Source: Moniliella sp. 'wahieum' (taxonomy: Eukaryota). Taken from it: a stretch of 64,000 nt of DNA. Shown here in pieces: positions 1 through 64,000 of this stretch (position 1 is its first letter; each line of letters opens with the position of its first letter). Made by a program: the position numbers and the translations under genes. The notes beneath the pieces are model-generated. The model did no database searches, had not been told where the DNA came from, and saw only the letters and a program-made list of their open reading frames with translations. The stretch is taken from contig RSEE01000015.1 of NCBI GenBank assembly GCA_003971905.1, forward strand, positions 496,001 through 560,000, given 5' to 3'.

Positions 1-16
1 GGCGAGACTCGTCTCA

Positions 17-3000
17 CTACCTTTTCCCGTCCATAACGCCGACAAGGTCGTTCCTCGTCCGAGTCCGACTCGATGGGGCTTCGGGCACCGTACCAAATTC
101 GGACATTACCTCGCTCCTGCGATGAGATAGGCGACCAGCAGGCCGGCCAGCCACCAAAGGGACCGAGGTAGAACGTGGGATGCACGACCGCATGGGGCTC
201 ACATTGTCTTCCTCCCCGCTGGGGAATCGAGGGACAAAGGCGACGGTTTGCGCGGTGTAGCGGGGGCGGTCTGCTCGACAGACAACTTGGATGGGAAGAC
301 AGTACCCATAGACACTGAGCTAGACACAAGCGAATGCGTCGACTGTCTCCGATTGGACATGGGCATGGGCGTGGACAGAGGCAGAGATGGAGTCACCGTC
401 TTATCCCCATCGTCGTCGTCCTCGGGTGCAGCAAACCGGGGCAGCCATGGTGCTGAACGGCGTTTGGAGGCAGTCGAACCCATGGTGATCGTTGATGCGG
501 TGGAACATCGTTTGTCCGAGGCAGAGAGCTCCAATGGAGCAAACACATCGGAATCGGGAGTAGCCACGCGCTCTGGTACCTCCGAAACAGGACCCACGAA
601 GGCGAGGGACAAACGTTTTATCTTCTTTGGCGTTTGGGTGAAGCTGGTGGACAAAGCGGGCTGGCTAAGCCGACGCCGGCGGAAAGGCGATTCGGGGGCT
701 GGAGAGGCTGATCGGGAGGGCGCAAGAGAAAGAGCCGACAAGGACGTTGACGGCCAGGCTGGTTTCGACTGGCGGACGAGGAATGGTCTCGGGTTCTGGG
801 GTAGTGGGCGCAACCAGCGCTTGCATCCGGGGACTAAAAGAAAAGGATACTTTGCCTGGCCTTGCGTTCACCGAGCGGGTGATCAACTCCTGGCCGTCGG
901 ATCCAACAACCCATTCGCAGCACCGGTCTTTAAACGATGGGCGGGCGACCCAGCGCGCCAAGCCATGCGATGGGTCAGGGACTGTGGTGGTAGGCAAGAC
1001 GACGGCTGGGGAAGCAAGTGCTTCCGCCTTGGCTCGCATGCCTGCCCGCCCAGCCAAACCGACAACTGCCGGGGGCAGCAGATCGCGACCATACCGGATC
1101 TGAAGTGGGGCGATTTCCTGAGCTTGGGGACGAGAGAAGGATGTCATGGTCGGATTCAAGAGACGAACGAGGATGGAAGACCGACCGAGCGCGGCACGGA
1201 GGTGCCGGGAAGCACCATGGGCACTTTCATGGACCTGAACGGCGCGCGATGGGTTCATACTCCGTGGGAACATCAGGTCGGTCACCAAACCGTTTGTAAC
1301 GAATTGGGTTGCGGTGAGCATAAGTGCTTGCATGTGAGCTCACGGATCCTGAATGAGCCACGATCGCGGCCATCACATGAGTCCCCAAGCTAGGTGGTGC
1401 TTCCGTCCCGGCCCGGGTCGTCAAGTTGGGCTCCTCCACTGCAGCGAGCGCCTCTTTGAGTGCAACGGCAATCCGAGGCTGGAGCTTGAGCAAGGTACAG
1501 TTGTACAGAGCCCTCTTGGCGCCTGAGTCGAGTACGGAGAGTACGTCGGGCGCGGCTTGTGGGGAAGTGGGAGGATATGGGACACTTGCTCTCCGTTCTT
1601 GGGTGGACGTAAGAGGGGATCGAACTCTTTTGAATACTGCTGCTGAAGCTAGGCCCGACGCGCGGGGACTCCTGATACCAGGAGAATTAGGTCGAGCGGG
1701 AAAGGTAATTGGGGAGAGTGGACGGGTAGTGAGGGACGAGCCTCTGTTCCCACCCGAAGCCGAGCGGGATGGAGCAGACGCTACCATGGATTGGTCCTGA
1801 GGAGTGGACAAGGATGGAGCAGCATCTTGATTGGTGAAGGGGAGTCGATCCGTAGCCACATCTTGGGCAATGCAATCGGGAGAGATCGACGCTGAGGCCA
1901 GCGCCGAGTCTTCCGAAGATGCAAGGCCATCCTTTTGAATCCGGGAGGACAAGAACGCAGCGAAAGAGCGGCGCGGGTTGGCTAGACCAGAGTCAGGCGT
2001 TTGAGTAGTTGGTTGGTTTAGCTGCGCAGTTGTCATATCCCGAGAACCAAGAGAAACAGGCTGATCAAGCGTCATATCTGGCTCCAAGTTGAGTGCATCG
2101 GCAAGAAAGTCCGGCACAGGCAATGATTTGGCAACGATGGGCGCGGCGAAGACGGCCGAGACGGCGAAGCCCTTGGCGTTCCCGCTCACCCAACATCCCT
2201 GCCGACCTCACTTGAAGAGGGGGCAGCGAAGGACGGCTTTTCGGCATCGTCTCGTCTTTCGCGCCCTCCAGCAAATCATTGAGAGGCCGGCGCAGGAGTA
2301 ACCTTTATGATGGCGAATGAATGTCAATAACAGTTCATCGGACGGTGTACCGATCAAAGGGAAAAATACGCACGGTGTACCTGGCCCGCGACGTCGACAA
2401 CCTGGCCCGGGGAAAGGAGCATGCCATCCAGAGGAGCAGCAACAGACAAGAAACTTGGACGACTCGGTAACGCAGTCGACTGTGACATGGATGGGGGCAA
2501 AGATGGACACGGGTCGTACGGGTCGTCGACCTGCTGGCCCACAGTGGTGGTCATTGGCGGCGGCGACCTCGGCGGTAGAGTAGAACGAAGCAACGCTGGG
2601 CGCTCTGGACTGGGAGAAGGCATTCTGCCCGTTACGGGGCAGCGGCGACGATGCCCCCAAGACTCACTTTCGGTAATGACCGAACCGATGCATCTGGAAA
2701 GGGCAGGGGGATGTGGGCTCACTCAAAGGGGAAGCTTGTTGCACCTCCCACACCGGGCAGGTAACTGCATCGACCGAGGGGGTTTCTTGAGTAGGTTGAG
2801 AGAGCTGGAGCGAAACCTGGTCCACCGCGAATCCTTGCGGGCCCTTTTTTTATTGGTTGGTGAGGAAGCAATGGCGTCAATGACGGCCGATGACGACGTG
2901 GGCGACGAGACGGGGACATCAGGGGGTGAGGAGGGTGCTGTGACGGAGGCGTTGGATTGGGAGAACGGGTCGCTAAGGGATAAAAGAGAAGGAGAGCTGT

Positions 3001-3367
3001 TCCCGTTGCTGGACCGAGACGAGTCACGTCGAAGCCAAGGGGCTCGGGGAGGGACCAAGGAGAGGGCAGAGTTGGAAGGAAAAGATTCGCTGGGCAGGCC
3101 ACATCCTGTTGCAAATCCTGTTGGAAGGCGGGGAACATTGGAGCTGGATGGAGCTATGACGACCGTGCTGGTGGGCTGGGCCGACGGCCAAGGGATTGCA
3201 GGAAGAGGAGGCAGGGGTGGCGGGCAAGACCGATACACTGCTGCCATGGGTAGCTGGACAGGGGCTGACCCTGATCCAGCCGAGGGCTTGAGGAGGGCGG
3301 CAGCACGGGAAAATATACCCCGTGCTCGTCCGAAGCGGGACGAACCGAGGAGGCGGGGAGCAGACAT
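17..3367 (-). CDS. Hypothetical Ser/Pro-rich, probably disordered protein (fragmented; boundaries uncertain)
   Basis: Chain of overlapping minus-strand ORFs (2723-3367, 2208-2660, 1227-2189, 665-1333, 199-813, 17-202) with similar S/P/A-rich composition. One more ordered stretch (ALYNCTLLKLQPRIAVALKEALAAVEE...ALMLTATQFVTNGLVTDLMFPRS). No recognisable domain. Confidence 0.45.
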
Positions 3368-4093
3368 GTTGGGGCCGCGGCGCCGAGACGGACGCGCGCA
3401 ACGGGTGGAGGTGGAGCCACACGCGCTGGAGGAGGGTGGGTGGTGTGGTGGTGGTGGTGGCAGTGGTGGTTGTCGGCGTGGTTATCGTCGTCGGAGGGGC
3501 AGGTGAATGCTGGGCGAATATCAAATGCCACCACCCAGCCACCGGCTGGCCTGGTGACAGTGCCTGGACACACTCGGGTGGTGCGGGCGACAGGCGCCGG
3601 GCCACTCTGTACGGGAAGACACTGCGGGACCGAACACTGGCCGGATGCCCGCGCCATGAGCTGCATCGGCATCATGCATCAACTCAGGCAACGATCACCG
3701 CGCAGAAGAACCCCGCCAGTATTTATTCTTCAGTAGCACATCCCTAGCACATCCATCAGCGCATCCCACCGTCGGGTGCGCGTAACGCGGAACTCAGCAC
3801 GCAGGACTCAGGGTACTCTGGCCCCTCAGGCTGGGGCCTCAGGGCCTCAGTAGCAGCCGGCGTAGCCTGAAGCTTGAAGAGCTTTCGTATCGGGGCAGCA
3901 CCGCCCTTGCCACCCACAGCACGAATCCGCACAGGCCCCCCGCCCCCACCACAAAACTTATCTTCTTTCGGTAACCACAAAAAAGCCATCGCTCTTTCCT
4001 GCAGATCGATCTACCGCGGCCAATCCAACCAAACTAACCCGCATCCCCCTGTACCATGCCATGCATGATGATACTCTCACCAGTGATGCGCAG

Positions 4094-6190
4094 TCACTAG
4101 TCAAAACCCCTCGCGCCCATACCACCGCCACGCCGTCCTGGCCATAACCGTAACCAGCTTACATAGAGTAGCCAACCAGCAAAGCTAGTCATTAGCGCAT
4201 TCTAGGCGGTAGCATCACATCCGCCTTAGGGTTACGCGTTGGTAGGCCGCATGTCAGTGACTAGTGACTAGTGCTACTCGGCGCCAGTCAGCCTGGCATG
4301 GTTTTTTTCGCCTGTGCCGCACATTCTGTCTCAACGTCCCCAGTGAAAATGGAATTCTGTCCTCTACACACCACCCAACATTCTCTGTCCCACATAGGCC
4401 CTTCGGGCGGAGGCAGGCGGAGGTCTAAGGCATCCTAAGATCTAAGATCTAATCTCTAAGACCTAAGACCCGTCTCCTGCTTTGTCGAAACGTTATTGAA
4501 GCTTGAAGCTTGAAGCTTGAAGCTTGAAGGAAGAACGATTTGCGTTCGCCACCGGCTGACCACCGGGGACACTAGACCACCAAGCTGGTACTTCGGGAGA
4601 ACGTGAGAACACACTGGTCACTTGGGTCACCGGTCACCGTTCACTGTGCGCGGTCGCCAATCGCGCCGTGGCGAGCTGGTGACATGCATGTGTGACATGT
4701 GATGCCCTGAGGCTGGCTGTGAGTACTCAGACTAAGTGGGGAGGGTAGGCACCGAGGTGCGCGCTGAGGCGCTGAGGCGACTGAGTAACGGAGTACTGAT
4801 GCCGTGCTGAGGCCACAAGGTGCCGATCGCGTCCGGAGTCCAGAGTAGTGGGATCTAAGGATTGGAGCTATTAGTAGCAAAGAAACTGTATGCACCCCCT
4901 GTGCGTTAATTTTTTGCATTTGCATTGCAAGTTCCTAGCTGCACATCATTGCATCATCGACATCATCGATCATCGATCATCGATCATCAATCACCAGTCA
5001 CACTAGTAACTATAATTACTAGTGGCTGTGGAGCTAGTGAAAAGGCACCGAGTTACCTACCCTCCTACACCGATGGAGGGTCAAATTTATATCAGACTCG
5101 CTCCTGTCCATGCGCCTCTCCGTTGACGACGTTGACGCGTTGACGTCCAACCCCCCAACGTCTCAACGTCTCAACGTCTCAACGTCTCAACACACCTCTC
5201 TCAAGATCTGAGAGCCTTAAATGTTAAACGTCAACGCGGGAACGTTGAAATGGCACGTTCAACGTGTTCAACGCCGAAACACCACAGTGCATTATTCAGT
5301 TCACCGTTCACGCGCCGCGCTAGCGTCATTGATCGAATCGAAGACCTATAGGTCGACTAGCTTGGCTTAGGCAGGACAATCCCTTGCGATGAATGATTAT
5401 CGATTAATGATTACCAAATTGGATTTACATCAATCCCATGCACCCATAAGTTCAGACATACAATTCCCGCAGCGATACGCGAATGTGTCAAAGCTGCAAG
5501 AGGGGCAAAAGCTGTGGCAAGGAAAGGGGAGGGCATCGATTGTAGTCACTCGCGCCGGCATGTCACCGTGATGGTCAGCGAGCGCTCAGCGCGTCAGCAC
5601 GTCAGTAGAGCCCTGTGGAGCTTGGAGCCACACCCTGCCACACCAGGCCACGCCTTTATTAGCTTTACTCGTGCATGGTATGCTGTGGCTGAACACACAC
5701 AGCCATTGCATGTGGATAGATTGAATCGCCCCCGCACTGCCTCAAAACGCGCAGCGAGTAAGCCAGGAGTGCATCAGCGCCATCAGCGCGTTGGGACCCT
5801 CGACGGGCTGAGGAGCTGGGGAGCTGGAGCGTACTGGAGCCAGGAAGCACATGACTTGAAGCTACTAATGGAAGCATCTGGGACAGGAGAACAAGGAAGC
5901 GCTTTTCATCGACCTTCCTGATATGCCAAGTGAGTGATTGGGTGAATGAGATGGCGATGATCGATGATCGACATTATCGCTCAGGCGCTCAGGCTGAGCA
6001 GCGCGCTGGCTGATGCATGATGCATGATGATTGCCATGTGATGGATGTGATCGACACAGTGCCCCCCTGCCGGATCGTGGAGCGCGCAAAGCAAGCACCC
6101 TGGCATGTCACTGTTCCTGCTCCGGAACCCCGAGGCAGGGAATCACCTGCTGGATGTTGGAGTTGGGCAATTCTGAGATCTGAGATCTGA
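4094..6190. repeat. Dense cluster of 7-bp-period TNA-[palindromic 4-mer] arrays
   Basis: TGA CTAG (4258-4273), TAA GATC x2 (4436-4452), TGA AGCT x4 (4497-4527), TCA CCGG (4627-4636), TGA CATG (4693-4702), TCA TCGA x3 (4963-4986), TGA TGCA x2 (6011-6027), TGA GATC x2 (6174-6190). Also an 8-bp CAACGTCT repeat at about 5156-5191. Confidence 0.9.
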
Positions 6191-7072
6191 GATTGGAGAT
6201 GTGGGATTCCAGGTGGGATTGGTGCTTAGTAGCAAGGGTATCGCGTGCCACCGACTGTCTCGCGGGAAAGTCGAAGGAAATTAGCCCCAAAAGTCGGAGA
6301 AAAAGTCAACGCAAAACCAAGAGATTAATCTCTCGATATCGAGCATCAAGATCCACCAGTCGTACGTCCCGCGCCCCCAGGCCACCTTTGTCTCTGTCTC
6401 TCTACCGCCTCAACCACCAACGGCAACCGACGGGGATCTGTCGCCCTCAGTCTCTCTGAGAAATGGTACGAAAACCCATCAACAGTGATCGACACAGGAA
6501 AAGAAATAATGCCTCGATCGGATGGGAAATCGAATCCATCCAATGGTGCCTTCGTCAATTGTCCTGTGGGACGCGTATACACATCCCAGGTGTACCCCAC
6601 ACGGCCAAGCCGGGATTCGCAGGTTCAGCAGTGGTAGGGTCTACATTGCATGTTACCGGTTACCTGCCATTCAACCTCTCCCTTTCTCTGGAATGTCAGA
6701 TACCATACCACAGTCATTATCATGTTCCGTCTACTACTAGCCAGTTACGAGTCCATCAAGACTGTCGAGGTATAGAAGCAGAGGAGTGTTGAAAACGGGA
6801 GTACTCGAGCCAAATCGATGATCGTCTGATCGACCTCACCAACCTCATCAACCTATCAACCTCCCATATCAGCCTCACACCGATGTTGGCTCGCCTCGTC
6901 GATCATGAGTACCACGCAGATGGATTGGTTTATATCGACTGCATATTCAAGAAACAAAAAACCGCTGGCAGGAAGAGGATGCCGTGCGTGCCGAAGATGG
7001 TCTGACAGCGGTAGGGCACGGAAATAGGAAGAGAGAGCAAAGGGAGAAAAAAGAACGGGAAGGGGGTACGCG

Positions 7073-10000
7073 TTAAGCCGCAATCTCGAACAGCAAGTCG
7101 GATTGCGAGACCGAGTCATTGGGCTCGACAAGGATCCGCTTCACCTTGCCCGAAACGGGAGAGGAGACGACAGTTTCCATCTTCATCGCGCTCAGCACGG
7201 CCAGAGGGTCGCCGGCCTTGACCACGCGACCCACCTGCGTGCGCACTTCTACCACCACCGCCGCCAGGGGAGACCCCACCTGGCCTGGCTCTCCCGCCTT
7301 GGCCCCCTCGCGGTGCACCGACTCCACCGCTGCATTCTTGTCTTCGACAATGATGGACCGCGGCTCAGCGTTCAGCTCAAAGAACACCTCGCGTGTGCCG
7401 CGCTCCGAATTGACCGCACCCACCGCCAACAACTTGATAATAAGCAGTTTGCCACGGTCAATGTAGGCGTGAATCTCTTCGCCGACGGGAGCCTTGCTGA
7501 GGAAGTAACGGGTGGGGAGATGAGAAAGGTCGCCGTATTTGGCCAAAAATTCTTGCAAGTCTTCAAACACTTTGGGATACATGGCGTAGCTGATTGCATC
7601 GGCAGTGGTGATCGTCTTGCCATACTTCTTGGTCAGGGTCTTCTTGATTTGCCGCAAGTCGACGGGCGCCATTGATGCCCCGGGCCGTCCATCGATCCTG
7701 GGCTTGCCACGCAGGAGCTTGGTCCGCAGCGGCTCAGGGAAGCCACCGGGAGGCGTACCAAGATAACCTTGGAAGTATTCAACGACCGAGTTGGGAAAGT
7801 CGAGCTTGTCAGCACGCTCCTCCACCTCGGCCGCGGTCAACTTGTTGGCAACAAGGAACTGAGCAAAGTCACCGACAACTTTGGACGAGGGTGTGACCTT
7901 GACAATGTCGCCGCAAAGCTTATTGGCCACAATGTAGGCCTTCTTAACTTCGCTCCACTGGCTTCCGAGGCCGAGGGACATGGACTGGAACATGAGGTTG
8001 GTGTACTGTCCACCGGGCATCTCATGATCAAACACGGACGAATCTGACGCTTTGACTTCCTGCGCAAAGCACTGGTACAACTGGCGTACCGAAGTCCAGT
8101 ACAGGTTGAGAGCCATGATGTCCTCATGGCGAATACCGGGACCGAGGCCCGTCTGTTCAAGCGCAGCCACCAGTGCGCCCATCGACGGCTGCGACGTGAG
8201 CCCCGACATGGAGTCGATCGCCACGTCCACCACATCCGCTCCGGCCTCGGCGGCAGCTAGCATGGAGCTGAGCGCAATGCCTGCCGTGTCGTGCGAATGA
8301 ACATGGATGGGGGTCCGGATACTTTTTCCGGATCGAACCGACCAAGAGAGCGGCTGCAGGTTTCATCAGGCCCGCCATGTCCTTGATACCGAGAATGTGG
8401 ATTCCAGTCTTGACCAGTTCATCAACCAGGTTCATGTAGTACTCCAATGTGTACTTGGGGTGCGCCTTGGGGTTCGCTACATCGCCAGTGTAGCACACGG
8501 TACCCTCTGCCACGCCGCCCGCCTTCTTGGCTGCGTCAATTCCCAGGCGCAGGCTGCCCAGGTCGTTAAGTGAGTCAAAGACTCGGAAAATGTCCAGACC
8601 ATTCTCGACGGCTTTCTTGCTAAACTCGTAGATCAAGTTGTCAGGATAGGACGTGTACCCTACCGCATTGGCCCCACGGACAAGGGCTTGGAAGGGGATA
8701 TTGGAACGAGCTTGCGCAACTTGCGCAAGCGCTCCCACGGGTCTTCGTACAGGAACCGCATCGCCACATCAAAAGTAGCCCCGCCCCAGCACTCGAGGGA
8801 AAACGCATTCTTGAGCGCATACGACGTGGTCTTGGCAATGTTGGTCATCTCGATCGTACGCAGACGAGTAGCAAGAAGCGACTGGTGAGCGTCACGCCAC
8901 GTCGTGTCCATAATAAGGGTTCCCTTGTACGCCCGCACGGCCTTGGCAAACGCTTCGGGTCCTTCGTGAAGAAGAATGGAACGCCAACCCTCCTGGCACG
9001 GGACAGCCGTGTCAATGGCCTTGGTTGGGTCTGCCGGATCGTTCAATCGAGGAATCTCAATGTCCGTCTTGAGTCCAGGTTCGCCAATCTGGCCTTGAAT
9101 GTGAGAACCATTGACGGCCATGTCGCCAAGATAGGCCAAAAGCTTTTGCGCGCGGTTCTGGCTCGAGACCAAGTTAAACAGCTCGGTGTGTCGTCAATCA
9201 TTGTCGTCCACGTGTTAGCCGAGGCAAAGGCTTCATGGGTGATGAGACGGACGAGGAAAGGGACGTTGGTCTTGACGCCGCGGATGCGGAACTCGACGAG
9301 TGCACGCAGCATTTTACGCCGCGTCACCTCGTACGTCGCACCACGGCACGTAACCTTGACCAACAGCGAATCGTAGTGGGGCGTGATTTGCGCACCGGCA
9401 AAACCGCTGCTGGCATCCAGCCGCACACCATTCCCGCCGGCCGAACGGTAAACTTCAATCTTCCCCGTGTCAGGCTGGAAATTCTGAGTTGGATCTTCCG
9501 TAGTGATGCGGCACTGGATGGCAGAGCCACGCTTCTGGATCGTCTGTTGGGTCAAGCCCAGATCGTCCAGCGTCGCGCCCGCCGCAATTTGGATCTGAGC
9601 ACCGACAATGTCAATACCTGTGATTTCCTCAGTGATTGTGTGTTCGACTTGAAGGCGGGGGTTGATCTCGATAAAGTAGTGACGGTTTTGTTGGTCAACC
9701 AAAAACTCTGCTGTGCCCGCGTTGCGGTAGCCGGCCATTTTGGCAAGCTTGACCGCGTCGTTCAATAGAGCTTGACGGACCGAATCGTGCAAGTTGGAAG
9801 CGGGAGCCACTTCGACGACCTTTTGGTGCCGACGTTGAACTGAGCAGTCACGCTCAAACAAATGCACCACATTTCCCTCGCCATCAGCCAAAAGCTGCAC
9901 CTCAATGTGCCGCGGGTGGTCGAGGAAACGTTCGATAAACACAGTTGCGTCTCCAAACGCCGTCTTGGCTTCCGACTTGGCCATGGAGAAGGCTTGCTCA

Positions 10001-10733
10001 AACTCCTCGGGGCTGCGTACGACGCGCATGCCGCGACCACCACCACCCATCAGCCTTGATAATCACAGGAAAACCCACATCCTTGATAAACTCCTTAGCC
10101 TCCTCGTAGCTCTCGATGGGACCAGGGGTGCCTGGCACAATCGACACACAGCCCTACGAGCCAGGTCGCGAGCCTTGACCTTGTCGCCAAGCGCATCGAT
10201 TGTCTCCGGGCGAGGACCAATAAAAGCAACCTGCCGCCTCGACCTTCCGAGCAAATTCGGCGTTTTCCGAGAGAAAGCCATACCCGGGGCTGGTAGAAAG
10301 AGAAGCAAGGTCAGCCAAACGATCATTGCCCACACGTACACAGAAAGAAAAGAAAGGAGACGCACTGGATCATGTCCACACCATGATCGAGGGCGATGCG
10401 GATAATGTCATCAATGGCGAGGTAAGCGCCTACGGGGGACATGCCCGCGCCAACCTGATACGCCTCGTCTGCCTTCCAGCGATGAGCAGAGAGACGGTCC
10501 TCGTTGGAGTAGAGAGCAACTGTGCTCATGGCGAGCTCATGAGCAGTACGAAATACGCGGATCGCAATTTCACCGCGGTTGGCCACCATGAGCTTGCGTA
10601 GCGGTTCGCCGTCGTCGGCGCCGCCCATGTGCTGGCGGATCTTGGCAAGGGTGGGGATGGCATGACCAGTCAGCACACTAGGCGTGGCAGGGACGCTGAC
10701 GAAGGGGTCGACGACCGAGGGGTGTTCCGCCAT
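7073..10733 (-). CDS. PYC: Pyruvate carboxylase (BC, CT and biotin-carrier domains), frameshifted in this assembly
   Basis: [31 protein letters not shown] across intron 10290-10365, [61 protein letters not shown], biotinylation motif SAMKME. Confidence 0.97.
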
Positions 10734-12726
10734 GGTACCTCCAAACGTGGTGGCAGTAGGTGGGAGAGAAGGGAAGATGAGGCAAGGTGGTGGTGGGCAG
10801 AACTCAGGCCGAAGGAGCCGCACGATTGGAAAGCAGGTAGCAATCATTAATCAGGCAAGCAGCATCGCACCGGCCAGCCACCCCACCACGTACGTCCGTG
10901 CACACTGGCGCCATGCGCCCCCCATGATTTCAAGGGTCCATGGCTTGGTTTCCGCTTGCATGTCCGCCTGGGCGTCAGGCCGCACAAGCCTCACATCGCG
11001 CCAAGCCGCCGTGGCAAACGTGCGACCTGGACTTCATCATCCGTCCTGGGGCCCCCGTGCCCTTCTTGGCACGAACCCGCATGGGGGCTCTGTCTGCCTC
11101 CATACTGCTCTGATGCTGCGCTGGTATTCAAACTGGCGCTGGGCCAGGCCAATAAGTCCGCATTCTGAGTCTGTCATTTTGGTACAAGTATACAATTTGC
11201 ATTGGTTCCTGTTTACCGTTCGCGTCTTTTCCCCGTCGCGGACAACGACGATCGGAGTGGCAATGCTTAATGCTTTCAGTGAACGAGGGGAGCAGGATAG
11301 GTCGACAGTTCGAATAGAGGGGCAAATACTCAGAGCTCAGCTCATCGATCACCGGTCATCGATCACCTCATTATTGTGTGCATTCCATTGACAGAGCTTA
11401 AGGCTGGACAGGGGGAACGCTACGTCTAAACCGAACCATATGCACTTGGTTAATTTGCTCTCCAGAATAATATAGCTGCCAAGAGTTTATTGGATGAGGA
11501 GACTGTGGGCGGGGCTTGAGGCCGCGGGGGCTACTACTTGGCGCACCTTTACTGGGGCGTGTTGGCGATAGATCCGTAGTTACACCAGCAATCGTTCTCC
11601 GCGCCCAAGCCAACCACGCCAAGACGCGGAACGATGTTAAAAGGCCCTGGCTGCTGCAATACTGGTGTGACAAAACGATTATTTCCTCCGGAATAAGACA
11701 CAGTGCACACCAAACACTCTCCGTCCTTCGGAAGCTCGAAAGAGTCATACAGTGTCATGAATTTCATTGTAGGCACCATTGTATTGCAGTCGTGAACTGC
11801 GAGCGCTGAGAGAGCCGAGAGGTGAGTCGTTGGGTGCTCGTTGAGCATGGTGAACTAGGACGCGGGCGCGATTGAGACAGCGAGACCCGCGAAACACTGG
11901 TGATTTTCAGCGTGAGACTCTTCAACTGAGAGGTTCAACCTTCAGCTTCAAGCTTCAGGAGCCTTCAACGTCTTCAATAACGTTCGCGTCGACCTTCATG
12001 TTCTTCAAGCCTGCCAGAATCCCTCACACTCTTCAATAACCCACACACCTCGCTATTTCGGACTTGTCAGACATCTGGATCTGATCTGTGATCTGAGATC
12101 TGAGATCTGAGATCTGACTATAGAAGTACAGTGACTGGTCTGACTAGCTGACTCGTTTGTCCGTCGGACCAGAGGCTCACACAGGCCGAACTTACTAGCT
12201 TCTCGCGGACATGAATGTCTCAGCAGTTCTCACACCATATATACTCTGTTGTATCCGAGCAGGCAGGCGCTTTGGCGTGACATGTGACACTCGGTGCATG
12301 CCATGCCTCACAAGCTGGAATCTTCAACCAGATTTTTCCGCCACAGTGTGCGCACTATGCACCTTGAACCATCGTTGAGGCATTGCATGGTACGAATGGT
12401 ATTCCTGCCTTCCGCATATTCATGGCTGTTGCACGGTATGCATGTCTAGTAGCGTCTAACGACTACGTACAATACAACACACGAACCCACACGCTTTTGC
12501 GGCAAGGCCAAAGCCAAGAACAAGTTGATTTTTGAATCGGGGATAGGGCCCGAAAAAGGAAGCATCTCGGAAAAGAGCACTTCAACCGCATACCATGCAA
12601 AGGTATTCAACTTTGGTCGCCGTCCAAAACGACAAAGAGCCGAACGGTTGAGGCTCGACAGCGTCCCTTCTTGGTCGCCAAGCCAATGGGCCAATGGTGC
12701 CGAACCATTTCCTCCATTGACTCCAT

Positions 12727-13556
12727 TTACTCCCAGGAGGTGATCGGCTGCTGAACAGCCGGGCAGCGTCGGCAGCCCAGTCCTGAGCGCCAGCGGCCGG
12801 CTCGCTCCAGTCCAGCGCGGCAGCCTCGGGGCGCCCGTGGCAGGGATGGCCTCACCAAGTTCGCCGGCTCAGCCTCGCGCTCAGCAGCGGCCTTAGCGTC
12901 GGCAGCAGCCTGCTGCTCAGCCTCGATCTCCTGCGGGTCGCGGTAGAAGAACATGTCGGTCATGACGCCCCACGGCTCAGTGCGCGAGACGGTGCCCTTG
13001 AGGCGGAGGACCTCACGGCAGAGGAGCCACCAGAGAAGACCGACCGAGTGCTTGCCCTTGTTGTTACCGGGGATGGCCACGTCGACAAACTTGAGGGGAG
13101 CGTCAGCGTCGGCGAAGGCAATGACGGGGATGTTGACGTAGGACGCCTCACGGATGGCCTGGTGGTCCACGCGGGGTCGGTCACCACAATGACGCGGGGC
13201 TCCTTGTAGGAGCGGACAATGTAGTTGGTGAAGGTACCGGGGGTGAAACGGCCGGCAATGCAGTAGCGCCAGTGTTCGAGGCGAACTTGAGCACAGCGCG
13301 CTGACCGTACTGGCGACCCGAGATGACGCAAATGTCAGCCGGGTTCTCAACCGCAGCAAGGATACGGGCAGCCAGAACGATCTTGCTCCACGTCTTGTTG
13401 AGGTTGATCAGCTGCACGCCGTCGGCGCGGCGTTGTAATGTAGGACTCCATGTCCTTGGTCACATTGGTGGTGCCAATGTGGGTCTGGGCAGCGAGGAAG
13501 AGTTTGACCTCCTCCTCGGTGATGTTGAGGACCTGGGGAAGCTTGTCGGCGGACAT
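12727..13556 (-). CDS. RPS0: 40S ribosomal protein uS2 (S0/SA), frameshifted in this assembly
   Basis: [109 protein letters not shown]. No coding intron evident. Confidence 0.96.
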
Positions 13557-13653
13557 TGCGATGATGGACAGGCAGGCAGGGACGCGTGGGGAGAAAGGAA
13601 GAGAGCGGAGCAGGCACTCGTGGTGTAAAGGAACAAGAAATGGGGCGATGACA

Positions 13654-13754
13654 TAGGGTTATACTCGCTAGCACTGGGGAAGTGCATCTTTTCTATTTAT
13701 TGCGCCTAGTTCTCGCCGCGTGAACATTGCCTCCCTGGTCGTCCTGCACGTGAT
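13654..13754 (-). promoter_or_regulatory. Candidate RPS0 promoter elements: telobox TAACCCTA and E-box ATCACGTG
   Basis: TAACCCTA on the gene strand (13654-13661) and ATCACGTG (13747-13754), about 100 and 190 bp upstream of the ATG. Motif match only. Confidence 0.35.
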
Positions 13755-14284
13755 GGGCTTTAAATTTCAGCCCTCAAATTTCAAAGTCCTCCCCTCCGCT
13801 GAGCGTATCACCCATGTCGCCGTCACCGGTCGCAACCTTCTCTTGTCTATGTTCAACGTTCGCGCGTTCACGGCCCATATACCAATCAGTTTCTCTCTGC
13901 ATTCGGCTAGCTGTCACAGGTTGTAGCCAGGCATGCGGTCGCCCAGAGTTGTGTACTTGCCGGATCGATACATAGAAATGATGGGATCGGGTTGTATGAG
14001 CCTTGGCGGGGGGATGTACTTTCCCACCATCGACATGCATCCTTTTTGGCCACCTCTCTTTCGAAGGTCTCTTTGTCTCATTCAAGTTCTTCCATGCTCT
14101 CTATCTGTTCAACTGAACGGCACACTGAATGAGCAGAGTGACATGCAGTAAAATGGATTTAGCAACAGCCCACAAGCTGGGTGTACAAGAAGCGGCGGCG
14201 AACAGGGCCAATACCCACCCCAAAGGAAGTCGGAGGAGGCGAGGGGAATGACCACGAGGGCCGGATTCGCATGCAAACAGATAA

Positions 14285-17336
<3,052 letters not shown>

Positions 17337-19224
17337 CACGGGTGGGAGGGGAGGAAGGGAAGCGGGCATAGGAGAACTTTAACGCCTTTTTGCGTTAAAG
17401 CGTAACGCCCGGGCGATGTCACACACCCTCGCCTCAGCCTGCATTCCACGTGGCCCGAAGAAGCAGCCATGTCATCGATGAGGGGTGGTGGGTGATGCGG
17501 CGTGAGGCTGAGGCTGAGGCCCTGCGGCTGAAGGTGGACAAGGTTCAGACCCCCCCCAGCACCAGTGTGGCGTGCATCATGCATCGTGTCCACTGGCTGG
17601 GATGATTGGCCCGTGGCTTCGGCGCCGCCTCCCAAAAGTGGCCGGCGGGGCCAGGCAGCGCCACGTGGACTGCAGCGATGTCGCGTGCCATCCATCACGT
17701 AAGCATCGGTGTGATACGCTGCTGTGATGTCCCCCCGTGTCCCGCCTGCAAGGTCCTTCGCGTTTCCTTTCCGCCCGTCACACACCGCCATTAACGATAC
17801 TTGGCCAGGCGAGGTGGGGCGAAGGTAGGAGACGGGCGCACCGACGGTCGCGCCACCAGCGCCCGCCTTGTGGCATGTGACATGACGACTTCAAATAAAG
17901 CTGCTGGATGACTACGTTGACAATCTTGAGACAGGAGGGGAGGGCGGGGAGGAAAAGCGAGAGACGAAACCATGTGGACCGTGGGAATCAAGTCGCACAA
18001 GCCTAAACAGAGGTCGTATAGGAATTAAAGTGTCTAAAAGGGGAAGCAATACATATAGAAGTAAGCTCTGTCAATGAAATGGACGTGATATAGAAGTGGT
18101 ATAGGGGGGAAGGGAGAGAAGCAAAAAGAGGTTGCAGACGAAAGATAACTAGTACTGTTCCCAAAAGGGGTAATGCATAATGAGTCTAAACGAAGATATC
18201 GGTTCACTTGTAGACAGTGTAGGAACGAGCATCGTGAAGAAAAGGTGCCTGGGTCGGGGCGGCTGTTGAGATGTCAAGGTCAAATACCATGTTGGGACCC
18301 GCGGTCCCGTACATAGGCCAAGGCGCCTTAGGCCATAGGCCTTATCGATTATCTCGATTATCACTCTTTGCCCCTTAATTGACCTCCGAAGCCTGTTGGA
18401 TGTGTATACTCGGGCTTGTTTGAACCCCTGTCTCCTCTAGGTGTTGCATAAGGCTTAGACCTTGCTTTTCGCTGCAGTCGAAAGCAGTAAGGAGTACTAG
18501 ATTTTGAAGAAACAGATGAGTCGATGAGGCGAATGCAGCAAGGAGAGCCTATGGCTCATCGCGCTCATCATGGCTCGCAGACCCACATTTTGGCTCGTAA
18601 CATGTACATGTGTGAAATTATATGTAGTGTCAACGAGTCGCTTATAGAGTCTTCGAGTCACTAGTCATCGATCATCATCATCGAGTCATCATATCTTCGA
18701 TCATTAATTGGGAAAAAGATTTTGATGTATGTCTTCTTCCCTGTAGTATTCGACCACAAACCTAAAGCGGTAGCCTTACTATGTTTTGCTTCTCTCACAT
18801 TAACCTTACCTCTCAGATCATCGATCATCTCTCTCAGATTACAGGCTTCGATTGAGCTTGAATATTGAATAGTGTCTCGTACGTTATGCATTGGTGGCTA
18901 GTAGAGACTCCTGGGGCTACTTCTGGGCCCTGGAAGAACAGCGCCACGCGGAGGAGCAACATCCGGAGCGAGATAGAACGCTGCGCCTCTTGGCAATTTT
19001 TTCTGAGGAAGTAGAATATATAACTGATGGCGATTCCCACCCTCATCAGATCGATCGTCGTATAGCTCCACCGCCACTGCCATCACTCTCACGGCTGTGC
19101 CTCTTCCTTTTATTCTCGCCCTTTTTACTTTTTGGGGTCTCTATCTGTGTTGTACCGCCGTGAATAACCACCCCCCCCTCTCCCTGTCCCTCAATTGTCT
19201 CCCCCTTTCCTCCCTCTTACACAC

Positions 19225-20288
19225 ATGACCCTTTCTTGGCTCATCGCCCGCGACTCGACCGTGGACAACCCGGTCGCGTCAAACATCACGGTTGATACGC
19301 ACGGTGCTGACTTTGCTTGGGCCATTTTTGCGATCCAAACGCTCGTGTTCCTTGGTCTTTCGATTCACACCTTCTTCTTTGTCAATCGCGGCAATCGCAC
19401 CTTCGCCTATCTTGTTGCTGCGGCTTTGGCGTGCAATGCCCTCAATTGGTTTGCTCTTGCCTCCAATCTGGGTGCGGTGCCGATCACGGTCGAGTTTCAC
19501 GCCCATTATTGGGCAGGCTATGGCAAGGGATACAACAGGGAGCCCACCCGGTCCATTTGGTACGACAATTACTTCTAGTCACCCCCTTCCCTTGCCTTCT
19601 TCTTGAATCGTCTTGCGATATGCTGACAGACTGTTCCATTTACAGGATTTCGCGGTACGTCGACTGGTTCGTCTCCACGCCATTCATCCTCATTGCAATT
19701 CTCCTCGTATCCCCTGTACCGCTCTCGATCATCTTCATAACCGTGTTTTGGTCCATCTTTGCAATCCTCTGTGGCCTGGCCGGTGCCCTCACCTACTCTC
19801 AATACAAGTGGGGCTGGTTTGTCTTTGGAGTGTGTGCAATGACGTGGGTGCTATGGGTCCTTTGTGGGCCTGCCTTGCTGGCAGCCAAGAAAGCAGGCAA
19901 AGATGTGTTTGGGCATACATCCCGATTGTTGGTGGCTTTGGCTGCTGGGCCATTCTCTACATTATCGCTTGGTCTGTCGCCGATGCCAGCAATACCATTT
20001 CACCCGACAGTGAGTTTGTCTACTATGGCGTACTGGATCTCCTTTCGAAGAGCGTCTGCCTCATCTACCACGTCTATTCCGTCTCCGGTGTCGAGTATGA
20101 GCGCTTTGGTCTCTTTTCCAGTAAGGCTTCCATTTTTGCCTCCCCAGAGGCAGCTTCGGAGGGTAGGGCTACCTCCGAAAACGGTCAACGATGGTTACGG
20201 CCAAACGGAGGAGAATCCGGCTACAACCCAAACCGTTGAGACGACGGTTGTGACTAAGAACGTGACGAAACCGGCAGAGGAGGCGTAA
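19225..20288 (+). CDS. Microbial rhodopsin family (opsin-related, Hsp30/Yro2-like) 7TM protein retaining the helix G lysine
   Basis: NPVASNITVDTHGADFAWAIFAI, ALASNLGAVPITVEF, TRSIW|ISRYVDWFVSTP (intron 19560-19645), YKWGWFVFG, then after a frameshift near 19940 LYIIAWSVADASNTISPDSEFVYYGVLDLLSK. C-terminus at 20239 or 20288. Confidence 0.9.
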
Positions 20289-22501
20289 AGATGTGCCACG
20301 TAATTTGTGGATCGCATCGATCTCTATACCCCCTTCTTTCTCTGTATATCCTCTGTTGTTCCCACGCTGTTTACGCTTTGCACGCTGAATCTCCCTTTAC
20401 GACCACGGCGCAGTTGAAGCTCTCATTCATTCGTCCCACCTTCACAGGGCGTTTGTGTGCCTCCTTTTTCACTTCACCCTTTCGGATACGCTTGTGTGTG
20501 TGGGCAGAGCAGAGCCCACAAAACATGGCAGCATACGTTCAGTTTTACACCTCCGAGAAAGTGTTCAGTTATCACGGTCTCATCATGAGAAAAGGGATCG
20601 CCCTCTTCTCCCTGCTCCTCCTTCTCCCTTCTCCCTTCCCCCTCTCTCCTCTTTGTCTTCCTCACCAGTGACTGGTCCGAGAGGGATCTTGTTTCACCAC
20701 ACCTGACCTCATTTGTTCCTCGTTTCGTCATCATCGTTCATCTCTCGACATCCTCTCATCCTGCTGTTTTTAACGTGTTTAACGTCTCTATACGAGGCTC
20801 ACGATGGCCTCAATGACCCTTCTCCCTTCCTCTGGAAGTTTCCCTTGGTAAATACGACAACCATTATTACCATACACGCTTTTTTCGATGCAGTCCCCTT
20901 TTGTACAGTATCGGTCCGGTCGACATGCTCCTATCATAATCACACCCACACCAGTCTCGTCATATAACTGGGAGAGTTTCCGCACTGGGGAAGAATAAAC
21001 CAACGCTATCACCATAGCTCCGCTACGCTAGTCTTGTATGCGTACACTATACCGCAAGTCCCATCGATCATCACATGCACATCACATGTCACAGGCTTCA
21101 GTCCCTCAAGCGCTAGTAAGAACTAGGCCTTATACATGCGTTGTTGGCGTACAATAGCCCCGCATTTGCTGCCATCTGTTGTATGCGAGGCCGCATGTCA
21201 CATGGTAGACATGCAATAGCCTTTCGGCATAGCAATGGTCCAGGGTATTGCCACGGTGGAAAGTGCTATTAGTAGGATGGGCTAGCCGAGATAGAGAGCC
21301 CCCCCAAATATAAAGCTTTCGAGGGTAATCCGGTAGTATATCTCTGAACCGACAACCTGACCAGCCACAGACTCGCCTTTTTGGAAACGTGTCATGCATG
21401 TCATTGGCCCGTCGGAGCTTGGATGGAGAAGCTAAACGCGGGATGGCCGTCGGGGGGACAGGCCTTTGGCGCCACAAAAAAGGACGCGACCACGCTGAGA
21501 CACACCTATACTATGAAAGCAGACGGAGAATCAGCCTGGGGCCATGATCGGCCTGTGATCGCTCAGCGCGAGCACGAGCGGTGAACGTGTTGAACAGTTG
21601 AACGTTGAACTGCAAGTGCCACCCACAAAAGGCAACAAAACCCCACAGTCCATATTCTGTCCTGTGTCTGCTGAGGCTGCCGGGCGCGGCAGGGCAACTG
21701 TCGCGGCGACTCGTTTTTCAGCCGAGAAGTTGCCGACCCCACACAGTGCATTGCCCACTGTGGCCCTATCCTATTTCGCAGAGGTACAGGCACATATGTT
21801 TGTAGCGTCCAAACATCCGATCGCCCACGTCACATGTCACACTGGCACAGTGCACACGCCGTTATGTACTCTTGTACATTCCCTTGCCCATTGTTTCTCG
21901 TGCCTTGGTATAGGTAGCCGAGCTGGTATAGAACAACTCGTTATTTTACCAAAAGCTTAAAGCTTTGGACCCCTTGAAGCCTGGAGAGCTTGAAAAGCTG
22001 GAAGCTGGAAGCCGAAAGCCAGAAGCGACATTTTTTTGGCCGTTTTCTCCGGACAACATACGCCCACTCGAGTCCGGTCCGAACATGCCTGGGCATCCAT
22101 TGTGCTTGGCAGCATAGACAGGCTAATTGGGACCATCAGCTAGTGCACGCATTCGTCGACGCTTGAAGCTTGACCTCTCGATGTCTGATGCATGATCGAT
22201 TTATCGCCGCATTACAGGCACTATGTGCATCACCCATCAACTTTCAAAGCTCTCTGGGACGCGAGAGATCCATACCGACGCGTGACGGTGGCTATTCTGG
22301 CTAAGCGCTGATCCGCTGATCCTCTTTGATCCTGCATTGAAGAGGGAAGCCGTACGCCATATAAATGGTGCACCTTCCCACCCAAAGTCGACCCTGCACC
22401 GCCACCGCGTCCTCCCCATATTGGCGCCTCACTCCCCCTTCACTCTTCACTCCAATCCCCTTTCACTACAGCGGGGGCCAGTTCCTTCCATCACTGTTAC
22501 T

Positions 22502-24069
22502 ATGAGCGCTCCAGGCTTGGCCCAAATTTTGGCCGACAACCCATCTTGGCCTTACATTAAGGGCCAAGGTCCCTGGGCAGGCCTCCCTCCTGAGCTGCAA
22601 CCGGTATTCAAGGAAATGGAAGATGCTGTCTATGTGGGCAGCCTAAGTTGGTGGATCAATCTGGTGATCTTGGGGGCTATACTGTTCGACTGGGTCACCG
22701 CGATCCCGTATGACATTCGGTACATCTTTTGGCCTGAACTCAAGAGGTGTTTAGGGCTGCGGGGTTATACTTCCCAATCGGTTGCAGGCGCACCAACCCA
22801 CAAGGGTCGTCAGTTGAAACTGCCCCATCCGATCCTAGTTTGTCATCTCTTAACTCGCCTTATGGCCATTCCCTACACTGCTGTGATTATCAACTACTAC
22901 CGCCTTCCCAAGTCGTGCAATGCTGCGCTTCACGCATGCCTCTTTGTCATTGGGATACAATCCTGTTTAGGTCAGGCGCTTTTGACCTTCCGCACAATGA
23001 GCATCACACGCGGTATGCCAGGTCGGCGATTCTTGTGGGCGGTCTTGTGGGCGATCAACCTGTACTTGTGTTCCGTCTGGTTCGCATTTTCCTGGATCGC
23101 AACTACAATCTCCAGGTACGTTTTTTTTCTCCTCCCACCTCCCTCTGCATGTTATCCTTAGCTCGTACATTCAGACTGACGGTTGGATGGGGTGATGTTC
23201 AACGTACGCCGCGGCCGATGCCACTAGGCTTCCGGATCGGGTTTCGGTGCGGCCCTGCACGGGATCCCAAGTGGATGCCGATAAGTGTCTACCTCGTTCT
23301 TTTTCTCGAGGACAGTCTGCAGTTTATCAGTTCCATTTTCGCCCTGGCCTACGTCACGGGCCACCAAACAAGTGATTGGAAAGCCAGCTGGCGGGACACG
23401 TTGCGAGCCCTTGCGCGCACCGTCAAACTGGCGTTCAAGCACATGATCGGGATCCAAGGGCCCGACGAAGAAATTGGTCAATCACCTGCGGCGAGCAAGT
23501 TCATCTCGGACGGATTGCGTTGCTTGCTGTTCTCTTGGGCTCTGGAGCTGGCGGGCATTGGCATGTCTGCGAATTTCGTCCTGGGTCGCAAGACGCCTGA
23601 CAACACGCGGATGAGTTGGTGCCTTCCCCTCCATGCGTTCATTTCTTTGGTGGTGTGTCCCCGTGTGAGCACCATCCGGCGTGGTGGGACGTATTTAAAT
23701 GGAGGCAAGTTGTACAATAGCCAGGGTCTAAGTGCGGGCTCTAGCTCGAAAAAGCCGGGTGGGACGCTGCGCGATGGATGCAATGGAGTAACGGTGCGAA
23801 GCAGTATTGTTTATCAACACACTGAGAATATGCTCGGTCCTTCGGCTATCCCCGTTGACCCGAGGAGGGACGTTACGGAGCAAGCCTTCTCATCGTATTG
23901 TCCTCCACCCATCGTTCATCAAGACATGCGTTCTCTCCCCTTCACAATGGAAGCGAGTCTTCCTTCTCATTCCAATGTGGTGGAGGAGGACGTAGAAAAG
24001 GAAGCAGTAAGAGATTCTCTATCGGGAGTTCAAGTTGAACAACACTATCCACCAAGTATGATTACGTAG
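22502..24069 (+). CDS. Multi-pass membrane protein with DUF6533-like N-terminal segment
   Basis: AILFDWVTAIPYDIRYIFW resembles the basidiomycete DUF6533 pattern. Several hydrophobic helices, an intron donor at 23116, a S/P-rich tail, and TATA-like ATATAAAT near 22359. Confidence 0.6.
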
Positions 24070-26782
24070 CCAGTAGCCAAGAGTAACGATTCTCTCCCGT
24101 TCTGATTGTTGAACACACACCATCCATATTGTGCACGCGTTATATCCGTATTGAGGCCTTGCATGGGGGCCTATGACTGTTGTTGATATGTCATTATGCT
24201 TTTCTTATCGACATCCCCATGTGCATACCCTCAGAAATCTCATAGATCGGGTCTCGGAGGGGTACTACCGATGTACTTGTGACAGCGCACTATAGAAAAC
24301 TCATACGAGAAATGGGGAGTACAGACTGTGGCTGTGGGGGGTCACTCCGGAATACCGGAAGAGAGGGAGGGGGATCGAGAATCAATTGTCTTTTCTTGTC
24401 TGTGGGTAACCGGTGAATGACTGCAACCGAAATGGACGCCCATGATGGATCTCGCGAACCTCCGGTCACATGCACAAGACACAATGCAAAAGCACACGCC
24501 TAAAGGGAAGACTGTAGGCGAGAACAGGGAAGAAAGACAGCAGGAGAGAAGAAAACAGAGAAGAGAGAGGAAGAGAGAAAAGGGAGGAGTGTTGGCAATG
24601 GTGGGCAGGCTGAAGGCCACAGGCTTTTCTGATGCCCACTGATTCCGAGATCTGAACAGAAAGGGAGGGATCAATCAGGTTAGGACGCGTGCGTACATGG
24701 AAACGCGGTATATATTGGCACCACATTTATTGCATTCCTCCTCGACCCGTGGTTGGAGAGAAAGAGGGAAGTCGCACGTCGTATTATTACAGCTGTCCCT
24801 GGAGTATCTTTCAGGTGTGTAGAATAATTGTGAGAGGGGGGACTATCAGGCACGCTTTCTGTGACAGCTGCGAGCACGGGCGCTTATTAACACATACCGT
24901 CGGAGTCATGGGTTGCCACTACCAGGGGCTATATACCCCAGAACTAGTGTCTGTCTGGGTACTAGCTAGCTATCCTAACCATATGGCAGGCATCCACTGC
25001 GAGACATCCACCTCCTCCTTTCTACATACCAAAACGCAAGCGAGAAACGATACGCTCTCTGCTAGAAGCCTAAACATTGCACCCGTGCCCTCGGGACCCA
25101 GGGCGGCGATACGATACGCCGCCACGCGAACAAGCCACCGTCTCGATTGTGCCGGCAACCCTAATAGTACGGATCGAGGAGGACACGCAATGTGCACTTT
25201 CAAATGTGTCAAGCTCATCAGGGCGCTTGGGTAGGATTCCATGTCCCATACCAATGCCAGTACGATCCCAAGTCCCACGTTCAACTTGAAGCTTGAAGCT
25301 TGACGCGCTTGGCGCTTGGTTCGAGACTCTTACCTCGACCTGGTAGCAGGAAAGGTCCTTTCTTTCGCTTTCAGTCAGCGCAGCCACATGCACAACATGC
25401 ACGAGAAATTCAAGCCTCACCATCTCCTCTTCTTTATGTGGTTGGCGCAACGGCACGTGCACACTCGTTGCCTTTTATGCGCCTCCTCGCGCGCCTCACA
25501 CGCTCACGACCGAGCAGAGAACGATCACAATGCTGAGGCTGACGGTCAACACGTTCAGAGTGGCCAGTGCTGACCCACTGACAGCAACTGTGACATGTGA
25601 CATGTGATGTTCCAACCAATAGCCCCCAATAGCACGGACGCTGGGGGGATGGGGGGGGGATTCCCGTGTGCGCTCTCGCTCTGTTGCATGTGCCCTCGGG
25701 GTTTCTATTATACCAAAAGCTGTGCGGGGGGCTGGGTGGGGGGCGTATTTGGTAGCGGTTACCGAGGCGTGATTTACTCGCGATTACAAAGAGAGAGAGC
25801 ATAGCTGAAGTGATCGGCATGCGTGTAGTCCGATGATCGAGATAGGCCGCATATGAAGCTTGAAGAACAGACGGGAAGTGATCCGGTTTCCCATGATCGA
25901 TGATCTGTGCATGAGCGAGGGCGAGGGCGAAGCTTCTCTACGAGACAACGTCTCGTGGGTGAAGTGTTGGGGCGCAGCACAATAATCAATCGCATCTTGG
26001 ATCTTATCATCGATCATCATCTCATTCATCGTAAGGCTGCGCCGTGCTGCATGCGATGGTTCGCACTACGCTGTGCACTGCACGGACTGCTTCCCAGAGA
26101 TTTTCATTGGCCAGATCTCAGATCTCAGAAGACCAACAAATCATTGCAAACTTCATAAGCTTCAACGTCTCAACGGCTATCTCGCTCATCGATCACCATG
26201 CATCATGCATCATGCATCATGATAAATGGCTCAGCTGCTATCGACTATCGCCTACTATTGACTATCTTTCTCCCTGCCAGCCACACTTAGTGCCAAGAAC
26301 AAAGCCGGGCTGGTAGTACGAATGCACGGGCGTGCAGCGGCACTCCCCCCCCGCAACCCCTCCGCATTGTCCGCAACGCCCCCCAGCCACACCAGCAAGC
26401 ATATGGTATGGCGCTGCGGAGCAATGCAAATCCACGTGTGGGATAGAAACTTTAATTGGCCCTGAAATCCCTGGGATGGGCTTGTAGTGCTCCCCAGTGG
26501 CTGCTCCAACCACATGGCAACCGATCCGACCTGGGCTTGAAGCTTGAAGCTTGGAGCTTGGAGCGTCTCTCAGCTGAAGCAGGCTGAAGCTCTGAAGCTT
26601 GAAGCTCCCTTGCAGCTTGAAAGGTGAAACCTGTGGTCGATTCATGATAGATCTGAGGCTCTGAAGGTTATATTTAGCACCCACGTTTGTTCGTATCGCC
26701 GCCCCGACCCCCACAGTGTCCCCCACCATCTCTCTACCTTGGAACCTACTACCCTCCCTCTCCTCGATCTTCTTCCACCGCC

Positions 26783-28016
26783 ATGGTTGCATTTTCGCAC
26801 TCACTTGCCTTGCTCGGCGCACTACTCGTGACCACCTCCGCGCCGGCCCTGACTTACCCCACCTGCACCGGCGGGGACCAGCTCCTGGCTGAACTGGACG
26901 GTCGTGGGTTTTACCTTCGGGGGTGGGGTGCAAGCGCGGGACACGTGTGTGTCCTGTTCGTCGTGTGCGTCGGGGCGGACCCGTGCACGGTCAACACCCC
27001 CGGTGGGTTGTTGGAACTGACTACGTTTTGGGACACGGATCCTGCACGGGTCCGTCAGACGTGTTTACCATCCACGGTCTTTGGCCCGGTACGTTGCTGT
27101 TTCTCTCCCTTTGGAGTGGCTGTTGGATAGGGGCGTGGGAGGGAAGGTCAGGGGAAGGCGAAGCGAAGGGGAAGGAGACGGTACCCACTCTTCCCACCCC
27201 TCCCGTCCGCGCAGTTGAAGACGAAAGACTGACGTGCGAATGGCTGGACGTAGATAACTGCGATGGCAGTTACGACACGCCGACGTGTCCGTCGAACCGG
27301 ACGTACACTGGGATTGGTACGATTCTTACGGATGCCGGGAAACAAGATCTGGTGGACTACATGAACACCAACTGGGTCCCTGACGATACGTCGAACGAAG
27401 ACTTTTGGGAGCACGAGTGGAGCAAGCACGGGTTTTTTCAGCACGCTCAACCCGAGTTGCTATGCCAACTACACTGAGCACGAAGATTTGATTGATTTCT
27501 TCTCGACCGTGGTGGCGCTGCACAAAAAGTACAACATTTACCAAGCCCTTTCCGACGCTGGCTACACCCCCGACAGTTCACAGAAGTTCCAACTGTCGGA
27601 TTTGGAAGATGCGTACGTACACCTATATCCGCTTGGTATCTTTCTTGTGCCTCCCATGGAGGCTGTTTTAGTCAAGACTACTGACCCTCGTACTCTACCC
27701 TGTTGCTCATTTGCTTGCTTGGATACAGCACGTCGAAGGCGTTTGGTCAAAAATTCAGTTCCAGTGCGAGTCGGGCGGGATCAGCGGTGGCTACCTCTCC
27801 TTTCACACCCAAGGCCAGAGCAACACGCCCGACAACTTTATTCTGATTGCGCCCGAGGACAGCGAGTGCCCTAGCAGCGTCTCGTGGGTCCCCAAAACTC
27901 GTCGGGCAGCTCAAGCAGCTAAGTGCGGCCTGACCTGGGCAATCTTGCCGCCCCCACCTAATCTTTTTTGTGTAGCTCAATACATTCTGGTTCGTTCCCC
28001 TGTTAACGGTTCATGA
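26783..28016 (+). CDS. Secreted ribonuclease T2
   Basis: Signal peptide MVAFSHSLALLGALLV; NTPGGLLELTTFWDTDP; CAS I FTIHGLWP; DNCDGSY; CAS II FWEHEWSKHG. Introns and frameshifts present; the true stop may be near 27933. Confidence 0.92.
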
Positions 28017-30821
28017 TGTGCCACGGAAGATGGAAAAGGTGGTGGCTCATACTTCTCTCCCTTGCGGGTGCAACAATCGTCTCTCTCAGTGTCAGTGTGC
28101 TAGAACGGGGGTGGTAGACCTCCATCCATCCTATACAACGTACTAAACTGGTAGCCCCATCCGACTTGCTGCTGAAAGCCATGCACCCGAGGTGACGAGC
28201 CTCAACCCTCAACTGTGTGCCAGCACCAGGGCCACGTGCCATGTATCCCTGGGCAAACAACGCCTAGCAGTTGCGCACCCGCATCTCCGATCCAGCCCAA
28301 AGGAACAATGGCACCTCGACACGACACGACGATCCCCCGACCCAACCTCCTGGCCATCAGCAAAAGCAAAAAAAACGTCTTGACTAGCTTGACTCTGGAC
28401 GAGGTAATAGAATCGAAACGCTGGACGAACGCAATGTTGGGTGGAACACACACCTCTATACTCGCTTTGACCGCAACCGATGGCATCCGGGTCCATCTCG
28501 ACCAACAACGCCGCGACCTCCCCTGTGGCGTTTCTTTGACGGTAGGGGCGCTTCGCCTACTCGCACCAACATACAGTGCGAACGGGGCACGACCAAGATC
28601 CAAACGCGCTCAGAGTACGAAAGCGCCAAGCGTCTCGTGCGCGGGGGGGTGGGGGGGGGGGGCGGATCGCGCGGCGCCACAAGGTTCATTCCAGTTGGTT
28701 GTCCTTCACGCGTACGCGTCACAGCGCATTCCCTCCGTTTCCGTTGGTTGTCCGTTGGGGCGGATGGAGCTGGAGCGTTGAAATCAAGACTCGAGCTTCA
28801 ACGTTGAGCCACCCAGTGTGCAGCTGGATCGCCCCTGCTTGGCCAACGCGTGGCCAGGCACGCGTCCTTAGCGATTCCTGCGCTTGGACGGTACTTAGTA
28901 CTTAGTACTTAGCTTGGCCAAGAGCCCAACCAGGCGGGGATACAACACTGTCTATGTTGGATGGTGGACCAGGGCTGGTTCGCATGTCGCGAGGGTGTCC
29001 GTGGCTTTGTGGGTGGTGTTGGTTGTGCAGGCGGTGCGAGGGACGAGACGAGAGCGAGCTTGAGTGTGTTGCTAGGTGGCTGGGATGATTAATGATTGAT
29101 GACGCGTGACATGTGCCGTGTGCCAGCCGATTCAGAATTGAGACGGGCAGTACGCTTCGGAGAAGATCGAGGAAGACAGCATCGATCCGAATGGCGGGGG
29201 GAGCCGGAGAGGCGGATACGGCCTAAGGTCGAGGCGCGCGGGGGGTAGGGGTCGATGAGCGCTGAGCCTCAGCGCTGAGCAAGTACCAAATCCAGCCTGG
29301 CAATACGTGGAGGGGCTGTGGTAGGCTTCGGTGCAAGAGGACGCTGTCGACGATCGATGTGGTGGTGGATGATGTCGATGACAGGGGGTGTAGTTCGCAT
29401 CCGTACCCTAATGTAATGTCCATGTCATTAATCATTGCAAGTGGCTCAGTATATAAAGCTCATCGTCCGCGTCATCGCTCCTCACCTGAGGGTCAGCCTG
29501 AGCGAGTGCTGCGCTTTCGCCCGGGAGGAAAAACGTACGCTCTGAAATGTGAAAGCTGGTTGTGGGTAGGTTGGGCGGTACTTGGTGCGTTGGTTCGTAG
29601 CCGAGGAGATGGCCGAGAGCGGGGCAGAGGAGGGCAGGGGCGCAGCGCTCAGGCTGAACCGCTCAGCACAGGGGGCGGGGAACTGGCGGGGAGCGCGGGA
29701 CGCACTGGACGAGAGACCGAGGGGGGCGTGCGGGGCAAAGCGGACAAAGCGCACAAGGCGCAGGTGACATGTGGCATGCGACAAAGCGAGCTAAGCACAA
29801 GTAGCTAGTAGGGCCAGCGCCAAGCGCTAATAAAATGCCCGACGTCTGCGCTGGGCGGCGTGGCGCATGGTGGCCGGTGGTGGCAGTAGCCACTAGCCGT
29901 GGGCGCAGCAACAGAGGCCCGAACGCCGAGGGCCAAAGGCAAGGGGTGAGTGTGGGGTGGGGCGAGGCACTGGGTCCTGGCCAGGCAACAGACGCACGCT
30001 GTGCCTGGCCACTGCATTGGCGCCTATTCCCGCCCATATGTCGTGTGCGATTGCGGGGACAGGGAAGCCTCAAGCCTCACGCCCTCGGGCTTCGTGTGAA
30101 GCACACGCTTCAAAAGCTAATAGCTGCAAGGTCGGCGACCACCTGAGGTGCTGAGCGCTGATTAATTGTTGGCGCTGAGCTTGACTGGTGCTGCGGCGCT
30201 GAGGGGTCCCGGCCCTCTGGATCGGTCCAAGCAATGCACACGACTGATGCCGACGGGCAGCAGGGGGCAGGGACCGTGTCCTGTGCGGGGCAAGCGCGGA
30301 GCATGCAAGAGCCCCCGGGAGTGTCGGCCAGAGCCCAGGTGCTAGTCGCCGCGGATGGCAGGCTGGCACACCAGCAGTGTGCGAGCTGTGTGGGTTAGCG
30401 CTTAGCTGCGCCCAGTAGCAGCCAGATCCCGGATCTCAGATCTGGGGCCTCCAAGTAGCCAGAACAGAGCAGGCAGGACTCCCATCGCATTACGTCGTGG
30501 TTACTTACGGGCTTTGAGTGTCAGCGCTTGCGTTCCAAGTCTACTCCCGCTTGGCCCGCCGTCGGGCATAGGCGCATCACACGCACCCCGCCGAAATGCA
30601 GCAGTCTCACGCGGCGAGTCGTCGTAGTCACTAGTCACTACAGCCTCAACGTTGCGTTCAACTCAGACACTTTGGCTTAGTGCCACCTGCTCTGGCGCGC
30701 CCCTACCTTGCCACTTGGCGTTGGCAGTCGCGAGAGGTCGATCGACAGTACTCCGCCTCCTGTCCCCCCTCCACCACCTCTCTCCTCCTACCTGCCAACT
30801 GCTCCTCCTTTCTGCACCACC

Positions 30822-32759
30822 ATGGCCGTCCCAAGCACCGCCACGGCGCCTCGTCCCGCCCCGACGCCTGCCAAGACCCCTACATCCGATAGCAGCATCG
30901 GATATGGCCCCCGCTCCTATCAGCCCTTTCACCGCTCGCTCGGGGCCTTCAAATAATTTTGGTGCCGTGGCCATGTTCCGCGCCATGAGCCACTCCTCGC
31001 CCGTATCCTTAGAGCCGGCTGCTGCGCTGGGTAGTGCACCCGCCTCGAAACCACAGCGTACGCCAGCCTCTTCCCCCTACCCTCCAACTCCATCTCCCCT
31101 TCCCCCCGCCTCCACCGCCCCCGCCGCCGCAACACCCATCCCACCCAGCGTTGCCCATGGCAAAACCTACAGTCCCCAACGCAGATCGAAGGCAGCGCTT
31201 GCGCCGTCTGTCCTCGGAATTCAACGTTGACAGCTACGCTGCCTATAGCTCGGGAATGGCCTCTGTCTACCCGCGTCCTACCTCCCCCTAGTCTGCCTCC
31301 CTTCTCACCCACCCAAGCCATCATGGACCAGTTGCATGCCCACCTGCCTCCTGACGCGCCTCGCCGTTCTTCCCACCGCGGTCGGGCCGGGGTTCACTCC
31401 GCCCACCCCCTCGCTCCGAGCGAGCTCTGAAGCCGACAGCTCGCCCAGTCTCTCGGATCGCGACTCGGTTCAAGTTGACATTTTCCCGTCGCTTGCCAGT
31501 GGCCAGTGGACCCAGTGGACCCAGCAGACCCAGCGGACCCAGTGCCCCAACCCCGGACAACGTCCGTCGACGTTGCAGCCGCATTGAAGGCAGCTGAAGC
31601 GGCGCGGATGTTGGCTTCGCATCCATCCGTGGGAACTGTATGCGCAGCTGGCCGACATGGCCTGCCAGAACGCCCCCCTGGTCCCTACCACGGCCGATCC
31701 GAGCTTGCTCGTGGTGACAGAGCAGCCAACCGAGATCTGGTCCGGTACCTCGCGTACCACAGAGGATTGGGACCGACCGAAACGCAAGCGCGACCTGGCC
31801 ATGCACGATCTTGTCCCTCCTGCATCTGCGTCTGCGTCTGCGTTTGTGTCTGCATCTGCGTCTGTGCCTGTGCCTATGCCTGTTCAGGCTGCCGGTCCTG
31901 CGTCTTCCCTTTCGCCTTCCCCTGGTTGCTTGGAGCCTCAGCCTCCTGCTACCCTAACTGAACGGGAGAAAGGGGAGGGGAGTGGGAAGCCCCCCGAGCC
32001 GGATCCGGAAGACTTTTGGTTTGGCTCGAGCGACTGGGTGGCGCCTGTGAGGCCGAGTGCGCCGGAGGTGGACTGGAGTAAGCTGGGGCAGGCCATGGCG
32101 TGCGGACGGATACCTACCAAGGTGGGCGATGCCATTCGTACATGCCACAACGTGAATGTCCGACGTGGGCCGTACGACCCTCCGTCACCCAGCAAAGCGG
32201 GGCGGCAACCGCACCTTGACAAGGTGCGGCGGGAGGTCTTGTCGGGGCCGGCCCGACTTGGTTGCCCTCTACATTAACCGGTTACGGCCAAGATGACTGC
32301 GCCGCTTCGGAGGGCCGATGGCGGACTGGACGTAGGTGCGAACCGGTTGAGCAAGGCTGAGAAGAAAAAGAATCACCTTGCTTCGGAGCATAAACGCCGA
32401 ACTAACATTCGGCGTGGATACCAGGACTTGGCTGCGCTCGTCCCTTCTCTGCAGCACTATGCGCGCGATACTATCAAGGTAGGCATTTCGATGGAAAGTC
32501 ACTATCTCCACCAAAGTACGCATCCTCCCCTCCCCTCCCCTTTGCCCCTTACTCGGCAGCTATTGTGAGCCCGAGGAAGGTTCGCCCGTACTCCATGCTG
32601 ACTCGCTCATTGTGGTGCACAGCGGTGGAGCATATGCGGCACTTGATCGAAATCAATGCTGCGCTCAGCTCCAAGCGAGGCGAAATGCTAAGTCTGCTGG
32701 AGAAGGCGTATGGGGTGGACTTTTTGCTTCCGCCTACGGCCGAGATGGAGACGGTGTGA
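30822..32759 (+). CDS. bHLH transcription factor (Ino4/Mlx-like basic region) with a long low-complexity N-terminus
   Basis: RLSKAEKKKNHLASEHKRRTNIRRGYQDLAALVPSL (H5-E9-R13 basic region), then AVEHMRHLIEINAAL after a probable intron. The upstream part is a chain of frameshifted P/S-rich ORFs, so the start is uncertain. Confidence 0.8.
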
Positions 32760-33514
32760 ACAGAGGGAAACATGAGTTGCATTCATGAGTAACAACAGCC
32801 GGTATCATATGGGTGTTGGAGCCGGTCGTATGGGCAGGGGGGTACGGGCATCGGATGATGCACATTCTGCTGACGGCAAGGGCTGGCTGCCGGTACAGGG
32901 GATAGTAAAAGCGTTGAGTCGCAGACTGAACGTCTGGCACGCGAACCAAGCTGATCAAGTGCGGGGGGAAGCGTGTTGGGCGGTGAGCTTGTGCTTGTGC
33001 TTGTGTGCTTGTGCTGGTGGGGGGTGGCATGAAAGTGCGATGCATGGTGCATGATGCGTGGTGCATGATGATCTGCACGTGGGGCCCGGTGGGGCCGGTG
33101 GGGCGGCAGAGTGGGCAGTGCGCAGGCGAGACAGACCCCGTGCTGTGGCCAGGATGGCCCAGAGGCTGGAGACTGAGCCTGCGGCCGCAGAGCTGTGCTC
33201 CAGCATCAAGTACTGCCTCCGCCTGGAGAGGGAGCGGTGGCCGGTGGCCGGTGGGGCGGGAGGTACGATGGATGATGCAAGGATGCATGGGGCACAGGCC
33301 TTGCTTGTCCATGTCGATCTCGATGATCCGCAGGCCCGCATGTATAGGCGCCGATCCTGGCATCTATAGCTGTGGCTATGCAGACTGATGATCGATGGCC
33401 AGTAAGCCAGTGGTCAGAAGGGAGTGTTACTTGAATTCCGTCGCGCTGGCTGTCGACACCGCCCAGGTCTCCCCACCACCTCCTTGCTTTGGTGCTCGCA
33501 GCGTCCGACATCCT

Positions 33515-34091
33515 ATGAGTCTTCTATCCTTCCTCGCGCTCAGTGCAGCTGCAGGCGCCGTCTGGCCAGCACGCTCGAACAACAACTCGGTACTGTCCGC
33601 CTTTCTCCAGCTGCAACACCAGTACTTTGACGGTGCCCCGCTCACTGTGTCCGAGCAGGAGGAGCTGGTCCACTCGGTCAGCTCATCCACTCCACCCCCC
33701 CCCGACCTCAAAGTCATGACAGGCACCACCACCGAGGGGAAACAATTTGCTCACGACTTGCTCGCTGGCCACTTGCCCGCCGCGCACGCCAAGCGCACCA
33801 ATCTCAAGGGCGGCCGCCCCGCCGTGGGGGAGATCCCCAATGTTCATCAACCTGTACCAGGTGGCCGCCAAGCCTGACGCGACGGACGCCGAGGTGAGCG
33901 AGCTGGTCAAGTTGGGCATGCATATGCTCGATCAGGGCATCTCCATTGGCTCGCTTCGTCCTGCTTGGCACGGACCACACGGGAAGCAAGATGCTTCACA
34001 CTATTCTCCAAGCCCACTCGGACAACAAGAGCACGCGCCGCCCGTCCCGCCGCCACGAACGCACGTCGAAGGCGACGCTGAATTGAAGTGA
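33515..34091 (+). CDS. Hypothetical small, probably secreted protein (about 190 aa, one frameshift)
   Basis: MSLLSFLALSAAAGA hydrophobic N-terminus and coding-like GC3 bias. ORFs 33395-33877 and 33747-34091 join via one frameshift. Confidence 0.55.
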
Positions 34092-35662
34092 GTGAACTAG
34101 GAGAGTGATATGTGTGCACCTCATCCTCCCTACCCCATCTCTCGCTTCACGTTACGGTTCTTGAAGAAATTCCTTGTGCCGTTGCTGGTCTCTTCGTTGG
34201 TTTCTCTCATGCCTCTCTTATACTGGGCGATATGGGCTCCCCTAGAGCGCCAATCTTTGCCTTCACTCTGGGGTGCTGATGCCCCCTTGTGTGCTTGAAG
34301 CATTATTTTCGTTGTTTGGTTCACCTTTTTTTTTTGCGCTCCTCCCTCTTGGGAAGGAGAGATACAGTTAGCAGTACTCATGTAACTCGTTCACTCAGCT
34401 TTGCCCAGATTCAACTCTGAACTCTCCCAACTGGGGAAGCAGAGGTTTTAATCACAATGTCATTGAACAGAAAGATTAGTAGTATTAAGAAGGCAAGTGT
34501 CCCGTAGTTCCGGGCAGAGCTGAGTCTCAGCTCACTTGGGCCCTTCCTTATCGATATCAGCCCCTTATCTCCCACATAGCTCACCCATGGATCCCCAGTT
34601 TTTCCTATCCACGAAAAAGAGGTCGCAGGAGAGGGTTTCTCAGATGTTCTTGGCTCTCCACTCTCTTCACATGGAGACGTGTCTGTGGCCGCCATAACCG
34701 CAGGGGGATAACGAGCTGCAAAACCCGGCCACACACCCATTTGGGCAGCCGTTTGGCAAGTGGACGCAGGAAGGCCAATCGATGGCGATGATGGTGGGAT
34801 CGATGAAATAGTACTCGAGCAGTCGAGCGTAATAATTGTACGGCCCGAGTGGGCTACGAGAAAGGGTATATATAGGTGCATGGAACCAATCAATGGTGGA
34901 GAGAAGTAGCGTGTGATTGGTAAGAAATTGAAATGGCACCCAGCATTAATTTCTCGTAACGCTGACGCGCAATCCCCACGTACCTCCGCACTGCACCACC
35001 ACCACCACCACTGGGATTAAAAAGGATGATGCTTGTGCCGAGGTAGGGCCTTTTGATGAGCGGCGGATGCTGGGGGATGGAGCGGAGGTCGGTGGCGGCT
35101 GGTCCAGTGGCTCCGCGGTTGCGATATCGGATCGCCGCCCCTGTGCCCGCGCAGGCACCGAGACGCGCGATTCGATCTGCGATCGGGGTTGGGTGGTTGT
35201 ATATGCTGTACAAGCGAGCACGGTGGTTAGGCCCGCAGCCGGCGTCCCTCGCAGGGCATATCTCGTGCACCGCCATGGCGCAAGGAGGTGCCGATCGAAG
35301 CGGCGTTGGTCCCTGCCCCCGCCGCCCAGCTCACGGACGGCGCGCATTCCACCATAGTACCACCGCACGCGCCCTGCCCCTGTCCCCCCGCGCCCCCCGC
35401 AGCCGCATACACAGCCGCCATCCAGCGAACTCCCCAGCCGCAGCAGACAGCCAACCGCCCCTTGCGTCGGGGCCATACAGCCGAGGAGAGAGCTGGCAGT
35501 AGGCGTATAGCCGTGCGTCTGCGTCTGCGCTCCCCTCCCCTTCCCTCCCCATCCCCGCACCCGTGCCCTTTTCTTTCCTCCTTCCCCACCACCCCCTCCG
35601 CGCGCCCCCTTCCTGCTACTGCCCACACTCCCTTTTCCTCCTCCTCTCTTGCCCTTGTCGCC

Positions 35663-37215
35663 ATGGCCACCACACCGGCCCTCACCGGACTTCAAGCAGC
35701 CATCCAGCGCGCCCAGGCCCGCCAGCGCGCTAGCAGCAGCAGCCCCACGTCAGCAGTCCGGTGCTCAGCGCCGTGTCTGGTGGCGGTCGCCCACGCCATC
35801 CCCTCGCCCGTGAGGTTCAGACCAACGACTCTTCGCCCGCCTCGTCACCCACGCCCTCCATCTCGGCCTCCGCCGACGGCCATCCGTCCAATCGTCTCAC
35901 CGCACCCATCCCATCCCCTCGCCCTCTCCCTCCCATCCACTCGTCCCACTCATTCCTCCTCACTCCCGCTCCTGAGGAGCCAAGGGCTTCACTGAAACCC
36001 GCACCCCGCCGGTTGCTGAGGGGAACGAGCGTCCGCTTCCATCTCCAACCTCTCCAACCCCTATCAACCTCTCAACGTTTGGGGGGAGCGCATGGAATGG
36101 TCTTGTATGACGCTGATGACATAACGACGGTCATTATGATCCCGACGGTGCTGACGATTCATCCGTCTACAACCTTACAGCCATCAGTGCATCCGCCTCC
36201 GATCACAGCAACCATTCTCCCTCATGAAGCATCCGGCGTCGGAGTCACTTCCTCTTCTCCGACACTCTTCCGGGTGCATCAAGACTACCGTGGCCAGTCC
36301 TTTGCTCAACGTCTAAGCGCAGATTCAAGAGCAAGAACAGGATCAAATTCAAGAACCAGAGCAAAAAGAATATGAGAAAACAGATCACGCGGCTGCTCCG
36401 TCCCTACCAGCAAAGCCGCCCAAGTCGTTGGATCTTTCTTCTTCATCGCCTGCAATTTCTTCCTGTCAAACAGGATCACACGGGCTGCCCAACACCGACT
36501 CACTGATGCGCATCATGCCAACGGTAGGGCACCGCGGACGGGGACAAGACTAAAGGCCCTCCCCTTGCCCCCAAAATGGAACGCACAGACGATGACAACG
36601 AGGGAGGAGGTAGTGCGCATCCGCAAATGGCTGAGCGCGGAAGAGAGCAAGACGGGGTTCAACCAAGACAAGGGCCAACCTTTTGCGGCGAGACTCTCTT
36701 GGTACAATGGAGAACAACACAGGTTCTCCCAATTCAGTACAGACTCCCTGCACACTCCTCATAATAGACTTTCTCAGTCTCTGTCGCTCGCCGACCCACG
36801 GAACCAGGCGGCATCTCACTTGGGTCCACTGTCTAGTCCTTTGCGACTGGATCCTCCCGGGTTCCCGAAGCAGCTGCTACGGCTGATACGATTCGCACTT
36901 ACCACCAGTCCCGCCACTTCTCCGCCCATCAGCCCTTCCCATCCTTCACCGCATGCACATCTTCATCACCAAGCGCGGACTCTTCCCCTTCGGTCGACGA
37001 GATTTGTTCATGTTCCTTCCCGCCGACACTCGGCAATCCTTAGTAGTGATGGCAACGATCTCCCCCCTCCTCCGTCACTTGCTGCGTTGGCAGCTGCCCA
37101 AACGGGTGAGCCCACCCTCAGCTCTGCCTCCAGCCGGGGAAGTGGAGGCAAGGACGAAGAGCGGCGATTCTCTCACTGCAGCCCCTTGCGGAGAGTGAGG
37201 AGGAAGGGGCGGTAG
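35663..37215 (+). CDS. Hypothetical S/P-rich coding region, possibly the N-terminal extension of the downstream DUF3533 gene
   Basis: GCCATGG start after a pyrimidine-rich leader (MATTPALTGLQAAIQRAQARQR), followed by overlapping plus-strand ORFs running up to the DUF3533 ORF with no obvious intergenic gap. Confidence 0.4.
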
Positions 37216-37378
37216 AGGAGAAGAAGAACCGGCCACGGCTGCTCCCCCTTCTTCGGGTTTGGCAGATGAAGGATTACCAGCACTCCTTCGACCGGTTCTT
37301 GGATGAACCGTAACACAATTATCAGTGTCGTGCTTCACAGCCACGTTGGTCGACTGGAAGCGTCGCTCACTTTGGGAT

Positions 37379-39126
37379 ATGACGGGTGGTGCGCGCAAGT
37401 CGTTCATCTCGGGGCACAGGTCGAGCATCATGCCATTGGATGATGATGAGAAGAAACCGGGAGGTGCACTCCCCAACCCTGCTGCGGGCCCACCGGGGGG
37501 AAACGAAGGTGCTGGCCCCCCTGGCGGCGGCCCCCCCGGTGGTGGACCTCCGGGGGGCAAGCCTCCTCTCGAGTTTGCAAGCCACAGTATCTTTGATCCC
37601 AAGTTGCGGCCCTTGTTCCAGCCCATCTTCAAGGGCTACGTGCCCTTTATCGCCCTCTTGTCAGTTGTTGTCATTTGGGGCATCGTACCTATCTTTGTGA
37701 GTATAGATTTCATGGAAACGCTTCACTGGAAAATGACTAACGTTGATCTCGTCCTATGTGCAGTGGGGTTCGCTTTACCGCCTTACCTCTCGTAACTTGA
37801 CAGCTTTCATCATCAACGGTGACCCTAACGGACAGATTGGCGATGTGATCCAAACGGCGTTGCTGGCAAGCGACCACCCGGGCAACAAGAAACGCCTTCA
37901 CTGGGTTGCCAAAACCCGTTCGGATTTCCCTACGACAGACAGCATCCACAAGGCATTGAAACGGACCAGTCGGCTTGGTGGCGGTTGAAGTGATGAACAA
38001 CGCTACCCAGGCGCTTGTCACGGCCCAACAATCAGGGGACACGAAGTGGGACCCCAATGCGGTCATTCAGATTTGGTACACCTCGGCGCGCAACTACATG
38101 GCAATGACCAGTCAGATTGTGGGGCCCACCAAGGGGTCTTAATTGACACGATGGACCAGCTCAACATCAACATTACTTCAACCTGGATCCAGAACACGCT
38201 TCGTTCGAAACCAACAGTACCGAGATGACGACGGTACTTAACTTTGGCCTCCAAGCCCCTCAGACCATCGGCCACGCTGTCGACTTTACCGAGAACGACA
38301 TCAATCCATTTGACCAAACGTCACGGTTGCTACCACCACGTTTGTTGGGTTGATCTACATTTTGCTCTTAGCGTTCAACATTACCATGGCGCTCTTTGGT
38401 TCCCGGCAACCGATCCTTCCGTTTTTGCGTCTTCGCCACCTTTTGATCCTGCGCCTGGCAATCCCCACTCTCACCACCTGCTGGTTTCGTTTGTATTTAG
38501 CATGATCAACTTACCTTTCCACGCCAAGTTTTCCAATCTAGGTCCGAGCGCAGCCGCTGGCTTCTTTGCCTTCTTTGCCATGCTGTTTACCGGTATGATG
38601 GTTCTAGGGCTTTGACTGAATTGGCACTGGAACTCCTTGGGCCGAAGTTTGTCGCATTTGGGCTGATGTTCCTCGTGATCATGAACGTTTCCGGGGCGCA
38701 GTACCCGATCCCGATGCTGAACAGCTCTTCTACCGCATCGTACGCACTACCCTTTTACAACCTACGTCAAGCCTTTCTCAAGATCCTGTACGACCAAGGC
38801 CCGAAGTGGGCTTGTTTGTCAACTGGGTCATCCTGTTTGCTTGGCTCGTCATTCTCCTTGCTGTCTTCCCCTTCTTTATCCGTCGGGACCAGCACAAGGC
38901 GATTGCCATGCGCAAGGCCGCGCGCGCGGGTGGCGGGCCAGGCGGCGGAGGGCCTCCCGGTCCTCCTGGTCCTCCTGGTCCTCCTGGTCCTCCTGGTCCT
39001 CCTGGTCCTCCTGGTCCTCCCAGTGCACCGGGTCCACCGGTCCACCGGGCGCCCCTTCTTCGTCGAGCGGAGGTGGACTTCCAGCTCACAAGCTGCGGAT
39101 CTGTCGACCGACAAAAGGAGGTGTAG
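37379..39126 (+). CDS. SNG1-family / DUF3533 multi-pass membrane protein
   Basis: SIFDPKL...VVIWGIVPIF|WGSLY (intron 37697-37763), NATQAL...WDPNAVIQIWYTSARN, FSMINLPFH, LLGPKFVAFGLMFLVIMNVSGAQYPIPML, YALPFYN. Frameshifted. Confidence 0.8.
38950..39021 (+). repeat. (GGTCCTCCT)n repeat encoding (Gly-Pro-Pro)8
   Basis: Near-perfect 9-bp tandem repeat in the C-terminal tail of the DUF3533 gene. Confidence 0.9.
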
Positions 39127-39763
39127 GGTGTAATCTTTTGGTTTATGATGGGCACACACCCCTGTGATCTTTTCATCATCTCTCGGTTCTTGGTATAAGA
39201 AAAAAGAAACTTGGGCGCTCGTTTTTCTTTCCTTTTTTTTCTCCTTTTGTGGCCACCACCTGTCTCTATTCCTTAAGATTTTTGGTTTCTCTTGGTTTGC
39301 CTGTTTCGCTATGCACATGCCCGCCGACTTTGCGCGCGCACCACATTACATCCTCGTTTCGTATTCGCACACAGGGTACCTTTGTGGGTACCGATACGAG
39401 CCATTTGATTCGATTCGATTCTCGATTCTCGATTTTCGATTCGTTTTACCAAGTTTTGATTTTTTTCTACCTACTCCTCTGGCCCCGTCTCTTACCGGGG
39501 CTGATTGTTCCAGTATGAATCGTATCGCCTTCATCCTCTCCGTGCCCTTTCCCCCCAGTCTCTTCCATTCTATGGCCTCAGTCTCCAGTCTCCCTCTTTT
39601 GTCCTTCTTCTACGACACACACACCCTCTACATTCAGATGACGAGTGTGTTCTGTGATTGGTGGGGGGGGTGAAACGTTCCGACCACACCAACCCACAAA
39701 CACGCCTCTGACTCATCTTCCACACCAACCCACACGCTCCTCGTCTTCCACACAACAGCCAAT

Positions 39764-39834
39764 GGGTGGGAGTGGGAGTGGGGTGGGCATGGAGTGGGAG
39801 TGGGCATGGAGTGGGAGTGGGCATGGGAGTGGGG
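39764..39834 (+). repeat. G-rich GTGGGA/GTGGGCATGGA repeat with G-quadruplex potential
   Basis: About 11 GGG tracts with short loops in intergenic DNA. Confidence 0.75.
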
Positions 39835-40362
39835 ATAAGTGTTTTGCGGTGTGGGCTGGTTGGTTTTGTGGCGTTTACTCAAATTCAAGTCCTTTGATGC
39901 TCTTTTGTCCGTCGGATGCAAAAGCGTGCGACCTATAGTTGTTGCTGATGCTGGCGTGTCAGCCTGACAGCTCAGCCTGGGCCCTACTGCAGATACATGT
40001 GCAGGTCGGAGAGAGAGATGATGGTTGAACGTTGAACGTTGACGGTTGATACATGATACTTGATGGACGAACGGGCGCTTAGTATTCTCCCCATGTACGG
40101 GGGATGGGACGGAGAGCGTATCATGTACCAGTACCGAGGACCGAGTATGCAGTATGGATCAGCAACCTGGGACTGGATCGAGAGAACGGTTAGTACTTAG
40201 ATGGACAGACAACGAGTTCCTGCAATTAATATGCAAAAACGTTATGCACAAAAACATATATGGCTGAGATCGGGCATTGCACACGCCAATAACATGTACC
40301 AGCCGCATTCTCTTCGAACTAGACGATTCTTCTTTCTTCTTTCCTAGCAGAGTATATCCGTC

Positions 40363-40423
40363 CGTTTTCCAACCTCGTTTTCCAACCTCGTTTTCCAACC
40401 TCGTTTTCCAACCTCGTTTTCCA
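40363..40423 (+). repeat. 13-bp minisatellite (CGTTTTCCAACCT) x4.7
   Basis: Perfect copies starting at 40363, 40376, 40389 and 40402; partial copy at 40415. Confidence 0.92.
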
Positions 40424-41436
40424 CATGCCTTGTGTTGCACCTGGGTTGCCTAGTGTCTTCTCACCGACTACGCAATACGCACCCCAGTAGGTTAAAGTCT
40501 CTTCGTCTCTCGATCGCACGTTTCAAATTTCACGTGTCACTGCCAAGCCCAATGCTAATGCTCATGCCAAGAGTTGCGGGCTCCTCCGGGGCGCAGCGCT
40601 TGGTGCTTGCGCAGCCACAACCCCTCGGTAGTCGGTAGTCCCTATACTTAGTCCTCCCACACGCGCCACTTCTCCCGCGATATTCGATGCGCTCGAGGTG
40701 CCAGGACGGGGGCGTGGTACGCGTGACTAGTGACGCCGTGCCGGTTGTGCCACCACGCCTGCGGTCCCTGCATTTCGTTTCGTCGTCTTTCGTGGCAGGA
40801 GGCGACGGCAGTGAGGAGCTAGTGAGACCTGAGGGAGTACTGAGTGCCTAGTGCCTGTCACATGTCACTAGTTGATGATCGATGACGATGACGATGACGA
40901 TCGATGAATGGGTAAACAGACGATTGATGACGTCGATGACGACACTCGTGTTGGCCTGAGGCCTGAGGCGCTTTGGACCACACCCATCCGCTGGACGCTT
41001 ACCGTGGCCATGTGCATGTGACCGACGGCGCGTTCGAGCCCAGGCCTGGCCAAAGCCAAGTCGGAACTGAGAAGGAGCTTAAAGGAAGCTTGAAGCTTGT
41101 GGAGCCGGAGAAGGAGGCTCCGCCTGAGCGCCTGTGCGCTCAGCCTGAGCGACAGGGGGCAGCGGCACGGATCCCACACCCCCTGCGTCGGTTTGTGGGG
41201 TGGACCGGTGATGTCAGCACAGGGGCAGTGGCAGTGGGTGACCGCCCCCACCAGGCTCGGTTTTTTCCGCCGCCACCAGCCACTGCATGTCACCGGTCAG
41301 CCGGCCAGCTGATCATGGTCAGGTTACTTGACCCGGCCACTTGACCCGGGCAGTAGCCGCTAGCCACTGCAGCCTGGCTCCCAGTCCTCCCCACTGCCCC
41401 CCAGATTGAGCGCCGCTGCCACCACCTCCCTCCGCC

Positions 41437-43101
41437 ATGGCCACCCCTCCTGCCGCGACCAAGAGGACCAGGACGCAGCTGCCAAGGTGATCCAAGAGGC
41501 GTGGAAGCGGCACGCGTCGCAGCGTGCGGACCAGCTGTGGGGCGAGACGTTGTCGTCGCTTACGAGTAAGCAGGTGCAGCAGCAGTCGCGATCGCAGCAG
41601 CCGGGTGCACCGCAGCAGCGGTGGCAGCGCGAGCGTTTTATGTGCAGCAGCTTGCTGGTCGACCGCGTGGGTCAAGGTCAGGTCCAGGTCCAGATGAAGA
41701 TGGGGATGGTCGTGCGGATGGGATGCGGAGGAACAGATGCGCAGATGCGGCGGAGAAGCCTGATGGTCCTGTGGTTGGAGGGCCGTCGCTTGTGCCGCGG
41801 ACCAAGCACAACGAGTCTCTGCCCGCAACGCAGGAGAAGAGTTTGCACTTGATTGAGCGTTGGGCGGCGCGGGGCAAGCCCGAAAAGGGAGGCAAGGACG
41901 GTAAGATGATGGACCAGGGGTATTGGCTTGAGCTGGTTGATAAGCACCACCGCTACGGCTCCAACCTGAAGCATTACCATACCGAGTGGGCCAACAGCCA
42001 CCGAGCAAAACTTTTTCTATTGGCTTGATCATGGCGAGGGGAAAAAGTGGACTTGCCTTCGTGCTCTCGCGCTCAGCTCGACGCAGAGTGTGTCACCTAC
42101 TTGACTGCATCTCAGCGACGCAATTACATTGTCGATGTGGACGCTAAGGGCCGCCTCATCTTTCGGCGCAACGGCCAGGCGGTCGATACGTCTCCCTACC
42201 GCTGGACGGATTTGGGCGAGGGGCGGGGATCGGTCCGTTGAGTGAGAAGGAGGCTCGGGACGCGCGTGACGAGGCCCGTCGACGGAATTCGAGCGAGTCT
42301 GCTTCTTCTTCTTCTTCTCCTTCCTCGTCCGGGTCCGATTGGAGCAAGTACAGCTCCGATGGCAATTCCGACGAGGAAAGGAGGCGGCAGCGCATTACTC
42401 TACCTAATACGTCGACCGCCCGTGGCCCGCTCAAGCTTCTGACCAACTCAGGGTGGACGACAAGTTGATGCGCAAGACGATCAAGTCCAACACTTGGTTC
42501 GTATATTGCCTGATGGGTTTGTTGTTAGCAAATGAGGGTGGGCAACTGACCTTGTTTCTGTGTTAGGATTTACGTTTGCAACCAGAACTTGGAACTGTAC
42601 GTGGGCAAGAAGACACCAGGCAAGTTCCAGCACAGTTCGTTCCTCAATGGTGGCCGGGTTTTGTCGGCTGGGTTGATTCAGGTGCAGGATGGAGTGCTGC
42701 GCTCCTTATCTCCACTCAGCGGGCACTACCGCACAGGACCTGAGCATTTCAGGTCGTTTGTGTATGCCCTATCGCAAGCCGGGGTGGACATGTCCAAGTG
42801 CAAGTTCTCCAAGTCTCTTATCGCGTTGGGTGTGATGGGAAGTACACTGCCATGCGCAAGGATACCCAAGCTTTCCATTCCAACATCCACTCCAACGCGC
42901 AAGGACGCTGAAAATATCAAGGAGGGCATCAAGAACCTGTTTGTTGGAGGTAGCCGCTCTTCTAACCGGCCAGCTAGACGTGCTTCTCTTCCTCTCCCCA
43001 TTATATGCTTTGACTTTGGCTTTTTGTGGATCCCAGGCAATGTAGAGTGTGTGTTGTGCAGGCCATGCATGATCGGACCGCAAGAGATCCGTTCCGCTTG
43101 A
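41437..43101 (+). CDS. IQ calmodulin-binding motif protein, IQM-like family
   Basis: AAAKVIQEAWKRH (IQ motif), YWLELVDKHHRYGSNLKHYH, FFYWLDHGEG, CSRAQLDAECVTYL, W|IYV (intron 42497-42566), LYVGKKTPGKFQHSSFLNGG...SPLSGHYR. The 3' end is uncertain. Confidence 0.88.
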
Positions 43102-44409
43102 TAGACGCAACAAGGAGCGCAGCATATTTGTATGAAGGGGCAAATTGTGTCAACATGTCAATGGCCGATTCCTGTTACAGCGCACTAAATGAAATGAGAT
43201 CGGTGCAATCTCCCACAGCTGCTGGGGCCCCTTCTCGAGCTTGAGACACCCAAAGCCCCCTCCACGGCCTCATCGCGCCCCATCTTAATCTCATCCCCCT
43301 CTTCATCGCCGCTAGCAAAATGGCAAGCGTAGTAGCCAAGGGAAAGGGAAGGGGAAAGGGCAAGAGCCAATAGAGAGATACTTCGGCACTATGAGCGCAC
43401 GGTCCAGATTCCTGCAGATGACAGCTTCCATTCTAATTACAGAAGAAGGTACACAGTCATCTGTGCGGTCTTCATGGATCGCACAGAACAGATGTTTTGG
43501 ATGAGAAGATCGATGAAGAAGACAGCCATGACCACGAAGCCGTCACCCCTGTGCTACGGAGAAGTTTCTGCAGTATCAGCACAAAGACAATCGTAGGGTA
43601 GCCGTTATTTGAAGGGCGCGCCTAGCCCGCCGCCGTGGCCAAACGGATGCGGGAAAAGAGGGAAGAAGAGGCGGGTGGTGACTCGGGAGAAGCATGTTCT
43701 TAGCGCGCGACAAAAGACGACCGCGGGAAACGTTGTTGTCGAATAGTGAGAGACTAAAACGCAACAAGGGGACAACGCCTCTTCCCCCTGTGGTCCACGA
43801 ACAAAAAGGACAGGGAAAGAACTCCCAAGATGATCCAGAAGTCATTTGCGGTGCGCGCTTTGGTGTGGTTCAACAAGAAGCAGTTATAGCGATAGTCGAT
43901 ACAGGAGGAACTTGGCGACCGTCACCGGGTCACCGATTCCAGCAGCGCCGCGGCAAAGCGCGGCTTTAGGTGCACCCTGAGGCCTGATGCATGATTCGGA
44001 CATGTGCATGACAGCTTTTCCGATAAACCGATTATCTTATCTCACGAATCTATCCTGAAATTGAACCGCCCGAACGTTGGTCCCTCATGCACATGCAGCA
44101 TGCACCATGGACGATGTACTGCCACCTCTGGCTCTTCTGCTCTTTCCTGAGATCTCACGCCTGCTCGGTCCATCAATCTGTCCACCAACTGAGCGACTGA
44201 CATGTTCACATTCACAACACTGGGGTGCTCCCGAGGCGAGTCATGAAATGCAAGTACATACAAGACACGGACAGTGCATCCATCTCTGGTGGCAGGGCGA
44301 GCAAGGTGAAAGCAAAGCACATCATAGGGAGGTGGGGATGCATCGGCTGTACCTGTGCCTGTGCCTGTGCGTTCGAGACAAAAGGTATCACCTGACTGGC
44401 GCGACCAAT

Positions 44410-45396
44410 TTACTTGAGGTCGACACCAGCCGTGGCGCCGAGGGCCTTCTTGATGTCGCCGTAGAGAGCGAACTGGCCAGCGGTAAGGGTACCAATCATG
44501 ACGAAACGGGCGCCCATACCAGTGAAGAGACCCTTGACACCGATCTGCTTGGCAATGTTGACCAGACGGCCGGTCGTCGTCTCGCCAGGGAGAGCCTTGG
44601 TCTTGTTGATCTTGGACAGCAGCGTGTCGGCAGGCTGGGAGATGAAGGCAGCGGCCAGACCGGCAATCACACCGGCGCTCAAGTTGAGCGAGGTGCTGAG
44701 ACCACCCGTGATCTCCTCCTTGCTCTTGCCCGAAATCGCAACCAGCTTCTCGTACGCAATCTCGAACACGGCGAACTTGGCCATAGTGTAAGGAACCTGC
44801 TTGAAGAGGATAGGGCCAAAGCCAGCGTAGAATCCACCGATGCCCTCGTTCTTGGCAATCTTGCTGAACGCACCAATCAGGCCGTTGGCAAAGCCAGGCT
44901 CAGACACAAGACGGATACGGGTAGCCTCCAGAGGGCAGAGGGCAATGTCGGCAAAGAACTCAGCCACGGCCGAAGCACCGAGGTAGACAGCAGCCTTGTT
45001 GGCAACGGCCGTCTCGTAGCCAAGCGCGTCAATGAAGGTCTTCTTCCAGAACTCGTACCCACCAAACTTGAAGGCACCCTGGATGAAGTAGCCAGTGGCG
45101 GTGGGGCCAAAGCCAGTGAGAAGGGCGCCGGCGCCCTCCTTGGAAATAATCTGGCGGAAGGCGGTGATCATGCCCTTGTTGTACACCTCGGGCTCAAGCT
45201 GGATACGGGTCTTGACCACATCGACGGGCGTCATGCCGCCGTGGGTGATGGCGCAGCCGACGGCACCGGCAAGGGCAAAGCGGAGGTAGAGCTCGACGCC
45301 CTGGGGGGACTTGGCACCCTCGGCAGGGGCGTGAATGGGGTAAGCCGACGCCGAGACGGGCGCGTTGAGGGACTGGAACATAGGAGAGAACGCCAT
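44410..45396 (-). CDS. MIR1: Mitochondrial phosphate carrier
   Basis: Intact intronless [95 protein letters not shown]. Confidence 0.97.
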
Positions 45397-46156
45397 CTTG
45401 GCCGGCTTCAAGGACAGCGGGGGGGGGGGGGGGACAACGGCACGGGGTGGTGGGGGAAAGAGCAGGACAGCGTCGAGCGGGCGGCGGGCGAAGGAACACA
45501 GACAGAGAAGATTCGCTGGCTGCTGGGCGGCCCAGCTGGCACGCGTGGGCGACTGCCCGGGTGCGGCTGCCGCGCAGAGCGAGTGTGCCGGCAGCTGCAA
45601 TGCGGGGGGCACGTGGGCGCTGTCAGCAACGCGTATGTCATCAACTCGCGATCACCCGCCCGGCTGAGCGACGGGCAGCGCGGCGCCAGTGTGGCGGCAG
45701 TGCGCTTCCGGCGTGCTCCGAGCCGCCAGGGCAGCCAGTGGCCTTGGCCGCCGCCTGCCGCTGCACGCCGCCGCCCCCTGTCCTCTTCTCACGCTGCGCA
45801 CAAAGTTTGCCGCGGCAGTGCAGATAGATGGTCACCGGTCACCGGTCACGGGGCAGTCGATAGATAGAGCACGAGCCCAGCCGCTGTTTGGTAAGCCGCT
45901 CCTCGGCCAGTAACTAGTAAACCTAGTAAACGTTAAACGTTGCCAGCTGCACCACCCCGGCTTTACAAGGGAAGGGCAGCAGAGCATGCTTGCCCCAGCG
46001 AGAGCGGGTCGGTCGGCTATGTCAGGTATAGGTAGGTTTCGCTATGCTGGACGAGCTGCCACCAGTGTGCTCGTTGAATCGAGCAAGAAGCCATTTTCTT
46101 CTCTTGCCACAGGATCAAGTCCATACTCACAGTCCATCGTATCTACCATCCGACCT

Positions 46157-49100
46157 TTAGGCGGGGAAAGGCGCGCCGTCCCAGGCTGGCGGGGCCGGCT
46201 CAGCCTGCTGGGCCTGGTCCAAGCGCGCTTGGACTTTGGCCCGGTGCGAGCGGTTCTTGAGATGGACCTCAAAGTTGAACAGGGTTTCGTTCGGGCCCGT
46301 CTTGTACAGCAAGTCGGGACAATCCGAGCACCGGACCCGCCATTCGCCCTTGGCGCCCTTTTTGCCCCGCAACACGGGCTCAAACAGATCGTGAGGGTAC
46401 TTGCCACGGAGGGTGCCCATGTGTCGCGTTAGCCAGTCGGGCCACACGTGGTCACTTGGGTCGAGCGGTTCGGGGCGCGGCACAACCGCCGAACTGGAAG
46501 AAGGCGAAGCTGGGCTCCCGGGCCAAAGAGCCACGGGGGAAGTGGCTGTGGCTGGGGCCGTGGCTGGGGCCGTGGCTGTGGTTGTGGTTGTGGTTGTGGC
46601 AGGTGGCGAGGCAGCGGAGACGCTTGGCTCCCTGCCCTCGTCCTCCCTTCCCCCTCAACGTACTCTGTGTCGTCCAGTTTGTCATTCATCAACGAGCGTG
46701 GGAGCGACACGCCGCTCATCCCGTTCGCTCCGACGGGCACGGTGCACGTCCGGGTCGGTGGTGTACTCGACCGGACGGAGGCGACGGTAGCGAGACCAAA
46801 AGTTGCCGCAGGAGGAGCACAAGCTTCGTGGTCCGCCTGGACCTTTGCGCCTGCCCCCCACCACCGTTTCCGGCACACCACAGTTAGGGCAGTGCCATAC
46901 TCCGTTGATCATAGTGGGACGAGTGGCTAAGATTTCAGCGCCTGGGGTGGGCCCCTCGGTGCCAAACGGTTCGGCCCGAAGTAGATCCTACTAAATTCAG
47001 TTCCTCCCCTCCACCTGGACCAGGAAGTGCAGGACCGGCGGATAGGCCTTGTCTCCTGTTCGCCTTGTACCCCAGTCCACCAGGGTATGGAAGTTAATTC
47101 GCCAATCTTCAGAGCGAAGCGCACGTCGGTTGGCACTGGACACCGCCTCGTCCAGTTGGGGCGTAGACGCTGCGGCCGGGGTAGAGCCAGCATCCGAATC
47201 GTTGAGCTGTGCATTGGCCGCAGCTGCCGCTGCAGCTGCCGCACGACGAGGATGATGAGAGGTGCCAATCCCGCTGGTCCCAAGGCCCGAACTGGAAGAC
47301 ACGGTCCAAGAAGCAGCAAGCTCGGGGGCAACAGTTTGGGAGCCAAACAAAGCCGGTGTACGGATCGTCTTGCGTGGTTCCCGGTCGGGGAGAACCAGGA
47401 CACCACGGCGTCCGCGAGACTGGCGCTTTTTGCGGCGAGCGTCTCGTTCGCGTTCGCGCTCTTGGACTTCAATGTCAATCTCTGTGAGTTGCACCAGAAC
47501 AGGGGTATGGTTCTCCGTCTCGGCCTCGGAGCGGTAAATGGACTGTCCCTCTGCCAAGAGCGGAGGGAGGAATGCTTGATTCAGCTCAATATGATCAACC
47601 GGTGCACCATCAAACGTGTATCCAATCGCGGCGAGGCTCTTCATGTGCACCTCTGCTTGTTCTCGAATTTGCTCGGCGACAGCCGTGACAAACTCGCCTG
47701 CCAACCCCAAGTCGCCTGCTAAAGCTTGGGCAAATTCCTCGGGCGAAGGTTGGTCATTGGCCAAGTCCCACTCGAACTGCTAGCAGTTGCATCCCGCCTA
47801 CAATTACACCAGCTGGGTCCCGCACATGTTAGCAGCGATTCGGAAACGAAAAAAAAGTGAACGTACCTTGATTGGTATCCGAAGATCCGCATCTGCCCAT
47901 TGACGTTCAGTAGGCGCTTCGGTCCCATCCTTTGTGCAGTCGAATCATCAGGGGAAACTATTCGAGTCCCAATAGTCTCTGTGTCCTCCAGGCTGAGGAT
48001 GAGAGCAACAACTTGGTCCCGCACAGAAGCCCACCATGTCAAGTCGTTGTCGGCTTTGCGTTTGGCCCCCCTTGGTGCAGACAGATTGGGCACGACCGAG
48101 TTGATGGGCATATGCTGAGCCAGTTGCTGTTCCACCTGCTCCTTAATAGCTGGCAAGAAAATATTGGCAGGCAAGCCCAGGTCATCACACATCATTTGGC
48201 CAAACTGCTCCACCGTCACATCCGTCTCGGCCGCGTTCCAAGTGAACGTATCGTTCAGACGCACAAGCTCCGCCGCCACCTCGAGCCGGATGGCAACCAA
48301 GTCTTCAGGTAAAAGAGCCGACTTGGCCTTGGCCGCATCCGCTAGAGCTTGCCTCGACCCCATCAGAGGCTCGGAGGGCAGCACCAGGTCGCGTCTCACC
48401 CCTACCGTGGGTGCAGCACTGCTCCGCGGCCGGCGACGAGATGAGTGCGTCTCCTGCGTGGCGGTTGAAACGATGGACTCTGGGGGAAGAGCTAACCGAT
48501 TCCTTTCTCCTGGTGTATGAGCAGATTCGATAACACGGCGCTGGGCAGGGTAGATCAGCTGGAACGTTTCATACCCCTGTTGCGGACCCAAAGCAGGCTC
48601 GCCTGCACCTTTTTCCCACCACTGCAGCGTTGAGGGCTGCAAGGGCTCGGGGCCGGACGGATACGAGCGCATTTGCCTGCGTGACCAGATCAGCTCGGCG
48701 TAAGCTCGAATCGCGTTCTTCATCCTCCCGCGCGTCTTGTCCGTTTGAGCGGCATACGCCGTGTCCCGGCTCATGATCGTCACGAGCGCTTCCTCCTCGT
48801 CAGGGGAGAGCGAGAGGTTGGCCGTCTCGGACAGAGGCACAACACTCACGATCGTGTTTGCCGGAGAGACCGGGACACCCCCTGCGCTCTTTGGTGGGAG
48901 AGGCCCCCCCAAGACGGGGGGCAGATGGGGGTTGGCAGAGAGGCAGAGGCCGCAAGACTGCGCCGATGGGCTACCAGCGCTGCATGCGAAGAAATTGATG
49001 CATCCCCCGAAGCAGTCTGAGGCGAACTTACCGCACCGGGTGTCGCTGCACCTGGGCCCAAACTCGCAACGGATCCTCGGCGCAGCGCCTCGGCAGCAAT

Positions 49101-49982
49101 TTTGTGTTGCTGTTGCGGTGTCAGTTGCTGGGCCATGCGGAGTTGGTGAGTCGGGTCAACCGACAAGGGTTGCTGTGCCAGAGCTTGAAGTTGGCCTGGT
49201 TGGACCTGGCCTTGGGCTTGGATGTGACCAGGGGACTGTGCCTGAGCCTGAGCACGGGCCCGAGCCTGAGCCTGAGCCTGCGTCTGAGCTTGAGCTTGGG
49301 CCTGAGCTTGGGCCTGAGCTTGGGCCAGTGCCTGGGCTCGAGCTTGGGCTTGTTGGGCCTGTGCTTGGGCCTGGGCCTGAGCTTGAGCCTGGGCCTGAGC
49401 TTGAGCCTGAGCTTGAGCTTGCGCTTGCGCTTGCGCTGCTTGAGCAGCTTGCGCTTGCGCCTGAGCTTGAGCTTGAGCTAGGCGAAACTGCTGCTGCTGG
49501 AACTGTTGCTGCTGCTGCTGTTGCTGGATCTGAAGCTGCTGCTGCTGGAACTGGTGCTGTAACATCTGCGGGGTTACTTGGGAAGGAAGAGCTTGTTGTG
49601 CCTGTTGAGGTTGTGGCGTTTGTGCCTGTGGCACCTGCTGGGCCTGCTGGAGCATGAGCGCTGCAAAGGCCGGCACGCCGGCAGGGTACGAGTCGGTGGG
49701 CGGGAGGAAGGAAGAGGCGGAGATGCCGAGAGCAGCGGCCTCCTGCATGCTGATAACGACGTTGCCATCGGGAAGGCGGGGGGCGGAGGCTGCGCTGGCA
49801 GGAAGAGCGGCGGCAGTGACGACAAAGAGCCCCTGGGCCATGAGCAGCTGGAGCGGGCGGTGTTGGGCGCCGCTCTGGATGGACTGGCTGACAGCATGCA
49901 CAAGGTCGCGGCGGTGGTCGCCAATGGCAACGGCGGGGGTTGCATCGGGGGCAAGTGGAGTGGCGTAGCCCTGCGCCTGCAT
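46157..49982 (-). CDS. SNF5: SWI/SNF subunit Snf5 with Q/QA-rich N-terminus, Snf5 repeats and C-terminal GATA-like and C2H2-like zinc fingers
   Basis: [10 protein letters not shown]...[13 protein letters not shown]...[12 protein letters not shown] (Rpt1); QFEWDLA...[30 protein letters not shown] (Rpt2; intron about 47813-47866); [23 protein letters not shown]-x18-CSSC; CSDC...HLKNRSH. SFH1 paralogy is not fully excluded. Confidence 0.85.
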
Positions 49983-50409
49983 CGTCCCAGTCGTGGCTCG
50001 CGGGTGGATTGCAGCCAGCGGCGGCAGCAGCAAGACGCCCAGGTGGTGGTCCAAGCCCAGGACGCGACGCGAAGCCGCCTCAAAGTTAATTGTTTCAACC
50101 TGCGCGCTGACGACGCGAGCGCTGGAGCGCTAGAGTGCTCCAGTGCTCCAGTGCCGAAGCAGCTGCCTGCAGCGCTAGGGTTTCCGTTCCGGCTGCATCC
50201 ACATTCGATACTCAGTACTCCGTGTGCGTCCACTCGATCGCCCGTCCGTCCGCTCGCTCCCCTGGCCACATTGGTGCTGGCTCCCATCAGACAGCCGCCC
50301 CCGTCCACCACAACCATCTACGTCCTGCCATCCCCTGAAGCACCCGCCCGCCACCACAATCCAGCAATCCACAAAGAGAAGGTCCATTGAGCAAGAAAAA
50401 GGGCACAAC

Positions 50410-51015
50410 TTAGATATTGAGACTGTACTCATAGTCCGTCGTCACACTCTGCGTCGACCAGAGGATGATGGTAGCCAGCATAATGCCAAACGACTGTCCC
50501 ACGTTGGCCAGGCCATAGTACTCGTACCCAGCCCGTGCCGAGTGAATCAGGTACTTTACCACCAACACCGTTGCACTCCCCGACAAGCCGCCCGCCAACA
50601 AAGCAAACCCAACAAACAGCCATAGCCGCGCCCGCCATGCCACGCGGTCCCCCCCGCCGCCCAAGGAAGGTCCAGTGCCGTCGTCGTCGACCAGGTGGGA
50701 CTTGTCAATCAAGTTGATCACCGTCATGCCCAGCGTCGCCAACAGACCCGGGACCCAATCGGCAAACGAAACGTGCACGGGCGGCAGATCGGGACGTGGC
50801 GTGCCATCGTCTCCGCCTGGTGGGGGACGGGCATGGCGCATGGCGACGCCACTCAAGATGCAAGCATCAAAAAAGATCCACCACCCGATGGTGAAACTCG
50901 CACCGGCCATGTAAATCCAAAAGGAACGTTTGTGGTTACGCAGAAACGGGGGGAGAGGGGGCAAGTTGACCCGGCACACACGCCTCGGGTCCACATTGCC
51001 GCGCGACAAGGACAT
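50410..51015 (-). CDS. VPS68: Vacuolar protein sorting protein Vps68 (UPF0220)
   Basis: IYMAGASFTIGWWIFFDACILS, HVSFADWVPGLLATLGMTVINLIDKSHL, AWRARLWLFVGFALLAGGLSGS, YGLANV, DYEYSLNI. Intact intronless ORF. Confidence 0.92.
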   Translation of the reverse strand: MSLSRGNVDPRRVCRVNLPPLPPFLRNHKRSFWIYMAGASFTIGWWIFFDACILSGVAMRHARPPPGGDDGTPRPDLPPVHVSFADWVPGLLATLGMTVINLIDKSHLVDDDGTGPSLGGGGDRVAWRARLWLFVGFALLAGGLSGSATVLVVKYLIHSARAGYEYYGLANVGQSFGIMLATIILWSTQSVTTDYEYSLNI

Positions 51016-51888
51016 GGCGACAAACTCTACCCAACATCCAGCAGAGGTCGGGGGGTGGGGAGTAAGTACATGTGCATGGGTAAACGAAAGTGAACCTACC
51101 AAGCTTGCTTGACACGACGCCCACAAGAAGTAGATGATAGGAAGGGGTACCACCTTAGGCAACGCCGAGCCCCCCGCGCTCCCCCAGCATCGAGCACCAA
51201 TCGGCACGATGCATGGTGCATGATGCATGGTGCATGATGTATGACGCGTGACGAGAGTGGCGGAAACCATGAAGCGGAAATTGTCGTGTTTTCAAAGTTG
51301 CTTTTTCCCTGCCGTCGATCAGTCTCGCGTCTGCGCTACGCAGGTCTGAGATTCTGAGATCTCAGTCCGACTTGGCCTGGAAGCTGGCCGGGAGAAGAGC
51401 TAACCCGATTGTGGTCGGACGACCAGGGCCACCGCGTGCTGAAGCCAGCCCTAAGGCCTAAGGACCTAAAGGGCTGACGCGCTGACGGGTCTCTACGTGA
51501 CTGGCCTGAAATGCGCTGACAGCGCGACATTCCTATCCCACGATCAATGGAGGTAGGGCCTACATTTCCATTTTTACGTGGTCCCCGACCTACCTAAACC
51601 CAGTTTCCCGAGCGGTTCAATCGCCAATCCGTCTCGCTCACAGCGCGCAAAGGGAGAAGGGGAAGCTGATGGGTCCATTGTAGCACATGCCACGGAAGGG
51701 GACGTGTCTTTCCTTTTGTTGTAGGCGACCAATTGAGCGCGGCCAGTGACTAGTGACTAGTGGCGCCGACCATACATCCTTCGTACTAAGACTCAGTAGT
51801 ACTCATCAGGCTCTGGTGCGGCGGTGGTTCCTGCAACCCAGAATGCGCCCGTTCAGTATGACGGCCACCATTTGTTCATCTGGCGACC

Positions 51889-52694
51889 ATGTGTACAACT
51901 TTTAGATCCAACGTTCAACACCCAATTTTGTTTTCCACGAAAGATTGTGTGATGAGACCTGGATTCCGGATGGTCCTTGAGGCCTCACGCTTGTCAAACT
52001 CTATATCTCGGGGACAACAAAACCTGTATAGCAAGTGCCGGGGGACATGGGCTTGCGTACGTTTTCCTTCCGGGTGGTCGTTTGACGCACCAGCCACGAC
52101 GGTGTGCAAGCCGATCCCTCAAACTGATCAAACAGCCCTCGGAGAGGCCGGCCAAGCCAATGCCAACAACTCCCTAGCGCCTAAGGAGGCCTTGGCTATG
52201 ACGCTGTGCGGAATGGGGAAACAAAGAGACTTAGTAGTGCTCCTGATCTGGCTCTGTACCGGTACCGCAACGCAAGGCTGGGAATATCGGTCAAGCACCA
52301 CTGGCAGGTGCAGCTGTCTTCGCCTCTCGATCGCATAGGTGGGCACAAAGTGACGAGCGAACAGATCGTCTCGCCGGTTCGTAACACAAATGGCTCGATC
52401 TTTCCTGCTGCCATACCCGAGCCACTCAAAGAATACGAACCCGGGGACAAATATGAGGTAGATAGTATGACCAGCGAGGCTGAGCTTAGCACACATCGGA
52501 ACGAACCGGACGAGCAACGTGCGCAGGCTGTCTGCGGTCCTTGTCTCCACACTCCCATCCTCGTTGGTAAGAGCCTTCGTCCGCCCAAGGTGGGCTATAC
52601 GGGCCAATTTACTTTGCCCAACTCGAAGTGGAGGGGGTGGCGACGAACATGGGTTGCAGATGGTGTTGGGCACGGGGTACGGAGTATCCATTGA
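51889..52694 (+). other. Possible degraded or frameshifted coding region of unknown identity
   Basis: Intron-like GTACGT...CTGAT...AACAG (about 52057-52135) and a protein-like ORF at 52206-52694, but no consistent frame can be assembled. Confidence 0.25.
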
Positions 52695-52748
52695 GTTCTG
52701 GCCTCTAGAGATGAATTCGGGACAAGGGGAGGGGACACAAGAGACACG

Positions 52749-53212
52749 TTATGGGCTGGTTATAGCATCGACCTCCTCGAGGGCCTGTTGAAAATCGCGT
52801 TGGTGGGCAAGGAGCTAGATGAGAGCAACACTTGTCAAGACATGGTGGACGATGAGGGGAAGTAAGAGGGGGGACGTACCATGGCGTAGGTGACTGGGCG
52901 CTCTTCCGACATGCCCACTGGAGCAGGAGGCTCTGGCGGTGCGGCCACGACCTGGCCCCAGTCGAGGGCGGGATGGGAATCAAAGGAAATCTCGTCAGGG
53001 GTCAAGCCCAAGTCGTACTCGCCATCGCGGTGCTCATGTTGCCACCGGTAAATTTCCTTGAGCGTGCCTGGTCCCTCGGGGCCGTACTCATACGAGGGCT
53101 GGGTGAGCAACATGGCGTCGCCGGCAGCAGGGATGTTGATCAAGAGATCGCGGGAAGCGCCAACGAGAGCTGCGACGAGCACCACACCACTTCCCACGTA
53201 TCCAATGCGCAT
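52749..53212 (-). CDS. Small acidic, probably secreted protein (122 aa, 2 exons)
   Basis: MRIGYVGSGVVLVAALVGA signal-like start. Removing intron 52785-52879 (GTACGT...CAACAG) gives an in-frame ...VTYAM|ALEEVDAITSP*. Confidence 0.65.
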
Positions 53213-55853
53213 CAGGCCTCAGGCGGAGGCGCCCCAGGTCGAGTCAGGGATGGTGGGGGTCGATTGGGCCGGGGTAGCGGTTGGATGCACGTCGGTGCTC
53301 CGCATCCAAGCCTGCCGTTGGCTGCCGGGTACATGTTATTGCGCTGACGCGCTGACGTGTGTGACGGCGGCGCGGGGATGCGTGATGTCCTGCCCAGCGG
53401 GACAGCGGGGCCCAGCGCCCAGCGCCCAGCACCCAGCAGCACCCAGCGCCTAACGCCCACAACGCCCCTCGGTTGCTGCGGCGCCTGGTTTCAGATTGCA
53501 CGCCCACACGCCCCCCCAGCCGCCTGCAGCCGTGTGCTGCGTGCTGAGGTAAGGGCGAAGCGTTTGTGCGCTTTAGAGCTCGGAGCAGCAACTAGTAATC
53601 GGTAACTGGTACCCAAGCTCGCCCCACTCGCCCACTCGTGCTGCGCCTGCTGCGCCCCGCTTGCGCACCCCAGCCCGGTAGCCGTCTTGGAGCTTGGCGC
53701 TTGGGGCTAGCTCTTGACGTTCGACGCCACGTCTCGGCGCCACATGGACCCCACAAGCGGCCGGCAAGCAGACCATGGTCTGCGCAGCACCGCGTGGGTT
53801 AAGCGCTTAAGCGTACGTTGAACCCCGAGGGGGCATGGTGCACACTTTTATTGCACGTGTTCAAACGTTCAACGTGTTCAACGTTCTCTGCATAAAGACG
53901 GTCAGGCTGTTCTTGTCGCATTTCCCTTCCCCATATGCTTCCCCCCCCCCCCCCCCTATCTTGTCTCGTAAGCGCTTAAACATCGATACCCTTCCGTTCG
54001 GGCGATTGATAGTGCATGTATTAGCCGTACTACACCCCTATGTTCCCCACGACCCTACCAGTCATCTCCTTCGGCTCTGCAGACTTATGCTTCCCCTCCT
54101 GTCGATCTGATCGGTATCCTGTTCGACATTGTGGGGGCCTTTATACAATTACACTGAGGGATTTCTCTCCTCCCCCCCCGCCCCACTATGCCAAAAGGGA
54201 CACAACTACGGCGTTGTCAAAAAGCGACTTGTCGAATGATAAAAGCCACAGTATAGAAAGCACCTGCAATAAAGCTTTTCCTTCCCTTTCTTCCTGTGCA
54301 CACACGTTGACCACAAGGGGCAGATAGGACGAGTGACGTCCAAGGTCACACTCATCTTCTTCCACATGCACTGGCACCATGTCAAGATCCCCAAGATCTT
54401 CATCCGCGGATGTCGTAAAAGGATATGGAGACGGGGAAAAGGATGAGGATCATATATTCATCGAATGGAAAAAGGGGGCGAGGTATATATGCCTCGGAGA
54501 AGAAGAGAACATGCGAGAATCATATGGAGAAGGAAAGGGGAGCATAGTCAAAGGGGGAAAACAGGGTCTAGAACAAATCAGGGACCAGTCAACCTGTGGT
54601 GACTAGTGACTCCTAGCTAGTAATCTGGCTTCGATCTAACTCGTGTTTTCTCTCTCCCACTGCGTAACTGCATTGAGGACTACGTCGCTAAATAAGTCGC
54701 TAAACCAGCATCATTGCCATACACGGTCGTAGAGACAAAGCGAAGCGCACCCTTATCGCAGAGGCGCCGCTTCTCTGCCCATTATATATACAGTGAATGC
54801 GACATCATGGCCAAACTTCTGCGTTTCTTCCTCCGTTACGCGTTACGCAGCGTTACGCTGCGTGAGCGTGGTGCGAACAAGATATTTCCGAAAGTGTCAC
54901 TACGGTACCGTTGTGGTCCCTTGCAAAGTGGATCATGTGAGGGAGAGACTTGTTGATCAGACTGTGTAGTGGGACATTAAACGGCCAGAGAGGAACAAGG
55001 ATAGACTCGATGTGCGCCCACCAGCATCTGTAAACAGATATGATGAAAAGGAGGTGCGGTGCCATATGTGTTCGGGCCGGCGGTGGACGGTGCGCCCGCT
55101 GAGCGCTGATTCCTACAACTCCCCCCCCCCCTCGACGGTCTGGAGCAAGGGTGTGACAGGCGGCGCATCTGAGATGCCGTCTGACATGCTGACGGTATGT
55201 TGACAAAACGTGATCTCAAGCATCAAAATATTGGAAGACCGACCCGGAGGGCAGCACAGGGGAGAACCTGGGATCGACGCTGTGCTGACCCACAAGCACA
55301 CCGTGCCGCGGGCGCATACCCTTGTGTGTGCGCCAAACGCAACGCGTAAGGCCGACGCCATCACCTGACACTGACGCGCTGACGGCGCTGACGCCCAACG
55401 CGTAACATGGGCCATGACATGCAGCGAGACACGGCGGATGTTTTTCCCAGGTACCCCCCACTATGCATGTGCATGATTGCCTTACTAGCTCCCTCGGGCC
55501 TTAAGTCTCAGGCCTGGCCTCCCTAGTTCCTATAAGCACTGCTCACAAGCGAGTCACTAGTCACTAGTCACTATCACTCTGTTTGAGCATTCCTATTACT
55601 GGCTGTGCGGGGCCCCAAGAATGTGGAGAGATCTGAGAAGATGCGAGATGGGTGATCTCGAGGATCGAGGATCGCCGACCGGTGAAAGCGGTGAGGAGCC
55701 GAGGTGGGCCCATGGGAGACTGCATACTGGCCCAGTCGCGGGACAAGCGTGAAGCCAGGCCACTGGCTTGCACTGGTGCAGTGCCGATTGGGGTTCGAGG
55801 TACTGCTTACTAGGCGCTAGGGTTAGGGTTACTGCGCTAGCTAGTCACGCCAG

Positions 55854-55949
55854 TCGGGCCACAGAGTACCGAGGTCAGCAGACCGAAGACCGAATCTCGC
55901 TTCGGGCCACAGAGTACCGAGGTCAGCAGACCGAAGACCGAATCTCGCT
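55854..55949 (+). repeat. Perfect 48-bp tandem duplication
   Basis: TCGGGCCACAGAGTACCGAGGTCAGCAGACCGAAGACCGAATCTCGCT at 55854 and 55902. Confidence 0.92.
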
Positions 55950-56352
55950 ATTGGGAATGCAGAGTACTGAGACTGAGCTACGTAGAATGCTGGGGCAGAT
56001 GCACGGACAGGCATTGCCTTCTGTTGCACACGCGTATGATTGCCTGACACGCCGACGACGGAGATGGGGAGAGAGAAAGAGTTGGACGACCTAGGTAGGA
56101 ATGTTAATGAGGGCACGAGCAAGAATGCTTGCTTGAAGCTTGAAGCTTGACCCGCAGCTGGCTCGAGCATTGCGCTGATGCGCTTACGCGCTTACGTGGA
56201 TCCTTAATCCGTACTCTGCGCCGCCAAGCTGCAGGCTAAGCTGCAAGGCAAAGGGCAACAGTGTTGTGACCATTCTCAAGACACGTAGCTGCCACACAGG
56301 CCACCTATACTCAATAGGTAGACATGGCGACGCACCTTCCCCCAACACCGTG

Positions 56353-56362
56353 TATATATAAG
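56353..56362 (+). promoter_or_regulatory. TATA box
   Basis: TATATATAAG about 150 bp upstream of ATG 56505, followed by a C-rich leader. Confidence 0.55.
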
Positions 56363-56504
56363 GCTGAAGCGATCGCCTCTCGGTAACTTCTCCCCAGACC
56401 TCCCTGGTCAAACCGCATCCTACCCACCCCTCCACCCACCCCAACCGTCTTCCCAGGTTGCCCTGTGCACCACCCAACCACCCCCCCAACCAAGTTTGCC
56501 AAAG

Positions 56505-57579
56505 ATGGGAAAGAAGACCCACCAGAACGCCCAAGCCGCGCAGGACGAGTCGTCGACGACTTTGAAGCAGGTGCGTTTTGTTCCGTTTGTTCCCAACCCG
56601 GCCGTACGCTGTTTTACCAGGCGGAAGGAGGAATTCTCCAGTTGGGCTATACTAACGCATTTTTGTACGTTGGGCGTTTAGGCCGGAGGTGTTCTGTTCC
56701 AGTCGGCCGAGCCTGTGCTCGCTGCAACGGCCGAGCAGGTCCGTCTGCCGCACGTGACATCCAAGCTGTGGACGCGCGAGGCGTGGGAGCGTGCCAAGCC
56801 GTGGGTGATGGAGCAACGGCAGAAGCTAGAGGACCAGCACTGGACGCAAGCGGACCATTTGCGTACGGAACTATTTGCGCTGCGTAAGCCTGCGCCTTCG
56901 TCGGCGGATACAGAGGATGGGTACATGTACATCCACATGCCGCAAGTGGATTGATTTTATCCGATCGGGCAAGACGGAGGAAGACCGTGCGGCCGAAGAG
57001 GCCGCCAAGGGTCATCGTCACCACCGCGTCCAGCACCGTCGTCATGCGCCCTCGTACGGGATGGCCTCAGCGGATATTTGGCGTGTGCGGGTGGAGCAGT
57101 CGGAGGAGCATGAGGCTACCGTCTTGCTCGATGCCGAAGAGCCGTTGGAAACGATGTTTTACCTCCTGATGTGCCTCCAGCCTGGTCTGGCGCGCCTGCA
57201 CGCCCAGTGCACCAATGTGGTCCAACCGGGCACGAAAGAGGTCGACGTGCATCGCGAGGGCGATGCTCCGTCCATCCGGATTCGCGCCATGGTGGCCGAC
57301 AAGGAATCCTACGTCCGTCTCCTCCCGCCCGCGTACTGGGTCAAGCGTAACGCTCAACAGCTCGTCAAGATTCTGGGCCAAGCTGAGTATGACGCGACGC
57401 TTGCCGCCGCCGAGGACGAAGCGCGCTCGACCCAGCGCACCGTGACCAATGTGGTGGCCCGGGCATGGGAAGAGGCGCTTCCGCCCGAGCCCAAGAAAGA
57501 TAAGAAGAAGTCTAAGAAAGTCCACCGACCCTCGGTGGCCATCCAAGAGGCCGCCCAGCCCGCCGTTGCTGCCGCTTGA
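56505..57579 (+). CDS. Hypothetical protein (about 320 aa)
   Basis: MGKKTHQNAQ...TLKQ|AGGVLFQ across in-frame intron 56571-56681 (GTGCGT, CTAAC, TTTAG). Strong GC3 bias, a frameshift near 56950, and a K-rich C-terminus. Confidence 0.7.
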
Positions 57580-59697
57580 TCGGATCCGCGGCTCTCGGTG
57601 GGCGTATACCCCTCATTTTGGGGCGGGTTCTCTTTCCCCTCTCTCAGCATAATCGAGCTGTCCGGCCACCATCTGGTGCCTCAGTGGCTGTGATCCCACT
57701 GGCACCCGTTGGCTCTCTCTGGCATTTGTTTATTCCCCTCTCTACTTTGAATGTTGACTGTTGTGCCAATAAACTGTAAACGCCATCAACGATTACGACT
57801 CTATTTTGCCAATATGATTGTCTCTTCCGTGTGTGCTGTTTGTGGGAGGGGGGGTATGTCATTGTAGCAGTTCTGTCTTTCGTTTCCAAGCCAGAGAGGC
57901 CACGCGAATGAATTCGGATATGTGGTCGTGCGATATGTCATTTTTTCGATGGGCTTTTGCTACCAGTCGCCTATAGAGGAAGGTCGGCTGGAGGAGAACA
58001 TGAAAACAATGTGTACTGGTTTTAACGATTGACGCAGCAACGGAAGGTGCTTGATGAATGCGGACACTCCTGATATGAGGGGTTGTGAATCGGCGATTTA
58101 CTGGATAAGCTCAGCTCAGACCCCCCTAATCCTGTTGATCGACTGCGATTACGCCGATTACCGCGGGCTGTTCGGACGGGAAAGGTGGAAAAATGGGTGA
58201 ACTTTTGACAAGCTTGAAGCTTGACAGCCTTGTGGGCGCGGGGCATGAGGGTATGAGCGAGCTTCTTCGGTTGATCCAGTGCGGCATGCGAGGGCTTGCA
58301 GAGTGCTTCTGTCGTTCTACTGGGGGCGGACGCGCGTGGACGGGTACGTGCGCGTGGCGCGCTTGTACATGGATCTGTCAATAGCAGCTCCTCGGCTGCA
58401 ATACAAGAGAGGTCCAAATGACCAAGAGCCGAGGAGCGTCTGAGCTCCGCTTGGAATGGGGCAAGCACCATGGCAGCAGAGACGGCAGGGTTAGATCTTA
58501 GATAGCGTCAGATCTCAGATGCGCTACATTGAAGGCAGCCCACCCTCGATCTCACCCAGTCGTGCCCACAGTCGTGCCAGCGTCGTGCCCAGGCGGGGCT
58601 TGGCCAGTGCGTGGCCAGGCATGCAACACAACACCCGCACCGCCAAGCCTGCGTGCAGGCCGCACTAGGCCGCACTCTGCCCCCGGCCTCGCTATGGCTG
58701 CTGCGGCGCGCTGCGGCCGTGCGCGAGCAGCCACGGAACACGTTGGCAGCGCCGCAGGCAAGCCCAAATCTACAGCTGTATGGCTCCACTGCGGGCGCCT
58801 GCCCAGTGTGCTTCGGCCATGCTCCGTCCTGCACAGCGCCCAGGTGCCTCCGGGGCGCCGATCCAGCGCCGATCGGCCGTTGACACGGCCCGCATGCCGG
58901 GGCCTGCCACCGCCAGCGGCGGCTGCAGAACGCCTGCAGAACTTTATTCGTTCCCCTTTGTATGCTTGGCCACTGGCCACTGCTGCACGTACTGATCGAA
59001 CGGCCGTCGGCGCCACGGCAGAGAGTTCCTAGAAGCCTCGCACCAGGCCACAGCCGCAGCCAAGGCAGGCGCCTCCTCGCATGTCGCATGTCGGCCTGCT
59101 GCAGCAGGCAAGAGTGGCCGACTGGTGACTAGGGGCGAGGAACCGGTGACGCGCCGGCCGGTGCCGGCCGCGCACAGTAGCCGGGCTCAGATGGCACAGG
59201 GACAGTGTGCAGCCGGCCGCGCTCGCGCGGCTGAGCGCCGATGCAGATGCAGGGCTCCTGCTGGCTCCTGCTGGCTGGAGCTGCGTGTGCAGCACCAACA
59301 CCCGCCCGATTGGCCCGGCGCCACACCACACTGCGCACCTGCCGCTGAGGCGCGCACTCGCCCCCTGGCCCCCATGCGCACCTCGTACGGCGACAGTGGC
59401 GCGGCCGCCGTGTGCTGTCGTGCCCCCCGCCCCCCTCGGGCACCTGGCCAGCGTCGCCTGCCCCAGTCAAATCCACCCTCCGCGCGCGCCCAGCAGCACC
59501 CCCCGCCCAGCCCAACCCGCTCGCCCGTGGGCTCCTTGGGCTTTAACCCCCGAGCCAGCATAGATCTCCCACTCCTCCTCCCCCCACCACCCTAACCTCG
59601 CTCCTCCCCGCCGCCCGTAGCGTCACGCGCCGGATCGTGTGTCCTCTGCCCCCTGCACCACCATCCCTGCACCACCACCCCACGCTCTCTACTCGCC

Positions 59698-60974
59698 ATG
59701 AAGTCCACTCTCCTTACCTCCTCTCCTCTCCCCACTCCAGTGCGCTGGCTGGCCACCACGCGCCCCAGCGCCGTGCTGTTGGTGGCCACTACCAGCGCCG
59801 TACCCCCGCCCCCCGCCCGGGCCGCCACGAGTACATTGCCAACAACGCCACCCTTTCTGCCCAGGTCGCTGCCCGTGGCATCCAGGGCCAGGCCACCTTC
59901 TACCACCCTGCCAGCGAGGGCCCTAGCCCTGTTGGCAGCTGCGGCACGCTCATGAACGACAACACGGTCCGTATTCTCTCTCCCTCTCCATCTCGTTTGC
60001 TCATTTGTGGTGCCCAGGACCTGGGTCCGGTGCGCCGACCACCGTGGCTCCCGTCCTGGACTCGTCAGCTGCACGCTTGCTGACTCTCCTGTTGTGCGAT
60101 TGGTGGTGGTGGTGCCGTTTGTTTAATTCAGATGGGTGTCGCTCTTGCCACGCCCGGCTACGACTACTTTGCCAAGCAGGGCATCAGCCGTGACGAGCTC
60201 TGCTCCAAGACCATCACCATCAAGGGTATTCTCGGCAGCCAAAAGGCGCGCATCATGGACGAGTGCCCCGAGTCGCGTACGTATACTTGCCTCACTATCT
60301 GACTGCCTTGCCCGTGGATAGCGGCGCATCCAACTCTCGTACTGACACCGCTTCGCTTGCTCCGTCTGGCAGCTTCGACCAAGACCTGCCTCAACGCTTG
60401 CGACATTGACCTGACGTACGGCCTGTTTGGCAAGCTGGCCGAACACGTGCTGGGCATCTTCAAAGTCGAATGGTCCTTTGATGACGGTACGCCTTCCCCC
60501 TGCGGTCCTAGCAGCGGCAATGCTGCCCATGCGGCGCAGGCCAAGTCGTCCGCGTCAGCATCGTCATCGGCATCGTCTTCGGCAGCCAAGCAAGTGGAGA
60601 ACAAGGTTGCGCACGCTGCTTCGTCAGTTTCCGCCTCTGCCTCCGCCAAGGCTTCGGACGCGGCCAAGACGCTGGCCACGTACAATGCCACGCTCGAGTG
60701 GTGGGACGTGATTGATCCCGAGTGGTGCCCTGGGATCCAGACGCCCAAGGATACCATCACGGTCGCCATTGGTCCCTCCAAGGCGTACCCGAATGAGAAG
60801 CTGCAAGACTCGTGTGGCAAGTGGATCACCATCGTCACGGACGACGGCAAGAAGACCAAGGCGCAGGTGGTCGAGTGGGTCCCCGACACGACGGAGAACT
60901 TTATTGCGGTTGGGTCGGAGTACAATAAGATTGTCACCTCGTCGGCATCGGTCAAATGGGGCTTTGATGCCTAA
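59698..60974 (+). CDS. Expansin-like/loosenin-like protein with two RlpA-type double-psi beta-barrel domains
   Basis: GQATFYHP...GSCG...VAL...LCSKTITI...ARIMDECPE...DIDLTYGLFGKL...VEWSF (introns 59967-60131 and 60277-60372, both in frame), an S/A linker, then a second domain TVAIG...SCGKWITI...KAQVVEWV...VKWGF. The signal region is frameshifted. Confidence 0.82.
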
Positions 60975-61765
60975 CGTTCCATCTCTCTGTTGGCGCGTCC
61001 GTTCGTTCCGATTTCCATTCCAATTCCCTTTCCAATTCCCGTTCCTATAACGTCTTGCCCCTGGCCCGCCGGGTTTTTGCCCTGCCACCCGGGCCAGAGG
61101 ATCGGCAAGCTGGTCTTGTGCTCTTTCCTTTCTGCTCTTTTCTTCTCCCAAGGATACCTCATCTTGGCACTCGCATCGACGTTTTATTTTCTAGTTTTCT
61201 TGTGCGGTGCGAGTGCTGGTGATCCGGTCTCATTGTCTTTCTTTGCAGCCCGGTCCCTTTTCCTCTTGCCTTGCATGATGCATCATTTGATGGGAGCAAT
61301 GGGATCTTGCAATCTATCCTCCATCTAATTCGCTCCATCTCAGTTGGATGAACGTAGCTTAGCATAGTTCAGCTTAGCTTAGCGTTTCGAAGGCTCTCAG
61401 CTTGCCAACAGAAACACAGCGAGTTGGGGCGCCAAGATAGTGGCCCACTAGGGAGGGGTTAAGTGGCCCTCGCCTCTCCAAATCCCAACTCACCTTGGCA
61501 TTCTGTATTACCAATCAGCTGACCTACCTGAATCCTAGCCCAGTCGTACACTGCACCCCTATACCGTTTGGCCCCAACTGCCGCGTTCACGGTACGTCGC
61601 CACTCGGCGGCACACACCACACACCTGCGTCACTAGTCACTTGAGCAACTTGAACAATCAATTTCTGTCTACTTCCTCGCACCAAGCAAGGGAGGGAGAC
61701 AAAGAAAGTCTTGGTCTTGGTCTTAATCTTAGGCGTCGAGGTTACGACGTTCCTAGGTTACTAAG

Positions 61766-62518
61766 TTACTCGTGGTGGCCGTACTTGAGCAAGCCAGCCT
61801 TAGACGCGCGGAAGTGGTTGTCGGCCTTGGACCATTCGAGCACACCATAGTACAGCAAGCAAGCCGGTACCACCGCCCACGCTTGGCGGCCCGCACGAAT
61901 GACGAACCACTTGGCGTGGTCACGGATCATGTGCCGCGTGATGCTCACCTGGTTCGGCGACAAGGCTGAAAAAATGCAACAAAAGAGAAGACCAACGTTA
62001 GCCACCCAGCCTACCAAGAGGTACCCATCCCAAGGCCGCAGGCGTATGGAGGGGGAGCATGGCGCCGCAGAGGGCATCCAAGGGCGACAGGGAAAGGAGG
62101 GGGGGGCAATAAGCTTGCAAGGCCAATCAAGGACCAGCACCGGAGCCCCCCCCTTACATTACGGACCCAGCCACCCTGCCCACCGCAGCGCAGGCCGTGT
62201 CCAAAGGCGCCCGCGACGTAGGGGAAAGAAAGGACATACTGTAGGTGATGATACCACGCTGAGCCTGGCCGACCTGGCCGTAACCAGAGATGTTGCCCAC
62301 CATCCGAGCTAGACGCACAAGCAGCGTACGAGAGAAGAGAGGCGGCAGAGGTCAGTGGACACACTCAACAGAGAAGGTGCGGAAGGATGGGGCCAACGGG
62401 CCAACGCAGGCAGGAAGCACGGAAGCCAAGGCGGGGCACAGGGAGGGAAGATACGTACCCACTTGACGTACTTGGGCGCCGGGGGGCCGCCGCTGAGAGA
62501 AGGCTTCGAGGGCTGCAT
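61766..62518 (-). CDS. QCR8: Cytochrome bc1 complex subunit 8
   Basis: Three exons (introns 62309-62458 and 61966-62239): MQPSKPSLSGGPPAPKYVKW|LGWWGN...QRGIITY|TLSPNQ...RAGRQAWAVVPACLLYYGVLEWSKADNHFRASKAG. Needs one extra G in a homopolymer at about 62297. Confidence 0.88.
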
Positions 62519-64000
62519 CGGGGCGAGAGGGGGCGGGGGAGGAGGTGGAGGTGGAGGTGGAGGTGGAGGAAGGGCAGAGCGCGGCCAACTCTCAGCTGCG
62601 CGGCGTTTGCCGTTTCCTGGCGATTCCTGCCACCCGGGCCTGCCCACACCGCCCGCCGCGCTCCGAACACCCGCCGGCCGCACGCCGCCAGTCCCGCCCC
62701 AGCCATTATTAATGGCAGCCAGCTCAGGTGTCGTGTGAAATCTTTCAGTGCCATCGGTCACGTGATACCTCGCTCACTTGGCCACTTGTAACCACAGCGT
62801 AACCAGAATGCGTCGTCATTAACGTCATTGCACATTGCCCACCCAAGTGCATAATGGGGGTCAGCAACCGGTCGGCAGTCGAGCGGAGGCGCTGCTCTCC
62901 CCTTCACACGAGTAGCTGCGCGCCCACAGGAGCTTATGGACACGAAGTAAGAGTACTGGCAAGCCCAGCCATTCTTGCCAACACAGCAGGGCAAAATGTA
63001 CCCCCCCCAACAGGCCTACTCTCCCAACTTGATAATGCAGGTACTGCATGACGGACTCTGGCGTAACGCGTAACGTTGGACCAAGGTCTCGATGAGCGTG
63101 GGAGCATCGATCACTCCAAGCGTCATGCATCAAGCGCTTGACCTACCATTGTTCCCCCAAACGTCGCGCACGTCATGACGCGGCATGCGGGGCACGTTCG
63201 CACATTTGCTACTTATAGAATTCGGGGAGAGGGTGGGGAGGGGGGGGGCAAGGTCCTATAGCGTGGGGTACCAGGGAGATTGGTCATGGCAATGGCCTGA
63301 AGACTATATATAGCTGCCTGCCGTATACTCTACCGTGACGGAGCGTGAGACGGTACGGACCGTACTATTTTTGGTGCGGCGGTCCCAGCCTAACATGAAC
63401 CGTGAGAGTTTGCGTGGGAGCAGGCTCAAAACAGCGCTCATACTCACAGCTCAGAGAGGTGCTCATCGATCATTCTGCTGCGTCTACTTTTCCCTCCGCG
63501 GGACACGGTAACGCTTGAGAAGCTTGAGTGAAGGTGAAGGCTTGAAGCTTGACGCTTAATGCTTGAAGGATCCCCTCGGGTCCGCCAGGAAGGACACTGG
63601 ACTGAGCAAGTGCGCACTTAGCGCCCCAGCAGCACGGGCAATGCGATTGGGTGGGCACAAGAGGCTGGGACGGCGGCTGTGGGGAGTCTTATTATGCACC
63701 CCTTGGGAAGCTTGAGCTTGAGCAGGCGGAAAGAAGTGTCGAAAGGGAAAATAGAGGCTGGGAGAGGTCAGCACTGAGAGAGCCGGCGCGGCGTTAAATT
63801 GCGCGGTCGACGGCGGGGACGAGAGAGCAGGAGGAAAGGCAGTGCCAGGCGGGCCTGATCGGTCCACCCGGCCTTGAGGCTCAGGCTCAGGGCGCAGCAG
63901 CGAGCCAACGCGGGCGAGGTCGAACGAAGAGGCTGAAATCGAGTTGCGCCTCACCTGACCGGGCGGGCTGGGGGCAGTGTGTGGCGTTGAGCTGTCGCGC

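Follow-up and report, generated by a model that had tools for sequence, protein, structure and literature searches.

The window analysed here, a stretch of 64,000 nucleotides from contig RSEE01000015.1 of Moniliella sp. 'wahieum', is eukaryotic in character, with short interrupted open reading frames (ORFs) and a GC content of 0.49-0.66 per 2-kb stretch. It carries genes for pyruvate carboxylase, ribosomal protein SA, a P-type ATPase, an opsin, an RNase T2, a mitochondrial carrier and SNF5 (Table 1). Scattered between them are chains of heptanucleotide units, in which a TNA triplet is repeated on both sides of a palindromic 4-nt core. The window contains 78 such chains holding 100 cores, at a density of 1.2 chains per kb; 61 have one core and 17 have several. 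The chains avoid coding sequence, since Pfam-supported ORFs, which occupy 20.4% of the window, are touched by only 2 of the 78 while 15.9 would be expected. Fifteen of the 16 possible palindromic cores are in use, according to our own count on the chain list.

The array at 11342, on which much of the following turns, is on the upstream side of the pyruvate carboxylase gene, beyond its 5' end, where the DNA has no Pfam support. Closer to the gene, a TCA TTAA TCA scar (10844-10853) falls exactly at the upstream end of the frame encoding the biotin-carboxylase N-terminal domain of pyruvate carboxylase; it gives TGA and TAA stops on the coding strand and therefore marks an intron or the 5' untranslated region. 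The opsin gene, of the fungal bacteriorhodopsin-like kind (19311-20285), adjoins heptamer-rich spacers. The window also holds repeats of other types. A perfect 48-nt tandem duplication at 55854-55949 consists of two identical copies (TCGGGCCACAGAGTACC...) and is unrelated to the heptamer grammar, while a perfect 13-nt tandem repeat (CGTTTTCCAACCT x 4.7) at 40363-40423 is outside the TNA-palindrome rule. Long tracts that look in-frame, with units of 9 nt (CCTCCTGGT, proline/glycine-rich) at 38932-39047 and of 6/18 nt (CTGAGC-type) at 49198-49559, are found in or beside ORFs, in the region of the DUF3533 gene and on the upstream side of the SNF5 gene, and are probably coding low-complexity repeats.

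Table 1. Positions within the window of the gene, arrays and scar products discussed in the text.
Feature	Position	Strand	Basis or remark
Pyruvate carboxylase gene	7076..10850	-	Pfam-supported ORF pieces
9-nt product: gtTCAac, P nucleotides GT, GTTCAAC	5257..5272	+	product count
Mixed-core array TCA TCGA TCA CCGG TCA TCGA TCA	11342..11365	.	sequence
X gg X reading of the same array, X = 12-nt TCATCGATCACC	11342..11367	.	irreducible by canonical reverse events
Mixed array ag TCA CTAG TCA TCGA TCA tc	18656..18676	.	flank rule and reduction
14-mer gc TCATCGATCACC = gcTCATCGATCAcc, same as the presumed precursor of the 11342 array	26184..26197	.	unrelated context
8-nt product: gcTGAag CT CTGAAG (site, 2 P nucleotides, site minus 1 base)	26583..26597	+	product count
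Period-14 (two-unit) array	33039-33070		array scan
Mixed array cc TGA GGCC TGA TGCA TGA tt	43976..43996	.	flank rule
Period-14 array (TGA TGCA TGG TGCA)n, a point-mutated unit copied with its neighbour	51204..51244	.	two-unit slippage
Second 9-nt product: cgTCAtt AA CGTCATT	62814..62829	+	product count

Palindromic cores are far more frequent than chance allows. When two T[C/G]A triplets with the same centre base are separated by four nucleotides, the core is palindromic in 84 of 127 cases; in 100 dinucleotide-preserving shuffles of the window the mean was 1.93 and the maximum 6. By triplet, the proportion is 47/63 for TGA, 37/64 for TCA, 9/13 for TTA and 7/14 for TAA. The 62 trinucleotides other than TGA and TCA together give 127 of 1979 (6.4%), matching the background rate of palindromic 4-mers in the window (0.062). 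The excess is particular to pairs of T-N-A triplets that share their N. Palindromic cores are also in excess between triplets with opposite centre bases (TCA-palindrome-TGA 4/17, TGA-palindrome-TCA 5/14), which might reflect a hairpin opening 4 nt away from the tip or inverted events next to each other.

The identity of each core is set by the bases next to it. Writing a site as ab TNA cd, we compared the leftmost core of each chain with rc(ab)+ab and the rightmost with cd+rc(cd), where rc stands for reverse complement. The left core agrees in 40 of the 78 chains and the right core in 44, and at least one side does so in 67; a control using the dinucleotide located 2 nt further out agrees in only 3 and 6 of 78. 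Templating from the left and from the right is therefore equally frequent, as a two-fold symmetric process predicts, and in these 67 chains the insert is made of P nucleotides, reverse complements of the flank bases at the junction. Reversing such canonical events collapses 66 of the 78 chains fully to one 7-nt site. Ten chains are irreducible and, on our reading of the list, each lies one flank substitution away from a canonical product, the 11342 array having first been collapsed to a 12-nt block. In a scan for any block X followed by k mirrored bases and X again, period 7 stood out, periods 8 and 14 were weakly enriched and no other period was; the form X(5)+2+X(5) was found 94 and 95 times against 37 expected, with TNA at a fixed place in 62 of the 94 and 58 of the 95 cases. 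Conversely, only 2 loci show a plain 7-nt copy of a non-palindromic TNA site (2 of 54 non-palindromic TNA-N4-TNA). Because plain duplications are nearly absent and the cores are templated by the flank, the units were not born by slippage. With orientations pooled, the 65 empty sites that could be reconstructed lean weakly and symmetrically towards CG TNA CG (C at -3, G at -2, C at +2, G at +3); among the flanks that did not serve as template, CG is the commonest (10/49).

The length of the duplicated unit can be read from the products themselves. All TNA-centred 7-mers of both strands (5176 sites) were searched for the site followed by n P nucleotides and by the same site minus its first m bases, with nine other centre patterns (5031-10325 sites each) as controls. 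A site followed by 2 P nucleotides and the site minus 2 bases, a net gain of 7 nt, gave 120 hits (controls 0-12); with only 1 base missing, a net gain of 8 nt, there were 22 hits at 16 loci (controls 0-2); and with the whole site repeated, a net gain of 9 nt, 13 hits at 12 loci (controls 0-1). The 6-nt class was not in excess in the window, with 14 hits against 3-14 in the controls, and unambiguous products with one P nucleotide are rare, with 1 locus in the 7-nt and 2 loci in the 8-nt category. Products keeping both overhangs are rare as well (1/44), and palindromic spacers of 6 or 8 nt are absent from the window (0/73 and 0/44). From this 9/8/7 series it follows that the duplicated unit is the 7-bp ab TNA cd, that two mirrored bases are added nearly constantly and that the other side loses 0-2 bases. 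A length of 7 bp, and not of 3 or 5, is directly visible in the 9-nt class. The same products correspond to a target-site duplication kept at an empty donor site, found whole at 12 loci and shortened at the 16 loci of the 8-nt class and in the 120 hits of the 7-nt class.

We propose that the heptamers are repair scars of a recurrent event at TNA sites, and we regard as its probable origin the insertion and excision of a cut-and-paste transposon that duplicates 7 bp. Such an element would insert into a 7-bp target centred on T-N-A and duplicate it. On excision both flanks would be sealed as hairpins exactly at the element boundary, and each hairpin would then be nicked 2 nt from its tip, leaving 3' overhangs of 4 nt that are self-complementary (cd d'c' on the left flank, b'a' ab on the right). 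Nucleases of the Artemis type open hairpins about 2 nt 3' of the tip and give 4-nt 3' overhangs. End joining would retain one overhang, ligate it to the recessed 5' end of the other flank and trim the other overhang. The observed products are ab TNA cd d'c' TNA cd or ab TNA b'a' ab TNA cd, with a net gain of 7 nt and a core copied from one flank; trimming of the other side by 1 or 0 nt would instead yield the insertions of 8 or 9 nt. Each scar would add new TNA sites, so that repeated events, together with slippage once two units exist, could build arrays. Several other schemes were worked through on paper and fail to give the observed product: a duplication of 3 bp as in Harbinger-like elements, one of 5 bp with hairpins opened symmetrically, and a hairpin offset by 1 nt as in hAT elements. 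Polymerase fold-back and template-switch models were also rejected, as they would seem to have no priming microhomology at the junction.

Arrays with differing cores are where the model makes its sharpest statement. A mixed array would arise when both flanks of one original site are used, the left block being built of b'a'ab and the right block of cdd'c'; it should accordingly hold no more than two core types, arranged in blocks, each matching its outer flank. The preliminary description had singled out the array at 11342 as carrying different palindromic cores in one in-phase array and had listed five more sites of the kind (18658, 22186, 40858, 40719 and 43978). The + strand reads as described, TCA TCGA TCA CCGG TCA TCGA TCA between 11342 and 11365, with gc on its 5' side and cc tcatt on its 3' side, and the letters of the other five sites match too. 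Strictly closed mixed arrays, having TNA on both sides of every core and differing palindromes, number only three in the window (11342, 18658 and 43978), whereas at 22186, 40858 and 40719 the second palindrome has no closing TNA. In the 18658 array the left core CTAG is templated by the upstream ag and the right core TCGA by the downstream tc, and the whole array reverses to the single site agTCAtc through two canonical events. In the 43978 array GGCC is templated by the upstream cc, and TGCA is one base off the downstream flank (tt, not tg). Mixed arrays make up 3 of the 17 multi-core chains; 1 in 4 would be expected if second events pick site and side randomly, and fewer if slippage adds identical units.

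It had also been suggested that differing neighbours should both be palindromic more often than expected, and adjacent cores were tabulated within the window. Among closed triples with differing cores both are palindromic in 4 (at 3 loci), one is in 11 and none in 5; hence, of the 15 with at least one palindrome, 4 have two, somewhat above chance. Unclosed neighbours give a different picture. The outer 4-mers of the chains are palindromic in 26 of 156 cases, against 9.8 expected by chance; 13 of the 26 merely repeat the adjacent core and the 13 that differ from it are close to the chance figure. The examples at 22186, 40858 and 40719 thus carry little weight.

The 11342 array itself is an exception, as a canonical event alone can neither make nor undo its A-B-A order; in the reduction test none of the 6 possible canonical reverse steps matches. 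It is best described as a 12-nt block, two mirrored nucleotides and the 12-nt block again, so that 11342..11367 equals TCATCGATCACC + gg + TCATCGATCACC, where gg is the reverse complement of the last 2 nt of the block. The grammar is that of the other scars, with a direct part of 12 nt instead of 5 nt, and we regard the array as a non-canonical product of this grammar. It could derive from a single excision at the second TCA, repaired with 5 nt of templated filler from the left flank; here the right end would anneal to the left duplication copy, copy 5 nt and join the left end with 2 P nucleotides. Alternatively, a canonical CCGG scar could have been followed by a two-unit misalignment and the loss of one unit. 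The sequence at hand fits both accounts alike. The 14-mer gcTCATCGATCAcc occurs twice in the window, in the 11342 array and at 26184, where it is one substitution away from a canonical product; the 26184 copy was rejected as a paralogue of the 11342 precursor, the surrounding contexts being unrelated. Likewise, a 16-nt match between 11385-11400, beside the array, and 18062-18077 was taken as chance: at least two motif matches occurred in 10 of 100 shuffles of the window, and by our estimate some tens of such pairs are expected anywhere in 64 kb.

The excision of a transposon is a step that we infer from the scars; no element, transposase or polymorphism was seen in the window. Pairs of terminal inverted repeats (TIRs) flanked by identical 7-mers within 12 kb of each other are absent from the window, the only matches being array artefacts, and no transposase domain was recognised by Pfam in 218 ORF translations (15+150+53). 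A candidate end motif, CTCACTG, is not enriched in the window (6 found, 12.1 expected). Nor does the window hold long paralogous copies showing an insertion, its direct-repeat families being the arrays themselves or coding repeats. Besides, a density of 1.2 chains per kb would need a very active element. Three further points weigh against the proposal, namely the rarity of products keeping both overhangs, a uniformity well above that of published hAT footprints, and the misfit between the 11342 array and the canonical event.

These observations leave room for the same chemistry without any mobile element, and we judge this unlikely. Staggered 7-nt breaks at TNA in open non-coding DNA would then be made by a hairpin-forming nuclease, endogenous or domesticated, or through some other TNA-directed break-and-repair process, and repair would write palindromic insertions of +7, +8 or +9. 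The window without element, transposase or TIR would be explained, and so would the extreme uniformity of the product (two P nucleotides almost always) and the high density of scars restricted to non-coding DNA; in addition, the 12+2+12 product at 11342 resembles a 14-nt stagger between two neighbouring TNA sites. However, fill-in of a staggered break simply leaves a plain duplication, and such duplications are rare here (2 loci); a 7-bp duplication combined with P nucleotides needs fill-in before the hairpins form, as insertion followed by excision provides. We know of no TNA-directed nuclease that forms hairpins, which also counts against an origin without an element. That the scars are written by a DDE enzyme of the hairpin-forming kind retained (domesticated) by the host, or by some other TNA-directed nuclease, still cutting open non-coding DNA, is in our view distinctly unlikely. 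Very unlikely, too, is an element whose target duplication is asymmetric and 5 bp long (TNAcd), with 2 P nucleotides on one flank only, a rule of 'five forward, two backward'. This describes the major 7-nt product equally well, as the enrichment of X(5)+2+X(5) illustrates, but the 8-nt and 9-nt classes, in which 6 or 7 bases are duplicated, are unpredicted and symmetric opening of the hairpins would be expected to give an insertion of 5 nt, not 7 nt. To our knowledge, moreover, transposases have two-fold symmetric targets, unlike a target with TNA at its edge.

On an origin as ordinary microsatellites, slippage would expand quasi-palindromic heptamers, whose palindromy selection or hairpin-driven template switching would maintain. 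The window does hold period-14 arrays and arrays in which up to 4 identical units follow one another, and the modest excess of differing palindromic neighbours in closed triples is in line with such an origin, whereas unclosed mixed neighbours are near chance. Single-event loci dominate, however, with cores that are set by the adjacent flank and use nearly the full repertoire; plain duplications are almost absent, and a 2-bp stem with a 3-nt loop would lack plausible stability. This origin is largely refuted by the flank rule and we hold it to be highly improbable. Slippage may nevertheless act as a secondary process on existing arrays, as period-14 (two-unit) arrays occur. Finally, the palindromes could be cis-regulatory, forming arrays of binding sites for a dimeric transcription factor in promoters. 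Their non-coding and often gene-proximal location, including that of the 11342 array upstream of the pyruvate carboxylase gene, and the presence of the 14-mer in two copies would suit such a role; yet no core is preferred, the cores are copied from whatever flank is present, and the only constant letters are the T and A of TNA. We give this possibility almost no credence.

Insertion and excision of a 7-bp-duplicating transposon being the origin that we favour, the mixed cores can be reconsidered. The preliminary description had argued that they speak against simple slippage, and the comparison of plain 7-nt duplications at 2 loci with 67 flank-templated chains bears this out. It had further left open whether palindromy is selected or mechanistically generated, and the second of these agrees with what we found: a core consists of a flank dinucleotide and its reverse complement and is born palindromic. 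The two compensatory substitutions that a change from one core to another was thought to need are not required, since the flanks to the left and right of a site yield palindromes that differ, and no selection is needed because the repair chemistry itself would make palindromes. Selection is also at odds with the use of 15 of 16 cores and with a choice of core dictated by the neighbouring bases; within the window, the same two facts argue against the proposed likeness to covariation in a stem. In contrast, the model predicts differing neighbour palindromes once both flanks of one site have been used. If it is correct, the short tandem repeats of non-coding DNA in this fungus would mostly be break-repair scars with a fixed grammar rather than products of polymerase slippage, and the scars would form a readable record of thousands of past cut-and-repair events, from which the target of the element (nnTNAnn) and its hairpin chemistry could be deduced. 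The scars would also be a source of promoter-proximal variation. Should a domesticated enzyme be responsible instead, the genome would carry its own generator of promoter variation, and microsatellites would have a new mode of birth.

A genome-wide scar pattern of this kind was not encountered in published descriptions, in a search confined to journals outside subscription and to articles without their supplementary files. Its components can be set beside several known systems. At excision sites of the hAT element Ac/Ds in yeasts, palindromes of P nucleotides arise through flank hairpins and end joining, and the footprints comprised 28 different types among 128 events, according to the consulted part of the source (PMC5873905). 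MULE, hAT, Transib and RAG are all described, in the portion consulted of a second source, as hairpinning the flank (PMC5499845). The heptamer scars resemble the footprints of these systems, including the V(D)J coding joints of RAG, in that a duplication is retained together with short flank-templated palindromes, and the explanation given there, namely hairpin formation, off-centre opening and end joining, follows the same logic as the one proposed here, as far as those excerpts go (PMC5873905, PMC5499845). They differ in the 7-bp TNA-centred duplication, in a palindrome arm that is almost always exactly 2 nt, and in their abundance, with about 1.2 scars per kb stacked in tandem arrays and no element seen in the window. 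The departure from Ac/Ds is specific. Its footprints, as presented in the consulted excerpt, centre on the complement of the adjacent base, whereas here the palindrome sits at the exact boundary, and the product is nearly uniform in place of 28 types (PMC5873905). The feature particular to hAT footprints in that excerpt is therefore not seen in our cores, which are even palindromes cd d'c' centred at the boundary next to a 7-bp duplication (PMC5873905).

Transposons with 7-bp duplications are described in Basidiomycota, namely hAT7 in Pucciniales and Kyakuja in Laccaria (PMC12730594, in the part consulted). They share with the scars the length of the duplication and the phylum; a TNA-centred target or footprints are not among the features described in the consulted part of that source (PMC12730594), and no homologue was found in the window. 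Elements of Cryptococcus were considered as a source type and set aside, as none of those compared is a 7-bp TNA element: T1 lacks a target motif, and the duplications are 3 bp for CNIRT6, TA for CNEST and 4-8 bp for KDZ elements (PMC9942834, PMC12810828). The repetition of a T-N-A triplet on both sides of the junction recalls PIF/Harbinger and other elements that duplicate a 3-bp TNA or TWA. Unlike these, the scars have the whole 7-bp site doubled at 12 loci, and a duplication of 3 bp offers no source for another copy of the flank dinucleotides; at the same 12 loci the duplication reaches 2 nt beyond TNA on both sides, so that it is not limited to the triplet. Heptanucleotide microsatellites, for their part, have in common with the chains the tandem 7-nt units and a secondary expansion that includes two-unit slippage. 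The founding direct tandem copy of a slippage-born microsatellite is, however, found at only the 2 loci with plain duplications (2/54 TNA-N4-TNA); the founding duplication of the scars comprises 5 nt direct and 2 nt inverted and occurs at TNA only. Altogether, the heptamer scars belong with a known kind of trace, the P-nucleotide scars of excision, and are unusual within it for their 7-bp TNA-centred target, their uniformity, their density and their seeding of tandem repeats.
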